A stretch of DNA of 64,000 nt from Vulcanimicrobiota bacterium (GTDB lineage: Bacteria > Vulcanimicrobiota > Vulcanimicrobiia > Vulcanimicrobiales > Vulcanimicrobiaceae): assembly GCA_963723515.1 (NCBI GenBank), contig CAVRQT010000003.1, positions 768,001 through 832,000 on the forward strand, in the 5' to 3' direction. Shown in pieces: positions 1-64,000 of this stretch. How positions within the stretch are numbered: the stretch's first letter is position 1; each line of letters starts with the position of its first letter. Both the position numbers and the translations under genes were made by a program. The notes under the pieces were generated by a model, which did not search any database, had not been told where the DNA came from, and saw only the letters and a program-made list of their open reading frames with translations.

Positions 1-388
1 GAACGCGATACTTGTTCGCTTGGCGCCAAACCGTTTCGGATTGCGGCTGCACGGCGGCCACAGAATCGAAGAGGGCGACCAGGCCGTCGAGGACACGAAG
101 CGACCGCTCGACCTCGACCGTGAAGTCCACGTGGCCAGGCGTATCGATGATGTTAATGCGCGTGTCTTTCCAAGTGCAGGCGGTCGCAGCCGAGGTTATC
201 GTGATGCCGCGCTCCTGCTCTTGCGGCATCCAGTCCATCGTAGCCGCGCCTTCATGCACCTCACCCAGCTTATGTGTGCGGCCGGTGTAGAAAAGGATCC
301 GCTCCGTCGCCGTCGTTTTGCCGGCGTCGATGTGGGCAGCGATTCCAATGTTGCGCGTTGCCGCTAGCGAGAAATCTCGTTTGGCCAT
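1..388 (-). CDS. fusA: Elongation factor G, N-terminal part (runs off window)
   Basis: Manual translation [36 protein letters not shown]...[12 protein letters not shown]...[23 protein letters not shown]; follows rpsG. Confidence 0.97.
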
Positions 389-409
389 GTTCTAAAAGTG
401 GGGCGGCGC

Positions 410-880
410 CTACCAGCGGTAATGCGCGAAGGCCTTATTCGCCTCGGCCATCTTATGCGTGTCTTCGCGCTTCTTGATCGTCGCGCCGAGGTTGTTGGCC
501 GCGTCCATCAGCTCCTCAGCAAGCTTCTCTTGCATCGAATGGCCGGGACGCTTGCGCGCAAACTGAATCAGCCAGCGCATCGCCATCGCCTGGCGCCGAT
601 CCGGCCGGACTTCCATTGGGACCTGATAGGTGGCGCCGCCGACTCGTCGTGGACGCACCTCGACCAGCGGCATCGCGTTCGAAAGCGCCTGCGAGAAGAT
701 GTCCATCGGATCGCGGCCCAGCTTCTCCTCAACGATCTTGAGCGCGTCATAGCAAATCGACTCCGCGACGGACTTCTTGCCGCAGAGCATGACCTTATTA
801 ATGAAGCGCGACAGTACTTTTGAATTGTACTTTGGATCCGGGAGAATCTGGCGCTTGGCAGCCGGTCCCTTACGAGGCAA
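410..880 (-). CDS. rpsG: 30S ribosomal protein S7
   Basis: MPRKG...[11 protein letters not shown]...[18 protein letters not shown] start. Confidence 0.99.
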
Positions 881-900
881 TCTCTACTCCTAAATCTTTC

Positions 901-1338
901 TTATTTCTTTATGCGCTTGGCGCCGTATTTCGAGCGGCCCTGTTTGCGATTCGCCGCACCCGAAGTGTCGAGCGTACCGCGGATGATGTGGTATCGCACG
1001 CCGGGCAAATCTTTCACGCGGCCGCCCCTGATGAGAACGACGGAGTGCTCCTGAAGGTTGTGGCCGATGCCCGGAATATAGGCGGTGACCTCTTCGCCGT
1101 TGGTTAACCGCACGCGGGCGACTTTACGCAGCGCCGAGTTCGGCTTCTTTGGCGTGATCGTCTTAACTTGCGTGCAGACGCCGCGGCGCTGCGGGTTGCC
1201 CGCAACTTCAAAAGACCGCAATGGCAAGTCGGGATGGCCCGGCTTCGGCCCTGTCTGGACCACGCGGAAAGCCGGCGTCTTGACCTTCTTTTGGACCTTT
1301 TCGCGGCCTTTACGGACCAACTGACTAATCGTCGGCAA
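901..1338 (-). CDS. rpsL: 30S ribosomal protein S12 (with N-terminal loop insertion)
   Basis: [29 protein letters not shown] motifs; TTG start. Confidence 0.99.
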
Positions 1339-1412
1339 CGATCTTCCTTCTCAATAACGGCTAAGGGCACACACAAATTCGGCCGCACCGCGAGGTGGGC
1401 CGGAACCACGGC

Positions 1413-1441
1413 ATTATAACAAGCGGCGCACGGAGCGTCAA
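1413..1441 (-). promoter_or_regulatory. sigma70-type promoter of the str operon
   Basis: Minus strand TTGACG-17 nt-TATAAT with TG extension, about 75 nt upstream of rpsL. Confidence 0.8.
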
Positions 1442-1566
1442 ACCGCGGTCAAACGGTCGCTTTGGGACGCCTTATTATAAGGAAGGCACGCGACAATAAC
1501 CCTAGGCGCCGAAAGAGGAAGCACAGAAAGTGGGTTGCTCGCTTCGGACACGAAGGCATCGTCGTC

Positions 1567-4282
1567 ATGGTGGGTGATGCGCCGCCCAGCGGGACGCTGA
1601 CATTTCTCTTCACCGACATCGAAGGCAGCACGCGTTCGTGGGAGCGCGACGCGAAGCCGCATGTCCGACATCTTGAGCCGGCACAACACGGTTTTGCGCG
1701 ACGCGATCGAAGGCGCGGGCGGCGTTGTCTTTAAGACGGTCGGCGACGCGTTTTGCGCCGCTTTCGCAACGCCGGACCGCGCGCTCAATGCAGCCATTGC
1801 AGCGCAGCGTCAGTTGATTCCGGTGGTCCCGGTGCGAATGGCGTTGCACAGCGGCACGGCGGTTGAGCGTGACGGCGACTACTTCGGCCCAACGCTCAAT
1901 CGCGTCGCCCGTCTTATGGACCTCGCCCACGGTCGCCAAATTCTGCTCTCCGGAGTGACCGCAGCAATTGTGAGAGATGGCCTTTCGGGCACGCAACTGC
2001 GCGATCTCGGCATGCATCGCTTGCGCGATTTGAGCGAACCGGAACGCGTCTTTCAAGCGACAACCGACGATCTGCCGGCGGATTTCCCGCCGTTGCCCTC
2101 CGCTTGACCTGCGACCGCATAACCTGCCCGCACAACTGACGACCTTCGTTGGGCGGGAGGAAGAGTTGCGCGAGCTCAACGCGGCGCTTCGCGCGACGCG
2201 ACTCTTGACGCTCACAGGGCCCGGCGGCATCGGCAAGACTCGACTCGCGCTTGAGGTCGGATCACATGCGCTTGAACAATTTACGCATGGCGTCTGGTTC
2301 ATCGATCTCTCCACAATTCGCGAGGGGGCACGAATACCGGAGACGATTGCCGCGGCGCTTTCGCTGCAAGAGCAGAGCGATCGTTCGCATTGGGATGTCG
2401 CGATCGCATATTTGCGGGAGAAGCAACTTTTGCTCATCCTCGACAACTGCGAACATCTCGTAGACGATTGCGCGCGGCGTGCAAGTGAGATTCTTCAGAA
2501 TGCCGAGGCGGTTCAAGTTCTAGCGACCAGCAGAGAACCGCTCAGCGTTCCCGGCGAGCGGCTTTGGGTTGTGCCGTCGCTGCTTGATGCGCATAGCGCG
2601 GAGGAACGTGCGGATAATCCCGCTGTCAGACTCTTCATCGATCGCGCAATGCTCACCGGCAGCCAACTGGAGCTTACTGACGCTGCACTTGAGACGATTG
2701 CGGAGATTTGTCGCTGTCTTGACGGCATACCACTCGCGCTCGAGCTTGCGGCCTCACGTGCGCAATCGCTGACGCTCGAGGAGATCCTGGGCCACTTGAG
2801 CGATCGTTTTCGATTCTTGGCCTCAGGCGATCGGACGCGGATGCCGCGCCAGAAAACGCTGCGCGGGGCCATCGATTGGAGCTACGATCTGCTGGAAGCG
2901 CGCGATCGTGCGATCTTTGCACGCAGCGCTGTCTTTACCGGAGAATTTAGCCTCGCCGCAGCGGAGGCGATTTGCGCAGACGACGCTATTGCGCAGCATC
3001 GACGTCCTCGATGGCATCTCCGCGCTTGTCACCAAATCATTTCGTCGTGCGGCACGAGCGTGAGCGTGCATCACGCTATCGGCTCCTTGAAACAATGCGC
3101 GAATACGCCCATGAGAAGCTCTCGACGCAGGCCGAAGTCGAGGACGCACGCCGGCGACATTTTGACTTTTATCTGGTGCATGCGAAGCAGCTCGATCGCG
3201 AATTCAGCGCTCGACCGGCCGAAACGCTGCGAGCATTTGATGCTGATTATGAAAACATGCGCGCTGCGTTGGCGTGGGGCTTTGAAGCGTCGTTCGATCA
3301 TAACTGCTTACTGCAACTCGCGACGGCGCTTTCGCGCTACTGGGAAGTCCGTGCCCACGTGAACGAAGGGGGGCTGTGGTTTAAACGCTTACTTCATGGC
3401 TTGGATTCGGTTGAGGCAGACCCGGCTGTTGCCACCGCGTTTGCCAGAGCCGGCCGCATTGCAGGGATGGAAGGCGACTATCGCACTGCAATCGGCAAGG
3501 GCAGGGTGGCGCTTCGCATGCGACGAGCGCTCAACGATGAAGCAGACATCGCTGAATCGCTGAACAACCTAGGCGCCGCGCTAAACGATGCGGGCCGCAG
3601 TAAGCAGGCCGCTGTTCTCATGCGCGAGGCCCTCAAACTCTTTCGTAAGCAAGGCAACCGCAGCGCAGAAGCGCGCCTGCTGTGCAACCTGGGTCTTGCG
3701 GCGATGAATGGCGGCGACCAAAAAATGGCCCTGGAAAGACTTCGCGAGAGCTTGACGCTGAGCGAAGGGTTGAGCGATCTTCGAATGCGGGCGTTCGTTC
3801 TGGGTGCCTTGGGGACGGTTTCTCACCACACGGGCGCGGTCGCGGAATCGTTTGACTACAATTCGCGCAGCCTGGAGATCGTGAGATCGCTAGGCGATTT
3901 CGTCGGTCAAGCGCGCGTTCTGAATAACCTTGCTGATGTGACCTTAGAGACGAACGACCTTCCTGCGGCGCGCAGCCACATCATCGAATGTATCAGGATC
4001 TGTGAGCAGCGCGGTTTGCGTCATGAATATGCCGATGCGCTCGACAATCTCGCGGTTGCCGAACAGCGCTCGGGTCGTTCCGACCTCGCGGCGCAACTGA
4101 TCGGCGCAGCGGACGCAATTCGAACGGCTTCGCGCCAACCGCTTGCGCCGTACTTCGCGTTGCACCGCCAAAAAGTTATTGCGTCAGTCCAGCATACGCT
4201 CGGTACCGAAGGATTCGAACGGCAACGCCTCAGTGGCGAGCAGGCCGATCCGAAGCAGCTAAGTAGAGCGGCCCTCGGCTAG
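1567..4282 (+). CDS. Class III adenylate/guanylate cyclase + NB-ARC-like ATPase + TPR protein (3 apparent frameshifts)
   Basis: TFLFTDIEGST, KTVGDAF, DYFGPTLNRVARL; GPGGIGKTRL, LDNCEH, LDGIPLALELAA; TPR-like C-terminus; spread over ORFs 1462/1661/2166/2972. Confidence 0.88.
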
Positions 4283-4482
4283 CGGCCCTCGTTCTTTTTG
4301 CCGCGCACGTAGTTCAGACAGTGCTGGAGCACTTCTTCGATACGATCCCAACTGTCGATCTTCGGAAAGCCTTCGATTTTTTCGTGCGTCGGGTTGTGCT
4401 GCGTGTAATCGTGAACCGAATCACCTAACTGGTTGACCATTCCACAAAACGTTTTGGGGTCCGGAATCGACGGATACGGCAT
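4279..4482 (-). CDS. Small hypothetical protein (67 aa)
   Basis: ATG preceded by GGAAGGA; fills the intergenic gap; protein-like composition. Confidence 0.6.
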   Translation of the reverse strand: MPYPSIPDPKTFCGMVNQLGDSVHDYTQHNPTHEKIEGFPKIDSWDRIEEVLQHCLNYVRGKKNEGR

Positions 4483-4679
4483 TTGGTTTCATCCTTCCAT
4501 GAGAAGCACGATAGCAACGCGCTAACGAGCGACTCGCCTTAGGCACGACTCGAAGCCGTCCTTCCCGAACGGCGCTTCTTGATGGCCGGCAATCGCCTTG
4601 GCGTCCTCGATGGACTGCGCGTCATCTACGCCGTCGAGCGACCGCTCCTGCGGCTCAACGTTCCATCAGGAGCACGCGC

Positions 4680-5612
4680 ATGACGCGTCCGAAAGGAAGC
4701 GCGTCGCTCGCGTACGTTGGTCTGATCTACGTCGCAGCTGTTTGGGGCCTCAATACCGTCGCGGTGAAGCATGCCGTCAGCGAAATCAACCCGTTCGCGT
4801 TCACGGCGCTGCGTTTTATTCTCATGACGCCCTTGACGATCGCCTTAGCATTGATTGCCGGCGAGCGATTGCGCTTCGACCGCAGGGATTTGCTCATGCT
4901 GATCGCCTGCGGCGCTTCGGGATATGGGCTTTACCAGTATTTTTGGGTCCTCGGCCTCTACAACACGACGGCGTTTGCGTCATCGCTGCTGATCACGTTT
5001 ACGCCGATCATCACCTTAGGGATCGTCGCGGTGCTTCGAACGGAGCGCGTGCGGAGCATTCGCTGGCTCGGCGCACTTATTGCGCTACTCGGCATCGCGA
5101 TCTTTGAGGGAGCATTTTCGGGGGCCTTTGCGATCCGGTTAGGCGATACACTCACGCTGATCTCAGCAACGATCTTTGCAATCAACACGATTCTCTCCGC
5201 GCGTCTGCTCAACCGATACTCTCCATTGAAGTTGCTCGCAATCACGATGACAATCGGCTCGTGCATGATCATTCCCGGCATGCTGCCCGCACTGCTGCAC
5301 ACTGACTTGCGTAAGATACCGCCTCTCGACTGGGCAATCTATGGCTATTCCGTTCTCTTTCCGCTCGTGCTGACGTATCCGGTGTGGAGTTATGGCATCA
5401 CGCGAATCGGGGCGGCGCGCACGTCGCTCTTTCAATTCTTGGTGCCGATCATTGCCGGAGTTTTAAGCGTGCCGCTATTGCACGCGCGGATCGCGCCCTA
5501 TCAGATCGTTGGCGCTTTCGTCTGCATCGGCGGCATGGCCCTTGCGCAGGCGCTCGGCGGTTTTTCGCTCACGGCGTGGTGGCTGCAACGGACTTCGCCG
5601 GTCGAGCGATGA
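4680..5612 (+). CDS. EamA/DMT family transporter
   Basis: About 10 TM segments, WG.N, FTALRF, GDTLTLISA, IGAARTSLF motifs. Confidence 0.9.
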   Translation: MTRPKGSASLAYVGLIYVAAVWGLNTVAVKHAVSEINPFAFTALRFILMTPLTIALALIAGERLRFDRRDLLMLIACGASGYGLYQYFWVLGLYNTTAFASSLLITFTPIITLGIVAVLRTERVRSIRWLGALIALLGIAIFEGAFSGAFAIRLGDTLTLISATIFAINTILSARLLNRYSPLKLLAITMTIGSCMIIPGMLPALLHTDLRKIPPLDWAIYGYSVLFPLVLTYPVWSYGITRIGAARTSLFQFLVPIIAGVLSVPLLHARIAPYQIVGAFVCIGGMALAQALGGFSLTAWWLQRTSPVER

Positions 5613-5664
5613 TGAGAAATTTGCAAACAGGCACCGCGCTGAGCGAGAAGAACAACGCGGGCCA

Positions 5665-5859
5665 ATGAAGCGCCGCGTTTGGTATTGGCTCTTGCTTTTG
5701 CCGTTTGTGGCGACGCTTTTTCCGCCGTTCTACGCGCGCCACGATCCTGTCGTATTCGGCTTCCCGTTTTTCTACTGGTATCAACTCGTGTGGGTGGTGC
5801 TCGCCGCAGTCGTGGTGGGTATTGTCCTCATTGCGACCGGAGATCGAAGGGATGTCTAG
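5665..5859 (+). CDS. DUF3311 small membrane protein (SSS partner)
   Basis: MKRRVWYWLLLLPF...P.FGFPFFYWYQ; overlaps SSS start. Confidence 0.85.
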   Translation: MKRRVWYWLLLLPFVATLFPPFYARHDPVVFGFPFFYWYQLVWVVLAAVVVGIVLIATGDRRDV

Positions 5860-7345
5860 CGGCGCGATCATTTTTGTCGTGCTCATCGTGCTGGTTACCG
5901 TCATGGGGTTTGTCGCATCGCGCTGGCGATCGGGCAACCTTGGAAGACTCGAAGAATGGGCGCTGGGCGGCCGGAGTTTTGGAACGATCGTCAGCTGGTT
6001 TCTGCTCGGCGGCGACCTTTACACGGCCTACACGTTCATCGCCGTTCCGGCGCTTGTCTTTGGAGTGGGCGCGATCGGCTTTTTCGCGGTACCATACACG
6101 ACGATCGCCTATCCCTTTGTTTTCGTCGTCATGGCGCGCTTTTGGACCGTCGCCCGAAACCGCAATTATGTGACCGCCGCCGACTTCGTTCGCGATCGCT
6201 TCGGAGATCGATCGCTCGAGATCGCTGTTGCGTTGACTGGATTCGTCGCGGCGATGCCGTACATCGCGCTGCAGTTGCTCGGCATGCAAGTCGTCATGGC
6301 GCAATACATATCCGGGACGACGGCTGAAAACATTGCTTTGGTCATCGCATTCGCAATCTTGGCCGCCTACACGTACACCAGCGGCCTGCGGGCGCCCGCG
6401 CTGATCGCATTCGTAAAAGACACGCTGCTCTACGTCACCATCCTCGCCGCAATTATCTATATTCCGGGGAAGCTCGGCGGATGGGGCCATATCTTCACCG
6501 CCGCCGACGCCGCGTTAGGCACGCATAAACCGCCCGGGACCTTGATCTTGCCGCCGAAGTTGTACTTCGCCTATGCTTCGCTCGCATTCGGTTCGGCGAT
6601 GTCGCTCTTCATCTATCCTCACTCCATCACGAGCTTGCTCAGCGCCAAGAGCCGCCTCGTCATCCAACGCAACTCGGCATTGCTGCCGCTGTACTCGATA
6701 CTTTTAGCACTGCTGGCTTTGCTCGGCTACTGCGCCTTAGCAGCGCACATTCATACGAAGGATGCAAATTACGCGATACCATTGCTCTTCGGCTTCTTCC
6801 CGGATTGGTTCCGCGGGATGGCCTATGCTGCTATCGTGATCGGCGCGCTCGTGCCGGCAGCGATCATGGCGATCGGATCGGCGAACCTCTTCGCAAGCAA
6901 CGTCTTTCAAGAATTCGTTCGGGAACGGACGCGCACGCAAACGCACTACGCAAAGTTACTCTGCTTGGCCGTTTGCGCCGCGGCGCTGCTGATCAAGCTG
7001 TATCTGCCGGTCCAATATGCAATCTATTTCCAATTGCTGGGCGGCAGTTTGATGCTGCAAGCCTTTCCCGCGACGGTGCTCGGGCTCTACACGCGGTGGT
7101 TTCATCCGAAGGCGCTGCTCATCGGTTGGGCTGCCGGCATCATCGCCAGTGTGCTGATGGCGAAAGCCGCGAACTTTCAAGCGATTTTCGCGCTTCCAAT
7201 CGGCGCGGGCCACGCGTTGCCCGGTTACATCGCCCTCTATGCGTTGGTGGTCAATCTGATCGTCGCGGTTACAATGACGCTCGTCTTCCATGCGACGGGC
7301 CTTAAAGCCGGCGCCGATCTTACCGTCGCGGCGGACTACGCATGA
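5852..7345 (+). CDS. Sodium:solute symporter (MctP-like monocarboxylate permease)
   Basis: EWALGGRSFG, GGDLYTAYTF, TAADFVRDRF, YTYTSGLRA. Confidence 0.9.
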   Translation: MSSGAIIFVVLIVLVTVMGFVASRWRSGNLGRLEEWALGGRSFGTIVSWFLLGGDLYTAYTFIAVPALVFGVGAIGFFAVPYTTIAYPFVFVVMARFWTVARNRNYVTAADFVRDRFGDRSLEIAVALTGFVAAMPYIALQLLGMQVVMAQYISGTTAENIALVIAFAILAAYTYTSGLRAPALIAFVKDTLLYVTILAAIIYIPGKLGGWGHIFTAADAALGTHKPPGTLILPPKLYFAYASLAFGSAMSLFIYPHSITSLLSAKSRLVIQRNSALLPLYSILLALLALLGYCALAAHIHTKDANYAIPLLFGFFPDWFRGMAYAAIVIGALVPAAIMAIGSANLFASNVFQEFVRERTRTQTHYAKLLCLAVCAAALLIKLYLPVQYAIYFQLLGGSLMLQAFPATVLGLYTRWFHPKALLIGWAAGIIASVLMAKAANFQAIFALPIGAGHALPGYIALYALVVNLIVAVTMTLVFHATGLKAGADLTVAADYA

Positions 7346-7746
7346 GTCATATATTGCAACCTTCGGGCTGGATTCGTCCCACCGGCTATGCACACGGTAT
7401 CGTCGCGGAGGGCCGTTACGTTGCCATTGCGGGACAAATCGGCTGGAACGAGCGCGAGGAATTGCTCAGCGATGACTTCGTCGAACAGGCCGCGCAGGCG
7501 CTTCGCAACATCGTTGCAATCCTGGCCGAGGCCGGCGCATTGCCGCCTCATCTCGTCCGCCTGACCTGGTACGTGCGCGACAAGAACGACTTTCGCGCCG
7601 GCGCGAAGCGTTTAGGAATTGCATATCGCCAAATCATCGGCGCACATTACCCCGCCATGACGCTGGTCGAAGCCGGCTTACTCGAAGAGCGCGCCAAGGT
7701 TGAAATCGAAGCCACCGCCGTCGTCCCGCTCAACGAAAATCGATGA
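7342..7746 (+). CDS. RidA/YjgF family protein (type found in abm clusters)
   Basis: GYAHG, AGQIGW, YPAMTLVE, KVEIEATA. Confidence 0.9.
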   Translation: MSHILQPSGWIRPTGYAHGIVAEGRYVAIAGQIGWNEREELLSDDFVEQAAQALRNIVAILAEAGALPPHLVRLTWYVRDKNDFRAGAKRLGIAYRQIIGAHYPAMTLVEAGLLEERAKVEIEATAVVPLNENR

Positions 7747-8142
7747 TCACATTGCGCTGAGTCGTTTCACCCGGCGTATTACGCGCCACGATCTCAATGG
7801 TGTACGGCCGGCGATAGATGACCGGCAGATCGAGCGCATGAAAATGGAACGCGAACTCACCCGGCGCCTTACGTGGCACACTAAAGGCGAAAAAGGGCCA
7901 GCGAACTTCAACGCTCGCGACGTTTGTTGAGGTGACGATCCGTCCGCTCCACCAGGACCCCGGCGCTACATGCGCCGGCGCTAAGATCGAGGGCCAGAAT
8001 TTCCGGTGATGCATTCGTCTGGGCGAATCGTGGCGTCGGCCACACTCGCGGGGAGAGGATCGCGTGGCTCGTTTCTTGATGCTGCGCACACGCCTGCAAC
8101 CCGATCGATGCCGCAACTGAAGCCAACGACGAATGCGCGCAT
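7730..8142 (-). CDS. Putative lipoprotein, beta-rich, paralog of 12785-13231 (frameshifted)
   Basis: Lipobox-like LQA-C in ORF 7908-8126; TNVASVEVR and YT...ARNT.G shared with 12785-13231. Confidence 0.65.
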
Positions 8143-8185
8143 TAGCGACACAGGTTGGCATCGCATCGGTTCGAATCCCTGCGCG

Positions 8186-9232
8186 GTGAGGCAGCGCAGC
8201 ATCGCCTTCGATTGGACGATGGCGGTCGGCGGATTGTGGCTGATCGGCGGCCTTTTTACCGATCTGGGATGGCACATTCGGGAAGACGTCGATTCATTCT
8301 TGACCGGCGCGCACGCGATGCTCTACAGCGGCCTGATCATCTTGTTCATCGCCGCGGGCGCCATGGCAATTCGTGGCGTTCGCTTAGGCCTTCCGCTGCG
8401 GCGCGCGATGCCGCCGGGATACGACCTGGTGTTGCCGGGCTTGGCGATCTTCTTGCTCGGCGGCGCGCTCGACGCAATTGGCCACTACCTGTACGGTTTC
8501 GAAGCGGGCTTCTTGGCGCTCTTGAGTCCGACGCATCAATTGATCGGTTTGGGACTTATTCTCGTGCTCACGAGCCCGATTCGCGCCGCGATCGTTGCCT
8601 CGCCCCGTCCAATCAAATTCATCGATCAACTTCCGGCCATCATCGCCGCCGCATCATTCCTTGAACTGATCCACTGGGGAACAAACTACATTTTTCCGAG
8701 CGGCGCAGAACAACGGCTTGGGCCGGTACATCTTCCGGCCGCGAGCACCGAAGCGTTAACCGCTCAGACCCTCGCCTTCAGCCATCAAGCCGGCGGGTTA
8801 ACCTCATTCGTCTTGCAGAGCTTGGTGCTCGTCGGCATAACACTCTATCTCGTTCGGAATTTCTTGTTGCGGCCGGGTTCGTTGACCTTGCTCTATTTGC
8901 TCGGCAACGGGTTCATCGCAATTGCGCTCGCGACGACGTGGCCGCAAGCGCTGGGGCCGATTGTCGCGAGCGTTGTAGCGGGCATCGTTGCGGATTGTTT
9001 TCTGCTCAGCGGTGCATCGCTACGCGCCAATCGTCTGCGCTACGGTGCGTTTGCTTTCATCGTTCCGGTCGTGTACCACGCCACATTGCTACTGTACGTG
9101 ATCGCGTTGCTCGGCGGAACGTGGTGGCATCCGATATTCGCGCTCGGTGCCTTGCTCTATACGGGAATTTTCGGCTTCTTGCTGAGCTTGGCCGCATTTC
9201 CGCAAGCCGAAGTCTCCACGCCATCGGCGTGA
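8186..9232 (+). CDS. Polytopic membrane protein with two D-x3-H...H motifs (PmoC/AmoC-like)
   Basis: DLGWHIREDVDSFLTGAH and DAIGHYLYGFEAGFLALLSPTH; GTG start inferred from the paralog. Confidence 0.7.
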   Translation: MRQRSIAFDWTMAVGGLWLIGGLFTDLGWHIREDVDSFLTGAHAMLYSGLIILFIAAGAMAIRGVRLGLPLRRAMPPGYDLVLPGLAIFLLGGALDAIGHYLYGFEAGFLALLSPTHQLIGLGLILVLTSPIRAAIVASPRPIKFIDQLPAIIAAASFLELIHWGTNYIFPSGAEQRLGPVHLPAASTEALTAQTLAFSHQAGGLTSFVLQSLVLVGITLYLVRNFLLRPGSLTLLYLLGNGFIAIALATTWPQALGPIVASVVAGIVADCFLLSGASLRANRLRYGAFAFIVPVVYHATLLLYVIALLGGTWWHPIFALGALLYTGIFGFLLSLAAFPQAEVSTPSA

Positions 9233-9234
9233 GC

Positions 9235-10860
9235 CTAAACTTGCGCCTGCTCTCGCAACACGTAGCGCTGAAGTTTTCCCGTCTCGGTCCTCGGCAGTGT
9301 GTCTACGAATTCAATTGCGCGCGGCGCTTTATACGGAGCAATCTTCGCTTTGACGAATTCTTGCAGCGCCGTGACCTCTGCTTCGCTGCTCGCGCAACCG
9401 GCATTGAGAACGACGAACGCTTTCACGATATTTGTGTGACGCTCAGGGTCGGGTGCCGCGACCACGGCGCACTCTTTGACGTCGGCATGGCTAAGGAGCG
9501 CTTCCTCAACCTCAGGTCCCGAGATGTTGTAGCCCGATGCGATGATCATGTCGTCTGAACGAGCGACGTACCAGAAGTAGCCGTCTTCATCCATCCGGTA
9601 AGTGTCTCCGGGAAAATTCCAACCGCCTTGCACGTATTGTATCTGACGCGGATCGTCGAGATAGCGGCAGCCGGTCGGACCGCGAACAGCGAGGCGGCCA
9701 ATCGTTCCTGGCGCTACCGTTTGGCCGCCTTCGTCAACAATGCGTGCCTCGTATCCCGCGACGACTTGCCCGGTTGAGCCGGGACGGATCCTCTCTTCAG
9801 GCGATCCGATGAAGATGTGCAGCATTTCAGTGGCGCCGATTCCATCAATGATCTTCAGGCCCGTTTTTTCGAACCAGGCTTGCCATGTCGGCAAAGGCAA
9901 CGTCTCGCCGGCCGAAACGCACTTGCGCAATGGCCCTGACGCGTAAGGCTCGATCAGTCCGGCCATCGCGCGGTACGCGATCGGTGCGGTAAAAACGACG
10001 GTCGCTTGATACTCTTGAATCGCATCCAAGAGCACCTCGGGCGAAGGTTTTTCTAAGAGCAGCGTCGCCGCGCCGATGTCGAGCGGAAAGAGCAGCAAGC
10101 CGCCCAACCCAAATGTAAAACCGAGCGGCGGGCTGCCGCAAAATACGTCGTCTTCCGACGCCTTGAGCACTGATTTCGGAAATGCATCGCAGATGGCGAG
10201 GACGTCGCGATGAAAATGCATCGTCGCCTTCGCTTTGCCGGTCGTTCCCGAAGTAAAGCCAATCAGTGCAACGTCCTCGGCCGCAGTCTCGACGTTCTCA
10301 AACATCCGCGGCTTGCCCGAGAGGCGTGCCTCCAGAGCGTTGGGTTGCGAACCACCGAAGGTGAGGGTTGCAACTCGACCGGTTCTCCCACAAGCGGCTT
10401 CAAGGTCGTCGATGAAGCGCTCGTCGCATAACGCATGCTGAATGCGCGCCTTCTCGATCATGTACTCGAGCTCAGACGCGCGGTACAGCGGCATCGTCGT
10501 AACGGCAACAGCGCCGGCTTTCATGACCGCAAACCAACATGCAGCGAGCATAGGCGAATTCGGCCCACGCAATAAGACGCGGTTGCCGGGTCGCACGCCA
10601 AGATCCTCAACCAGCACATGCGCGACCTGATTTGCCTTCTCAAAGAGATCGGCGTAGGTCCACGACTCCTTTGGGGAGAGCAAGCATTGCTTTCGTGCCC
10701 GCCCGCCGGCGATATGACGGTCAAGTAGGCGTGATGCGCAGTTCATGCGCTCCGGATATTGGAACTCGGGCCGCGTGAAGATCAAGTCGGGCCATTCCGA
10801 TCGCGGCGGCAGATGATCGCGCGTAAAGGTGTCGAGGTGACCGGTATACGCTGCCCTCAT
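9235..10860 (-). CDS. 2-aminobenzoate/benzoate-CoA ligase (AbmG-like)
   Basis: [13 protein letters not shown]-binding motif, [24 protein letters not shown]. Confidence 0.88.
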
Positions 10861-11997
10861 TTTGGATGCAGGACTTGGCGAGCGATGATCAGCTGTTGAA
10901 TCTCGCTGGCGCCTTCGTAGATCCGTAAAGCGCGAATCTGGCGGTAAAGCCTTTCCACGACCTCGCCGTGAGTTACGCCTCGCCCGCCAAAGAGCTGCAC
11001 CGCCGAATCGATGACGCGCTGCGCCGCTTCAGTAGAAAACCACTTTGCCATCGCGGATTCGGCGGTGACCCGCGGCTTGCCGCGGTCTTTCTCATACGCC
11101 GCACGATACACGAGCAAAGCGGACGCGTCGATATCGGTTGCCATCGAGGCGACGCGTGCCTGCGTCAACTGCAAAGCGCCAAGAGGGGCGCCAAAGACCT
11201 CTCTCGTTTGCACGTGCGCAACCGTTTCCTCAAATGCGCGTCTAGCAAAACCTAGCGCGGCCGCACCGACGGTGGACCGGAAGAAATCCAAGGTTGCCAT
11301 TGCGATTTTGAAGCCCTCGCCCTCGGCGCCGACACGACGATCTTCCTTTATTATGCAGTCCCGAAAGCGCACGGTCGCCAGCGGATGCGGCGAGAGCACG
11401 TCGATTCGCTCCACAATCTCCAGACCGGCAGTCTCTGCATCAACGACGAAGGCTGAGATGCCTCGTGAGCCTGCTTCTCCGGTACGAGCGAAGACCACAT
11501 AAAAATCGGCGATGCCGCCGTTTGAAATCCACGTCTTCTCTCCATCGATTGCATACCCAGCGTCGCTGCGCCGGGCAACTGTGCGCAGCGACGCAACATC
11601 CGAGCCGGCGTCTTTTTCGGAAAGCGCAAAGGCGGCAATCGCGTGACCGGCTGCAACTCGCGGCAAATAGCGCGAGCGAACGCGCCTCGCTGCCGAACAG
11701 CGTAATCGGTGCGCTGCCCAAACCTTGCATTGCGAAAGCAAAATCGGCAAGCCCGTCGTGGCGCGCGAGCGTCTCGCGTGCGAGGCATAACTTCCGCACG
11801 TTCAGCGGCCGCTCGACTGCGACGCGCAACCATCCCCCCTCAGCAAGCCGTGCGACCCATGTGCGGCACGCGACATCTACGTTGGAATCATCGACGCGCT
11901 GCGTTGCCAGCCAGCGCGAAAGTTCGCGGGCAAATTGACGGTGTGCGACTTCGAAAAACGGCCATTCTAAGGCGCTGCGCTCCTCGGACGTTGTCAG
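10857..11997 (-). CDS. Acyl-CoA dehydrogenase (frameshift near 11680)
   Basis: [45 protein letters not shown]; start uncertain (possible CTG). Confidence 0.87.
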
Positions 11998-12788
11998 TTC
12001 CCCTCAAAACGCGGGTTCTTGCCGGCGACAAATGCGTCGTACGCACGGCGAAAGTCTTTGCTGAGCATGAGATGCGCCTGAGCTTCCGCTTCCGCATCGA
12101 TCGCATCAGGAAGCGGCATGGCCCATTCTCGCAGCAGCATCTTCTTCGTCATCGCATGCGCGAGTATCGGACCTTCAGCGAGCGATTTTGCCATTCGCTG
12201 CGCCGCTGCCGGCAGATCGTCGACAGAGTGCAGCGCATTGTAAAATCCATACGCCAGCGCCTCCTCTCCATCGATCGAACGGCCGGTGTAGAGCAACTCC
12301 GATGCGCGTCCAAGGCCAATGATCCGCGGTAACATGGCGCATGCCCCCATATCGCATCCGCCTAAGCCGACACGCGCGAAGAGAAAGGCGACTCGGCTGC
12401 GCGGCGTCCCCAAACGTAGATCCGATGCCATCGCGAGAATCGCCCCCGCGCCTGCGCAAACGCCGTCAACCGCCGCGATGATTGGCTGCGGACACGATCG
12501 CATCGCTTTGACGACATCGCCTGTGAGTTTCGTAAATTCGAGCAACTGCGGGTAGTCGCGTTCCGTGAGCACCCCGATAATTTCTCTCACGTCACCACCA
12601 GAGCAGAAATTCCCACTTGCGCCGGTCAGGACCACCACCCGTGTCGTAGCATCCGTCGCAAGCGCCGCAAAGCGCTCGTACAGCTCTCGATACATCGCAA
12701 ACGTCAGGGGGTTTTTCCTATCCGGCCGAGACAGCGTGATGGTGACGATCCCTTCGCGCTCGCTCCACAATAGATCGCTCACGCTCAC
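11994..12788 (-). CDS. Enoyl-CoA hydratase/isomerase
   Basis: [40 protein letters not shown]. Confidence 0.92.
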
Positions 12789-13231
12789 CTCATCGAAAAA
12801 GGTGCTTGCTCAACTTGCGCCGTTCCGGCCGTGTTCCGCGCGATGACATCGAGCGTGTAGGTATGCAGTCTCGCAAGTGGCGGCAATTCGAGAACGCGCG
12901 TCTGAAAACGAAACTGCCCGGCCGCGACGTGTGAAGAGTTGATCGAAAATGCAGCGGTGCGGACTTCGACAGAAGCGACGTTCGTGGTCGTTGCAACGGC
13001 GCCGGCCAGCGTACTGCCCGGACCGATCCCTAAACTCGACAACCAGACGCGAACGATTCGCGGCGCTGCGTCGGGCGGGGCCGGAATCGCCTTCGGCCAA
13101 GGTTGCGGCATGTCGGACGAAACGGTCCAGTTCGCCGGCGCCTTCGCCGGGGTCTCCGTTTCGCAGCCGCTGCAAATGATCGCCACAACCGACACGGCGA
13201 CAAAAAGGCCATTCTTCACGCGCCGTAGCAT
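12785..13231 (-). CDS. Putative lipoprotein, beta-rich, paralog of 7730-8142
   Basis: Signal peptide ending [15 protein letters not shown]; its stop overlaps the hydratase GTG start. Confidence 0.75.
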
Positions 13232-13266
13232 CGTCGTCGCAATTGCGCCGTCCCTCCTCTACCGCC

Positions 13267-14328
13267 ATGCGCATCGCTGAACGTCCGCCGGCAAATTTCG
13301 TGCTGGACTGGCTGATGACGTTCGCCGGCATTTGGACGATCAGCGGACTCTTCATCGATGGCCACCACCATCTTTTTGAAAGCGTGGAGAGCTTCTTCAA
13401 TCCTTGGCACGCCATCATTTACGGCGGCGGCTTCTTCGGGATCGTTGTCTTGACGTGGACGGCGCTCAGGAATCGCCGTGCCGGATATCCCCTGTGGTAC
13501 GCCGTTCCCGAAGGTTACCAGCAGTCGCTCGTCGGCGTGGCCTTCATCATCATCGGCGGCATCGCGGACATGATTTGGCACGCATTTTTCGGCTTCGAAC
13601 ATCAGCTCGATCTGTTGGTCAGCCCGCCGCACCTCGTCTTATTGGCTGCGCTTTTCTTTGTGGTGACGGGGCCGGTGCGCAGCGCGTTTTCCAGAGCCGA
13701 CCGGCCGGCAACGTTGCTTGCGCAGCTGCCGATGCTCATTTGCATGGGACTTGCCGCGCAGACGCTGCAGTTCATGACCCAGATCGCGTTTTATCCCGAA
13801 GCACTGATGCGCGACCGTCCGCTCTCCCAGATCGTCTACCACAACGACCAGTTTGTGCTTTCCGCGTTCCTCTTCTACCGTCAATCGCTCGAAATGATCA
13901 TTGTGATTTGGCAGAGCGTGCTGCTGGCGGCGATCGTCCTCTATGTCGCCGCACGCTGCCGACCGGCGGCCGGAGCATTGATCGTCTTATGCGTTGCTGA
14001 AAAGCTCTGGATCGGGGCGGATCTCTCGCGCGATTTCAAAGAGTTCGCACTCGTCGTTTCGGCAAGCGCGGTTGCCGGCGCAGTCGGCGACATAATCGTG
14101 AGCCGCCTGCGACCCTCACTCGAACGACCGAACGCATTTCGGCTGCTGGGCTTTATCGTGCCGGCAGCATACTTTTGTGCTTATTTTCTGATCGCGGTGC
14201 CGATCTTCGGCGGAACGTGGTGGAATATGACGTTCGTCTTCGGAGCGATCGTTGAAGCCGGTATTGCGGGACTTTGCGTTAGCCAGCTCTTTCTCTCCGG
14301 TTTTTCCACGCGCACTGCGGCGGCATGA
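13267..14328 (+). CDS. Polytopic membrane protein with two D-x3-H...H motifs (PmoC/AmoC-like)
   Basis: DGHHHLFESVESFFNPWH and DMIWHAFFGFEHQLDLLVSPPH; paralog of 8186-9232 (shared P.GY, P.RA/SA, QLP, GGTWW). Confidence 0.72.
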   Translation: MRIAERPPANFVLDWLMTFAGIWTISGLFIDGHHHLFESVESFFNPWHAIIYGGGFFGIVVLTWTALRNRRAGYPLWYAVPEGYQQSLVGVAFIIIGGIADMIWHAFFGFEHQLDLLVSPPHLVLLAALFFVVTGPVRSAFSRADRPATLLAQLPMLICMGLAAQTLQFMTQIAFYPEALMRDRPLSQIVYHNDQFVLSAFLFYRQSLEMIIVIWQSVLLAAIVLYVAARCRPAAGALIVLCVAEKLWIGADLSRDFKEFALVVSASAVAGAVGDIIVSRLRPSLERPNAFRLLGFIVPAAYFCAYFLIAVPIFGGTWWNMTFVFGAIVEAGIAGLCVSQLFLSGFSTRTAAA

Positions 14329-15873
14329 GGCTTACTTGGCCCGCGTATGCGTGGGCGGCCGTCGCGATCGTTTTGCACCTCGCGTTTAACCATCGCTACA
14401 ACTACTACCGCGATGAGTTCTACTTCATCGATTGCGCCAAGCATTTAGCCTGGGGATACATCGATCAACCGCCGCTGGCACCGCTGCTTGCGTGGCTCAC
14501 GACGCCGCTCCACTACGCGCTTTGGGCGCTCCGGTTTCCGCTGGCGATCCTCTCCGGACTGACGGTGCTGGCCGGCTGTCTGATCGCGCGAGAGTTTCGT
14601 GGCGGCACGCTTTGCCCAAGCTCTCACCGGTCTTGTGCTGGCGGTTGCCCCCGGTTACTTGGGACAAGGATACGCGCTTTCAACCGAGTTCTTGACGCCG
14701 CTAGCGTGGAGTGCGCTGATCTATCTTTCGATGCGGCTCGTTGCGACCCGCAACTATCGCCTCTACATTCCAATCGCGGTCGTCATTGTCGTAGGTCTCT
14801 ATGCGAAATATTCAATCGCGGCGCTTGCCGCCGCATTGGGCGTCGCGCTGCTTTGCACGGGGCAGGCGAAGCTAGCGCGCACGCGTTACTTGCCGCTGGC
14901 GATCGCGCTTGTCGTGCTCCTCGTGCTTCCCAACCTGTTGTGGCAGTACGCGCACGGATGGCCGATCCTCGAAGTGATGCACAACGACCAACTCAATCGT
15001 CACGCGTTGGCCAACGGCATCGCGGTCGAGTCCCCGAATCTGGCGATCAACGCGCTGTACTTCGTCGTCATGCAGGTCGTCTACCAGCATCCGATCCTTT
15101 CGATTATTTGGATTTGGGGGCTCGTCACCCTGATTCGCACGCCGCAGAACGCGCCGTACCGTTATCTTCCGCTAACATACGCCTTGCTTTTCGTCTTTAT
15201 GGTGCTCAGCGTAGCGCGTGGCTACTATCTCGAGGGATTCTATCCGACACTTTTTGCGGCCGGCAGCGTCGCGATCGAACGCGCGCTCCAAACGCGACCC
15301 TCGTGGATGCGCCCGACGGTGATCGCTGTGGCTACCGTTTCAGCCGCGTTCATGCTGCCGCTTGCCTTGCCGATCTTTCCGTTGCCGCTCTATATGAAGT
15401 ACGAAGTTGCAATCGGGTTGAGCCGGCCTGCGCCGCCCGATGGAAAGCGCCACCTGATCGATCCGATGTATGCCGATCAAATCGGCTGGCAAGGGATGAC
15501 GCAGGTCGTCGCCGGCGTCTACAATTCATTGCCGCCGCAAGTGCGCAGCCGGACGGCGATATTTGCGGACCGCTATGCGTATGCCGGCGCAATCGATTTC
15601 TACGGTCCGCAGTACGGATTGCCGCCGGTAATCAGTCCGAACAATTCATACTATCTCTGGGGAACGCGAGGCTACTCGGGGCAGCCGATGATCGCCGTGG
15701 GAGCCACCGATTACCATCTCCTCGTACAATCATTCGCGACGGTGCGGCAAGTGGCGGTCTACCGCAATGATTACCGGTGGATGCTCGAAGGACCGCTGCC
15801 GATCTATCTGTGCACGCAGCCGCGCGCGTCGCTTGCGGTCTTGTGGCCGCGATTCAAGTACTTCGGCCTGTGA
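14325..15873 (+). CDS. GT39/ArnT-like membrane glycosyltransferase (frameshift near 14610)
   Basis: YYRDEFY, LAWGYIDQPPL, KYS, PNLLWQ..GWP. Confidence 0.85.
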
Positions 15874-15935
15874 ACGCGAACGCAATCGCAGACGCGCACT
15901 CCAGCGAACGAGCAGCTCCCTAGGAGGTTTTCATC

Positions 15936-17372
15936 GTGCCTCTCCATCGAAAGCGACATCATTCCGACGGCGCCACGGCCGATCCATATGCAACTCATGC
16001 CATGCAGGTCGCCGTCCCGCGCTTGCACATGCCGGCACAAGGCCTGCGTCCGGACGTCGCTTTTCAACTCGTCAACGACGACTTGATGCTCGACGGCAAT
16101 GCTCGGCAAAACCTTGCGACGTTTTGCCAAACTTGGTTCGACGACCAGATTCACAAGTTGATGGATTTGAGCATCGATAAGAACATGATCGACAAAGACG
16201 AGTATCCCGCGACCGCGGAGATCGAGAGCCGCTGCGTGCACATTCTTGCGGAGCTGTGGAACTCGCCCGCGAGCGCCGATACGATCGGCTGTTCGACGAC
16301 GGGGTCCAGCGAAGCGGCGATGCTCGGCGGACTGGCGCTCAAGTGGAAGTGGCGTGAACGCCGCGCGCTCGACGGCAAGACGGCGGATCGACCGAACCTG
16401 ATCACCGGGCCCGTGCAGGTGTGCTGGCATAAGTTCGCGCGCTATTTCGATGTGGAGCTGCGCGAGGTGCCGCTCGAGCGCGACCGGCTGGGCATGACAT
16501 CCGATGAAGCGATCAAACGCATCGACGAAAATACGATCGGCGTCGTTCCGACACTCGGGGTCACGTTCACATGCCAATATGAGCCCATCGCAGAGCTCGC
16601 AGCGGCATTGGACCGTTTCCAATTGCAAAGCGGCCTTGACGTTCCAATCCACGTCGACGCCGCATCAGGCGGCTTCATCGCGCCGTTCGTTGCGCCGCAG
16701 CTTCTTTGGGACTTCCGCCTCTCGCGCGTTCACTCAATCAATGCGTCAGGACACAAATTCGGGCTCGCGCCGCTCGGCGTCGGTTGGATCATCTGGCGTG
16801 AAAAACAAGATCTTCCGGAAAGTCTCGTATTCCGCGTCAATTATCTCGGCGGCGACATGCCGACGTTTGCACTGAACTTCTCTCGCCCCGGCGGACAAAT
16901 CGTCTGTCAATACTACTTGATGCTGCGACTCGGAAAAGACGGCTACCGGTTGATCCACGAGACGTGTTATAGCGTCGCTCAGCACATCGCAAAGCGCATC
17001 CCCAAGCTGGGGCCCTTCGACGTGCTCTTTGACGGCGACAGCAACCACGGCATTCCAGCGGTTTCATGGACGCTGCGCAACGCCGCCGAAGCAAATTACT
17101 CGCTCTTTGATCTCTCGGACCGTCTGCGGTCTCGTGGCTGGCAGGTCGCCGCATACAGCATGGTGCCGAATATCTCGGATATGGTTGTGATGCGCGTCCT
17201 CGTGCGGCATGGTTTTAGCCGCGACATGGCGGACGCGCTGCTCGAAGATCTGGAACGGGCACTCGATTATTTCGATACGCATCCGGTTTCACGCAAGATG
17301 ACCCCCGAAGAGGGACGTTCTTACAACCATGACGCCGTCAAGCCGCCAATGCCGGCCAAAGTTACCGCGTGA
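15936..17372 (+). CDS. gadB: Glutamate decarboxylase
   Basis: [36 protein letters not shown] lysine. Confidence 0.95.
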
Positions 17373-18694
17373 ACGGGAAGCCGGAGTTCTCCAAGACAGC
17401 AGAATTAAGCGAGCGCCGTACGAGAGCCGTGGCGCGCGGTATTTCGACGGCGCATCCAATTTTTGCGTCACGCGCGGAGGGGGCGCGGTTATGGGACGTC
17501 GACGGAAGAGAGTTCATCGATTTTGCCGGCGGCATCGGCACCATGAACCTCGGACACCGCCATCCCGCGATCGTTGAAGCGGTCCGCCGGCAGCTCGAAC
17601 ATTTCACACATACGGCCGCTCAAGTTGTGATGTACGAAGGGTACGTCGCACTGGCAGAACGATTGAACAAACTCACTCCAGGATCGTTTGAGAAGCAGAC
17701 GCTGCTCGTGACCACCGGATCGGAGGCGAATGAAAACGCCGTCAAGGTTGCGCGAGCTGCCACCAACCGTCCCGCGATCATCAGCTTCTCCGACGGATTC
17801 CACGGCAGAACGTTGCTCGCGCTTTCATTGACCGGCAAAGTTGCGCCGTACAAGCAGAACTTCGGACCGTACGCGCCCGAGATTTATCAAGCGCCGTATC
17901 CGAATCCGCGGCGCGGCCACGATACCCGAAGCGCATTGCATGCGCTGGACGAGCTGTTTGAAACTCGTGTTGCGCCGAACCAAGTCGCAGCTATCGTCAT
18001 CGAACCGGTGCTGGGCGAAGGCGGCTTCGTTCCGGCGCCGTTCGAGTATCTGCGCGAACTGCGCACGATAGCCGATGAACTTGGCATTCTGATCATCGTC
18101 GATGAGATACAAACCGGCTTCGGCAGAACCGGCACGCTCTTTGCGATCGAACAATCCGGTATCATGCCGGACCTGCTCACGTTCGGCAAGAGCATCGCCG
18201 GCGGGTTACCGATCGCGGGCGTCGTCGGACGCAAATCAGTGATGGACGCAGTGCAACCCGGCGCCCTCGGCGGAACATATGGCGGTAATCCGCTCGCCTG
18301 TGCGGCCGCTTTGGCAACGCTTGACGTCTTCGAGCACGGTGACATCCTGGAGCGTGTGAAAACGCTTGGCCCAACCTTGCGCACTGGTCTCGAAGCGATT
18401 GCGTCGCGCTATCCGCAGGACGTCGAAGGCGTCTGGGGATTGGGACCGATGCTGGCGATCGGCTTTCGAAACACCAAGGCGCACAGCGGCAAGAGCGTCG
18501 CTCAGCACGTCGCTGCTGCGGCGCTCGACTGCGGCCTCATTGCGCTCACCGCCGGTCCGGGCGCGCATGCGATCCGGATCTTGGTTCCGCTCGTGGCAAC
18601 CGACGATGATTTGGAGCGCGGTCTGGCGGCGCTCGAAGAGGCTTGCGAGCGTGTTCTCGCGCGGGATGCCTCTCTCGTCACCTCGCGTTCTTAA
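17369..18694 (+). CDS. gabT: 4-aminobutyrate aminotransferase
   Basis: [35 protein letters not shown] start overlapping gadB stop. Confidence 0.9.
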
Positions 18695-18702
18695 GTCGTC
18701 GC

Positions 18703-18960
18703 ATGCTCTTCATGCTGATCGAGCGCTTTAAGCGTGGCGCAATGCCGGTCGGCGAGCGCTTCCGGCACGAAGGCCGCATGCTGCCTGATGAAGTCGTTTA
18801 CCACTCAAGTTGGGTGGAACACAACGGCGAGCGTTGCTTTCAACTGATGGAGGCTCCCAGCGTTGGACCTCTTCAGGCCTGGACGTGCACGTGGGAGGAT
18901 CTCTGCGAATTTGAAATCGTGCCTGTTGTTACGTCACGGGAGTTTTGGCCCTCGAAGTAA
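18703..18960 (+). CDS. DUF3303-like small protein
   Basis: MLFMLIERF...GRMLP...SWV...RCFQLME...W.DL.EFEIVPV. Confidence 0.7.
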   Translation: MLFMLIERFKRGAMPVGERFRHEGRMLPDEVVYHSSWVEHNGERCFQLMEAPSVGPLQAWTCTWEDLCEFEIVPVVTSREFWPSK

Positions 18961-19429
18961 TCGCGAGAGCGATCAGGATCACCGGCAAGAAGAGATCCCA
19001 GTATAAGATGATGCCGCCGTTGTTCGGCGCGTAGTTATGGCAACAGATGATCTGATTGATGTGCTGAATTGCGGCCCCCCAATAGAAAATTGTCAGAACG
19101 ATTGTCGCCGCGATTCGATATGGACGGCCGGCCCATAATTGCATAAGCGCTATGGCCGCTAAACCGAACGTTGCAAATGCCAGCTCCCACTCAAACGGGC
19201 TGGGAGACCATCCGATCGATGATGCGGAGACCCCCGGCGCAAACGCATGAAAAAATCCAAACCAAATTCCGCTGATTCCGACGGCGTAGAAGACGATTTC
19301 GGCAAAAAAGATGTCAAGCTTGGCAGGGTTGTCCGCCACACGGCGTCCTTTTACGCCTGCGACAATTAGGGAGATGCCAAGAAAGACGAGGTAGATGTAA
19401 GTAAGAAACGCTGTGATCGCCGATTCCAT
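18929..19429 (-). CDS. DUF6790-like membrane protein
   Basis: IGWSPSPFEWELAFA, NYAPNN.G; 4-5 TM. Confidence 0.65.
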   Translation of the reverse strand: MESAITAFLTYIYLVFLGISLIVAGVKGRRVADNPAKLDIFFAEIVFYAVGISGIWFGFFHAFAPGVSASSIGWSPSPFEWELAFATFGLAAIALMQLWAGRPYRIAATIVLTIFYWGAAIQHINQIICCHNYAPNNGGIILYWDLFLPVILIALAITSRAKTPVT

Positions 19430-19432
19430 TTT

Positions 19433-20167
19433 CTAAAGCGACCCCTCCGGTAGCATAACTTCCCGCCCGTTCGCATCGCCTTGACACAACGCGACGACGG
19501 CTCGCGCCACTTCTTCCGGATCGACGATCCGTCCACCGGGATTCATCGCCGCAAGTTCCTTCCGCGCCGCAACGGTTGTCTTGCCAGTCTTTGAAGCGAC
19601 ATTCTTGATCGCTCGTTCGAGCATTTCGGATTCCGTATAGCCCGGACAGACGGCGTTCACGGTGATCCCTGAACTCTCCAGCTCGGCGGCCAGCGCGCGC
19701 GTGAGACCGACGACGCCGTGTTTTGACGCGCTATAGGCGGCGATGTACGGCGCGCCATAGAGACCGGCCAAGCTCGCGATGTTTACGATGCGGCCAAATT
19801 TCTCAGTCACCATATCCCCAAGCGCCGCCCGCGAGCACAGGAACGTGCCCGTCAGATTCGTCGCAATAACGCGGTCCCACATTTGCGCGCTGGTGCGTGA
19901 AAGCGGCGCCGACTCGGCCACACCGGAGTTGTTGACGAGAATCGTCACCGGTCCGTTTCTTTCGCGAAGGACATCAAACGCTTGCGCAACCGCATTTTCG
20001 TCCGTTACGTCCACGTCGAGGTTCGTATACTGACTCGCATGTTGCGTTGCCGTTCGGCTGATCACGCTCACCCGGGCTCCCTCTTGCGCGAGCGCGTCCG
20101 CAATCGTACGCCCAATGCCTTTGGCTCCGCCGGTTACAACCGCATGCCGCCCGGTAATCCCGCTCAA
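19433..20167 (-). CDS. SDR oxidoreductase (3-hydroxyacyl-CoA dehydrogenase-like)
   Basis: [22 protein letters not shown] start overlapping the upstream stop. Confidence 0.9.
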
Positions 20168-22449
20168 ATCGTTTGCGCCGCTTCAGCTGCGCGAGCCAGA
20201 TTGCGTTCGTACTGCCCTTTACCGGCCAAATATTGGTTGGGCCACTCCATTTGCGTGTAGCCGAGTTGCGCCGCGGCGTGCAAGCTCCAATAAGGATCCG
20301 CGAGATGCGGCCGCGCCAGCGCGCAGAGGTCCGCACGGCCGGCCGCGATGATGCTGTTAACATGATCCGGCTCGAAGATGTTGCCGACCGCCATCGTCGC
20401 GATGCCGACTTCATTGCGAATTCGGTCGCTGTAGGGTGCCTGCCACATTCGACCGTACACCGGTTGCGCCGCGCGCGATGTTTGTCCGGTCGAGACGTCG
20501 ATCAGATCGACGCCAAGCCGCTTGAATGCGCGCGCGATCTCGATGGAATCTTCACCGGTAATCCCACCATCAACCCAATCCGTCGCCGAAATACGAACCG
20601 ACATCGGCTTGTGTGCGGGCCAAGCGCTGCGCATCGCTGCAAACACCTCAAGCGGATATCGCAAACGGTTTTCAAGCGATCCGCCGTACTCGTCCGTACG
20701 CTGATTTTGCAGCGGCGTGATGAAGCTCGAGAGCAAGTAGCCATGTGCGCAGTGCAACTCGAGCATATCGAAACCGGCTTGATTGCCCATCTCGGTCGCC
20801 CGGACGAACTCGTCCCGGATCAGCGCCATCTCCGAATGCGTCAGTTCGCGCGGCCTTTGATTTTGTGGACCGTAGGCAATCGGTGAAGGACCGACGACTT
20901 CCCAATTGCCGGCGGGCAACGGCTCGTCCATGCCCTCCCACATCAATCTGGTGGAGCCTTTGGGTCCCGAGTGGCCGAGCTGCAAGCAGATCTTCGCCGG
21001 CGTGTACTGATGCACGAAATCTACGATGCGCTTCCAGGCGGTCATATGTCCGGGCAGATACATACCCGTACACCCATAGGTGATCCGACCTTCAGGTGAG
21101 ACGCAGGTCATCTCCGTATAGACGAGCGCCGCGCCGCCAAGGGCGCGCGTTCCGAGGTGCACGAGGTGGAAGTCGTTCGGAATGCCGTCGACCGCGCTGT
21201 ACATATCCATGGGCGATACGACAACGCGGTTGCGGAGTTGCAGCTCACGCAAACGGAAGGGCGTGAACATTGGCGGAACGGCCGTTGGTTGAGAACCATC
21301 CGCGGCTCGCGCTGCCAGCCACATCTCCACCCGCTCGACATAGCCCTTATCGCGCAGCCGCAAGTTCTCGTGACTGATTCGTTGGCTGCGAGTCAGCAAG
21401 CTATAGGCAAATTGCTCGGGCGGCAAGACGGCGTACCGGCGGACGTTCTCAAACCACTCGGTGCTGTTCCGTGCGGCGTTCTGTAGGCGCAGCACCTCGA
21501 TGCGGCGCGACGCCTCGTATGCCTCCAGCGCAGGCTGAAGCGATGAATTCTGCGCCAGCGCATCGTGCAAGCCGATCGCATCTTCCATCGCCAGCTTCGT
21601 TCCGGAGCCCACTGAGAAGTGCGCCGAGTGCGCGGCATCCCCCATTAGCGCGATCTTGCCGTCCGTCCAGTGCTTGTTGTTGACCCGAACGAAGTTGAGC
21701 CAATCGCTGCCGCGCAGATGCGCGCTATTTGCCAGCAGCTTCTCACCGTCGAGATACGGGGCGAAGAGCCGCTCGCAAAATGCAATCGTCTGCATCGTGC
21801 CGGCTTCTTCAAGGCCTGCGGCGCGCCACGTCTCCTCGAGGCATTCGACGATAAAGGTGCTCGTATCGCGGTCGAAGCGGTAGGCATGGACCGTAAACCA
21901 GCCCCACTGCGTATTTTCAAAGACAAACGTAAAGGCGTCGAAGCGCTTATGCGTTCCCAGCCAGACGTATTTGCATTTGCGGCGCTCGAGATCGGGTTCA
22001 AAACGTTCTGCACGCAATGAGCGAACGCGACTGTTGATCCCATCTGCTGCGACGATCAAATCGGCATCCAAGTACGGCTGGAGCTCGCGCACTTCGCACT
22101 CGAAGTGCAGCTCGGCGTCGAGTGTAGTGGCGCGCTGCTGAAGAATGTTGAGCAATCTTCGACGCGCGATACCGGAGAAACCGTGACCGCTCGAGGTGAT
22201 TAACCGCCCTTTGAAGTGAATGTCGATGTCGTCCCAATGTGCGAAAGCGGCGACAATTTGATCGTGCGTCGGTGCATCCGCAGCTCGCAGATTATCTAAG
22301 GTTTGGTCCGAAAAGACGACGCCCCAGCCGAAGGTGTCATCGGAGCGATTGCGTTCGAAGACGCGGATATGATGCTGCGGGTAACTCTTCTTCATCAAGA
22401 TTGCGAAGTAGAGGCCGGCGGGACCGCCGCCGATGATGTTGACGTTCAT
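20164..22449 (-). CDS. Bifunctional 2-aminobenzoyl-CoA monooxygenase/reductase (salicylyl-CoA 5-hydroxylase) family
   Basis: N-terminal [38 protein letters not shown]-terminal OYE domain HCAHGYLL. Confidence 0.93.
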
Positions 22450-22452
22450 GCT

Positions 22453-23221
22453 TTAGAATGCGTAATCGATCGTGACTGGCGCATGGTCCGAGAAGCGCTG
22501 CTCTTTGTAGATCGACGCGGCCCGCACCGTTTCAGCAATCGGCCGGAGAAATCAGATGGTAGTCGATACGCCAGCCTAGATTGTTTTGCCAGGCCTTGGG
22601 CCAGCCGGCCCACCACGTGAATTGTTTGGGAGCTTGATTGACGACCCGAAAGGCGTCAACCCATCCAACCTCTTGAATGACGCGATCGAGCCAGGCGCGT
22701 TCGCGAGGGAAGAACCCCGTAACGTTCGCACAGCTGCGTGGACTGAAGACATCGATGTCTTTGTGCGCGATGTTATAGTCGCCGCAAAGGATGTACCTTC
22801 GGTTGTCGCCACGCATGCGCTGAAGTTCGGCGGAGAAACGCTCGAGAAAATCATACTTGACCGCTTGCCGCTGCGGCCCGGACGTTCCCGATGGAACGTA
22901 GAGCGATGCAATGCTGAGCTCGCCGAAATCTGCTTGCAGAAACCGAGCCTCTGCATCGATATCGGGCCATCCTAATCCGCGCACGATCCGATCCGGTTCG
23001 TTTCGCGAGTACAGCGCGACGCCGCTGTAGCCTTTCTTTTGCGCGTCGACAAAGTAGCCGACGTAGCCGGGTACTTCGAGCGCCTCGGGCGGCAGTTGAT
23101 GTTCTTGTGCCTTGGTTTCCTGGAGACAGACGACGTCCGGCCGCTGCGCTAGCATCCACGGAAAGAAGCCTTTGCGCACGGCGGCACGCAGTCCGTTCAC
23201 GTTTAGCGTGATAATCCGCAT
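22453..23221 (-). CDS. xth: Exodeoxyribonuclease III (frameshift near 3' end)
   Basis: NVNGLRA, LQETK, GYSGV, GDYNIAH, GWRIDY; SDHAPV in the shifted frame. Confidence 0.92.
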
Positions 23222-23241
23222 TCAAACTGACTGTCTCACGC

Positions 23242-23907
23242 TCAACGTTTGCGCACCAGCGTCACGCCGTCGCCGATCGGCAGCATCGCAACATCGACGC
23301 GCTCGTCTCGCCCGATCTTAGCGTTGAGTGCGCGCAAGGCTTGCGTGTTCTCGTCGTTTTCGTTCCGATCGGCGACCCGTCCGCTCCAGAACACATTATC
23401 GATTGCGATGAGCCCGTTCGACTTGAGCAGTTCGAGAGCGCGTTCATAGTAGCTATCGTATGCGGGCTTATCGGCATCGATGAACGCGAAATCGAACGTT
23501 CCGCGCTCGCCGCGAGCGAGCAGATCGTCGAGTGTTTCAACCGCCGGGCCGATGCGCAGCAAAATCTTCTCCGCTACACCGGCACTCTTCCAATATCGTC
23601 GTGCGATCGCAGTGTATTGGTCGCTAACGTCACAAGCTACGAGTGTCCCGTCGTCGGGCAGCGCCAGCGCAACCGCGAGCGCACTGTACCCCGTAAAAAC
23701 ACCAACCTCGAGGCAACGCTTCGCGCGGATCAGCCGCACGAGCAGCTGCATGAATTGCCCTTGATCCGGCCCGATTTGCATGCCGGCGTGATCCGGCAAG
23801 AGCCGGTGTGTCTCTTCACGGAGCTCCTGCTGCAACGACGTCTCGCGCAACGAGATGTTGCAAACGTACTCGTAGAGCTCAGGGGACAAGTTTTTTGTAC
23901 GGCTCAT
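23242..23907 (-). CDS. SAM-dependent O-methyltransferase (caffeoyl-CoA OMT family)
   Basis: LEVGVFTGYS, FDFAFIDADK, DNVFWSG. Confidence 0.92.
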   Translation of the reverse strand: MSRTKNLSPELYEYVCNISLRETSLQQELREETHRLLPDHAGMQIGPDQGQFMQLLVRLIRAKRCLEVGVFTGYSALAVALALPDDGTLVACDVSDQYTAIARRYWKSAGVAEKILLRIGPAVETLDDLLARGERGTFDFAFIDADKPAYDSYYERALELLKSNGLIAIDNVFWSGRVADRNENDENTQALRALNAKIGRDERVDVAMLPIGDGVTLVRKR

Positions 23908-23951
23908 CGAGTGCGGGAGTTAGCGGTCGCCGCCTAAAAATCCGCCGCTTG

Positions 23952-25554
23952 ATGACAGCGCGCAATTCACAGCATCGCTACGATGCAATCGTGATCGGCG
24001 CAGGCCACAATGGACTTGTGACGGCTTGCTATCTCGCGCGTGCGAAGCGCAAGGTGCTCGTTTTGGAGCGGCGCGCGGTTGTCGGCGGCGCATGCGTCAC
24101 CGAAGAGACGTTTCCCGGCTTCAAAGTCTCGACCGCTGCGTACGTCAACAGCCTCTTTCGCCCGGAGATCGTGCGCGATCTGCGCCTGAACGACTACGGC
24201 TTCGAGCTTCTGGAGCGCAATCCATCATCGTTCACACCGTTCTTGGACGGCCGCTATTTGATGCTCGGCGCAGATAAAGCGGCGACGTTGCGTGAAATCG
24301 GCAAATTCAGCGCCCGCGACGCTCAGGCGTATCCCCGCTATGAGGCAATGCTCGAACGCGTTGCGGCTGTCGTTGAGCCCACGCTGATGCAAACGCCCTC
24401 GAACGCCGCGCACCCCGGTGCATCCGATCTCTTGAAGATGGCAAAGCTTGGCCGGTCGCTTCAAAAACTCGGAGCCGGCAATGGGCGAGGCGATCGAAGT
24501 CTTGACCGGATCCGCCCGCACGATCCTCGACCGGTGGTTCGAATCGGAGCAGTTCAAGGCGGTGTTGGACACCGATGCGATCATCGGGGCTTTTGCGGCC
24601 CCTTCGATGCCCGGAACCGCCTACGTCCTCTTTCATCATGTTATGGGTGAAACGAACGGTAAACGCGGGATCTGGAGCTACGTTCGCGGTGGAATGGGCG
24701 GCTTAACCCAAGCGTTGGCACGAGCCGCCTGCGACATGGGCGTGGAGATTCGAACCGATTGCGAAGTGCGCCGAATCATCGTCAGAGACGGTGTCGCGAC
24801 GGGCGTTGTACTCTCAAACGGTGCGGAAATTGAGGCGGTTAAGGTTGCCAGCAATGCGGATTGCAACGTGACCTTCAACAAGCTGCTCGACGCGCAAAGT
24901 TTACCCGAGGATTTCAGAGACGCGATCGCGCGCATCGATTACAGCAGCGCATCGCTGAAGATCAACGTCGCGATGTCGGCCTTGCCCAACTTTACCGCAT
25001 GCCCCGGAAACAGCGAACCGGGGCCGCAACATCGCGGCACGATTCATCTCGTGCCCGACCAGGACTTTATCGAACGTGCCTACGACGACGCGAAGTTCGG
25101 TAACCCCTCGCGCGAACCCGTGATCGAATGCACGATTCCGTCGGCACTCGATGCAACGGTCGCGCCGCCCGGCAAGCATGTCATGTCGATGTTCGTGCAA
25201 TATGCGCCGTACACAATCAAGGACGGCACGTGGGACGAGCGCACGAAAGATGAGTTCGCCGACCGGTGTTTTGGGATGCTCGAACGGCATGCGCCCGGAT
25301 TCACGTCATCGGTCCTCGCGCGGCAAGTACTGAGTCCCGTTGACCTCGAGCGTATGTTTAACTTGACCGGCGGCAACATTTTTCAAGGTGCGATGGATCT
25401 GCATCAGCTCTTCATGTTCCGGCCGGTAGCGGGATTTGCGGACTACCGCACGCCGATTCGCAACCTCTATCTGTGCGGTTCTGCGGCGCATCCAGGCGGC
25501 GGCGTGATGGGCGCTGCGGGTCGAAACGCAGCTCGAGAGATGTTGCGGAGATGA
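23952..25554 (+). CDS. Phytoene dehydrogenase-like FAD oxidoreductase (frameshift near 24475)
   Basis: GAGHNGL, GGACVTEE, GGMG, LYLCGSAAHPGGGV. Confidence 0.88.
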
Positions 25555-25739
25555 TCGCGATTTACAAGACTGCCTTGGCGATTATTCCGATCGCGATGCT
25601 GACCGTCGCCGTACCTTTGGTCAATCGTGTCGAGCCGCGGATCTTCGGTCTGCCTTTTCTTCTCGCATGGATCGCGTTCTGGGTTCTGCTGAGCCCTTTG
25701 TCCATCTACACGATCTACCGGCTCGATAATCGTCGTTGA
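25551..25739 (+). CDS. DUF3311 small membrane protein
   Basis: NRVEPRIFGLPFLLAW; coupled to the SSS gene. Confidence 0.85.
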   Translation: MIAIYKTALAIIPIAMLTVAVPLVNRVEPRIFGLPFLLAWIAFWVLLSPLSIYTIYRLDNRR

Positions 25740-27196
25740 GCGCTCCCATGATGGCGCTCTCGATCGTCGCCGCGATCGTTTGCGCGACGATTGCGTTTGC
25801 GCTCATCGCAATCCACCGTCTCCCGCGCGATCCAACCCAGTACATCGTGGGCGGCCGTTCGTTTGGAGCGTTGTTCCTGTGGATCTTGCTGGCGGGTGAA
25901 ATCTATACCAGTTTTACATTTCTCGGTGCGGCGGGCTGGGCGTACGGCAAAGGCGCCCCCGCATTCTACATCCTTGCGTATGGGACGACGGCATACATCA
26001 TCTCGTACTTTCTGCTGCCGCCGATTTGGCGCTTGGGCAAAGAGCGTGGGCTGCTCACTTCCGCGGACTTCTTCGTCGATCGCTACGGGAGCCGATGGCT
26101 CGGCGGAGCAGTCGCGCTCGTGCAGTTCGTATTGATCGTGCCATACGTCACGTTGCAATTGACCGGAATGCAGATCTTGCTGACCTTGGCAGGGTACGGA
26201 AAATACAACGCATCTATCGCGGTCGCCGTTGCCTTCCTCGTCGTTGCGCTGTTCGTCTTTACCGCCGGACTGCGCGGCACGGCATGGGCAAGCGTAATCA
26301 AAGATGCACTTGTGCTGGGCGCGGTGATCTTCGCCGGCGTCGTCTTGCCGATTCATTTCTTCGGTTCACCCGCCAAAATGTTCGACCGATTGCTCGTCGC
26401 ACACCCCACATGGCTGACGTTGCAATCCGCCGGTCCGTATCCGCCGCTCTGGTATATCACAACCGTTATCCTCAGCGGCGTCGGTTTTTATATGGGCCCA
26501 CAGAGCTTCGGCGCGGTTTACTCGGCCAAAGATGGCGACACGCTGCGGCGTAACGCCATTTTTCTGCCGCTTTATCAGCTGGTGCTCATGTTGATGTTCT
26601 TCGCCGGTTTTTCCGCGCTCTTAATCGTGCCCGGATTGCACGGACCGGCCGCCGACCAATCGTTTATGCTCGTGGTCCAGCGTTTCTACGCGCCATGGGT
26701 GCTGGGTCTTGTCGCGGGTGCGGGCGCGTTGGCGGCGCTGGTGCCGGTTTCCGGCCAGTTGCTCGGCGCGGCGAGCGTCCTTGCGAAAAATGTGCTCGGC
26801 GATCTCTGTCACGTCGGGGAATCCGATGTCGGGCGAACGACGGTCACACGGGTGCTCGTGATCGTCATCGCGGTTTTAGCGCTAGTCCTTTGGCTTTACG
26901 CGAAAACGACGCTCGTCGACTTGCTGCTGATTTACTACAACGGCATAACGCAGATGTTGCCGGGCGTCGTCTTTGCCCTGATTTGGCCGCGCGTACGCGC
27001 GGTGCCGGTGGCGGCCGGAATAGCGGCCGGACTCATTACGACAATCCTCTTGCGCGACTCGATCAGCGTGCACGGTCTAAACGTCGGCTTCTTGGCCCTT
27101 CTCGTCAATCTGCTCGTCTGCGTCGGGCTGACGCTCTTGGGCAACAAAAAACCCGCTGATCGCTCAGCGGGTTCTTCGTTGTCGACTCTACTTTAG
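25736..27196 (+). CDS. Sodium:solute symporter family protein
   Basis: VGGRSFG, AGEIYTSFTFLG, GLRGTAW. Confidence 0.9.
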   Translation: MSAPMMALSIVAAIVCATIAFALIAIHRLPRDPTQYIVGGRSFGALFLWILLAGEIYTSFTFLGAAGWAYGKGAPAFYILAYGTTAYIISYFLLPPIWRLGKERGLLTSADFFVDRYGSRWLGGAVALVQFVLIVPYVTLQLTGMQILLTLAGYGKYNASIAVAVAFLVVALFVFTAGLRGTAWASVIKDALVLGAVIFAGVVLPIHFFGSPAKMFDRLLVAHPTWLTLQSAGPYPPLWYITTVILSGVGFYMGPQSFGAVYSAKDGDTLRRNAIFLPLYQLVLMLMFFAGFSALLIVPGLHGPAADQSFMLVVQRFYAPWVLGLVAGAGALAALVPVSGQLLGAASVLAKNVLGDLCHVGESDVGRTTVTRVLVIVIAVLALVLWLYAKTTLVDLLLIYYNGITQMLPGVVFALIWPRVRAVPVAAGIAAGLITTILLRDSISVHGLNVGFLALLVNLLVCVGLTLLGNKKPADRSAGSSLSTLL

Positions 27197-27501
27197 CGGT
27201 ACGACGGCCGCGATGCAAAGCAATCGCGACAGTAGACCGGCTTATCGCCGCGCGGCTGAAACGGAACTTCCGCAACGCCGCCACACTGGCTACACGTTGC
27301 GGTGAACATCTCACGCGCGCGGCCGCCACCCGATCCCATGCCGCCACCTTGGCTGCGCATTGCTTTGCGCGCCTGACGGCAATCGGGACAGCGGTTTGGT
27401 TTGTTTTGAAAACCTTTCGATGCGTAGAATTCTTGCTCACCGGCGGTGAAAGCGAACTCACGACCGCAATCAACGCAGGTCAATTTTTCGTCAACGTACA
27501 C
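27193..27501 (-). CDS. Double zinc-ribbon protein (zf-trcl + CxxC-x17-CxxC)
   Basis: CVDC...GEQEFY...CPDC; CSQC...VPFQP...VYCRDC; AAGGAG RBS. Confidence 0.9.
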   Translation of the reverse strand: MYVDEKLTCVDCGREFAFTAGEQEFYASKGFQNKPNRCPDCRQARKAMRSQGGGMGSGGGRAREMFTATCSQCGGVAEVPFQPRGDKPVYCRDCFASRPSYR

Positions 27502-27596
27502 GAACGAGTTTCTCCTTATTTTGACTTACTAACGCTTGGATTCGACTCGTCTAGTACTTGAAAAAGTGACCGTGCCGAGCTTCGAAACCTGCGGTC

Positions 27597-27625
27597 ATCC
27601 TACCATGCAAGTGCCGCAAAAGCAA
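27597..27625 (-). promoter_or_regulatory. Putative sigma70 promoter of the zinc-ribbon gene
   Basis: TTGCTT-17-TAGGAT with TG extension, about 95 nt upstream of start. Confidence 0.5.
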
Positions 27626-27701
27626 ACAAGCGCGCCTCTATGTACGTGCTTCGTGCTGCGGCCCGAGGCCGCTGCGGACTGCGAGCGCGAATAGACATTG
27701 T

Positions 27702-28876
27702 ATGACCGCTATTCTGATTCCCGAAGATTTGCGCCATGAAGTGATCGCGACGCGACGCGCTATCCACAGCCACCCCGAACTGGGGTTCGAAGAGGTTGAA
27801 ACGTCGCGTCTCGTCGCAGGCCGTCTTCGAAAGCTCGGCTACGACGTCCATACCGGCATTGCGCGAGACCGGGGTCGTGGGCGTCATGCGCGGTACTGCG
27901 CCTGGGCGCACGATCATGCTGCGCGCCGACATGGATGCCCTACCGATACAAGAGGAAAACACCCTCGACTTCCGTTCGAATATTGCGGGCAAGATGCACG
28001 CGTGCGGCCATGACGGACATGTCGCAATTCTTTTGGGCGCGGCGGCGCTCATTGCAGAGCGCAAGGACAACTCGCGGGAACGATCTGCCTTCTCTTTCAG
28101 CCCGCTGAGGAAGGGCGCGGCGGCGCTCGAGCGCATGGTTGCGGAAGGCGTGATCGAGCGCTTCGGCATCGAGCGCGCGTATGGACTCCATCTTTGGTCG
28201 AATCAACCGGTTGGAACCCTTGGGTTTCGCGAAGGGCCGTTTTGCGCATCCGGCGATACGATCGAGATCACCGATTCGCGCCCCCGGTGGCCACGGCGCA
28301 ATGCCCCATCAAACTCCGGACCCCATCGTGACTGCGGCCAATTTTGTTACTGCGGTCCAACAAGTCGTCTCACGATCCATAGACCCCATGCAGCCGGCGG
28401 TTGTGACGGTCGGCTCGATCCATGGCGGAAGCGCGCCGAATGTTATTCCCTCCACCTTGCAGATGTTAGGCACGGTCCGCGCCTTTTCAAACGAAGTTCG
28501 CGAAGCCATGCCGGAGCGAATCGAGCGAATCTTACGCGGCTGCTGCCAGATCTCCGGAGCGGAGGCGGATTTCGAATACCAATGGCGCTTTCCGGTGACC
28601 GAAAACGATCGTGAGCAGACGCGTTACGCCCGCCGGCTCGCGACGACGCTTGGCGAAGAGCGCGTTCTGGATGTCGATCCGCTGACCGGCTCGGAGGATT
28701 TCTCGTTCTTCGCGCAGCGCGTGCCGGCGTGTTTCTTCGCCCTTGGCTCGCAGGGAAGTGCGTCAACCGGGAATCCACACCACAGCAACACCTTCGATCT
28801 CGATGAACGCGCGCTGGAGGCCGGCGTGCAAATGATGACGGCGCTCGCCTTTGACGCACCGCGCAACGCACCGTGA
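27702..28876 (+). CDS. M20 family amidohydrolase (frameshifted)
   Basis: HPELGFEE, RADMDALP, MHACGHDGH, GGHGAMPH, SEDFSFF. Confidence 0.9.
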
Positions 28877-28934
28877 ACGTTCGTGAGACCTCAGCGCTAC
28901 TCGACGATCCCGGGACGCGCGCGAGCCTGAGACA

Positions 28935-29399
28935 TTGGACGGATACTTGGAGGTGATGACACGCGCGGTCTTTCAGGCCGGCGTCAGCTGGGCGATGATC
29001 GCACAGCGCTGGGATGCTTTTCGCCGCGCGTTTTGCGATTTCGACGTCCAGCGCGTCGCAGCGTTCGATGACGTCGACATCGACCGTGCCCTTGCGGAGC
29101 GCATCCTGCGCAGCCCCAAGAAAGTGCGCGCAACGATCGCAAACGCGCAAACGATCTTATCCCTCGAAAAAGACTACGCCGGCTTCAAGAACTATCTGCG
29201 CTCATTTCGATCGTACGACGGTTTGTGCGCCGACATTCGCAAGCGCTTCAAGTTTATGGGCGCAATGAACGTTTGGTACTTTCTCTTTCGCGTCGGGGAG
29301 CCGGTGCCCAACTTTGAGGAATGGGTGAAGACGATTCCCGGCGACCATCCGCGCATGCAAGAGATGGTCGAGCGCGCGCGCCGCGAGGGCACGCTCTAA
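28935..29399 (+). CDS. DNA-3-methyladenine glycosylase I-like (short form)
   Basis: FQAGVSW, AF.DFD..RVA, KVRATIANA, FKFMG. Confidence 0.75.
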   Translation: MDGYLEVMTRAVFQAGVSWAMIAQRWDAFRRAFCDFDVQRVAAFDDVDIDRALAERILRSPKKVRATIANAQTILSLEKDYAGFKNYLRSFRSYDGLCADIRKRFKFMGAMNVWYFLFRVGEPVPNFEEWVKTIPGDHPRMQEMVERARREGTL

Positions 29400-29402
29400 G
29401 TC

Positions 29403-30943
29403 TTACGGCAAAGAGCGCACCGCGCTGCGCAACATCGGCGATCCGCTATTCCAGCGCACCGATCGAAGTTGGAGTCCGTCGAATCCCTGCAACACCGCGA
29501 CCGGTCGCGAATACCCGCTAATCGTTCCGTTTTGCACTTGCACCGTGCCGTTCAGTCCGGCGCCGGCGCTATGCGGTAAGAAATACACGCCGATTAGGTT
29601 CGGCCAACTGCCCAGTGCGGTCGGCGACGCCTCAACGCGAAAGTTATCCAGGACGAGACGATCGCGTCCCGTTGAAGGGGATGTGACGGCAAAATCGATT
29701 GCGGCTCCGGGACTATAGCAGTTGACCAAGGTGATGTTCTTTAGCACCGTGTCAACCGACGCCCCACTCTCAGCCCCCACGCCGACGAGAATCCCATTCG
29801 AGTTGACGCCATAAACGTTTTCGACCGTGACATTGCGCACGAAGCCATTGGGAACGTTCGCCACGAGGGCCAATGGTGTGCCGGAGCCGTTTTTCGATGC
29901 TTTACTAAGCGGGGCGCCATAATTCCCAAAGCGCGATCCCTGATAGCGAATGTTCGTGATCCGAACGTCACTGATAATGGTGTTCGTTGCCGGATTGATT
30001 TTCACGGAGTTCGCTCCACCGACCGACACTGAATCCGAAACGGTCGTTGAAACGCCGTTGATCGAGACGTTTTCGATTCTCCCGAACTGCCCGGCTGCCG
30101 GGTGGGAAACGCCATCGATCACGACGCGGTCGTCGTCGATGTTGTTTTCATTTATGAACGACTTCACATCGTCGATCCGTATGTCATGCGCCCTCGACGT
30201 GACGCCGTTGCGGGTCACAGCCTCGAGCGCCATTTGAATGATTCCGCTGCCATTATACGAGACAATATGTTGAAAGGTAGAGATCGTAGCTTGGATTGGC
30301 GGGATCGACGCCAAGATCGTAGTCGTTGAATCCTAGGAAGCCCTTTGGCCCGATGTTGATGCCGTTGTACGGGCGACGAATTTGCCCCCAGATCGAAGCG
30401 CACGTTTTCGAGCGTGAAGTGCTGCAGCGGCCGCATGTATCCGATGATGCAGTTGTACGTGCCGATGCTGCTCAGCGTAAACGATTGCGTGCCGGCGCGT
30501 GGATCGCAGCCCAAATCGCGGATCGTCACGTTGCGCAGCGGACCGGTTGCGGTCGGGCCGTCCAGCCAAAGCATCCCGATGTATTGACCGTCGTTGCCGC
30601 GCCTCACGCGGCTGGGATCAAAGCCGAAGTTGCGCGAGGCGACGAGCGTCGTGGTGTTCATGCCCGCGCCTTCAAAGGTCACATCTGAATCCAATGCGAT
30701 GCCGGTTGATATGACGCATTTACCGCGCGGAAGCCGCACGATGCCTTTGGAACGTGCGGCAGCGTCCTCGGCCGATTGAATCGCTTTGGTATCGTCCGTT
30801 GCACCGTCGCATTTTGCGTGGAAGTTTCGCACATCAAACACCGGACGTGTCGCTGCAGTAGCCGTGGTGCTCAACGCAAAGCCGAACATGATCATCGTCA
30901 GCAGGGCTGTCGTCGTCAGCCGTGATTTGGTCAAAGACTCCAT
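29403..30943 (-). CDS. Secreted right-handed beta-helix protein (GH28/pectate lyase 3-like; frameshift near 30350)
   Basis: Signal peptide, FDVRNFHAKCDGATDDTKAIQ.A, repeated NV.I.N beta-helix turns. Confidence 0.75.
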
Positions 30944-30958
30944 GGACGTAATTATTCG

Positions 30959-33900
30959 TTATCCAGGCGCCGGCTCGTCTAAATGCCGGCCGGCGGCTGA
31001 GGGTCCGGGTTGCGAGTCCCGGCGGCTGTTGTGGCGGCGTGCCCGTTCTGTTGGCGCCGGCATTTTGTCCACCGGGTTGACCGTTGCGCACGATGTACAA
31101 GCCGAGCTTTGGCGCATAGTTGAGCGCAGGCAACCGTCCGCCATCGAAACCGGCAGCCTTTAACTGATCTGTCGTGGCAGCGGCCACTCGTCCGCAATTG
31201 AGCAACGACGGTAACGCGCTCAAGTCATCATTATCGAGTTGATACCACGTTCCACCGTTTGCGGTGTGCGGCGTGATCTTCCAGCTTTGCGGTGCCTTGC
31301 CGGACTTGAAATACGCTTGCAGCTCTGCGAGCAGCCGTTGTGCCGTCGGTTTGATCTCCGTTGTGCATGCGTCGTTGGCGCTCAGCTGGAACGGCGTCGT
31401 CGGAGCGCTCTTCGGCAATTGATAGAGCCGGAAGCTCTGTTGTCCCGGCTGCTGCACCGGACGCGCGATGTAGAAGCCGACTGCGGGCATGAACTCGAGC
31501 GAGGGGCGGAAGAACAGCGAGCTCTTCGGCTGGTAGAGTCCGCGGCTTTGCACGTCTTCGGGTTGCGCGATGTGCACGGCGATGCATGCCGGCAATGCTT
31601 GCAGATTCGATTCGCGCCGCTGCACTTCAAAGCTAAGGCATACGACGAGCCGACTTTATGGTAGCTCACGTTGACGCCCGGAATTTGCGGCGCGCCGGGA
31701 ACCGCATCCGGATAGCCGCTGCGCGTCTTCGCCGCTTCAATTTTGGCGACGTACGGCTTTGATCTGATCCAAGAACGGCTGCACCGTTTTCTGGCCGTCG
31801 GCCGTGCAAGCGGAGTTCGACGTCGCCATCGCAAGCGGATCGCTGGGCGGGCTGGCCGGCAACGGCGTGAACATAGGGCGTTGGAACCACACCGGTCCGC
31901 CCGGACCCCCGCCGATGAGCCCCGCCCGGGCCACCGCGATCGCCTCCGCTCGCCGGCGCCTGCTGCAACAAGACTTGAACCGTTGTTCGCAGCCGCAGCA
32001 CTCGCGCCAAACGGAACGGTGTAGGTTACGGTGAATTGACGCGGTGAATTCGGACGCGCGATCGTCGCGATTTGCTCTCCACCTAGCGTTGTGTATGGCA
32101 CGGCGCCGACGTTGGTCGCAAAAATGCCGCCATAGGTATTAAAGAGATTATTGCCGGCAATCGTGAGGTCGCCGTGGGCCAAATGTAGATCGATGCCGGC
32201 GTCGATCACCGTGTATGCCGGCAAGTTTTGCGAATTGTTGGCCCCGACATACTGCGCTGAGACGAGCCCTTCGACAATTGAATGCGGCGCCTTATAGTCG
32301 AGGGTCAGCCCCGCTTTATGGAGCGGAGTATTCGGCAGCTGCGCTCCTGGGATGACGATCGAATATGGATTGTTGATCCGCGGATCGCTTGAATTCGCTT
32401 TGGCGACGGTGATGTTGTAATACGGTTGCACGTTGAGGTTGCCGAAGTTGAAAGTGGCCGCTACCTGTGCGCCTTCGTAGATCCGCTGCACGCCGCCGAT
32501 CGGCACGCTGAAGTAGACGTTTTGCGCGCCAAACGGCACATCTGGTCCCGCGTCGCATCCGCCCGCAGACTGGAAAACCTGCTCGACGGTCGTGAAATAA
32601 TCCGGCGGCAAACTTGCGTTCAGAACGGTACCGTTAACCAGCGTCGGCAACACAACGCCGTTTTGCACTTGCCGGTAGACTTGTGCGCTCAAGAGCCCGT
32701 TGCGAAAACTGTGCGCATAGCCGAGACGGGCCGACGTGGATGAACTTGCGGCGGGCTCATCGCCCGGCGCATTGCCGTATGCGACGTCGCCGTTGCAATC
32801 GTATCGCAAGGATTGCGGATCGCTGAGCACGCCGTTACGGCCGACATGCGGCGCAACGCCGCCGATATCATACGGCGGCCGTGTACGTGTCGGCCGTAGT
32901 CGGCGTCCACGTCGCCGCCACGCCGGCCAGGAGCGATGACGACGCATTGGACGCTTGGCTAAGCCCAAAGTGGTCGTTCAACTTGAGCTTGGCATTGGAA
33001 CGAATCGTGTCGTTGACCGTTAGACTGCTGTAGTTGCTCGTCGAAGGGGCGCTAACATACGGCGTGCGCCGGAGCTTATCAGCGGAGTTGAGCTCGTCGT
33101 CGTGCTTGTCGAGTTGGCGCTGATGCTGATCGTATGCCGCTCTTTTGCCGGCAGCGTCGCGTTAACGGAAAAACCTTTAGAAGTCGTATCCGTCAAGAAT
33201 CCAGTCGGATCGGGAACGCCGTTGAGATACCGGTTCAATAAATCGCGATCGAATTTGACCGAGTTTTGATAAACCGAGGCCTGCACCGCCGTTTGGCCGA
33301 TCAACGCGCTGTCAGTCAGCGCATACAACGCAAAGTGGCTGGCGATGCTATTATCGGGACCGTAACCGCACGGCAGAGGGCCCGTGATCTGCAAGCAGAG
33401 CAGCGAATTTGACTGGTTCGTATCAAGATACGTCGCACTCAACGTTTGCGATTGGCCGAGGCGATAGCGCAACTTCACGAGATCGCCTTGCGTGTCGTTG
33501 ATGCCGTCGTGTTCATAATCAAGACCGCTCGCATCAAGATATCGCAATCCGTTTGCGAGGCTCGGCGTGCTGCGCGACGTGTGCTGTACGGCGATACCGA
33601 GATTGCCGAGCGATCCCGTTTCTCCGAACGACCAGTACCCTTTGCCGTACGAACCGGCGCTTATGCTGGCTGTACCCTGCCACGACAGCGTCGGCTCCAG
33701 CGTGCGGAAGTTCACGCCGCCGCCTAAGCCGTTGGTTTGCGGACCAAACGAAACGGATGCGCCCCGAAAAAGATCGGAGCTAATCTGCGCGAGATTGCCC
33801 GCGGTTCCCGGAGCGTTCAGTGGAATGCCGTCGAGCGAGAGCGCGGTTTGACTCGGATCGTGGCCTTCGAGCGATACCGTTTGGGTTGCGTCCGTGTCGG

Positions 33901-34405
33901 CACTTGACGTCGTTACCGAAACGCCTGAGAGTTTATTGAGCGCGTCTGCAAGCGTATCCGAGAGCTTGCGTTGCGCGCTCGTGTCACCGATCGAGCTCGT
34001 TGAAATAGAGGCCGTGGAGTGAACGGTAACGCTTCCGATCTCTCTAAGCTGCTGGCTCTTGGCGAGCGAAACTGAAACCGTAACCGTCTTGCCGTTGATC
34101 ACTTCGAACTGGTCCGACGTGACGGCTTGGTAATCACGTTTGAAAATTCGAGCGGTGTAAATCCCATCCGGCACATCGGTAAATTTCACCGAACCGGTCG
34201 GACCGGAATACTCGCTCGTCATCACCGGGCCATTGAGCAAAACCCGCGCCATGTCAATCGGTGCCTTGCTCTGGCTATCCATAACATTGATGATGATCTG
34301 GCCGCTGTCCGCTTGCGCAAAGGCAGCAAAGGGCGCCGCGGCAAGGCTCATCGCGACGGCCAGAGTGAAGGTCAACGCTCGTTTGGTCAAGCTATGGCGT
34401 CTCAT
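30959..34405 (-). CDS. TonB-dependent receptor-like protein with C-terminal extension (several frameshifts; 3' end approximate)
   Basis: Signal peptide, carboxypeptidase-regulatory-like N domain, plug LADALNKLSGV...GGVNF, barrel end NNLFN...PRQFTVTY. Confidence 0.75.
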
Positions 34406-34497
34406 GAAATATTAAAAAATGCGCACACGGCGCGTTCTGCGCTAGTCTAGCGTGCCGAGTTTAGAGATTACTGTGATTAACGAAGAGAGCGCCAATG

Positions 34498-34674
34498 TGT
34501 CACGCTGGGCTCAGCGAAGCGCCACCACCCCTGTCACGCTGAGCTTGATCGAAGCGCCACCGCGCCTCTCACGCTGAGTTCATCGAAGCGCCACGATTAC
34601 GGATGCCCATCGATCCTCGACATTCGACGAGCTCGTGCAGCAAGCTCGGGACAGGCGCACTGCTCAGGGTGACA
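34498..34674. repeat. REP-like repeat cluster
   Basis: 3 degenerate TGTCACGCTGAGCTTGTCGAAGCG copies plus an inverted composite copy. Confidence 0.8.
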
Positions 34675-34702
34675 GAGTTTTTGAAGCGGCGCCCGATGAT
34701 CG

Positions 34703-36112
34703 TTAGATTTTTATCGTGACCGTCGTACCGTGGCCAGGGGCGCTATCGATGCGAATGTCGCCACCTGCGCGATCAACGGCGCTTTTAGCAATCGCAAGCC
34801 CAAGACCCGTACCGGTAATCGCTCCCCGTTCGTCGCCCCGGTAGAAACGTTCAAACGCATGCAAGCGTTCTGACTCCGTCATTCCAGGTCCATCGTCGCG
34901 CACCATGATCGCCGTCTTGCCGTCATCACGCGCGGCCCGCAAATGGATCGGCGCGCCCGGTGCATACTTCAGCGCGTTCTCTACAACGTTCCAAAGCGCT
35001 TCGCCGAGTTCAGCGCGGTCTCCGACGACTTGCGACGCGCCGTCGACGCTGTAATCGATCTGGCGTTCGCTGTCGAGTCTTCGGGCGGCGTCGCATTGAC
35101 TGCGCAGCAATTCAGTGAGGTCGATCTGTTCTTGATGCGGCGGCGTTTCTGCGTCGAGCCGAGCGAGGCGCATCAAGCGATCGATCAGCGAACGCATATG
35201 CTCTTTTTCAATTGCCATCGTATTGAGAATCTGTTTGGCGACGTTCGGCTCGGCAACCGCACCACGGCGCAGCACATCGATGTATCCGGCAATTACAGTC
35301 AGCGGCGTGCGCAACTCATGGCCCGCATCGGCTACGAACTGACGCATTCGCTCTTCCGTTCGCCGCCGTTCGTCCATCGAGGCGGCGACATTCGCGGCGG
35401 CCTCATTATACGCACTCGTCAAGGATGCCATTTCTTCACCGTCCGCTAAGAGAAAACGCTGTTGGGCATATTCTCCGCTTGCTAAAGCATGGAGCGCTTG
35501 GGCGACTGACTGCAACGGGCGCAACGCTTGTTTTGAAAAATACCAGCCCAAGAGCCACGCGAGTGCGACCGCGAAAATCGCGATCGTAACGATGATCTTC
35601 CAGTATGGAAGCAACGCAACCCAAATAACACCCAGCGACGGCTCGAAGGCGACAAAGCCGCCGTTTACTTTGGCAAGCCCGATCGGCTCGCGATGCGGTC
35701 CACCCGGCCGGCCGAGCATCTCACGCATGATCATGCGCTGCGCAGGGTTTCCCTCATGCCGCAGCACTGGCGATAGGTTTCCCGGAGAGAGCAGCCGCGG
35801 GTGCAAGTCCTTGTCGCCGGCTAAATAGTGGCCTTGGCTGTCGAAGACCGCAATATTGAGCCCGATTCCGCTTAATTCGTCGATGATGCGCGGCGCGGCT
35901 TGTTTTAGCGACATGCCTTGCGACGCGTATTGATCGGCCAAAATCCGCGCCTCTTCGTGTTTTGCAACCAAGACGTCGCCGCTGAACGCGCCCAACTTCG
36001 AGACCAGAACTAATGACGACGCGATGATCACCATTAGCACGATCACGGCGAGCATCAGTGCATAGGTCGTCGCGAGCCGGGTTGCGATTGACTTATGCAA
36101 GGCCGTACCCAA
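34703..36112 (-). CDS. HAMP sensor histidine kinase
   Basis: FVADAGHELRTPL, NVVENALKY, DDGPG, GTGLGLAI. Confidence 0.95.
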   Translation of the reverse strand: MGTALHKSIATRLATTYALMLAVIVLMVIIASSLVLVSKLGAFSGDVLVAKHEEARILADQYASQGMSLKQAAPRIIDELSGIGLNIAVFDSQGHYLAGDKDLHPRLLSPGNLSPVLRHEGNPAQRMIMREMLGRPGGPHREPIGLAKVNGGFVAFEPSLGVIWVALLPYWKIIVTIAIFAVALAWLLGWYFSKQALRPLQSVAQALHALASGEYAQQRFLLADGEEMASLTSAYNEAAANVAASMDERRRTEERMRQFVADAGHELRTPLTVIAGYIDVLRRGAVAEPNVAKQILNTMAIEKEHMRSLIDRLMRLARLDAETPPHQEQIDLTELLRSQCDAARRLDSERQIDYSVDGASQVVGDRAELGEALWNVVENALKYAPGAPIHLRAARDDGKTAIMVRDDGPGMTESERLHAFERFYRGDERGAITGTGLGLAIAKSAVDRAGGDIRIDSAPGHGTTVTIKI

Positions 36113-36769
36113 CGCCGCGCACCGTGCGCAGCATCGAATTCTCGCCGGCGGTGTCTAGCTTGTTTCTCAAATACGAGATGTACGTTTCAACGATGTTCGT
36201 GCCGCCTTCGAAGTCGTGGCCCCAGACAAGCTCGAGCAAGTGGTCCTTACTGAAAACTCGGCGAGGCTCGCGCATGAAGACGGCGAGCAGTTCGAACTCT
36301 CGCTGCGTCAGATCGATCAGCCGCTCGTTTCGATAGACTTCGCGGGTTTCCAGATTCAACGAGAGATCGCGCCAGCGCAGCGCGACATCTTCGATCAACT
36401 GCGGACGCCGTAAGGCAGCCGTCAGATCTCGCGATCAGCTCTTCGAACTGAAACGGCTTAACGAGATAATCGTCTGCGCCGCTCGTCAATCCCGCAACTT
36501 TATCGCCGAGCTCTCCTTTTGCCGTGAGCATCAGTACCGGCACATGCGGTAATCTTGCGCAGCATCGGCAGCAAGGCAAGACCGTCGATCTTCGGCATCA
36601 TGACGTCGAGCACGATGACTTCAGGCTCCCAGTCACGCACGAGCGTAAGCGCCTGCTGACCGTCGGCCGCCGTGCGCACCGCAAAGCCTTCGCGTTCGAG
36701 CCCAAGCTCGAGCATTTCTCGCACGAAGCGGTCGTCGTCGACGACCGCCACGCGTGATTTGGCACCCAT
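36093..36769 (-). CDS. OmpR-family response regulator (frameshifted)
   Basis: [38 protein letters not shown]. Confidence 0.92.
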
Positions 36770-36779
36770 CGTACCTACC

Positions 36780-37469
36780 TTAGGGGTGCATTTCGGGGCG
36801 CATATGCCCCATCGCTCCCATCAGCAAGTACTTGCCGGCGTCCGGCGTTTGATTCGCACCCATACCGAAGCGGCCGCGCATCGGCATCTGCTCGAACATT
36901 TTGGCTTGATCCGCATTCAGCAGCGGTTTGATTTGGTTGATGGCCGACGCATGAAGCGCCGTCATCTTTGAGTGCGCATCGTTGCCGATTGCGATAACGG
37001 ATTGCTTTTCGCTCGGTGAGAGGATCGCATCGATTTGTGAGACGAGCTTCTCGTGCTGCGCGCGCATCGCGCCGAATTTGCCCATGTCGGGATGCGGACG
37101 CTGTGCGTTCGGTCCCGATGGAGGCATCGCGGGCATCATGCGTTGCATCGAACCGCGTGCTTGATCGATGATCTGTTGCACTTTCGCACGGTGGTCGGCA
37201 GATAGTGCCGCCATTTCGCGATTGTGCGCATCTTCAGTGATCGAGCGCATCTGCGTCATCGTCGAGCGCATGATCGGTTGAATCTTCTGCCGTTGATCGG
37301 CTGTTAGGTTCAGGCGACCAGCAAAACCGTGCGGACCGCCCGCCGGGCCAGCAGCCGGAGCGCCGGGCATCGCAGCGCTCCCACCTGCGGGTGCGCCGCC
37401 TGTATTCTGTCCGCAGGCGGACATGGAAAGAGCTGCCGCCGCAAGGACGGCAATAAATAATGGCTTCAT
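36780..37469 (-). CDS. Spy/CpxP-like periplasmic lipoprotein
   Basis: Lipobox MSA-C; LNLTADQR, LSADHR, LSPSEK, LNADQ repeats; Met-rich. Confidence 0.75.
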   Translation of the reverse strand: MKPLFIAVLAAAALSMSACGQNTGGAPAGGSAAMPGAPAAGPAGGPHGFAGRLNLTADQRQKIQPIMRSTMTQMRSITEDAHNREMAALSADHRAKVQQIIDQARGSMQRMMPAMPPSGPNAQRPHPDMGKFGAMRAQHEKLVSQIDAILSPSEKQSVIAIGNDAHSKMTALHASAINQIKPLLNADQAKMFEQMPMRGRFGMGANQTPDAGKYLLMGAMGHMRPEMHP

Positions 37470-37513
37470 GACAAGATTTTCCATTGGCATCCTCAATGCT
37501 GGCTGAGAGCGGG

Positions 37514-37963
37514 CTAGGCGGCTTTCAAACCGCCTCGCCAAGCTTGGTAGCGATGCCGGGCGATGAGGGCTGCTCGCGAGACGTCTTCGAGAGGATGCCT
37601 GTGCAGCGTGACGCCGGCTGCCTCTATCCGTGCCATGATCTCTGCCGGTGGCTCCCAATGCGCATAGAGGTGAATTTCTGGTGCGCCCGTCGACTCGGCA
37701 ATGATGCGCACGAGGTCGTCAAAGCCGCATTCCCCTTGCGCTATGAGGCGAGATGCCACGGCGCCGTCAAATGAAGCCACGCTATAGCCGGAGACGACCG
37801 TCAAGAGCTGCCGCACTTCCTCAAGCGAGGCGCCGTCGAAGTCTACCAGCACGACCTCGGGCTCGTGGTCGCCGTCGAGCTGGGCGTGCAAGGTTGCGCC
37901 GATGATCTTGGCGGTTTCCCCGGTCTCAAGGATGGCGCCGCTGCCGATGAAGTACCCTTCCAT
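37514..37963 (-). CDS. Hypothetical protein
   Basis: Long ORF with ATG at 37963 and protein-like composition. Confidence 0.6.
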   Translation of the reverse strand: MEGYFIGSGAILETGETAKIIGATLHAQLDGDHEPEVVLVDFDGASLEEVRQLLTVVSGYSVASFDGAVASRLIAQGECGFDDLVRIIAESTGAPEIHLYAHWEPPAEIMARIEAAGVTLHRHPLEDVSRAALIARHRYQAWRGGLKAA

Positions 37964-38025
37964 GGTCACAGTGTGCGATTTCAGAGTGCCAACTGGGTGG
38001 CACTTTGCTAAGTGCTGAAAAGACA

Positions 38026-38244
38026 ATGCGGATCATAGCCTGCCTGGCGACGGTCATCCTGATACAAGGTTGCGCCCACCCGGCTGCCCATGGAACGCGC
38101 GACGGTAGTCTCGCTGCGCCTTCCGGCTACCGCTGCGATCAGGAGATCCCACCGCGCCTTGCAGCTGCGTGCCGACACTTTCGCCATATGCTCGCCCCGA
38201 CACCGCCGCCAACAACGCCGTTGCCACTCCGGAAGAAACGATAA
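38026..38244 (+). CDS. Small lipoprotein 1 (YRCD motif)
   Basis: MRIIACLATVILIQG-C lipobox. Confidence 0.6.
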   Translation: MRIIACLATVILIQGCAHPAAHGTRDGSLAAPSGYRCDQEIPPRLAAACRHFRHMLAPTPPPTTPLPLRKKR

Positions 38245-38289
38245 CGATGGAGCCCATCGCGATTTGACGCAGAACGATTGGGCTCGCAG

Positions 38290-38510
38290 ATGACTAATCG
38301 GTTAGCAGTTGTGGCACTCGCCATTTTGCTGATTGCCGGATGTGCGAGGTCAACGCCACGCGCAGCTCCACGTGGCGGCTCCGTTGCGCATCGTCCTTAC
38401 CGTTGCGATCGACTGCCTTCCCAGCGATTAGCCCCGCCTGCCACCGACGTAAGACCGGCGGGCTGGTCGGAGCATTGGTCCCACCGAAGCATCCAGCCCG
38501 TCGCAAGTAA
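38290..38510 (+). CDS. Small lipoprotein 2 (YRCD motif; probable frameshift near 38432)
   Basis: LLIAG-C lipobox; the shifted frame gives ACHRR...RRK* ending at 38510. Confidence 0.55.
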
Positions 38511-38514
38511 CTCG

Positions 38515-39122
38515 CTACGCCGTCGAGGCGAGCTGCGTCCTTTTCCGAGCACCTGACACGAGCAACGCCACCAGCTGATCGACGACCTCCGGATCCCATT
38601 GCGAGCCACGTCCGTGCTGCAGTAACTCCAGGCCCTGTCTAGCCGGAAGCGCTGCACGAGCTTTCGTGGACGAGATCATCGACTGAAATGCGTCGCTCAC
38701 CGCAAGGATCCGCGCCTCAAACGGAATGCTGTAGCCGAACAGCCCATCGGGATAACCCAGTCCGTCAAAGCGCTCGTGATGCGCACGAACGACAACGCGC
38801 AATGCTGCAGTGCGGGAATCTGGTTAAGGATATGTTCCGATGTCACGGGATGCGCCCGGAGTTGCTCGGTTTCTGTCTCCGTCAATGCGCGCGTATTGAA
38901 AACAACCGGATCGGATAGAGCGATCTTCCCCACGTCATGCACAAGCGCGCAGAGCTCAACGTAGGCGATCCCATCGCGCGACAGCCGCATCGCCGTTGCG
39001 AACCGCCGCGCCCATTGAGCCGTACCTTTTGAGTGCGCGTATGTCGTTTCGTCGCGTTCTTTCATCATCGCAAGCAAGCCCATCGCGACTAGAAAGGATT
39101 GCGGCATCATGCTGGGCGGCAT
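38515..39122 (-). CDS. Stand-alone HD-GYP domain phosphodiesterase (frameshift near 38790)
   Basis: D..TY.HS, LVHDVGK, HHERFDGLGYP, RILAVSDAF.SM, QWDP. Confidence 0.88.
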
Positions 39123-39128
39123 GTAATA

Positions 39129-39203
39129 CTAACCGAGATTCGGCGGCATTATCATGATCAAGTGATGCACAAGTGCGGCAAGACCCAACAAGATAAGATG
39201 CAT
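39129..39203 (-). CDS. Unannotated 24-aa peptide MHLILLGLAALVHHLIMIMPPNLG
   Basis: ATG 5 nt after GGGAGGAG; stop 6 nt before the HD-GYP ATG. Confidence 0.7.
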   Translation of the reverse strand: MHLILLGLAALVHHLIMIMPPNLG

Positions 39204-39265
39204 GGTAACTCCTCCCTGAAGACGCCGAGTGTCATAATGTAACCACAGTACGGGTCCGTCGTCCT

Positions 39266-39281
39266 TAGCCAAAACTGACTA
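39266..39281. promoter_or_regulatory. Imperfect palindrome TAGCCA-AAAC-TGACTA, candidate LuxR/NarL-type operator
   Basis: Lies between the LuxR gene stop and the peptide RBS. Confidence 0.5.
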
Positions 39282-39286
39282 TCAAT

Positions 39287-41916
39287 TTAGCGTATGAGGC
39301 CTTCTTGCCGCGCCATGGCAAGGGCTTCCCCTCGGCCACTGCAGCCAAGTTTGTCTATTACGCTTCGGATCTGTGCATGGATGGTATGGATACTGCGCCC
39401 GCGTTCGCTTGCGATTTTTTTCGCGGCGGTGCCGGCCGAAAGAGCTTCTAACACCTCGATCTCCGACCTCGTAAGCCCAAGAATCGCCTGTTGCCTCTGT
39501 TGACGTAACATGTGGAAAACGGCCTCAAGCAGTAATGCGTAGCCGCCGTATTCGTATTTCATGTAGCCACTTAGATCGGCATATAGCATTCTGTCATACG
39601 CTGCGCTCTTAGCAGCCTTAAGCAACACCACGCAAGCAGAGCACAACAATGCCGCGGAGGCGTTTCAGCAAGCTTCTGATTGCGGCGTAGCACTTGAATA
39701 CCATCGTGCTGCGCCCGAGCAGTCCATACGCTAAGCCGATCAGCGCTTCGCGAAGTGCAGCTGCTGAAATTCGTATCGCGAAGACGGCTCGATCTGTTCT
39801 TACGTCTTTAACGCCTGGTCCGCATAACGTAATGCTTCATCGCGCCTTCCATCGGCGCTAAGAAACACAGCGCACTCCGCTCGCCTCAGCGCTCCTAGCA
39901 CCACAAACGATTGCTTGTCGCACAAGCCGCATGTTAGCCGATAGGCCGCCCCAAAGTCTCCTCTCCATGCGAGGCGCATTGCGCGCAATGGTGAAATGAC
40001 TGCTGATCTGAATGGATCGCTCGTATGCAGTGCATCGATTTCATCTTCGAGCTCCTGCATTCGCTGCTCACGACCGCGCCGCGCTTCAATCTCATACATT
40101 TGAAACAACGCTGTCTGGCGCCCTAGTCGGTCGCCACCTTTCGCGGCGCATGAGGCATTCTGTTGCGTGTACCAAAGGCTCTTAGATACGTCCTCATCGC
40201 ATGTCATTTCCGTGACAGCCAAAACGCTGTAAGCTCGAGCCGCCAAGATATAGTAGCCGAGCTCCTCACAAACCCGAGCGGCTTCGGTTGAAGCGGCACG
40301 TGCTGTATCGTAGTCAGCCGTATAAAATGAGGCGAAACCAATTCGTTGCAGACATCTGACTCGGACGCCCTCATTGTCGCAGTCGTCCGCTAATTTAATT
40401 GCGCGTGGAATCAGTGCTTTGGCTGCGTCTATGCGGCCAGCCGTAGCGTGTAGGCTCGCTAGTGCAGCCATTGCTTCAGCACGAAGCCCGGACGGGAGTT
40501 CAGGCGCTCTGGATCAGAGGTTCCAGCGTTGCGATCTCGTTCTTGCCCTGGTTCATCATCAGAATCATCAGCTGAATTGCCGCGGATGCCTTAAACGTCT
40601 CATCCTCACTAAGAGCAATCGCACGTTTGTAGAGATGCTCCGCGCTGTCAAAACGGCCAGCCGCCATCTCTGCCGATGCACGGATCGCGAGCACGCATAG
40701 GATTGTGCGTCTGCATTTCGCTTGGCAAACTTAAGATAGCGCCGCTCACGACGTCACCATGGCCATGCTCTATAAGCTCTAGGCCGCGCCGTTCGATTAT
40801 CTCAAGCGCTTCATCCGCTGCATCAGCACGCGAGAACAATGCCAACGCCTGCGCATCGCGCCCGCTGCACAGTAGAGCTCGCGCAGCCTTCAACTGCACG
40901 CCTCGATACGCTACGTCGCCGCGCTGTCGTAGCTCGTATTGCAAGAAGTCGCGGAACAAATCGTGGCAGCGAAAGCGCTCTTCCGCTTCCTTATATATAA
41001 AGGCAACACGTTGGCGCAGGCGCTCAATAATCGTCTCGGCTCTCTGGATGCCGGCGGAGCGCAAGATCGCTACATCGATTTCCGGCAGAAAAGACGTTAG
41101 CAACAGCAGATCTTCTTGCTCAGGGCTTAGCGACTCGAAGACTTGCTCTGCAAGATAGCGGTAAATCTTTTCCCGCGTCTCGGTTTCCAGATGCTGCAAG
41201 TCGGCCGATCTTAACGTACTGCGCAACGCGAAGGCCAGCGCCGTTGGCCAGCCGCGAGTGAGCGCCAAGATCTGATTAAGCTCGTCATCCCGAACGATCA
41301 CGTGCGCCATTCGTGCGGCACTCCGCGCCTCGTCATAGGTGAATCGTAGATCCATCTCATCGACGCCTAATCCCGTGTCGCCGTAAGCCAACCAGGATGC
41401 GACGGGCAAATCCAATGTCGAACGCGTCGCGATGATCCAGCGAATTTTGGTTTTTGAGCGCTCGATAATCGACGCCACGAACCTGGAAACTTCGGGTTCC
41501 AGTTCTGCAACGTGTAAATCGTCGATCGCAACGAGGCCGTCATATTCTTGGATGTGCGCATACATCCAAATGGCGAGCTCCGTTCCGGGGGACGTTGCAC
41601 TCAGCGCCCCATCGAACGCCTCCGCCAGCGTGTTGCGCAGGTTAGGCGCAACCTCGCTAAACACGTTGACGAGACCGCGCACAAAACCAAGCAGCGTCGC
41701 ATTATCCGCGCGAACATCGTAGCGAAGTGTCGGACAATCGATCGTCGAGAGAAACTGTGTCAGCGCAACAGACTTGCCGTAGCCAGCCGGCGCGACGATG
41801 AGCGTAATGCGCTGTTGCGCTGCCTGCGCGATTCGCTCAACAATACGCTCGCGGTGAATCGGCGTGAAGACGCCGCCGGTGTCGATTCGACCATCAGACC
41901 CAACGGACCGAATCAC
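39287..41916 (-). CDS. MalT-like ATPase-TPR-LuxR transcriptional regulator (at least 3 frameshifts)
   Basis: APAGYGKS, IDDLH, TRGWP, YLAEQV, HDLFRDFL; C-terminal LTRSEIEVL...TIHAQIRSVIDKLG HTH. Confidence 0.88.
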
Positions 41917-42000
41917 AAGTCGCGCTCGCTTAATGCCAAGCGTATGGCACTCCTGCCGCTCACATTATGTGTATAAAACTATCCACAGGATGTGCATACC

Positions 42001-42348
42001 ATGAAAAATTCGCTCGACCAATCGCTATCGAAGATGGAGGCATTGCTGCGTCAGGCAGCCTCGCTGGTCGGTGCGCTCTCTGATGCGCTAGCGACCCAGG
42101 CTCAACCGCAGATTGCCGATGAGAAGCAGGCAGAAAGCATCTACGCTAAGGCCCGACAGCGCCATCCGAATACCGGTAAACCGTGGAGCGGCGAAGCGGA
42201 CGAAGAACTGCGAAAGCTCTTCGAAAGCGGCAATACGATCGAAGACCTTTCGATTTACTTTCAGCGGACGAAAAACGGTGTGCGAGCGCGCCTCGTGAAG
42301 CTCGGCCTACTCGAGGCGACTCAATTTCAACCAAGATTTGTGGCCTAA
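42001..42348 (+). CDS. Hypothetical protein with C-terminal Myb/SANT-like helical motif
   Basis: GKPWS.E.DEEL..LF..G.TI..LS..FQRT..GVRARL.KLG. Confidence 0.65.
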   Translation: MKNSLDQSLSKMEALLRQAASLVGALSDALATQAQPQIADEKQAESIYAKARQRHPNTGKPWSGEADEELRKLFESGNTIEDLSIYFQRTKNGVRARLVKLGLLEATQFQPRFVA

Positions 42349-45300
42349 TGATCTCGCTGTTCGATGTCGTCACCTTCATCGGCCGACGTCGGCGGCTTTG
42401 TAGCGGACGTGGTCGCATGGTCTAGCGGCCGCATATTCAGCCGGACAAGCTGCGCGTTGAGTCCGCCCAACCCGCTGACAAAGGCACTCACGGCGTGCAC
42501 GCGTTCATTCGTGAGCGCGTGCAGCGCTCGTCCTTCGCGCTCTTCTTCCGCTGTCGGTCGCCTGAAGGTGTCGAACAAGAAAAGCTGCGCCTGCACACGT
42601 TCGCGTAGCACATCTTTGAGGAAGTCGTCGTCCTGATCCGCTTTAGGATCGGAAGTCAACGTCGCTTGCAAGGCGGCAGCGCGCGTTCGGGCCGCCGCCA
42701 GTTGAGAGACCAATGCCGGATTGCTGCCGTCCTTTTCCAGCGCATTCTTGCGCGCGTCGCTCTCTCGTTGAATCGTGGACAGCGTGTTCAACGCCGTGTC
42801 AATGCGAGACCAATCGGCGTACATTTCGTGCTCTAAACGATAGCGCGCGATATGATCCAATAGCGTCGCATCGTCACGCGGATCACGATGGACCGTAATC
42901 GGGGCACGCAACGTGCGGTTGTCCACATGAAGCATTATCGAATAAGTCCCTGGCACAACGGTCGCACCACTCTCAAACTGATTCCAATCACCGGTTGAAT
43001 CCCACGCGACCGGCTTGTCTTCGGTCAAATCCCAAGAGAAACGGTTGAAGCCCGCTTGATTCGTCAGGTCAGGCATGCTCTTTCCATTTTCGGTATGCGA
43101 GCGAAATGTGTGCACAACATTGCCGCGCAAATCAACGATCTCCGCGCTCGGGTTGTGTCTTGCCGGCGTACTCAAATAAAATGTGATGATCGCACCGTAC
43201 GGCGGGTTCTCCCCGGCGCCGAGCAAGTTATTGCCACCCGAATGTATCTCGTAGAGATACGCCGGTCGCACCGGGAAGACGTACGTTCCGGCGACTCTTG
43301 CGCGTGATAGCAGCTGAAGTGGCGTCGCGTCATCAAGAATCCACGCACTACGCCCGTGCGTGCCGATCAGAATGTCATCAAAATCAGGCTGTACGCGAAT
43401 GTCGCGCACGGACGCAGCGGGTAAATTCTGCCGGAACGATTGCCAACGCGCTCCACGATCGAAGGAGACGTAGAAACCAAATTCCGTCCCAAGGTACAGG
43501 ATCGATCCATTGCGCGGATCCTGTCGGATGCTGCGCGCATAATCGTCCGCCGGTAAACCGGTCGTAATCGTGTTCCAATGACGTCCGAAGTCAGCGGTTT
43601 TGAACACATGCGGCGCCTTGTCGCCGATCATGTGCCTGTCGTAAATGACGAACGCCTCGCCTGGATGTTGATTCGATGCGGAGATGCTTGCAAAACGGCC
43701 GAACGGTCGAATGTTGGTCGGTGTAACGTTGCGCCAATGTTTGCCACCGTCGCGCGTTAGCTGCACGAGACCATCGTCCGTGCCGACCCAAATTTGGCCG
43801 CGCGCAACTGCCGAAGGCTCGATGTATAAGATCGTCTCCGATGTTTCTGCGCCGGTTCCCTCGCGCTGCGCGCCGCCGGTCATCACCTCATGCGACCGGA
43901 GGTTGCGCGTCAAATCGGGGCTGATAACCGCCCAATGTTGGCCACGGTCAGATGATTTGAAAACGACGTCGCCTGCAGCGTACGCAACATGCGGATCAAA
44001 AGGATCAAAAGCGAGCGGCGTCTCCCAATTAAAGCGGTAGCGCAACTGCGAGGGTGACGTGGCATTTTGGTCGCGCAAATAAGGCGACGCGGCGATGGTC
44101 TGCTTCGTCCGCTCGTTGAGAATGTCGATCTCGCCGCCATTGTTACCGCCGCCGCTCGTCAACCATGTGTAATTCCGATTTGCTGGATCGGGAATCACCC
44201 AGGTGCCATCACCACCGCCGACGTCTTCCCACTGCGCCGCGACGATGCCGCGCGGCGTGAGCGAATGGTTCGGCGCGCACCAAACGCCGTTGTCCTGCAG
44301 CGGCGCGCAAACCCGATACGGATTTCCACGATCGTAGCCGATGTGGTACAGCTGCCCGATCGGAATCGTGTTGTGCCAATTCCACGTTGCGCCGCCATCG
44401 CGTGAAAATGCAACGCCGCCATCGTTGCCTTCGATAATCCGTTTGCCGTCTTGCGAGATCCACATCGCGTGGTGATCGCCGTGAATGCGCTCGCCGGTCT
44501 TCTTCCACGTTTTTCCACCATCATTGCTGACGACAAGGTGTACTGAATCCGACCAAAGATGGTCTTCGTTTGTCGGATCGACGTAAAGGCGGCTGAAATA
44601 AAACGGACGCTGATTGATATTGCTGTCGCTCGAGATGAGTTGCCAACTCTCGCCGCCGTCGTCTGAACGCCACATGCGCCCCTGACTGGATTCGATTACG
44701 GCATAAACGCGATGCGGATCCGACGGCGCTACGGCCAGGCCGATTCGACCAACTGTATCGGTGGGCAATCCGTGGCCCTGCAGTTTTTGCCAGGTGGCGC
44801 CGCCATCAGTGGAGCGAAAAATTCCATCGTCCGGACCGCCGCTATTGGAAGACCAACCGGTGCGCCGGTATTGCCACATGCAGGCAAAGATAACGTTCGG
44901 CGCTCGCGGGGAACTCGCAAGATCGCAGCCGCCGCTCGATGGACCCAGATACAATGTTCGCGTCCACGTTAGGCCGCCGTCCGTTGAACGATAGATTCCG
45001 CGCTTTGTGCTATCTGCAAATGCATCGCCGAGCGCTGCGACAACAATCGACCGTGGATTGCGGGGATCGACAAGGATCTTTGCGATTGAAGCGGTGCCTT
45101 GCAAACCGGAAAGCGCCCATGTTTTTCCGCCGTCGCGAGAAACGTAGAGCCCGTTTCCTGGAATGACATCGTTGCGCGGATTCGCCTCACCCGTGCCGGC
45201 CCAGACAACGTCCGGGTTTGCCGGATCGAGCGCCAGCGCGCCAATCGCCGCCACGGGTTGGTCATCGAAGAGCGGCGTCCAATCGGCTCCGCCGTTGGTG

Positions 45301-45554
45301 CTTTTCCAGACGCCGCCGCCGGCGGCGCCGATATAGTAGATCGAAGCGTCACGATCACTACCGACGACGGATGTCAAGCGGCCGCCGGCACTTGACGGAC
45401 CGACATTGCGAAACGTCAATTGCGCAAATGGCGATGGCGTAGGACTCGGCGTCGCCGATGGCGCGGGAGAAACTTTCGTTTCGGCGGCCAACGCGCGGCT
45501 TCCAATAAGGGCGCAGAACAACGCCACAACGCACAAGATGTAACGCACGATCAT
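42345..45554 (-). CDS. BNR/Asp-box (VPS10-like) secreted glycosyl-hydrolase-like protein
   Basis: Many S.DGG.TW repeats, GP...GGR, NDGG, RFNWETP, THGRS. Confidence 0.88.
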   Translation of the reverse strand: MIVRYILCVVALFCALIGSRALAAETKVSPAPSATPSPTPSPFAQLTFRNVGPSSAGGRLTSVVGSDRDASIYYIGAAGGGVWKSTNGGADWTPLFDDQPVAAIGALALDPANPDVVWAGTGEANPRNDVIPGNGLYVSRDGGKTWALSGLQGTASIAKILVDPRNPRSIVVAALGDAFADSTKRGIYRSTDGGLTWTRTLYLGPSSGGCDLASSPRAPNVIFACMWQYRRTGWSSNSGGPDDGIFRSTDGGATWQKLQGHGLPTDTVGRIGLAVAPSDPHRVYAVIESSQGRMWRSDDGGESWQLISSDSNINQRPFYFSRLYVDPTNEDHLWSDSVHLVVSNDGGKTWKKTGERIHGDHHAMWISQDGKRIIEGNDGGVAFSRDGGATWNWHNTIPIGQLYHIGYDRGNPYRVCAPLQDNGVWCAPNHSLTPRGIVAAQWEDVGGGDGTWVIPDPANRNYTWLTSGGGNNGGEIDILNERTKQTIAASPYLRDQNATSPSQLRYRFNWETPLAFDPFDPHVAYAAGDVVFKSSDRGQHWAVISPDLTRNLRSHEVMTGGAQREGTGAETSETILYIEPSAVARGQIWVGTDDGLVQLTRDGGKHWRNVTPTNIRPFGRFASISASNQHPGEAFVIYDRHMIGDKAPHVFKTADFGRHWNTITTGLPADDYARSIRQDPRNGSILYLGTEFGFYVSFDRGARWQSFRQNLPAASVRDIRVQPDFDDILIGTHGRSAWILDDATPLQLLSRARVAGTYVFPVRPAYLYEIHSGGNNLLGAGENPPYGAIITFYLSTPARHNPSAEIVDLRGNVVHTFRSHTENGKSMPDLTNQAGFNRFSWDLTEDKPVAWDSTGDWNQFESGATVVPGTYSIMLHVDNRTLRAPITVHRDPRDDATLLDHIARYRLEHEMYADWSRIDTALNTLSTIQRESDARKNALEKDGSNPALVSQLAAARTRAAALQATLTSDPKADQDDDFLKDVLRERVQAQLFLFDTFRRPTAEEEREGRALHALTNERVHAVSAFVSGLGGLNAQLVRLNMRPLDHATTSATKPPTSADEGDDIEQRDH

Positions 45555-45656
45555 CTTTTTCGTGGTCTTTGTTGCCTTGCGCCTGTCGAAGGAGCAATCC
45601 ACAACCCGCAATCGCGTCGCCAAGAGGTTTCGTGATGAAGTGCCGTAGCAAGCCGC

Positions 45657-45971
45657 ATGTTAGTTCATTTGGGTCACATCCAACCACTGTTGGCGCTCGG
45701 CGTCGTCGCGACGACGGCTGCCACCGATGCGGTCTATGTCATGTTCACTTCAGCCGTCTCGGCACGGCGGCGTTTTTCAGCGGCCACGTGGAGCGGCGTC
45801 TGGTATCTCTTGTCGTCATTCGCTGTGATCACATACACGAAGGATTGGATTTACGTCTGCTTCGCCGCAATTGGCTCATGGATCGGTGCCTACGCTTCGA
45901 TGACGTGGCTTCACCACTCGGCGGCACATGGAGATCTGCCGCTTCAGAGGCCGCTTGATTCCGGGCGATGA
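45657..45971 (+). CDS. Small membrane protein
   Basis: 3 hydrophobic segments. Confidence 0.55.
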   Translation: MLVHLGHIQPLLALGVVATTAATDAVYVMFTSAVSARRRFSAATWSGVWYLLSSFAVITYTKDWIYVCFAAIGSWIGAYASMTWLHHSAAHGDLPLQRPLDSGR

Positions 45972-45982
45972 TTGGCTTTGAT

Positions 45983-46429
45983 CTAGTGCGGCGTTTGAGA
46001 ACCCTCGGCGACGCCTACTTGATCGCGGTAGACCATTTGTCCGCCAAGATAACCGGAAATGGCCAACACGATGATGCCGATGATTTCCAGCACATAGCCC
46101 GGCGCGGATGTCGCATTTGCTAACCGAAGATAAAATGCGATCGCGAAGATGACGACGGTCAGCAGATTGAAGATCATGTGGGTCGTTGCCGTCTTTTTTA
46201 CAGAATCGGATAAGGCGCCGTCAGGTAATCGGTGAAACCGAAGACGGCCGCCAACAAAGCGCCGATGATCCCGAGGCCAATCAGCACGATCGCCATGCGC
46301 GGCCAGAACACGGGATCACCCCAGTGCGAAATGATGTCGCAGAGCGAGGGCGCCAACAAAGAATGCTATCGGAAACGGAATCAGCATCGGATGAATCGGG
46401 TGGCCGTTTATCGTCGCTTTGCCTTGCAT
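45983..46429 (-). CDS. DUF2231 membrane protein (frameshifted)
   Basis: MQGKATINGHPIHPMLIPFP; C-terminal GYLGGQMVY..GV. Confidence 0.8.
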
Positions 46430-46452
46430 CGTAATGACCTCCGGCAAGGCGC

Positions 46453-47120
46453 TTACCCGCTCATCAAGCGCCTCGCAAACTCACGCGCGATAATTTTGCG
46501 CCCTAGCGGACGCGCGAAAGCAAGAACTGGGCGATGAGATCTGCTTCAAAGAGCAGATGATGCGTGAGCCAGCGGATTGTGCGGGGCACGTCAGTTCGCC
46601 AAGTTCGAGCACAAGCGCCGCATCGGACGCGTGGACTTGCCGAAAAGCGTAATAGTCGCGCAAATTGTCGGTGAAGTTGTCAGGCTGAAAAAGGAATGGC
46701 CAATAGCGCTGATACAGCGACCGCCAAGAATCGGCTGCTGCACGAGCGGACTGCGCGTGATAACCAATAGATGCGCCGCTCGTGCATGGCGACGAGGTGC
46801 CGTCGAAGTGGATGAAGACGGCGTCTTTCACGCCATATTGTCCATCGAAATCGGCCGGGACACGGATGACCGAAACGCCATGCGATCGCAATATCCGCGT
46901 CACTTCATCGGCAACCTTGGGCGTTAGCTCTTTCTCACCGGCCGTTCCCATGTTGCATTTATGTGTCGGAAAGCGCTTACAGCTCGCCGGCCTGCCCTCA
47001 TGCCCGGCGCCTATGAGCACATCAGCGTGAAACGGCGTGGGACTTGCGCTCGCCGCTAGATCACCAAAGCCGATGGCAATTGCAACGAGCGTTGCAACAA
47101 TAGCAAAATGCGTTTCGCAT
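46453..47120 (-). CDS. N-acetylmuramoyl-L-alanine amidase (Amidase_3)-like (frameshifted)
   Basis: Signal peptide; AGH, E, FIHFD, LELG zinc/catalytic pattern. Confidence 0.65.
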
Positions 47121-47180
47121 GTGTCACGCTGAAAGCTCAGGGTGACACTGAAGCAATCGATGACACATGAAGCTGACGCG

Positions 47181-48767
47181 TCACGCGGCGCGTTGAGCCG
47201 TACTTTGCTGCCCCGGCCGAAACGCACGAACGCAACGACGCCGGCGCCGAATGCAAGCACGGCGCAAGCCACCATCGCGGCCTCGAATCCTCGCGTGAAC
47301 GCATCACTCGACAATCGCCGAAACTTGCGCGCGCTCGCTGCCATGAATGCTGGAGGGAATGTACCCTGTCACGATGCGATTGCGATCTCGGTGCAAGCTT
47401 GCGCGGCTAGCGGCCGACAGAGTCGCCGACCCGACCGCTCGATCGTACCTGGCATAAAACGCGAACGTCAACACTAATCCAAGCGCCGCAATCGCCAGCA
47501 ATCCCGCCGTCCTCGCAATGGCGTTATTGATGCCGGATGCGATCCCGGCATGGGTGCTTTCAATCGCATTCATCACCGTTGCCGTCAAAGGCGCCACGAA
47601 AATGGCTGCCGCGATTCCCAACACGACCGCCGCTGGAAAAAACGAGACCCAATACGATTTGCCTTGACCCGCCATTGCGAACAACACGTAGGCAATTGCC
47701 GCAATGACCGCACCGGTCACCAACATAACTCGCGGGCCGACTTGCGCTTGCGCCGCTCCGCTGTAGCGTGAAAACAAGAACAGAATGACGATCATCGGCA
47801 GTATCGCCGCGCCCGCCGAAGTGGGCGTGTAGTGCTGCACGTTGATCAAGTCAAACGGAATGAAGAACATTCCGCCGCCCAAACCCGCGTAGAGCAGCAG
47901 CGTGTAAGCGTTCGCTCCCGCGAAAACAGAAGATCGAAAAAAGCGCAGCGGCATCATCGCGTTGCTGATCCGGCCCTCGTAATAGACGAAAAGTACGAGT
48001 AAAATCAGTGCCGCGATACCCACAGCGATCGGAATCAATTGAAAGCCGTGGCCCTGAGAGGCGATCAACGCGTAAACAAGTCCGCCCAACCCGAGTGAGG
48101 CCAAAACTGATCCGCCAACGTCCAGCTTCTTCGAAACCGTCTCATCGTGGCTTTCGGAGATGTGCCGCACCGCTATATAAATGATGAACGCCGCAATCGG
48201 CACGTTGATCAGGAAGACCCAGCGCCATGAGAAGTGCTGCGCAAGGTAGCCGCCGAGCACTGGTCCGATAGCGGTGCTGATTGCCGAAAAGGCGGACCAC
48301 GTGCCGATCGCTTTCCCGCGCTCTTTTGCCGAAAATTGTGCGGTAATGAGTGCCAAACTTTCGGGCACGAGCAACGCCGCGCCGATTCCCTGCACGCAAC
48401 GTGCGGTCAGCAGCTCCGCCGCATTTAAGGAAACGGCGCACGCCGCCGACGCCACCGCAAAGACTGCGCAGCCGAGCACAAACATCCGGCGCCGCCCGAA
48501 GACATCGCCCAAACCGCCGCCGATCAGCATCAGGGCCGCGAGGAAAAGCGCGTAGCCTTCGACGATCCACCAAACCGTTGCCGCATCCGCGTGCAAGTCG
48601 CGCTGTAGAATCGGCAGTACGACATTCACCGCTGTCCCATCGATCAACGGCATCGCGCTGCCGAGCACCGTTGCGATCAGAACCCAAGTTCCGGCGCGAA
48701 CCGCGTGTCGCTCGCGCGCGAGCGTATGCGCGACGCGCTCGCAGGGATGCTCGATGAAGACGGCCAT
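47181..48767 (-). CDS. MFS DHA2-type efflux transporter (3' frameshift, end approximate)
   Basis: D.TAVNV.LP, GGLGDVFGRRR, GPVLGG, WRWVFLINVP. Confidence 0.9.
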
Positions 48768-48785
48768 TAAGTGGCCGTCAAGTTG

Positions 48786-49106
48786 TTACAGCCGAGAGAG
48801 AATGCCCTGCGCGAACGAAGGCGCGAAGTGTTGCAGCACTTGCGGGTTGCTCGCAATGAAGCTCACCACGGCTTGCTTAGCACCGCCGCCGCCGCCGGAT
48901 TGCAATTGCGAAACGAGGCTCATCGCCTGTTGCGCGAGATCGCTTTGCCCCTGATTTTGCAGATTGTTCGCCGCAGTTTGAAGGTGATCGGCGATCTGCC
49001 CTTGATCCATCGAATCGAGATGATCGCTCGCGGCTTGCTGCACCTTTTGCTGATCGACATTCCCGCTCATGACCTGTTCGGCCATACCCTTCAGCTGATC
49101 AAACAT
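48786..49106 (-). CDS. Small Gln-rich helical hypothetical protein
   Basis: AAGGAAGG RBS, clean ORF. Confidence 0.7.
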   Translation of the reverse strand: MFDQLKGMAEQVMSGNVDQQKVQQAASDHLDSMDQGQIADHLQTAANNLQNQGQSDLAQQAMSLVSQLQSGGGGGAKQAVVSFIASNPQVLQHFAPSFAQGILSRL

Positions 49107-49184
49107 CGTGCGGCCTTCCTTTCAATAGATAGACGCCAAGAAGTGTGTTTTGTACCCTGATTTAAAGCGGGTACACCCTCGCAA

Positions 49185-50699
49185 ATGAACACTGAGCCGC
49201 AAGTCGCAATCGCCGGCGCAGGACCGGTTGGCCTTTCCCTTGCGTTAGGACTCGCTCGCATGGGAATCCGGAGCGTCATCTTCGAGCAAGCGACGCAGCT
49301 GCCGCCGTTCTCGCGCGCAATTGTCGTGCTAACGCGCACGCTTGAGGCGTTCCAGGGCTGGAACGTCGGCGATAGGTTCATGAACACGAGCGAATTCTTG
49401 ACCGAGTTCAGCGCCTATAGGGCTGAAACGAACACTCCGTTTGTTCACCTCGACTTTACGACGCTGCATGATGTCACACCGAAGCCAGGAGTCGCCGTGC
49501 TGCCGCAAGATCGAACTGAAAAGATCCTCTGCGACGAGCTGCTCAAGACTGGACTGAGCGAAGTGCGCTTTCAGCATGAGGTTGTCGGCGCAACGCAAAA
49601 CGGCGATGGCGTCCGGCTGACGATTCAATCGGGTGACGCAACGCGCTCAGAAGCTCAAGCCCAGTATCTGGTCGGTTGCGATGGCGCGCACAGCGCCGTG
49701 CGGCAGTCACTCGGCATAACGCTTGCCGGAACGACGTATCCGGTTCATGTTTTTCTCGCAGACGTGCGTATCAGCGACCAACGCGATGCTCTGCCATGGC
49801 CTCGCTTGGCATTTGATGCCCCGCATTTTCTCTTCGCGGTGCGATTTGAGCCGGGACGATGGCGCATCGTCGGCGCTCTCGATCGGTCGAATGCCGATGC
49901 AACGCTAGATCAAGCGTTCTACCAAGAGCAAGTGGAGCGAACGCTAGGTCCGGGCCCTTTCGAGATCATGTGGCAGAGCAAGTTCAATATCCATCGCCGG
50001 CATGCAGCATCGTTTCGCGAAGGCCGAATTCTCTTAGCCGGTGACGCTGCGCACTTGAACAGCCCCGCGGGCGGACAAGGCATGAACGCCGGCATCCAAG
50101 ATGCGCACAATCTTGCCTGGAAATTGGCATATGCTCTGCGCGGCGGTGACTCTAAAGCGTTGCTCGATTCCTACGATGTTGAACGGCACGAAGCCATCAT
50201 GGGAGGCGTCGAAGTGGTCACCGATCGGCTGTCGCGCTTCGGGCTTTTTACATCACGAAATATGCGCGACATGCTTGCAACGCTCGCCGGCAGGCTGATT
50301 CGACTTCCCTTGTTTAAACGACGAGTGCTCTTTACGATGTCAATGTTGGCGACGCGCTATCGGCGATCGCCGCTGTTCTTCGGTCGCAGTTCGTTGCTTG
50401 GACGGCGCTCTCCGGAACTTTCCGCCCTCGGCGAATATCGCCCGACGCTCTTCCTCTATCAGCCCAGCGAAGACGTCGCTGATGCGGCAAACATGCTGGA
50501 CGTTCCCGAACTGCGCGTAGCCGAGACGACAGATTGGGCGCTGTGGAAATGCGCGCAGCCATTTGCGGCACTCGTTCGTCCTGACGGCATCGTCGGATAT
50601 TTCGAACGCGTTCCGAGCGCTGAAAGCCTCGCTCAAAACGTCCGTGCGGCGCTCGGTTTTCCGCACGAAACGGCCCTGCAAGTCGCGCACGAGTACTAG
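49185..50699 (+). CDS. FAD-dependent monooxygenase (PheA/TfdB-like)
   Basis: GAGPVGL, GCDGAHS, GDAAH..SPAGGQGMNAGIQDA. Confidence 0.92.
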   Translation: MNTEPQVAIAGAGPVGLSLALGLARMGIRSVIFEQATQLPPFSRAIVVLTRTLEAFQGWNVGDRFMNTSEFLTEFSAYRAETNTPFVHLDFTTLHDVTPKPGVAVLPQDRTEKILCDELLKTGLSEVRFQHEVVGATQNGDGVRLTIQSGDATRSEAQAQYLVGCDGAHSAVRQSLGITLAGTTYPVHVFLADVRISDQRDALPWPRLAFDAPHFLFAVRFEPGRWRIVGALDRSNADATLDQAFYQEQVERTLGPGPFEIMWQSKFNIHRRHAASFREGRILLAGDAAHLNSPAGGQGMNAGIQDAHNLAWKLAYALRGGDSKALLDSYDVERHEAIMGGVEVVTDRLSRFGLFTSRNMRDMLATLAGRLIRLPLFKRRVLFTMSMLATRYRRSPLFFGRSSLLGRRSPELSALGEYRPTLFLYQPSEDVADAANMLDVPELRVAETTDWALWKCAQPFAALVRPDGIVGYFERVPSAESLAQNVRAALGFPHETALQVAHEY

Positions 50700-50704
50700 G
50701 GCAC

Positions 50705-51115
50705 ATGAGCGTACGAGTTTACGGCATCAACCATATCGCAATCGAAGTCGACGACATCGAAAAGGCAGTCGACTTTTACGAGGATGTCTTCAATTTAGAA
50801 AAACTTGACGAGGGAGAGGGTGACGCATTCTTCCAAATCGGCGAGCACCAGTTTCTGGCGATGTTTGAAGTGGATAAGGTCAGTCCCGACAATACACGCC
50901 ACTTCGGCCTCATCGTGCGCGACGAAGCGCAACTCGCCGAAGTCCGCGATAAAGTTCAGAAGAAATACGGACTAAAGCTGTTCCCGCGATTCCGGTGCGA
51001 CTTCATCGATCCGTTCGGCAATCGCGTTCAAGTCGTCGATCTGCATGACGAATCGCTCGTTTGGCTCTTGCCGTATCAGGAAGTTCAAAAAGCGGGCATC
51101 AACTTCAACGACTGA
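50705..51115 (+). CDS. VOC/glyoxalase family protein
   Basis: INHIAIEV, HFGL, DPFGNRVQ. Confidence 0.88.
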   Translation: MSVRVYGINHIAIEVDDIEKAVDFYEDVFNLEKLDEGEGDAFFQIGEHQFLAMFEVDKVSPDNTRHFGLIVRDEAQLAEVRDKVQKKYGLKLFPRFRCDFIDPFGNRVQVVDLHDESLVWLLPYQEVQKAGINFND

Positions 51116-51131
51116 ACCGCTGGTTGCACTT

Positions 51132-51261
51132 CCTGTCACACTGAGCTAACCTGTCACACTGAGCTAACCTGTCACACTGAGCTTGTCGAAGTGCCGAAGG
51201 ATGGCTTAGCTCAGGAAGCGGCGTTGCGTTCATGCCATGCTTCGACAGGCTCAGCATGACA
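51132..51261. repeat. REP-like repeat cluster with an 18-bp tandem triplication
   Basis: CCTGTCACACTGAGCT at 18-bp period x3, the third extending to TGTCGAAG, then inverted CTTCGACAGGCTCAGCATGACA. Confidence 0.85.
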
Positions 51262-51267
51262 CCGGGA

Positions 51268-51829
51268 CTATTTCATTAGGAGATTGCTTCCACGTCTTGA
51301 TGGATGCACACGCGGTTCCCTTAGCGGCGGATACCATGACGAAAACGCGTATCGCTTTCCGCGCCTGACGATCTCGACCGACCGATCGAACACCGCGAGT
51401 TCCTCTCCCTCCGGCAACACGGCCGATCGACATGCAATGCCGTTAGCATGCGGGATGGCATACGCTCTTCTTCCTACATCGCGCGTACGCACCCACGTGA
51501 CGCTTCTTGGGATAACTCGCCGGCAACCCGGCCTCCCGGAGCCCCTCATCCGTGGCACAGTCCACAAACTCCGACAATCGCACGTTCACTTGCATCAACA
51601 CCGGTTGAAATTCCGGCTCGAGATCGAAGAGCGTGTGAATCTCGCCTTCGAAATGTCGGCGCGCGTTTGCGGCGGCTACATCAACCGTGGCGCAAAGATG
51701 CAATACGCCGAAGGTATCGGGCGCATTCCAACGACCGCCATCTCTACGCGAGAACGAGATATCGAGACAATCAAGCCACTCGGGGTCGCAAACGCGGTAA
51801 TGACGTCCACCGCGTTTGGTGAGAATCAC
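51268..51829 (-). CDS. RES domain toxin (frameshift near 51500)
   Basis: YRV, GGRWNAP..FGVL, GIACRSA...E.AVF. Confidence 0.75.
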
Positions 51830-52182
51830 AAACCGCTATAGGAGTAGAGCCGCTCGAGATATTCGTAGATAGGCTCAACACCGCGCTGTGCCACCACCTG
51901 AAGCACAGTCTGCCCTTGAAGACCGCGTCCCTCCGTACGCACAATCTGAGGCAGTCGGTCGCTCTTCAGTCGCCGCTTCAGCAATTGTGCCAGCTCGGCA
52001 ACGCGCGCCACGTCTGCCGCGCGGCCGGGTGGAACAGAGCGCATCTTCCATTGTTGCGCTGCTTGCCGGCTGACATTGAAGAGCGCCCCCAACTCGCCAT
52101 CGCTCAACCCGAAGGCCTCTTGGATCACATCAATGGGCTTCAGGGCTGCGGTTCGGCGTGGTCGCGCTAACGTTGCTTGCAT
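51826..52182 (-). CDS. Xre/MbcA-like antitoxin
   Basis: HTH FGLS..ELG.LFNVSRQA..QW; C-terminal L.G.T.L; stop overlaps RES start. Confidence 0.72.
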   Translation of the reverse strand: MQATLARPRRTAALKPIDVIQEAFGLSDGELGALFNVSRQAAQQWKMRSVPPGRAADVARVAELAQLLKRRLKSDRLPQIVRTEGRGLQGQTVLQVVAQRGVEPIYEYLERLYSYSGL

Positions 52183-52233
52183 TTCATCCTTAGTGTACCG
52201 CTATGTGCAAGCAAACTGCAAGCAACGGCAAGC
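52173..52233 (-). promoter_or_regulatory. TA promoter/operator
   Basis: TTGCAG-18-TACACT on minus strand; TGCAAGCAA x2 direct plus one inverted copy over the start codon. Confidence 0.55.
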
Positions 52234-52248
52234 GCCTTGCGCGTCCGC

Positions 52249-52917
52249 TTAGTCGGAGCGGCGGCTGCCTCCGAAGATCTGCAGCAACGCGAGAAAGATG
52301 TTAATCGCGTCTAGGTAGAGTTGCACGGCAATCTGCACCGGCGGATAGTTATCGCCACCCGCGCGGATGCGTGCAAAATCGATCAGCGTGATGAACGAGA
52401 AAATGCCGAGCGTGAGCCAGGCGTAAAGCGTGGGATGAACCCAATGCGTAAAGATCGAGACGATGCCCGCGATAACTAGCAGCAGCAAAGCGCCCATGGC
52501 GATTCCGCTGAAGCGGCGCAAGTCCAATCCGGTTGCGTAAACGATCACGCCGAGAGCTAACATCCCGAGCCCAGTCGTCGCCGCGGCTTCAACAACAACG
52601 CCCGGCCCGATCGCGCGCAAGTAAATCCCGATCACCGGCGCGATCCACACGCCCATCAAGAAGGTGAAAACATAGTAGAGCAACAGCGCCAGCGGTTCGT
52701 TGTTGCGAACGCCATGAATCGCGAAAAGCAAAATGAATCCCGCAATAAACGCGATCCATCCGATCGGGCTTCCCGGAGCGAGCACATTTTGCAGTAAGTA
52801 CGCCGCGATCGCCGTCACGAGAAGACCAATCGCCGTGATCCCGAGCACTTGCGCGAGCAACGATTGCACCGGTATCGCCGGCGCGTATGCTTGCGGTTGC
52901 CGATAACTTAACGCCAT
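52249..52917 (-). CDS. Bax inhibitor-1/YccA family membrane protein
   Basis: 7 TM; AVQLYLDAINIFL.LL. Confidence 0.9.
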   Translation of the reverse strand: MALSYRQPQAYAPAIPVQSLLAQVLGITAIGLLVTAIAAYLLQNVLAPGSPIGWIAFIAGFILLFAIHGVRNNEPLALLLYYVFTFLMGVWIAPVIGIYLRAIGPGVVVEAAATTGLGMLALGVIVYATGLDLRRFSGIAMGALLLLVIAGIVSIFTHWVHPTLYAWLTLGIFSFITLIDFARIRAGGDNYPPVQIAVQLYLDAINIFLALLQIFGGSRRSD

Positions 52918-52952
52918 ATGCTCCTTCTTACCGTTTGATTAATAACGCGCTG

Positions 52953-53105
52953 TCAATCTGGCTTCTGCAAGCCGGCTGCTTTTAAGGCTGCGACCACCGC
53001 CGCGACGAGATCTTCTGTGCGATTGCCTTCCACTTTGAAAAGGCCAATCAGTTTTCGCTTACGCGGCTGTTCCGTCTGCGCGTCGCGCTTAGGCTCGTGC
53101 TTCAT
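52953..53105 (-). CDS. Possible 50-aa hypothetical protein
   Basis: MKHEPKRDAQTEQPRKRKLIGLFKVEGNRTEDLVAAVVAALKAAGLQKPD (manual translation); weak RBS. Confidence 0.4.
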   Translation of the reverse strand: MKHEPKRDAQTEQPRKRKLIGLFKVEGNRTEDLVAAVVAALKAAGLQKPD

Positions 53106-53320
53106 AGTTTTTCTACCACTTAATTACAACGGAAGTTGCGCGCGTCACCCGGCCTGTTGCGGTGCCGACAACGCAGATACGGCCACGTCGTGGCGCCGAA
53201 CTGCTAGCCGATCAGGCCGTTTTTCGGGGAGTTGGCGTCCACCGCCCTAGGAATTCATATTTTGGCAACGTCTGAGCATAGTGCCAGCCATATGGCACTG
53301 CCCTCCGCCATCCTTCCGGT

Positions 53321-53953
53321 ATGGACGTTGCATCAGCCCGATACGCTTTCGTGGACGTGGAGACGACCGGCTTCAGTCCGGCGACCTGCGCGGTCGTCGA
53401 AGTCGCGTGTCTTATCGTCGAGCGCGGCGTCCTCGTGGAGACCTTTGAGTCCCTCGTCAACCCGCAGCAGCTGATACCGCCATATGCCACGGCAGTCCAT
53501 GGAATCACGGACATGGACGTGGCGGGTCAGCCTACATTAGAGGCTGTTGCTCCGTACGTCGAGTCGATGTGCGCCAACGCGATCGTCGTCGCGCATAACG
53601 CTGCGTTCGACCTCGGTTTCTTGCCGTTTCTCAAAAAATTCCGGAGCGTGTGCTCGTATCGGCTCGCCGCGCGCGTCGTTCCGGAAGCGCCGAATCATCG
53701 CAATCAAACGCTGGGTGCCTTCTTTAACGTCACCGACCCGCTCCTTGAATCCCGCCGCGCACATCGCGCATTAGCGGACGCGGTCGTGACGCGGCACGTC
53801 TTCTTCGCATGCCTATCGCGTTATTTGCGTGCCGGCCTTCCGGACGACGTCGCTTCTCTGCTTGCCTTCACGCGCCGCCATCCGCAACTGTGCCGCTACA
53901 TGCTAGCGATCGCGTTACCCTTGTCACCCGGCCCCGCAAACGTGTCACTCTGA
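53321..53953 (+). CDS. DEDDh 3'-5' exonuclease (DnaQ-like)
   Basis: DVETTG, HGI, AHNAAFD, HRALAD. Confidence 0.9.
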   Translation: MDVASARYAFVDVETTGFSPATCAVVEVACLIVERGVLVETFESLVNPQQLIPPYATAVHGITDMDVAGQPTLEAVAPYVESMCANAIVVAHNAAFDLGFLPFLKKFRSVCSYRLAARVVPEAPNHRNQTLGAFFNVTDPLLESRRAHRALADAVVTRHVFFACLSRYLRAGLPDDVASLLAFTRRHPQLCRYMLAIALPLSPGPANVSL

Positions 53954-53966
53954 GCTCGTCGAAGCG
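53943..53966. repeat. Single REP-like copy
   Basis: TGTCACTCTGAGCTCGTCGAAGCG; supplies the TGA stop of the exonuclease ORF. Confidence 0.7.
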
Positions 53967-54036
53967 CCCCTAAATCGTGGCGCTTTAGCATGGTATCCAC
54001 AACCACCTTACCTAAATAAGAAAAGGAGAACAGAAA

Positions 54037-54195
54037 TTGATTACTCTCGTAGGCTGGATCTTAGGAAACGCTCTCGTCTTTTTCGTCTGCATCGGCGATT
54101 CTGAAGCTGATGGACTGCTACGACCGCCACCGGTATTAGATAGCATTGCAAAAAATCGGCGATCGCATCATTTACTCCGCCTCCGATCTGAATAA
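54037..54195 (+). CDS. Possible small membrane peptide
   Basis: AAGGAG RBS + TTG; MITLVGWILGNALVFFV. Confidence 0.45.
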   Translation: MITLVGWILGNALVFFVCIGDSEADGLLRPPPVLDSIAKNRRSHHLLRLRSE

Positions 54196-57100
54196 GTATT
54201 TGGAGTGCGATTATCTTCTTGCGCTCGATCTTGAGGCGCTCCGGGACAAACTGGAGCGCCCGAAGGCGACCGCGTATTCCGACCTTATTACAAACAAAGG
54301 CGTGGCGCACGAAACTCGCCATCTCGAACAGCTGCGCGCAGCCATAACGGCGGCGTGGTCGAACTGCCGGCCAAAACTGAAGACAACACAATTGCCGCCT
54401 TAGAAGCCGCTGAAGCCCAAACGCGTAAAGCGATGGAGAGCGGCGCCAAGATCATCTACCAAGCGGCGTTCTTTGATGGACAGTGGTTTGGCCGCGCTGA
54501 CTTTCTGCAGCGGGTGGAACGTCCGAGCAACTTAGGCGACTATAGTTACGAAGTCGTCGATACCAAACTCGCTGTCCACACCAAGCCCTACTTCATCGTT
54601 CAACTTTGCTTCTACAGCGCGCAACTCGCGCGCGTGCAAGGCGTTGAACCCGAGTTTATGCACGTCGTCTTAGGGAGCGGCGAACAAGAAGCGCACCGCG
54701 TCTCTGATTACAGCGCCTATTGCGCTCACTTGGCAGAGTCGTTCTTAAAGGAAATGGCACGACTTCAGGCGCTCGACGATCCGGTTAATGCAACGATTCC
54801 CATGCCGGTCAAGCACTGCGAAGTGTGCGCTTGGGATTCGCTCTGCGTGCAACGCCGCGAAAGCGCGGACCATTTAACGCTGGTTGCCCGAATGCGACGA
54901 GATCAAGTTCGCAAACTAGAGGGCGCCGGCATCGACACGGTCGCCGAACTCGCCGTGGCCACGGATGATCAGAAGCCGCCTCGCCTGCGCAAAGAGGCGT
55001 TCACACGCTGCGGCAGCAAGCGCGGCTGCAACTCCATCATCGCCACACCGGCGCGCACAAACACGAACTTTTGCCGCTTGAGGACAAGCTCGGTTTCGGG
55101 CTGTTGCCTGAACCGGACGACGGCGACATCTTTTTCGACATGGAAGGCGACCCGCTATACGAGCCGGCCCGCAATCTCTATTACCTCTTCGGCGCATACA
55201 TGCCGAAGGAAGATCGTTACGTTTCATTTTGGGCATGCGACCCGCGTGACGAGAAGCGCGCCTTTGAGCAGTTCGTCGACTTCGTTGTCGAGCGCCGCCG
55301 AGAGTACCCGGATCTGCACGTCTACCATTACGCGCCCTATGAGAAAACTGCGCTTCGGAGGCTGAGCGTTCAATATGCAACGCGGGAATCCGAGGTAGAC
55401 GAATTCTTGCGCCGCGAGGTGCTCGTCGATCTCTATGCGGTCGTTCGCCAAACGATGCGAATATCGCAACCCAAGTACGGCATTAAATACGTTGAGCCGC
55501 TCTACGGCTTCACGCGCGAAGGTGACGTGCGGCGTGGCGACGAGTCGATCTTAGTCTTTGAGACTTGGCGTACATCGCAAGATGCGAAGCTACTGCAAGA
55601 CATCGAGCGCTACAACGATGCGGACTGCCGCTCTACATCGCGCCTTCGCGATTGGCTGTTAGAGCGGCGCACTGAAGCGATCGCACAATTTGGCGTTGAT
55701 ATTCCGTGGAGACCCTCGCGAGAGCAGAAAACTAAGGCCGAGGAGCGCGAGGAAGAGCTCAATCAGCTTACGGCATTGCAGCGCGAGTTGCTCGAGCCGG
55801 TTCACGACATCGAAACGAAATCGGAGTTCGATCTTCTCGATGACGACCGCAAGGCACGCTGGCTGTTCGGCCACTTGCTCGGCTACCATCGCCGTGAAGC
55901 GAAGCCGGCATGGTGGGCGCTATTCGACCGCGGTGAGAAGACGCTGCTTGAGCTGCAGCTCGAGGATCGTGACGCTCTCGCTGGGCTCGAACTGCGGACG
56001 GATGTTGACCCGGTGCGGGTTGGTCCACGCGACACTACGCTGATTTACACATATCGCTTTCCAGACCAAGAATACAATCTCGGCAACCAACCGGCGGATC
56101 CCGCAACCCAGCAATCCGTTAATTTAGTTGACGTCGACGAAGATGCCGGCATTGTGCGGCTCAAAGTCAAACCCGAGCGGGCAGCGGTCATTCGCGCGCT
56201 GATTCCCGGCGGACCGTACAGCACGCCAAACCAACAAGCCTCACTGCGCGCGAGCGCGAGCGATTATCTTGCTGGAACGCTTGAGCGCAGCCGTCCGGTC
56301 ATTTTGGATCTTCTGCTCGCCCGATCTCCGCGCTTTAGAACGAGAGCCGCAGGTAGCGTCATTCAGCCCGACGTCGTTGATGTTGGTCACATCACCTCGC
56401 TTGTCGAGGACCTCGATCGCAGCTGCCTCTTCATTCAAGGGCCACCAGGAACAGGCAAGTCGACGAAGGGTTCCGAGGTTATCGTGCGCTTGCTCAAAGC
56501 GGGCAAGCGCATCGGCATTATGTCCAACAGCCATAAAGCGATTCAAAATTTGCTTTGCATGGTGGAACAGTGCGCCGACAAGGGTGGAGAGCGCTTTAAC
56601 GGCATCTATTGCGGAAGCAGCGACGATGATGCCGGTTATCAGTCACCGCTCGATGAGCCGATGATTCGCGAAGCGTCTTCTAAAGAGTGCGATGGTTGTT
56701 CGGAGCAGCTTGTGGCCGGCACATCGTGGCTTTTTTCGCGCGAGAGCATGGTGGATGCATTCGATTATCTCTTCATTGATGAAGCAGGCCAAATCGCGCT
56801 CGCGGACGCAATTGCCGTCGCCCGCTGCGCAAGGAATCTCGTATTGCTCGGGGATCCGCTGCAGTTGGCGCAAGTGTCCCAAGGCACTCATCCGCCCGGC
56901 GTCGGTGGTTCAGTGCTGCAGCATCTGCTCGGCGAGCACGCGACAATACCGCCTCGATCGCGGCATCTTTTTGGATGTATCGTATCGGATGCATCCAGAG
57001 ATCTGCTCCTTTATCTCCGATGCGGTATACGAAGGGCGTCTCAAGGCCGCCGACGGAACGGCGGATCAATACGTCGTTAGCGAGGGCCTAACAGGCTACG

Positions 57101-57621
57101 GTTTGCGATACATTCCGATCGAGCATTCCGACAACAGCCGTGAATCCGTTGAGGAAGCCGAGCGCGTCGTCGAAGAGATTCGAGAACTGCTCAAGGGTCG
57201 CGTTAAAACGCGTGATGCTGATGAACGACCAATAACCCCGCAAGACATTCTGGTAGTGTCGCCTTACAATGCTCAGCGTAAGCGAATCCGTCGGCTCCTA
57301 AAGGAAGCGGGCATCGACGTTCGCGTCGGGACCGTCGACAAATTCCAAGGTCAAGAAGCGCCGGTTGTATTCTATTCGATGGCGACGTCGAGCGGCGATG
57401 AGCTACCGCGCAGCGTCAACTTTTTGTTTGAAAAGAACCGCCTAAACGTTGCGATCAGCCGGGCTCAATGCATGAGCGTGCTTGTCGCGAGCCCGCGCCT
57501 TCTCGACGTCCGCTGCTCTTCTGCGGAACAGATCGCAATGGTAAACCTGTTATGTTTATACGCCCAGCAGTCGCTGAGCTATGATGAGAGTCGACTCTCG
57601 ACAAACGACCTCGTCTCTTGA
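54146..57621 (+). CDS. TM0106 family RecB-like nuclease / RNase H-like / SF1 helicase fusion (3 frameshifts)
   Basis: SASDL, GRADFL...DTK..., FFDMEGDP, QGPPGTGKS, DEAGQ, TVDKFQGQE, NRLNVAISRA. Confidence 0.9.
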
Positions 57622-59466
57622 TCCATGAAGTAGATAAAACACCCTTTCAACCCTCGGGTGAGCAATACACGGTACGTGTTCTTTATTAAATTAATGAAGG
57701 TTTCAGGAAGAGCTTGCTTTACCGCCGAGTCGTGTGACGCGGCTTTGACCCCTTTCCATCCGCCTTCTGAAGGACGGTACACCAGATCCATACCCCAGAT
57801 CACGCCGACATAATCGAACTCGAATCCCTGCGCCGTATAAATGCAGCCTATTTGATCAATGCCGTGCGGATCCGTTGCCCAGTAGTCGCTTTTCGGAATC
57901 GTACGGGGCAAGTAACAGACTCGGGCCTTGCGTTCCAAGGGCGCTTGTAATCACCGATGACGACATCGTCGACTAAGATGCCATCCTTTGCTCTTGACCA
58001 CTTCCAGCAGAAGCCAGCAGTCAGCCGAGCACTTTCGCGGTTCATGGCCTTTGTTTTGATTGCGCGCTCCAACTGCTCCGGGCTATCGAAGATTTTCAGC
58101 TGAAAGTCGCCAGCCGTATCGTATTCAAACTGATCTGTAGATCGAATATTGAGTAGTTCATCGACCCAGTCAATGAACTCGTCTGATCCGTTACAGCGGA
58201 ACTGCGCCTTGAGCTCCTGCTCCCTTAAATGTGCACCGGCCGTTATCGCAGCCTCACGAATTAACAACGACGACCCGACCTCTCCGGGACGTACAACTTG
58301 CTTGTCGTCGATGAAAAATACTGAGACTTTCGCCGCGCCTATCAACTCATCTATCTGGGTGCGCTGTGAACGCTCGCTTCGACGCGTAAAACGGTTGTTG
58401 CTCGATTCGCGAATCCGATGCGCCTCATCACACAGCAGCACATCTATGTCTCCGCGCTCAGTTGCGGCATAGCTATTGAAGTATTTCAGCTGCGCTGATG
58501 CCCGTTTACCGATGGCGCCTCGCAGATTGCCAGTAAAGGCGCGTAAGCCCGTCGCGTGCTGAACATTGTAATTTGCCTTCAGTAGATCCGCCATAACATA
58601 GAGACAATAACTGATTTGCCAGTGCCCGGGCCGCCTTTGATAATCACACCGTGCGCGGGTCGGTTTCAAGCGCTGGCCCGAACGGATATAACTGCTTTCC
58701 GGCTTCTGTAAATATCTTTTGGTAGGCGACCCGTTGTTCGCGCAATAACACGTACTCTTGCGCCTTTCCGTGAACCATTGTGGCCACGTGTTCCAATAGT
58801 TTTTTGCTAGGCGCATACGGACTCGACGTCACCCGCTCCAAGATTGCATCCCGTTGCCGCATGACAGACGATCATTGAGGAACTCCGCTAGTGTAGGACC
58901 GTCTGCCGCAGTAAACAAGGGCGTCTCAGTCACTATTCCTCGAAACTTCTCAGCAAGGAGCGCGGAACCCGGATCAGGTTGCAGATTATGAAGCCAGCTG
59001 CACGCCGCCAAGCCGACAGTTGGCTCCTCGTGAAAAACCGTTCGATTGTCACGTAGGTATTGTGCATAGTCGCGCGCTTGTACTGAGGGGTGCAGTTCTT
59101 CGCTTGGGCGCGGCCCATATTGGACAATGACACATTCTTCCTCTTCAGCCGGTTGCGCGTCAGACCACTGCTTCAATTAAAGGATTACGGCGTTCGGCTC
59201 ACCCTTGGTACTAATGCCCGTAACATGCAATCAAGGCGCAGCGACGTCAACGGCAATTGCATCTCGAGAATAACGCCGTGGTCTCTAAGGCCCGTCAAGC
59301 GCATCTGACTCGACAGCGCGTGTAGCGAATAGCGCCAGGAGTTTTGTTCAGACAGCGATGGTTCGTGATTGTAGTAATCGAGAAAGCTGACCCGCAGTCG
59401 ATCGACCAGCTGTCGCTCATCTTCTAAGCGATCGAAATCTTCTGCTGACCCCTTAAACAGCTCCAT
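57579..59466 (-). CDS. DUF2075 (Schlafen group 3-like) helicase-family protein (frameshifted)
   Basis: GGPGTGKS in shifted frame, DEAHRIR, QFRCNGS, GCIYTAQGFEFDY, NTYRVLLTRG. Confidence 0.85.
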
Positions 59467-59666
59467 TTTTGAACCTTTCTAATTAAAGATCGGCAGTTCA
59501 CGGCCGCGTTCATAATTAAACCCGAATAGTGGTGCAGTGCTGTATCCCGCGTCCTCAAATCCGGGCTGCAAGCCGCCGAAATACTGGCGGAGCACAAGGG
59601 CGCACGCCCGCCGCCCTTCGCTGTGGCGACAGCCTTTCCACCCATGTTGGTGGTTGGATCGTAGCG

Positions 59667-61040
59667 CTAGTGCACCAAGAGCAAGAGCGAAGCGCCATAG
59701 AGCGAGCGCGACGAAGCTAATTACGGTGAAGCCCATGACGCGGCGGATGCTGATGCCGGCGATCGCAATAATCGGTAGAGCCCAGAACGGCTGTATCATG
59801 TTCGCGACTTCTTCTCCCATCGCAACGCCCATGCTTGAAGCGGCTTGTGAAGCGTGCAGATGCACTGCCGCTGGAACCACAAACGGACCTTGCACCGCCC
59901 AGTGGCCGCCGCCGCTCGGAACAAATAGACTGATGATCACGGAAGCGATGTAACTCCAGAACGGCAGCGTCGCTGCGGTTGAAAAGGCGACAAAGCCTTG
60001 TGCGATGACGCCTGCGAGCCCGGTACCCGTCATCAACCCCATGATTCCGCCGTAAAGCGGATACTGCAGCATCAACGGTCCCGTGATGCTCGCCGCGTTG
60101 TTGACGGCTCGCACGTACGCGATCGGGCGCCAATGAAGCAGCAGCCCAAGGATTAGAAAGATGAAGATTACGGACTTAATGTCGAGCGCAAAGCCGGTCG
60201 TTGCCCATGTCACGACAATGTAGGCGATGCCCGCTGAAGGCAAGGATAAGATTCAGGATCCACGCATTCTCGAGCGCACTCGCGAAGGTTCGGCCCGATG
60301 ACGCAAGGTGGGGCCGGTTCATCTTCTCGACGCAAGCGCTCGGCGTCGGCGTAAACCGATGCGCTTGCCGGCGGCTGCATCAACGTGTAGATGATCGGAA
60401 TAGCGATCAGCAACACGATGACCGGCACGAGATTGAACGCCGTGAAGATCGACTGACTCAGCGGCACAATGGCGCCGGTTAGCTTGTGCACGATATTCAA
60501 GTTCGAGCCTGGCGTTGCTTGAGCGAGAGCAATCGAGCTTGAAAGGCCGCTCGCCCAGATTAAGAAGCCCGAGTACGCGGCGGCGACAAGCCAGCCGAAG
60601 TCGACGCGAACCCGTTTCGCAATTTCGCGAGCCATAAGCGCCGCCACGATTAATCCGAATCCCCAGTTCAGCCAGCAGGCGACGGCGGAGACGAGGAACG
60701 TGACGACGATCGCTTGACGCGGCGTCGTCGCGAACGACGCGATTGATTCGAGGGTGCGGCGAATCGGTTTCGCGTTCGCGAGCGCGTAGCCGGTCACGAG
60801 AATTAAGATCATCTGGAACGCGAATTCCAAGATGTTGAAGATTCCGGCGTACCAAGCGCCGAGGAGCTGCATCGGCGCGTGATGCGGCGCGAAGATTAGC
60901 GCGAGCACTGCGGTCAGCAGCGTTAGGAGCACAGCGAGCAGGTACGGGTCCGGCAGTATGCGTTCGAACAGCGCGACGAAAGCGCCGACGATCGCGCTTA
61001 ACGGCGAAGGGCGTTCTGCCACGTCTACATTGGTTGCCAT
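59667..61040 (-). CDS. atoE: Short-chain fatty acid transporter (AtoE/TIGR00366; frameshifted)
   Basis: LPDPY, FAFQM.LIL.TG, NWGFGL, QYPLYGGI, VPSGGG.W, QPFWALP. Confidence 0.85.
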
Positions 61041-61092
61041 GTTCGCGTGTTCGAACGGCGCGCGTCTAAGTCATACGCGCCAACCAATCACC

Positions 61093-61450
61093 CTTCGATG
61101 CTTCGACGCCGCTCAGCACAGGCGCACTGCTCAGGGTGACACAGTGGCAAGACACTCCTCAGCCACAGCGCGCATATGGGCACGATCACGGCGGCGCTTC
61201 GACAAGCTCAGGGTGACACAGTGGAAAGACGCTCGTTGGTCCTTACGATCCCACTGCATTATCGCGGCGCTTCGACTAGCTCAGCGTGACAGGGGCACGC
61301 ATGATTGCCGCTTGCCATCCTTCGACAAGCTCAGGATGACACTGGGGCTGCTTTGTTCGTTCCGATCACGGTGGCGCTTCGACAAGCTCAGCGTGACAGG
61401 GGCACGCATGATCACCGCTTGCCATCCTTCGACAGGCTCAGGATGACACT
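61093..61450. repeat. Array of REP-like direct repeats
   Basis: CTTCGAC(A/T)(A/G)GCTCAG(G/C)(G/A)TGACA at 61197, 61270, 61320, 61377, 61427 plus degenerate upstream copies. Confidence 0.88.
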
Positions 61451-61478
61451 GGGACTACCTTATTCGAGGGCCGTAGGC

Positions 61479-61509
61479 TTGACATTATAATACTATACCG
61501 TTTAGTATT
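61479..61509 (+). promoter_or_regulatory. TetR promoter with overlapping operator
   Basis: TTGACA-18-TAGTAT; inverted repeat AATACTA-7-TAGTATT. Confidence 0.7.
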
Positions 61510-61515
61510 GTAATT

Positions 61516-62100
61516 GTGCAGCGGAAGTCAACGCGCGGGAGGCCGCGTGATATCAGGCTTGACGATCGCATTGTGGCCGCGACGCTGGGATTGATTTCCG
61601 AACGCGGGCTTAGCGGGATGGCGATGGATGAAGTTGCCGCCCGGAGCGGCGTCAGTAAAGCGACCATCTACCAGCGCTGGCCGTCAAAGGACGCGCTGGT
61701 TCTTCATGCCCTGCGGCAACTGCAGCTCCATCTCCCGAAACTTAAGTCCACGAATCCACGCACCAATTGCATCACGCTTCTGCGAGACGCAATCGATATG
61801 GACGATGGCCATCCGGCGGAACGGATCCTTGCGCGCGCAATCGCGGAATTACCCGATCATCCGGATCTCGCACCGATCTTGCGTGCTCGAATCGTCGATC
61901 CGCGACGTGACCTCTGCACTCAACAACTCGAACGCGCGATCGCAAAACGCCAACTCTCAAAGCGGACCGATATTCCGCTCGCTGTCGATCTTCTGACCAG
62001 CCCGATCTTCTTCCGCCGTTTGATCAACGCCAACGGCGATCTCAAAAAGGCGCTACCCGCAAAACTCGTCGACGCCGTTTGGAAGGCGTTCAAAAACTAA
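61516..62100 (+). CDS. TetR/AcrR family regulator
   Basis: RGRPR, G...MDEVAARSGVSKATIYQRWPSK. Confidence 0.93.
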   Translation: MQRKSTRGRPRDIRLDDRIVAATLGLISERGLSGMAMDEVAARSGVSKATIYQRWPSKDALVLHALRQLQLHLPKLKSTNPRTNCITLLRDAIDMDDGHPAERILARAIAELPDHPDLAPILRARIVDPRRDLCTQQLERAIAKRQLSKRTDIPLAVDLLTSPIFFRRLINANGDLKKALPAKLVDAVWKAFKN

Positions 62101-62115
62101 ACCAACGGAGGATCT

Positions 62116-62235
62116 ATGTTTATCGTTACACTGCTCGTTCTCTCGGTCTTCATCGGTTACAAACTGCTCAGTGCCATGCCGCAGCTACGGGCGCGGCGTC
62201 GTGACGACGATGGGAGTCCGCCGGGGATGTGGTGA
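62116..62235 (+). CDS. Unannotated 39-aa single-TM protein
   Basis: GGAGGA RBS; MFIVTLLVLSVFIGYKLLSAMPQLRARRRDDDGSPPGMW. Confidence 0.55.
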   Translation: MFIVTLLVLSVFIGYKLLSAMPQLRARRRDDDGSPPGMW

Positions 62236-62670
62236 GCCCGTATACATCGGGCGCGGTGTCACCACAGGTTCCGCTGTGAACACCGTTGTCGGCCTGACGT
62301 GCGGCGCGAGTTGTTCGTTCGGCCGCATCGTGCGCAGCGGCGCCGGCCCAAGACACTCGACGTACAATTTGCGTGAATCGAGGTCGTAACTCACACGCGC
62401 GCCGAGCAAACGCAACGTTGGAGCGACCGCAACATAGTAACCTTGTAGTGTTGCTGGCTCGATAACGCCGGTGAAAATGCGCGCGACACGACCATCGCGC
62501 CGAATCACCATCACGTCCCGCCGATAACTAATCCGATCCGCACAACGCGTCACGAACGGAATGACGGGCGCCATAATCCGCGCATGCAGCAGATATGGAT
62601 GATTGTACGATTGCACCGGCGCACCGCCGATGATAATCGTAATTGGAATCGCGGCAAGTGGGGAAATCAC
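62185..62670 (-). CDS. Hypothetical protein, possible copper-amine-oxidase N-terminal-like domain
   Basis: RIMAPV, YVAVAP.LR.LGARVSYD; Pro-rich tail. Confidence 0.5.
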   Translation of the reverse strand: MISPLAAIPITIIIGGAPVQSYNHPYLLHARIMAPVIPFVTRCADRISYRRDVMVIRRDGRVARIFTGVIEPATLQGYYVAVAPTLRLLGARVSYDLDSRKLYVECLGPAPLRTMRPNEQLAPHVRPTTVFTAEPVVTPRPMYTGSPHPRRTPIVVTTPRP

Positions 62671-62696
62671 GGTCCAGCCGCGATATACCGCATCGA

Positions 62697-63533
62697 ATGA
62701 GACGGCTCATCTTCGCCTTTCGAGAAGCCGGCCTGCGGTTCTCACGCGACGGATGCGCCTTCTTAGCGCAGGCGATTGCCTACAACGCGCTCTTCACGCT
62801 CTTCCCGCTCGTGGTTCTTTCAATCACGATCGCGTCGCTGTTCTTTCCGGATAGCCAACAGCGCGTCTTGAGCTTCGTCGACACGCTTGCGCCATCACTG
62901 CACGACTTCATCGCGCAAAATCTTAGCAATTATCTCGGCGGACGCGCTGCGTCCAGCATTATCGCGGTCCTCTTCCTCATTTGGTCGGGCAAGAATCTCT
63001 TCTTGACACTTGCCTACGCGCTCGATCGCGCGCTTGGCGTGCCCAAAGGGCGGCCCCTGGTCCACGACATCGCACTATCGCTGGTCATGTTGCCGCTCGT
63101 CGGCATATTGCTTCTTGTCGCGATGACGCTGCCGATTTTGATTTCGATTATCGTCGCGCTCATCACCCTCCCCGATCAAGCGTTCGTCACGCGGCTTCTC
63201 GGCTACGGCGCGTCACTGCTGATCGTCTTTGTACTGACGATCATCATGTATACGTTCTTGCCGAACCGCCGGGTCATTTGGCACTTCGCCGTGCCGGGCG
63301 CATCGTTTGCCGCCTTGACATGGCCTGCGGTGCAATATCTCTTCGAGCAATACACGACGCACGTCAATTTTACGCACGTCTACGGCGCACTCTCGGCGCC
63401 GCTCGCGCTACTGCTCTGGTTTTATCTTATGGGATCGATCTTTCTCTTTGGTGCGCAATTGTGCGCGGGCTGGGCGCATGTCAAAGGGACGATGAAAGTT
63501 GCACCGATCGTCGATGAAGTCGCCGCTCAGTAA
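62697..63533 (+). CDS. YihY/BrkB family membrane protein
   Basis: AQAIAY.ALFTLFP, YTFLP, PGA, YGAL...LLWFY..IFLFGA. Confidence 0.9.
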   Translation: MRRLIFAFREAGLRFSRDGCAFLAQAIAYNALFTLFPLVVLSITIASLFFPDSQQRVLSFVDTLAPSLHDFIAQNLSNYLGGRAASSIIAVLFLIWSGKNLFLTLAYALDRALGVPKGRPLVHDIALSLVMLPLVGILLLVAMTLPILISIIVALITLPDQAFVTRLLGYGASLLIVFVLTIIMYTFLPNRRVIWHFAVPGASFAALTWPAVQYLFEQYTTHVNFTHVYGALSAPLALLLWFYLMGSIFLFGAQLCAGWAHVKGTMKVAPIVDEVAAQ

Positions 63534-64000
63534 GTGATTATCTTCATTCACGGCTCCGGATTCACCGGTGCTATCTTCCGGGATCAAGTTACAGCCTTTG
63601 CAAACAGCATCGCGCCGAACTTGCCAGGCCACGCATCACATGGCAGCGCGAAGAGCGTTTCAGAGTTCGGTGACTTCATCGGAGCCTTTATCAAAGAGCA
63701 CAAACTCCACGACGTCACATTGTGCGGCAATTCGCTCGGCGGTGCCGTTGCGCTTGATGTTGCCTTGCGAAAGAATCCGGTCGTCCGCTCCATTGTGCTG
63801 CTGGGCTCCGGGGCGCGGCTGCGCGTTGCGCCCGCCATTCTGAACGGACTCCGCGATGATTTCGAACCGACAATTAATGAAGTGGCCAGAATGCTCTATG
63901 CCGACCCATCCGAAGAGCAGATTGCGTACGCCGTTGCGGCGATGCGTCGCGTTGGCGCTAGCCAGACGTTAGCGGATTATGAGGCCTGCAACGCCTTCAA
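63534..64000 (+). CDS. Alpha/beta hydrolase (partial)
   Basis: GTG start; FIHGSG, NLPGH, GNSLGG nucleophile elbow (manual translation). Confidence 0.85.
   Translation, partial: MIIFIHGSGFTGAIFRDQVTAFANSIAPNLPGHASHGSAKSVSEFGDFIGAFIKEHKLHDVTLCGNSLGGAVALDVALRKNPVVRSIVLLGSGARLRVAPAILNGLRDDFEPTINEVARMLYADPSEEQIAYAVAAMRRVGASQTLADYEACNAF

Follow-up and report, generated by a model that had tools for sequence, protein, structure and literature searches.

A 24-codon ORF lying between a MalT-like regulator gene and an HD-GYP phosphodiesterase gene in the window (the whole 64,000-nt stretch of DNA that was analysed) is, judged from its conservation, a real gene. Its product is best explained, at somewhat less than even confidence, as a pre-peptide encoded by the first cistron behind a dyad-bearing promoter, the exported and processed peptide then feeding back on the regulator. 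When 77 non-redundant homologous regulator loci of Baltobacteraceae (Eremiobacterota, little-known Gram-negative soil bacteria) were compared, a small hydrophobic ORF was found in the same place at 65 loci from 32 genus labels; because the loci come from related genomes, such counts overstate the independent support. An earlier note on this DNA had staked its proposal on a short ORF being conserved beside homologous regulators, and this was what the comparison revealed. The gene and its conservation, the geometry of dyad and promoter, and the domain identities were obtained directly; the peptide circuit as a whole is plausible as new peptide-based signalling.

Locus layout and the state of its reading frames

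All elements of the locus were located on the minus strand at the positions given by the earlier note (window 38515-41916), and are listed below together with the genes downstream; G001 denotes a genome of the same genus as the window genome.

39287..41916, minus strand: regulator gene, MalT-like STAND NTPase + TPR + LuxR/GerE-HTH (Pfam, tblastn, profile)
39266..39281, minus strand: candidate operator, imperfect 16-bp dyad TAGTCAGTTTTGGCTA (sequence, related loci)
39236..39241, minus strand: -10-like hexamer TACATT, read from the sequence, with a putative promoter role
39209..39216, minus strand: Shine-Dalgarno GGGAGGAG, 5 nt before the small-ORF ATG
39129..39203, minus strand: small ORF, 24 aa, MHLILLGLAALVHHLIMIMPPNLG, stop TAG (G001 counterpart, family-wide conservation)
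38515..39122, minus strand: short HD-GYP phosphodiesterase gene, in two frames here (Pfam HD_5, G001 identity, motifs)
37514..37963, minus strand: p149, an intact 149-aa protein of no known family (72% identity to G001)
36247-36769, minus strand: OmpR-type response regulator, split here (Pfam)
34703-36112, minus strand: HisKA/HATPase sensor kinase (Pfam)

The strong ribosome-binding site and the 24-aa hydrophobic ORF described earlier were both present, as was the ATG of the HD-GYP frame (39122), 6 nt after the small-ORF stop. The ATPase-TPR-LuxR identity proposed for the regulator was likewise borne out, its pieces within 39287-41916 matching Pfam AAA_22, TPR_12, and GerE, with nSTAND also matched in the regulator Pfam search. 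The intact G001 orthologue comprises 876 aa, and tblastn aligned this protein to the window in three frames, at 72%, 68%, and 51% identity. A profile built from 27 orthologues matched E. coli MalT (8bob_C) at positions 20-407 (E 4e-20), TPR proteins at positions 474-630, and the GerE, NarL, and VraR HTH structures at positions 795-874. By these matches, the regulator, 874-883 aa long among orthologues, has an N-terminal STAND-type P-loop NTPase, TPRs, and a C-terminal LuxR/GerE helix-turn-helix. In the sister family, the regulator was not found (0/32 at E<=1e-30). The window genome contains only one paralogous regulator. The lipoproteins of about 400 aa encoded behind paralogous regulators look protease-like by eye, and Pfam was blank for the three tested.

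The HD-GYP identity claimed in the earlier note proved solid: the HD and HHExxDGxGYP motifs were invariant in 17 orthologues, and a model of a full-length relative matched 4mcw_A (Z 22.5, rmsd 2.5, 184 aligned, 35% identity) and 4r8z_B (Z 21.8, rmsd 3.0, 189 aligned, 35% identity). The presumed substrate is c-di-GMP; cGAMP-specific relatives match too (5z7c_A, Z 17.9, rmsd 3.6, 175 aligned). In the window the gene is split near 38797, so that Pfam HD_5 was matched on two ORFs (positions 7-99 and 102-170), with 85% and 89% identity to G001 in the two frames, over which the motifs LVHDVGK and HHERFDGLGYP are distributed. The description of the gene as stand-alone holds for the short form in the window and in G001 (199 aa, without the N-terminal sensor domain) but is peculiar to that genus, the proteins of other genera having about 325-330 aa with an extra N-terminal domain. 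This domain, which corresponds to no Pfam family, was modelled as globin-like and helical, resembling 3pmc_B (Z 12.3, rmsd 3.0, 120 aligned) and RsbR-N 2bnl_A (Z 11.5, rmsd 3.0, 117 aligned); its profile gave no match in the 105 genomes of other families of the phylum.

The earlier note had missed the frame breaks, which run through both genes. Compared with the intact G001 protein, the window regulator occupies no fewer than four frames and is interrupted by internal stops (pieces at about 41916-40672, 40697-40494, and 40510-39293, with a further frame change at about 39800-39620), and with the HD-GYP frames also broken, the circuit may be inactive in this assembly. Whether the window copy is a dead relic, in which real frameshifts disrupted both genes and left the small ORF behind, bears on this copy alone and is compatible with any function in relatives; we consider it a real prospect, though short of probable. 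At least four frame changes in the regulator and one in the HD-GYP gene within 3.4 kb are denser than the three confirmed split genes in about 60 kb elsewhere, but the same assembly also splits genes that cannot be dead, namely a class-I aminoacyl-tRNA synthetase, in two frames, and three SBP_bac_5 genes, and its completeness is 88% for 4 contigs. The sole paralogous regulator reads with seven TGA and one TAA, and the genome is small for its family (2.1 Mb); yet the same long regulator is also broken at two other loci (L081 of G091, and L084), both in assemblies of Mb-scale contigs, and intact in short-contig assemblies. The window dyad is degraded relative to that of G001, as described below, whereas the N-terminal part of the regulator retains 72% amino-acid identity, not below its DNA identity of 70.5%. 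The indel contexts relative to G001 were not clearly homopolymeric in an alignment only 65% identical, and contigs from the one public DNA run listed, to which the genome contributes a small share, cleanly cover only 41461-41611 and 41670-41820, which include no frameshift site; no RNA run was listed.

The small gene, its candidate promoter, and its neighbours across the family

In the related loci, 35-131 nt (median 97) separate the regulator stop from the start of the small ORF, which shares the strand of the regulator, lies upstream of the HD-GYP gene, and encodes 20-29 aa in 54 of the 65 cases and 35-50 aa in the rest. Its second codon positions are 43% T, 40% C, and 5% A, and its GC3 of 72% stands against 52% GC in intergenic DNA. 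Of the 54 short ORFs, 47 start with ATG, and 49/65 loci have an SD-like core at -15..-4. Among 973 RBS-led ORFs of 18-32 aa in the 2.1-Mb window genome, this one alone combines a hydrophobic core, a tail Pro, and at most one charged residue.

It is the regulator that the small ORF accompanies, not the HD-GYP gene: the ORF stays at loci without the latter (L123 and L129, as well as L060 and L064 of the unpublished genomes G022 and G046) and where the HD-GYP sensor domain has been lost (the window and G001). One locus (L137) retains the regulator and p149 and lacks the small ORF. An origin as a severed HD-GYP N-terminus or a read-through fusion was rejected, as the orthologous HD-GYP starts with a soluble helical domain, unlike the small-ORF sequence. 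The two genes share a frame in the window and in G001, which was taken as chance because across loci only 26/59 are in frame (one-sided p=0.056, related data).

The window peptide consists of a hydrophobic core and a PPNLG tail and was absent from a collection of 15 billion proteins. G001 encodes a 24-aa ORF in the same place, in which the PPNLG end is identical and only 7/19 residues of the core are; neither peptide contains Cys, and a lipobox with the invariant Cys that defines bacterial lipoproteins is therefore lacking in both. Across the family, Pro occurs within the last 9 residues in 61/65 peptides, PP within the last 10 in 43/65, and Gly as the last residue in 48/65. By this comparison the tail is the conserved part of the peptide; tails vary within a genus. 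Of the MPP-like tail in the earlier note, no more than the richness in Pro and the final Gly generalises. The hydrophobic cores span about 14-19 residues. In 59/65 peptides, the first 8 residues include neither Lys nor Arg, so that the basic N-region of classical Sec or SHP-type signals is missing, and 38/65 carry no charged residue at all. A Cys is placed at the core/tail boundary in 27/65, often in a lipobox-like context, and 15/65 fit a relaxed lipobox pattern. In four lineages, canonical mini-lipoprotein precursors of 44-50 aa (MRR...LAAC) occupy the small-ORF position. One 35-aa ORF contains three copies of VVPVGGA, and one 86-aa lipoprotein with five heptad repeats is encoded between the same dyad and an HD-GYP gene.

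The 16-bp imperfect palindrome reported downstream of the regulator was present, starting 5 nt past its stop, and corresponds to the local copy of a conserved CTAnnnAAATTTnnnTAG(A)GAC element. Taken alone, the window dyad is unremarkable by its sequence, and its weight comes from comparison with other loci: an exact-seed inverted-repeat search returned nothing there. Its 6-nt arms are 4/6 complementary where those of G001 pair 6/6. The dyad pattern matched at 4 sites in the genome, among which only 39266-39281 has an AT-rich spacer. At related loci the arms pair 6/6 in 35/65, compared with 2.5% in shuffles, and at least 5/6 in 51/65. In addition, 45/65 loci show a TAnnnT hexamer 30-33 nt downstream from the centre of the dyad; in the window, TACATT starts 32 nt downstream, and the dyad centre would therefore fall near -44. 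A sigma-70 consensus scan of 38400-39500 found none. The conserved dyad with TAnnnT at 30-33 nt fits an operator beside a promoter, and the dyad is probably bound by the LuxR-type HTH of the adjoining regulator.

Downstream of the small ORF, the most constant gene is p149, present in 11/11 loci with enough flank and represented by 50 distinct homologues in the fetched loci; a search of 1.84 billion proteins yielded only 59 representatives at E<=1e-3. The protein fell into no Pfam family, and neither a PDB sequence match below E 0.1 nor a Foldseek match at E<=0.001 was obtained; the best VIA-align match was 8a5d_U (Z 5.3, rmsd 4.1, 109 aligned), with Atlas scores below 0.8, and its longer distant matches belong to no Pfam family either. 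A response regulator and a kinase follow p149 in the same 11/11 loci. As the response regulator is 78-82% identical and the module far less so (about 40-50%), this two-component system may be only a neighbour. Among five genomes, an M50 protease was found in 5/5 and LspA in 4/5, and matches to the SBP_bac_5 peptide-binding protein numbered 8-24 per genome.

Proposed function and competing explanations

In the explanation that we favour, the small ORF, the HD-GYP gene, and the gene for the 149-aa protein would form an operon with the small ORF as first cistron. The -35 region of its promoter would abut the conserved dyad, to which the LuxR-type HTH of the regulator is expected to bind. The ORF product would be a signal-peptide-like pre-peptide whose hydrophobic core would direct it to the inner membrane or across it, the short Pro-rich tail ending in Gly being the functional part. 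Most likely, the peptide would be exported and processed to serve as a cue for feedback on the circuit, as in Rgg/SHP; following re-import, the peptide may be received by the cytoplasmic TPR sensor of the regulator, and one output would be c-di-GMP hydrolysis by the HD-GYP protein.

The conservation of the ORF at 65/77 loci, of its tail, and of the dyad and promoter argues for this explanation, as do the lipobox-like Cys, the TPRs of the regulator, and the processing and import machinery found in these genomes. The mini-lipoproteins and tandem-repeat precursors in some lineages favour an exported, processed peptide in particular; tandem copies of the peptide unit are reported for Phr-type propeptides in the part of PMC10075063 drawn on here. 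Several observations stand against it: the missing basic N-region in 59/65 peptides, the many peptides, including that of the window, with neither Cys nor obvious cleavage site, the locus with regulator and p149 and no small ORF, and the broken regulator and HD-GYP frames of the window. Moreover, the conserved neighbouring sensor kinase could be the true receptor, and a lipidated or membrane-embedded peptide would be a poor diffusible signal in a diderm; the cultured member of the family has a Gram-negative envelope (PMC9758169).

A possible explanation, though one well short of even odds, is that the product is a membrane-anchored mini-protein and no diffusible signal, anchored by a single helix or, where a Cys is present, by lipid, and acting in cis, within its producer cell, on the kinase, the HD-GYP protein, or p149, or else tethering or inhibiting the regulator. 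MalT itself is tethered or inhibited by membrane partners. With 38/65 peptides uncharged and 59/65 devoid of a basic N-region, the products would resemble a very small membrane protein more than a Sec substrate, but the cores, at about 14-19 residues, are short as membrane-spanning segments. The response regulator and kinase pair that follows in 11/11 loci offers a partner, and the account of DbfQ drawn on here describes a small exported protein that binds a kinase sensory domain (PMC12714742), although the difference in conservation (78-82% against about 40-50%) allows this pair to be a mere neighbour. The modelled globin-like HD-GYP sensor domain of most genera could take a hydrophobic ligand, yet the ORF stays when the HD-GYP protein or its sensor domain is absent. 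Furthermore, tail repeats and replacement by mini-lipoproteins would be unexpected for a helix merely docking on a partner.

A cis-acting leader, in which ribosome pausing at the Pro-Pro tail tunes the downstream gene at the level of translation or transcription and the peptide itself has no job, appears quite improbable. Pausing of this kind is familiar as EF-P-dependent Pro-Pro pausing or TnaC-like arrest, and the frequency of PP and terminal Gly in the tails (43/65 and 48/65) would suit it, as would the position of the ORF end, with a median gap of 39 nt to where the alignment of the N-terminal domain of the next gene begins (n=50), and the unusual stop usage (TGA in only 5/65 compared with 45% genome-wide). 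However, PP stands at varying distances from the stop, different lineages have different downstream genes, and a leader peptide would need neither a conserved hydrophobic core nor a lipobox-like Cys. No signal of stable RNA structure was detected between the small-ORF 3' end and the next start (mean z 0.05, 3/54 below -2, mononucleotide shuffles), and Rfam returned nothing at E<=1 in 38000-42400. Finally, a chance open frame in an intergenic spacer, to which the shortness of the ORF, its rare reporting by gene callers, and its absence from the protein collection might point, is hardly credible given that position, length class, start, RBS, composition, and tail are conserved over 65 loci and that the ORF is 1 of 973 candidates genome-wide.

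Returning to the exported cue, we tentatively propose, at a confidence well short of even, an undescribed class of peptide signalling between cells of Baltobacteraceae, in which the cytoplasmic receptor would be a MalT-type STAND ATPase instead of a member of RRNPP and would recognise a peptide cut from a pre-peptide of 20-27 aa, or in some lineages from a mini-lipoprotein or multi-copy repeat precursor, with the precursor gene directly following that of the receptor. Receptor and peptide in complex would activate the dyad promoter, amplifying the peptide and lowering c-di-GMP through the HD-GYP protein, and the variable tails within genera would represent pherotypes. Gene-encoded peptide signals with a cytoplasmic receptor encoded next door are textbook knowledge for Firmicutes; to our knowledge, they are essentially unknown in Gram-negative phyla, and we know of no MalT-type STAND regulator with a known peptide ligand and of only a single cultured species in this phylum. 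If true, the proposal would give a Gram-negative candidate phylum a form of peptide quorum sensing whose receptor architecture is new. The module offers a concrete test case over 32 genus labels with defined parts (receptor gene, 18-bp dyad, promoter, 24-codon gene, and c-di-GMP output) that can all be reassembled in E. coli with unbroken loci as the source. A family of unannotated small proteins comes with it, as do two orphan domains, the globin-like HD-GYP sensor and the 149-aa protein, and even if the peptide were only a membrane partner or leader, it shows conserved genes of fewer than 30 codons that gene callers miss.

Comparison with known systems

No description of such a module was found in the open-access literature, nor was an LAL regulator with a cognate small ORF. 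The regulator shares with MalT and other LAL proteins (large ATP-binding LuxR) the NBD-HD-WHD-arm module, the superhelical repeat sensor, and the C-terminal LuxR-type HTH. Regulators of this class multimerise and activate promoters in a ligand- and ATP-dependent way. MalT responds to maltotriose, and its binding sites are repeated asymmetric MalT boxes, whereas the present locus has a single 18-bp dyad near -44 and an adjoining peptide gene. TnaC, a 24-aa regulatory arrest or leader peptide, resembles the small ORF in size and in a C-terminal end that contains Pro and immediately precedes the regulated gene, but differs in that a hydrophobic core, lipobox-like Cys, and repeat variants occur here, with no conserved RNA structure.

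The HD-GYP protein agrees in motifs and fold with the phosphodiesterases PmGH (4mcw) and PA4781 (4r8z), and departs from them in its N-terminal partner, which is globin-like instead of a receiver and is absent in the genus of the window. A small product encoded beside a two-component system is known from MgrB-PhoQ, in which a small membrane protein modulates a sensor kinase. It is likewise found in DbfQ-DbfRS, where DbfQ, in the account drawn on here, is encoded beside the two-component system and binds the DbfS sensory domain (PMC12714742). Unlike DbfQ, the small ORF lies on the promoter next to the STAND regulator, one to two genes from the response regulator and kinase, and is far smaller.

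The likeness to RRNPP systems drawn in the earlier note stood for the small propeptide, the TPR receptor, and the adjoining genes, and failed for receptor size. In the part of PMC10075063 that sets out the signature, the propeptide has 10-100 aa (validated 21-50 aa) and is secreted by a Sec signal, or by PptAB for SHP and PrgQ; the receptor has 250-500 aa (validated 285-473 aa) and carries TPRs; and the two genes are direct neighbours at a reference intergenic distance of -50 to 191 bp. The propeptide size (24 aa; 54/65 at 20-29 aa), the TPRs, and the adjacency (35-131 nt) fall within this signature, but the regulator orthologues, at 874-883 aa, lie outside it. As to secretion, a hydrophobic core, Cys in 27/65, and canonical lipoprotein signals in four lineages were observed, with 59/65 lacking the basic N-region.

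The Rgg/SHP circuits of streptococci, in the sections of PMC3150281 and PMC13361665 used here, comprise unannotated, hydrophobic-rich ORFs of 22-23 aa beside a TPR transcription factor, with activity residing in the C-terminal 8-9 residues ending in Gly-Gly (DIIIIVGG). There, the peptide gene's own promoter is the target of the regulator and also drives downstream genes, and an M50-type protease and an oligopeptide permease are needed (PMC3150281, PMC13361665). The present module differs in its presumed receptor, which at about 875 aa combines a STAND NTPase module with a LuxR/GerE HTH at the C-terminus, that of Rgg being N-terminal (PMC3150281, in the part used), as well as in the lack of a basic N-terminus, the Pro-rich tail, the lipobox-like Cys in many peptides, and the Gram-negative host. 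It shares with Rgg/SHP a short hydrophobic ORF adjoining a TPR regulator and a tail ending in Gly.

Layout and conservation of the small ORF

The gene order described in the earlier note, namely a MalT-like regulator followed by a palindrome, an RBS, a 24-aa ORF and an HD-GYP gene, was confirmed with every element in its proposed place, and Pfam agreed, as pieces of the regulator matched AAA_22/STAND NTPase, TPR and GerE, and the downstream gene matched HD_5. A profile of 27 regulator orthologues matched E. coli MalT (8bob_C) at an E value of 4e-20 over positions 20-407, and also matched GerE/NarL-type HTH domains.

Features of the module in the window
39287-39289, minus strand: stop codon TAA ending the MalT-like regulator gene, read from the window sequence
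39266-39281, minus strand: imperfect dyad TAGTCAGTTTTGGCTA, 5 nt past the regulator stop
39236-39241, minus strand: -10-like TACATT, between dyad and RBS
39209-39216, minus strand: RBS GGGAGGAG, preceding the small ORF
39203-39129, minus strand: small ORF of 24 codons, MHLILLGLAALVHHLIMIMPPNLG, stop TAG
39122, minus strand: ATG of the HD-GYP frame, 6 nt past the small ORF stop

On the opposite strand, a 92-aa ORF (38278-38556, plus) with the lipoprotein-like start LAILLIAGCAR overlaps the HD-GYP 3' end, and its counterpart in G001, a genome of the same genus, was located at 2105-2350 of locus L002 (minus strand).

In G001, a 24-aa ORF with an RBS was found at the equivalent place, its PPNLG end being identical and its core differing yet hydrophobic. 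Furthermore, 91 loci carrying a homologous regulator 3' end were fetched from a family named Candidatus Baltobacteraceae / Eremiobacterota in contig titles, and 77 were kept after removal of two without a regulator end, of duplicates and of the truncated copy in the window itself. Beside these regulators, where the earlier note had expected a short ORF, a family-like small ORF was picked by script in 65 of the 77 loci under 32 genus labels; as the loci represent related genomes, such counts do not amount to independent trials. Unpublished genomes (G022, G046 and G116, respectively) contributed L060, L064 and L112 to the 65. Inspection of ten of the 12 loci set aside before counting, L150 and L151 excluded, revealed a 22-aa member overlooked by the scoring (L124), atypical ORFs of 29 and 42 aa (L131 and L146), lipoproteins with repeats (L145 and L148), other arrangements (L138, L144 and L149) and no small ORF in L137; L139 was the tenth locus inspected. 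L150 and L151, fetched as tandem/paralogous regulators, held no more than poor candidates for the ORF and gave no HD-GYP match. The order from regulator to HD-GYP was kept across the family. Among 973 ORFs of 18-32 aa led by an RBS in G000, the window's genome, this ORF alone combined a hydrophobic core, a Pro in the tail and at most one charged residue. Of ten members looked up, four had entries in the public protein collection, either without a name or as 'hypothetical protein', and the window's peptide was absent from it. Judged from these sequence comparisons, the small ORF is evidently a conserved gene.

In three genomes of genus label g60 (G118, G147 and G067; e.g., locus L111), two tandem regulator paralogues precede the small ORF, and no small ORF lies between the two.

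Most of the small ORFs encode 20-29 aa (54/65) and are preceded by an SD core (49/65); the 65 start 35-131 nt past the regulator stop (median 97). Of their peptides, 38 lacked any K, R, D or E and 59 lacked K or R among the first eight residues. At least one Pro was found among the last nine residues in 61 peptides, PP among the last ten in 43, and a final Gly in 48, while a Cys stood exactly at the core/tail boundary in 27, often after small residues in a lipobox-like manner. The codons displayed periodicity (position 2 being T in 43%, C in 40% and A in 5%), and GC3 reached 72% versus 52% GC in intergenic DNA. As for the 65 stop codons, TAA was used 32 times, TAG 28 times and TGA five times; TGA, which accounts for 45% in long frames of G000, is depleted in this set.

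Candidate operator and promoter

Between 60 and 90 nt ahead of the ATG of the small ORF, a dyad with the consensus gcCTAcT.AAATTT.AgTAGaGaC was found, its arms being perfect (6/6) in 35 of the 65 loci versus 2.5% in shuffles, and matching in at least 5/6 positions in 51. In 45 loci, it was accompanied by a TAnnnT hexamer 30-33 nt downstream of the dyad centre. The inner arm triplets covary between genera (GTG/CAC, CCC/GGG, CTT/AAG) with the symmetry kept, and the pattern is rare in G000 and G001, where only the copy in the module has an AT-rich spacer. If the hexamer is the -10 element, the dyad would be centred near -44, abutting the -35 element, a position used by LuxR-type activators. We infer that the adjacent regulator binds the dyad.

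Genes of the putative operon and integrity of the window's copy

The HD-GYP protein comprises 322-338 aa in most genera, and its first ~135 residues matched no Pfam family. An AlphaFold model of one orthologue (L044:300-1283, pLDDT 86) was compared with representative solved PDB chains by VIA-align, in which the modelled C-terminal part matched two c-di-GMP phosphodiesterases of the HD-GYP type, 4mcw_A at Z 22.5 (rmsd 2.5, 184 aligned) and 4r8z_B at Z 21.8 (rmsd 3.0, 189 aligned). The N-domain (residues 1-125), all-helical in the model, aligned with the globin-fold sensor of pXO2-61 (3pmc_B) at Z 12.3 (rmsd 3.0, 120 aligned) and with the N-domain of RsbR (2bnl_A) at Z 11.5 (rmsd 3.0, 117 aligned), and may resemble globin-fold sensor domains, such Z values for helical domains being only suggestive. 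This N-domain occurred in 84 of 296 sampled genomes of the family; the phylum's other families (105 genomes) yielded none, and it is missing from the window's genus.

The gene behind HD-GYP, intact in the window (37514-37963, minus), encodes a protein of 145-151 aa (149 aa in the window), hereafter p149, with 50 homologues in the fetched loci and no Pfam family. The p149 family is tiny (59 representatives among 1.84 billion proteins), and its confident model (pLDDT 91.3) gave no convincing structural match, the best being 8a5d_U (Z 5.3, rmsd 4.1, 109 aligned). The conserved residues H26, D41, H98 and H123 are suggestive of a catalytic or metal site. In L129 and in L060 and L064 from unpublished genomes, all without HD-GYP, the p149 gene directly follows the small ORF; L123, also lacking HD-GYP, ends before the p149 position. 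A response regulator of the OmpR type and a sensor kinase came after p149 in each of the 11 loci whose flank was long enough.

A lipoprotein gene seen in no genus but that of the window (MKPLF...SMSACGQ; ~36780-37469, minus, in the window; 2880-3206 of L002 in G001) lies between the p149 gene and the response-regulator/kinase pair. Its product gave no Pfam match and carries a LNLTADQRQKI motif, which we take to recall Spy/CpxP-type periplasmic proteins.

The window's own copy of the module may be broken. Against the intact proteins of G001 (regulator, 876 aa; HD-GYP, 199 aa), the window regulator was distributed over four or more frames and interrupted by internal stops, and the window's HD-GYP changed frame near 38797; the sole paralogous regulator in this genome showed eight stops when read. 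These breaks may represent genuine decay, as the five disruptions in 3.4 kb at the regulator and HD-GYP are denser than the window background. They may also be assembly errors, as the split genes in G000 (4 contigs, 88% complete) include ones expected to be alive, namely a class-I aminoacyl-tRNA synthetase divided over two frames (G000:C3:645682-647317) and three SBP_bac_5 genes elsewhere in the genome. Split genes within the window encode a response regulator (36247-36769), an amine oxidase (23808-25554) and an SCFA transporter (59479-61040), and the rpoB and rpoC frames of G000 are open. The regulator was fragmented likewise in L081 and L084, from assemblies with Mb-scale contigs, and intact in short-contig assemblies; the frameshift sites fall outside the coverage of public reads. 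The G000 assembly seems affected by indel noise, and pseudogene calls in this genome are limited accordingly.

Nature of the peptide and comparison with known systems

Tentatively, we regard the small ORF product as an exported, processed peptide signal whose tail matters. This reading is favoured by the tail being kept while the core drifts between the window and G001; within genera, tails differ. It is also favoured by the boundary Cys in 27 of the 65 members together with canonical lipoprotein precursors of 44-50 aa, which occupy the equivalent place behind the same dyad in four lineages, and by the multiplied tail unit in two members, a 35-aa ORF with three VVPVGGA units and an 86-aa lipoprotein, encoded between the dyad-promoter and an HD-GYP gene, with five heptad repeats. 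Phr-type signalling propeptides are reported to show intragenic duplication (PMC10075063). M50 protease was found in five of five genomes and LspA in four, G000 being the one where it was not found, and SBP_bac_5 matches numbered 8-24 per genome in these five. Weighing against signalling, a basic N-region is missing from the small peptides, neither a Cys nor a cleavage site is present in the window's member, these bacteria have a Gram-negative envelope (PMC9758169), the neighbouring sensor kinase could be the real partner, and the peptide-TPR contact is only a proposal. A non-diffusible, membrane-anchored modulator is a somewhat less likely alternative product, and a leader peptide is improbable, considering that no RNA structure signal was detected and that both the PP-to-stop distance and the downstream gene vary.

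Among paralogous regulators 33-35% identical to that of G001 (L092-L110), 16 of 19 were followed within ~40 nt by a gene for a lipoprotein of ~390-430 aa, bearing behind its lipobox two to five tandem units that end in LPG or MPG (e.g., DNPSALPG five times); the three tested matched no Pfam family. Export signals and Pro/Gly-rich short repeats hence recur behind several clades of the regulator family.

Regarding the peptide-sensing circuit proposed in the earlier note, the observed layout and domains held, and the interpretation as a circuit was borne out only in part. No description of a small ORF coupled to a STAND-LuxR regulator was found in open-access full texts, where quorum sensing in Eremiobacterota received passing mentions only; as far as we have seen, both the module and its family of small genes are new. 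By domain content, the regulator is of the MalT/LAL kind. Three of the five traits in the RRNPP signature (PMC10075063) are present (small propeptide, neighbouring genes and receptor TPRs), and the regulator, at 874-883 aa versus 250-500, lies outside its receptor size range. For the remaining trait, a secreted propeptide, the signs point both ways, with a lipobox-like Cys in part of the family and the basic N-region missing. The Rgg/SHP layout is alike in comprising a regulator, its operator, a peptide gene and output genes. According to PMC3150281 and PMC13361665, Rgg/SHP employs unannotated hydrophobic ORFs of 22-23 aa, whose active part is the C-terminal 8-9 residues, and needs the Eep protease and the Opp permease. 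By analogy, the module would work most like Rgg/SHP, yet is no RRNPP member.
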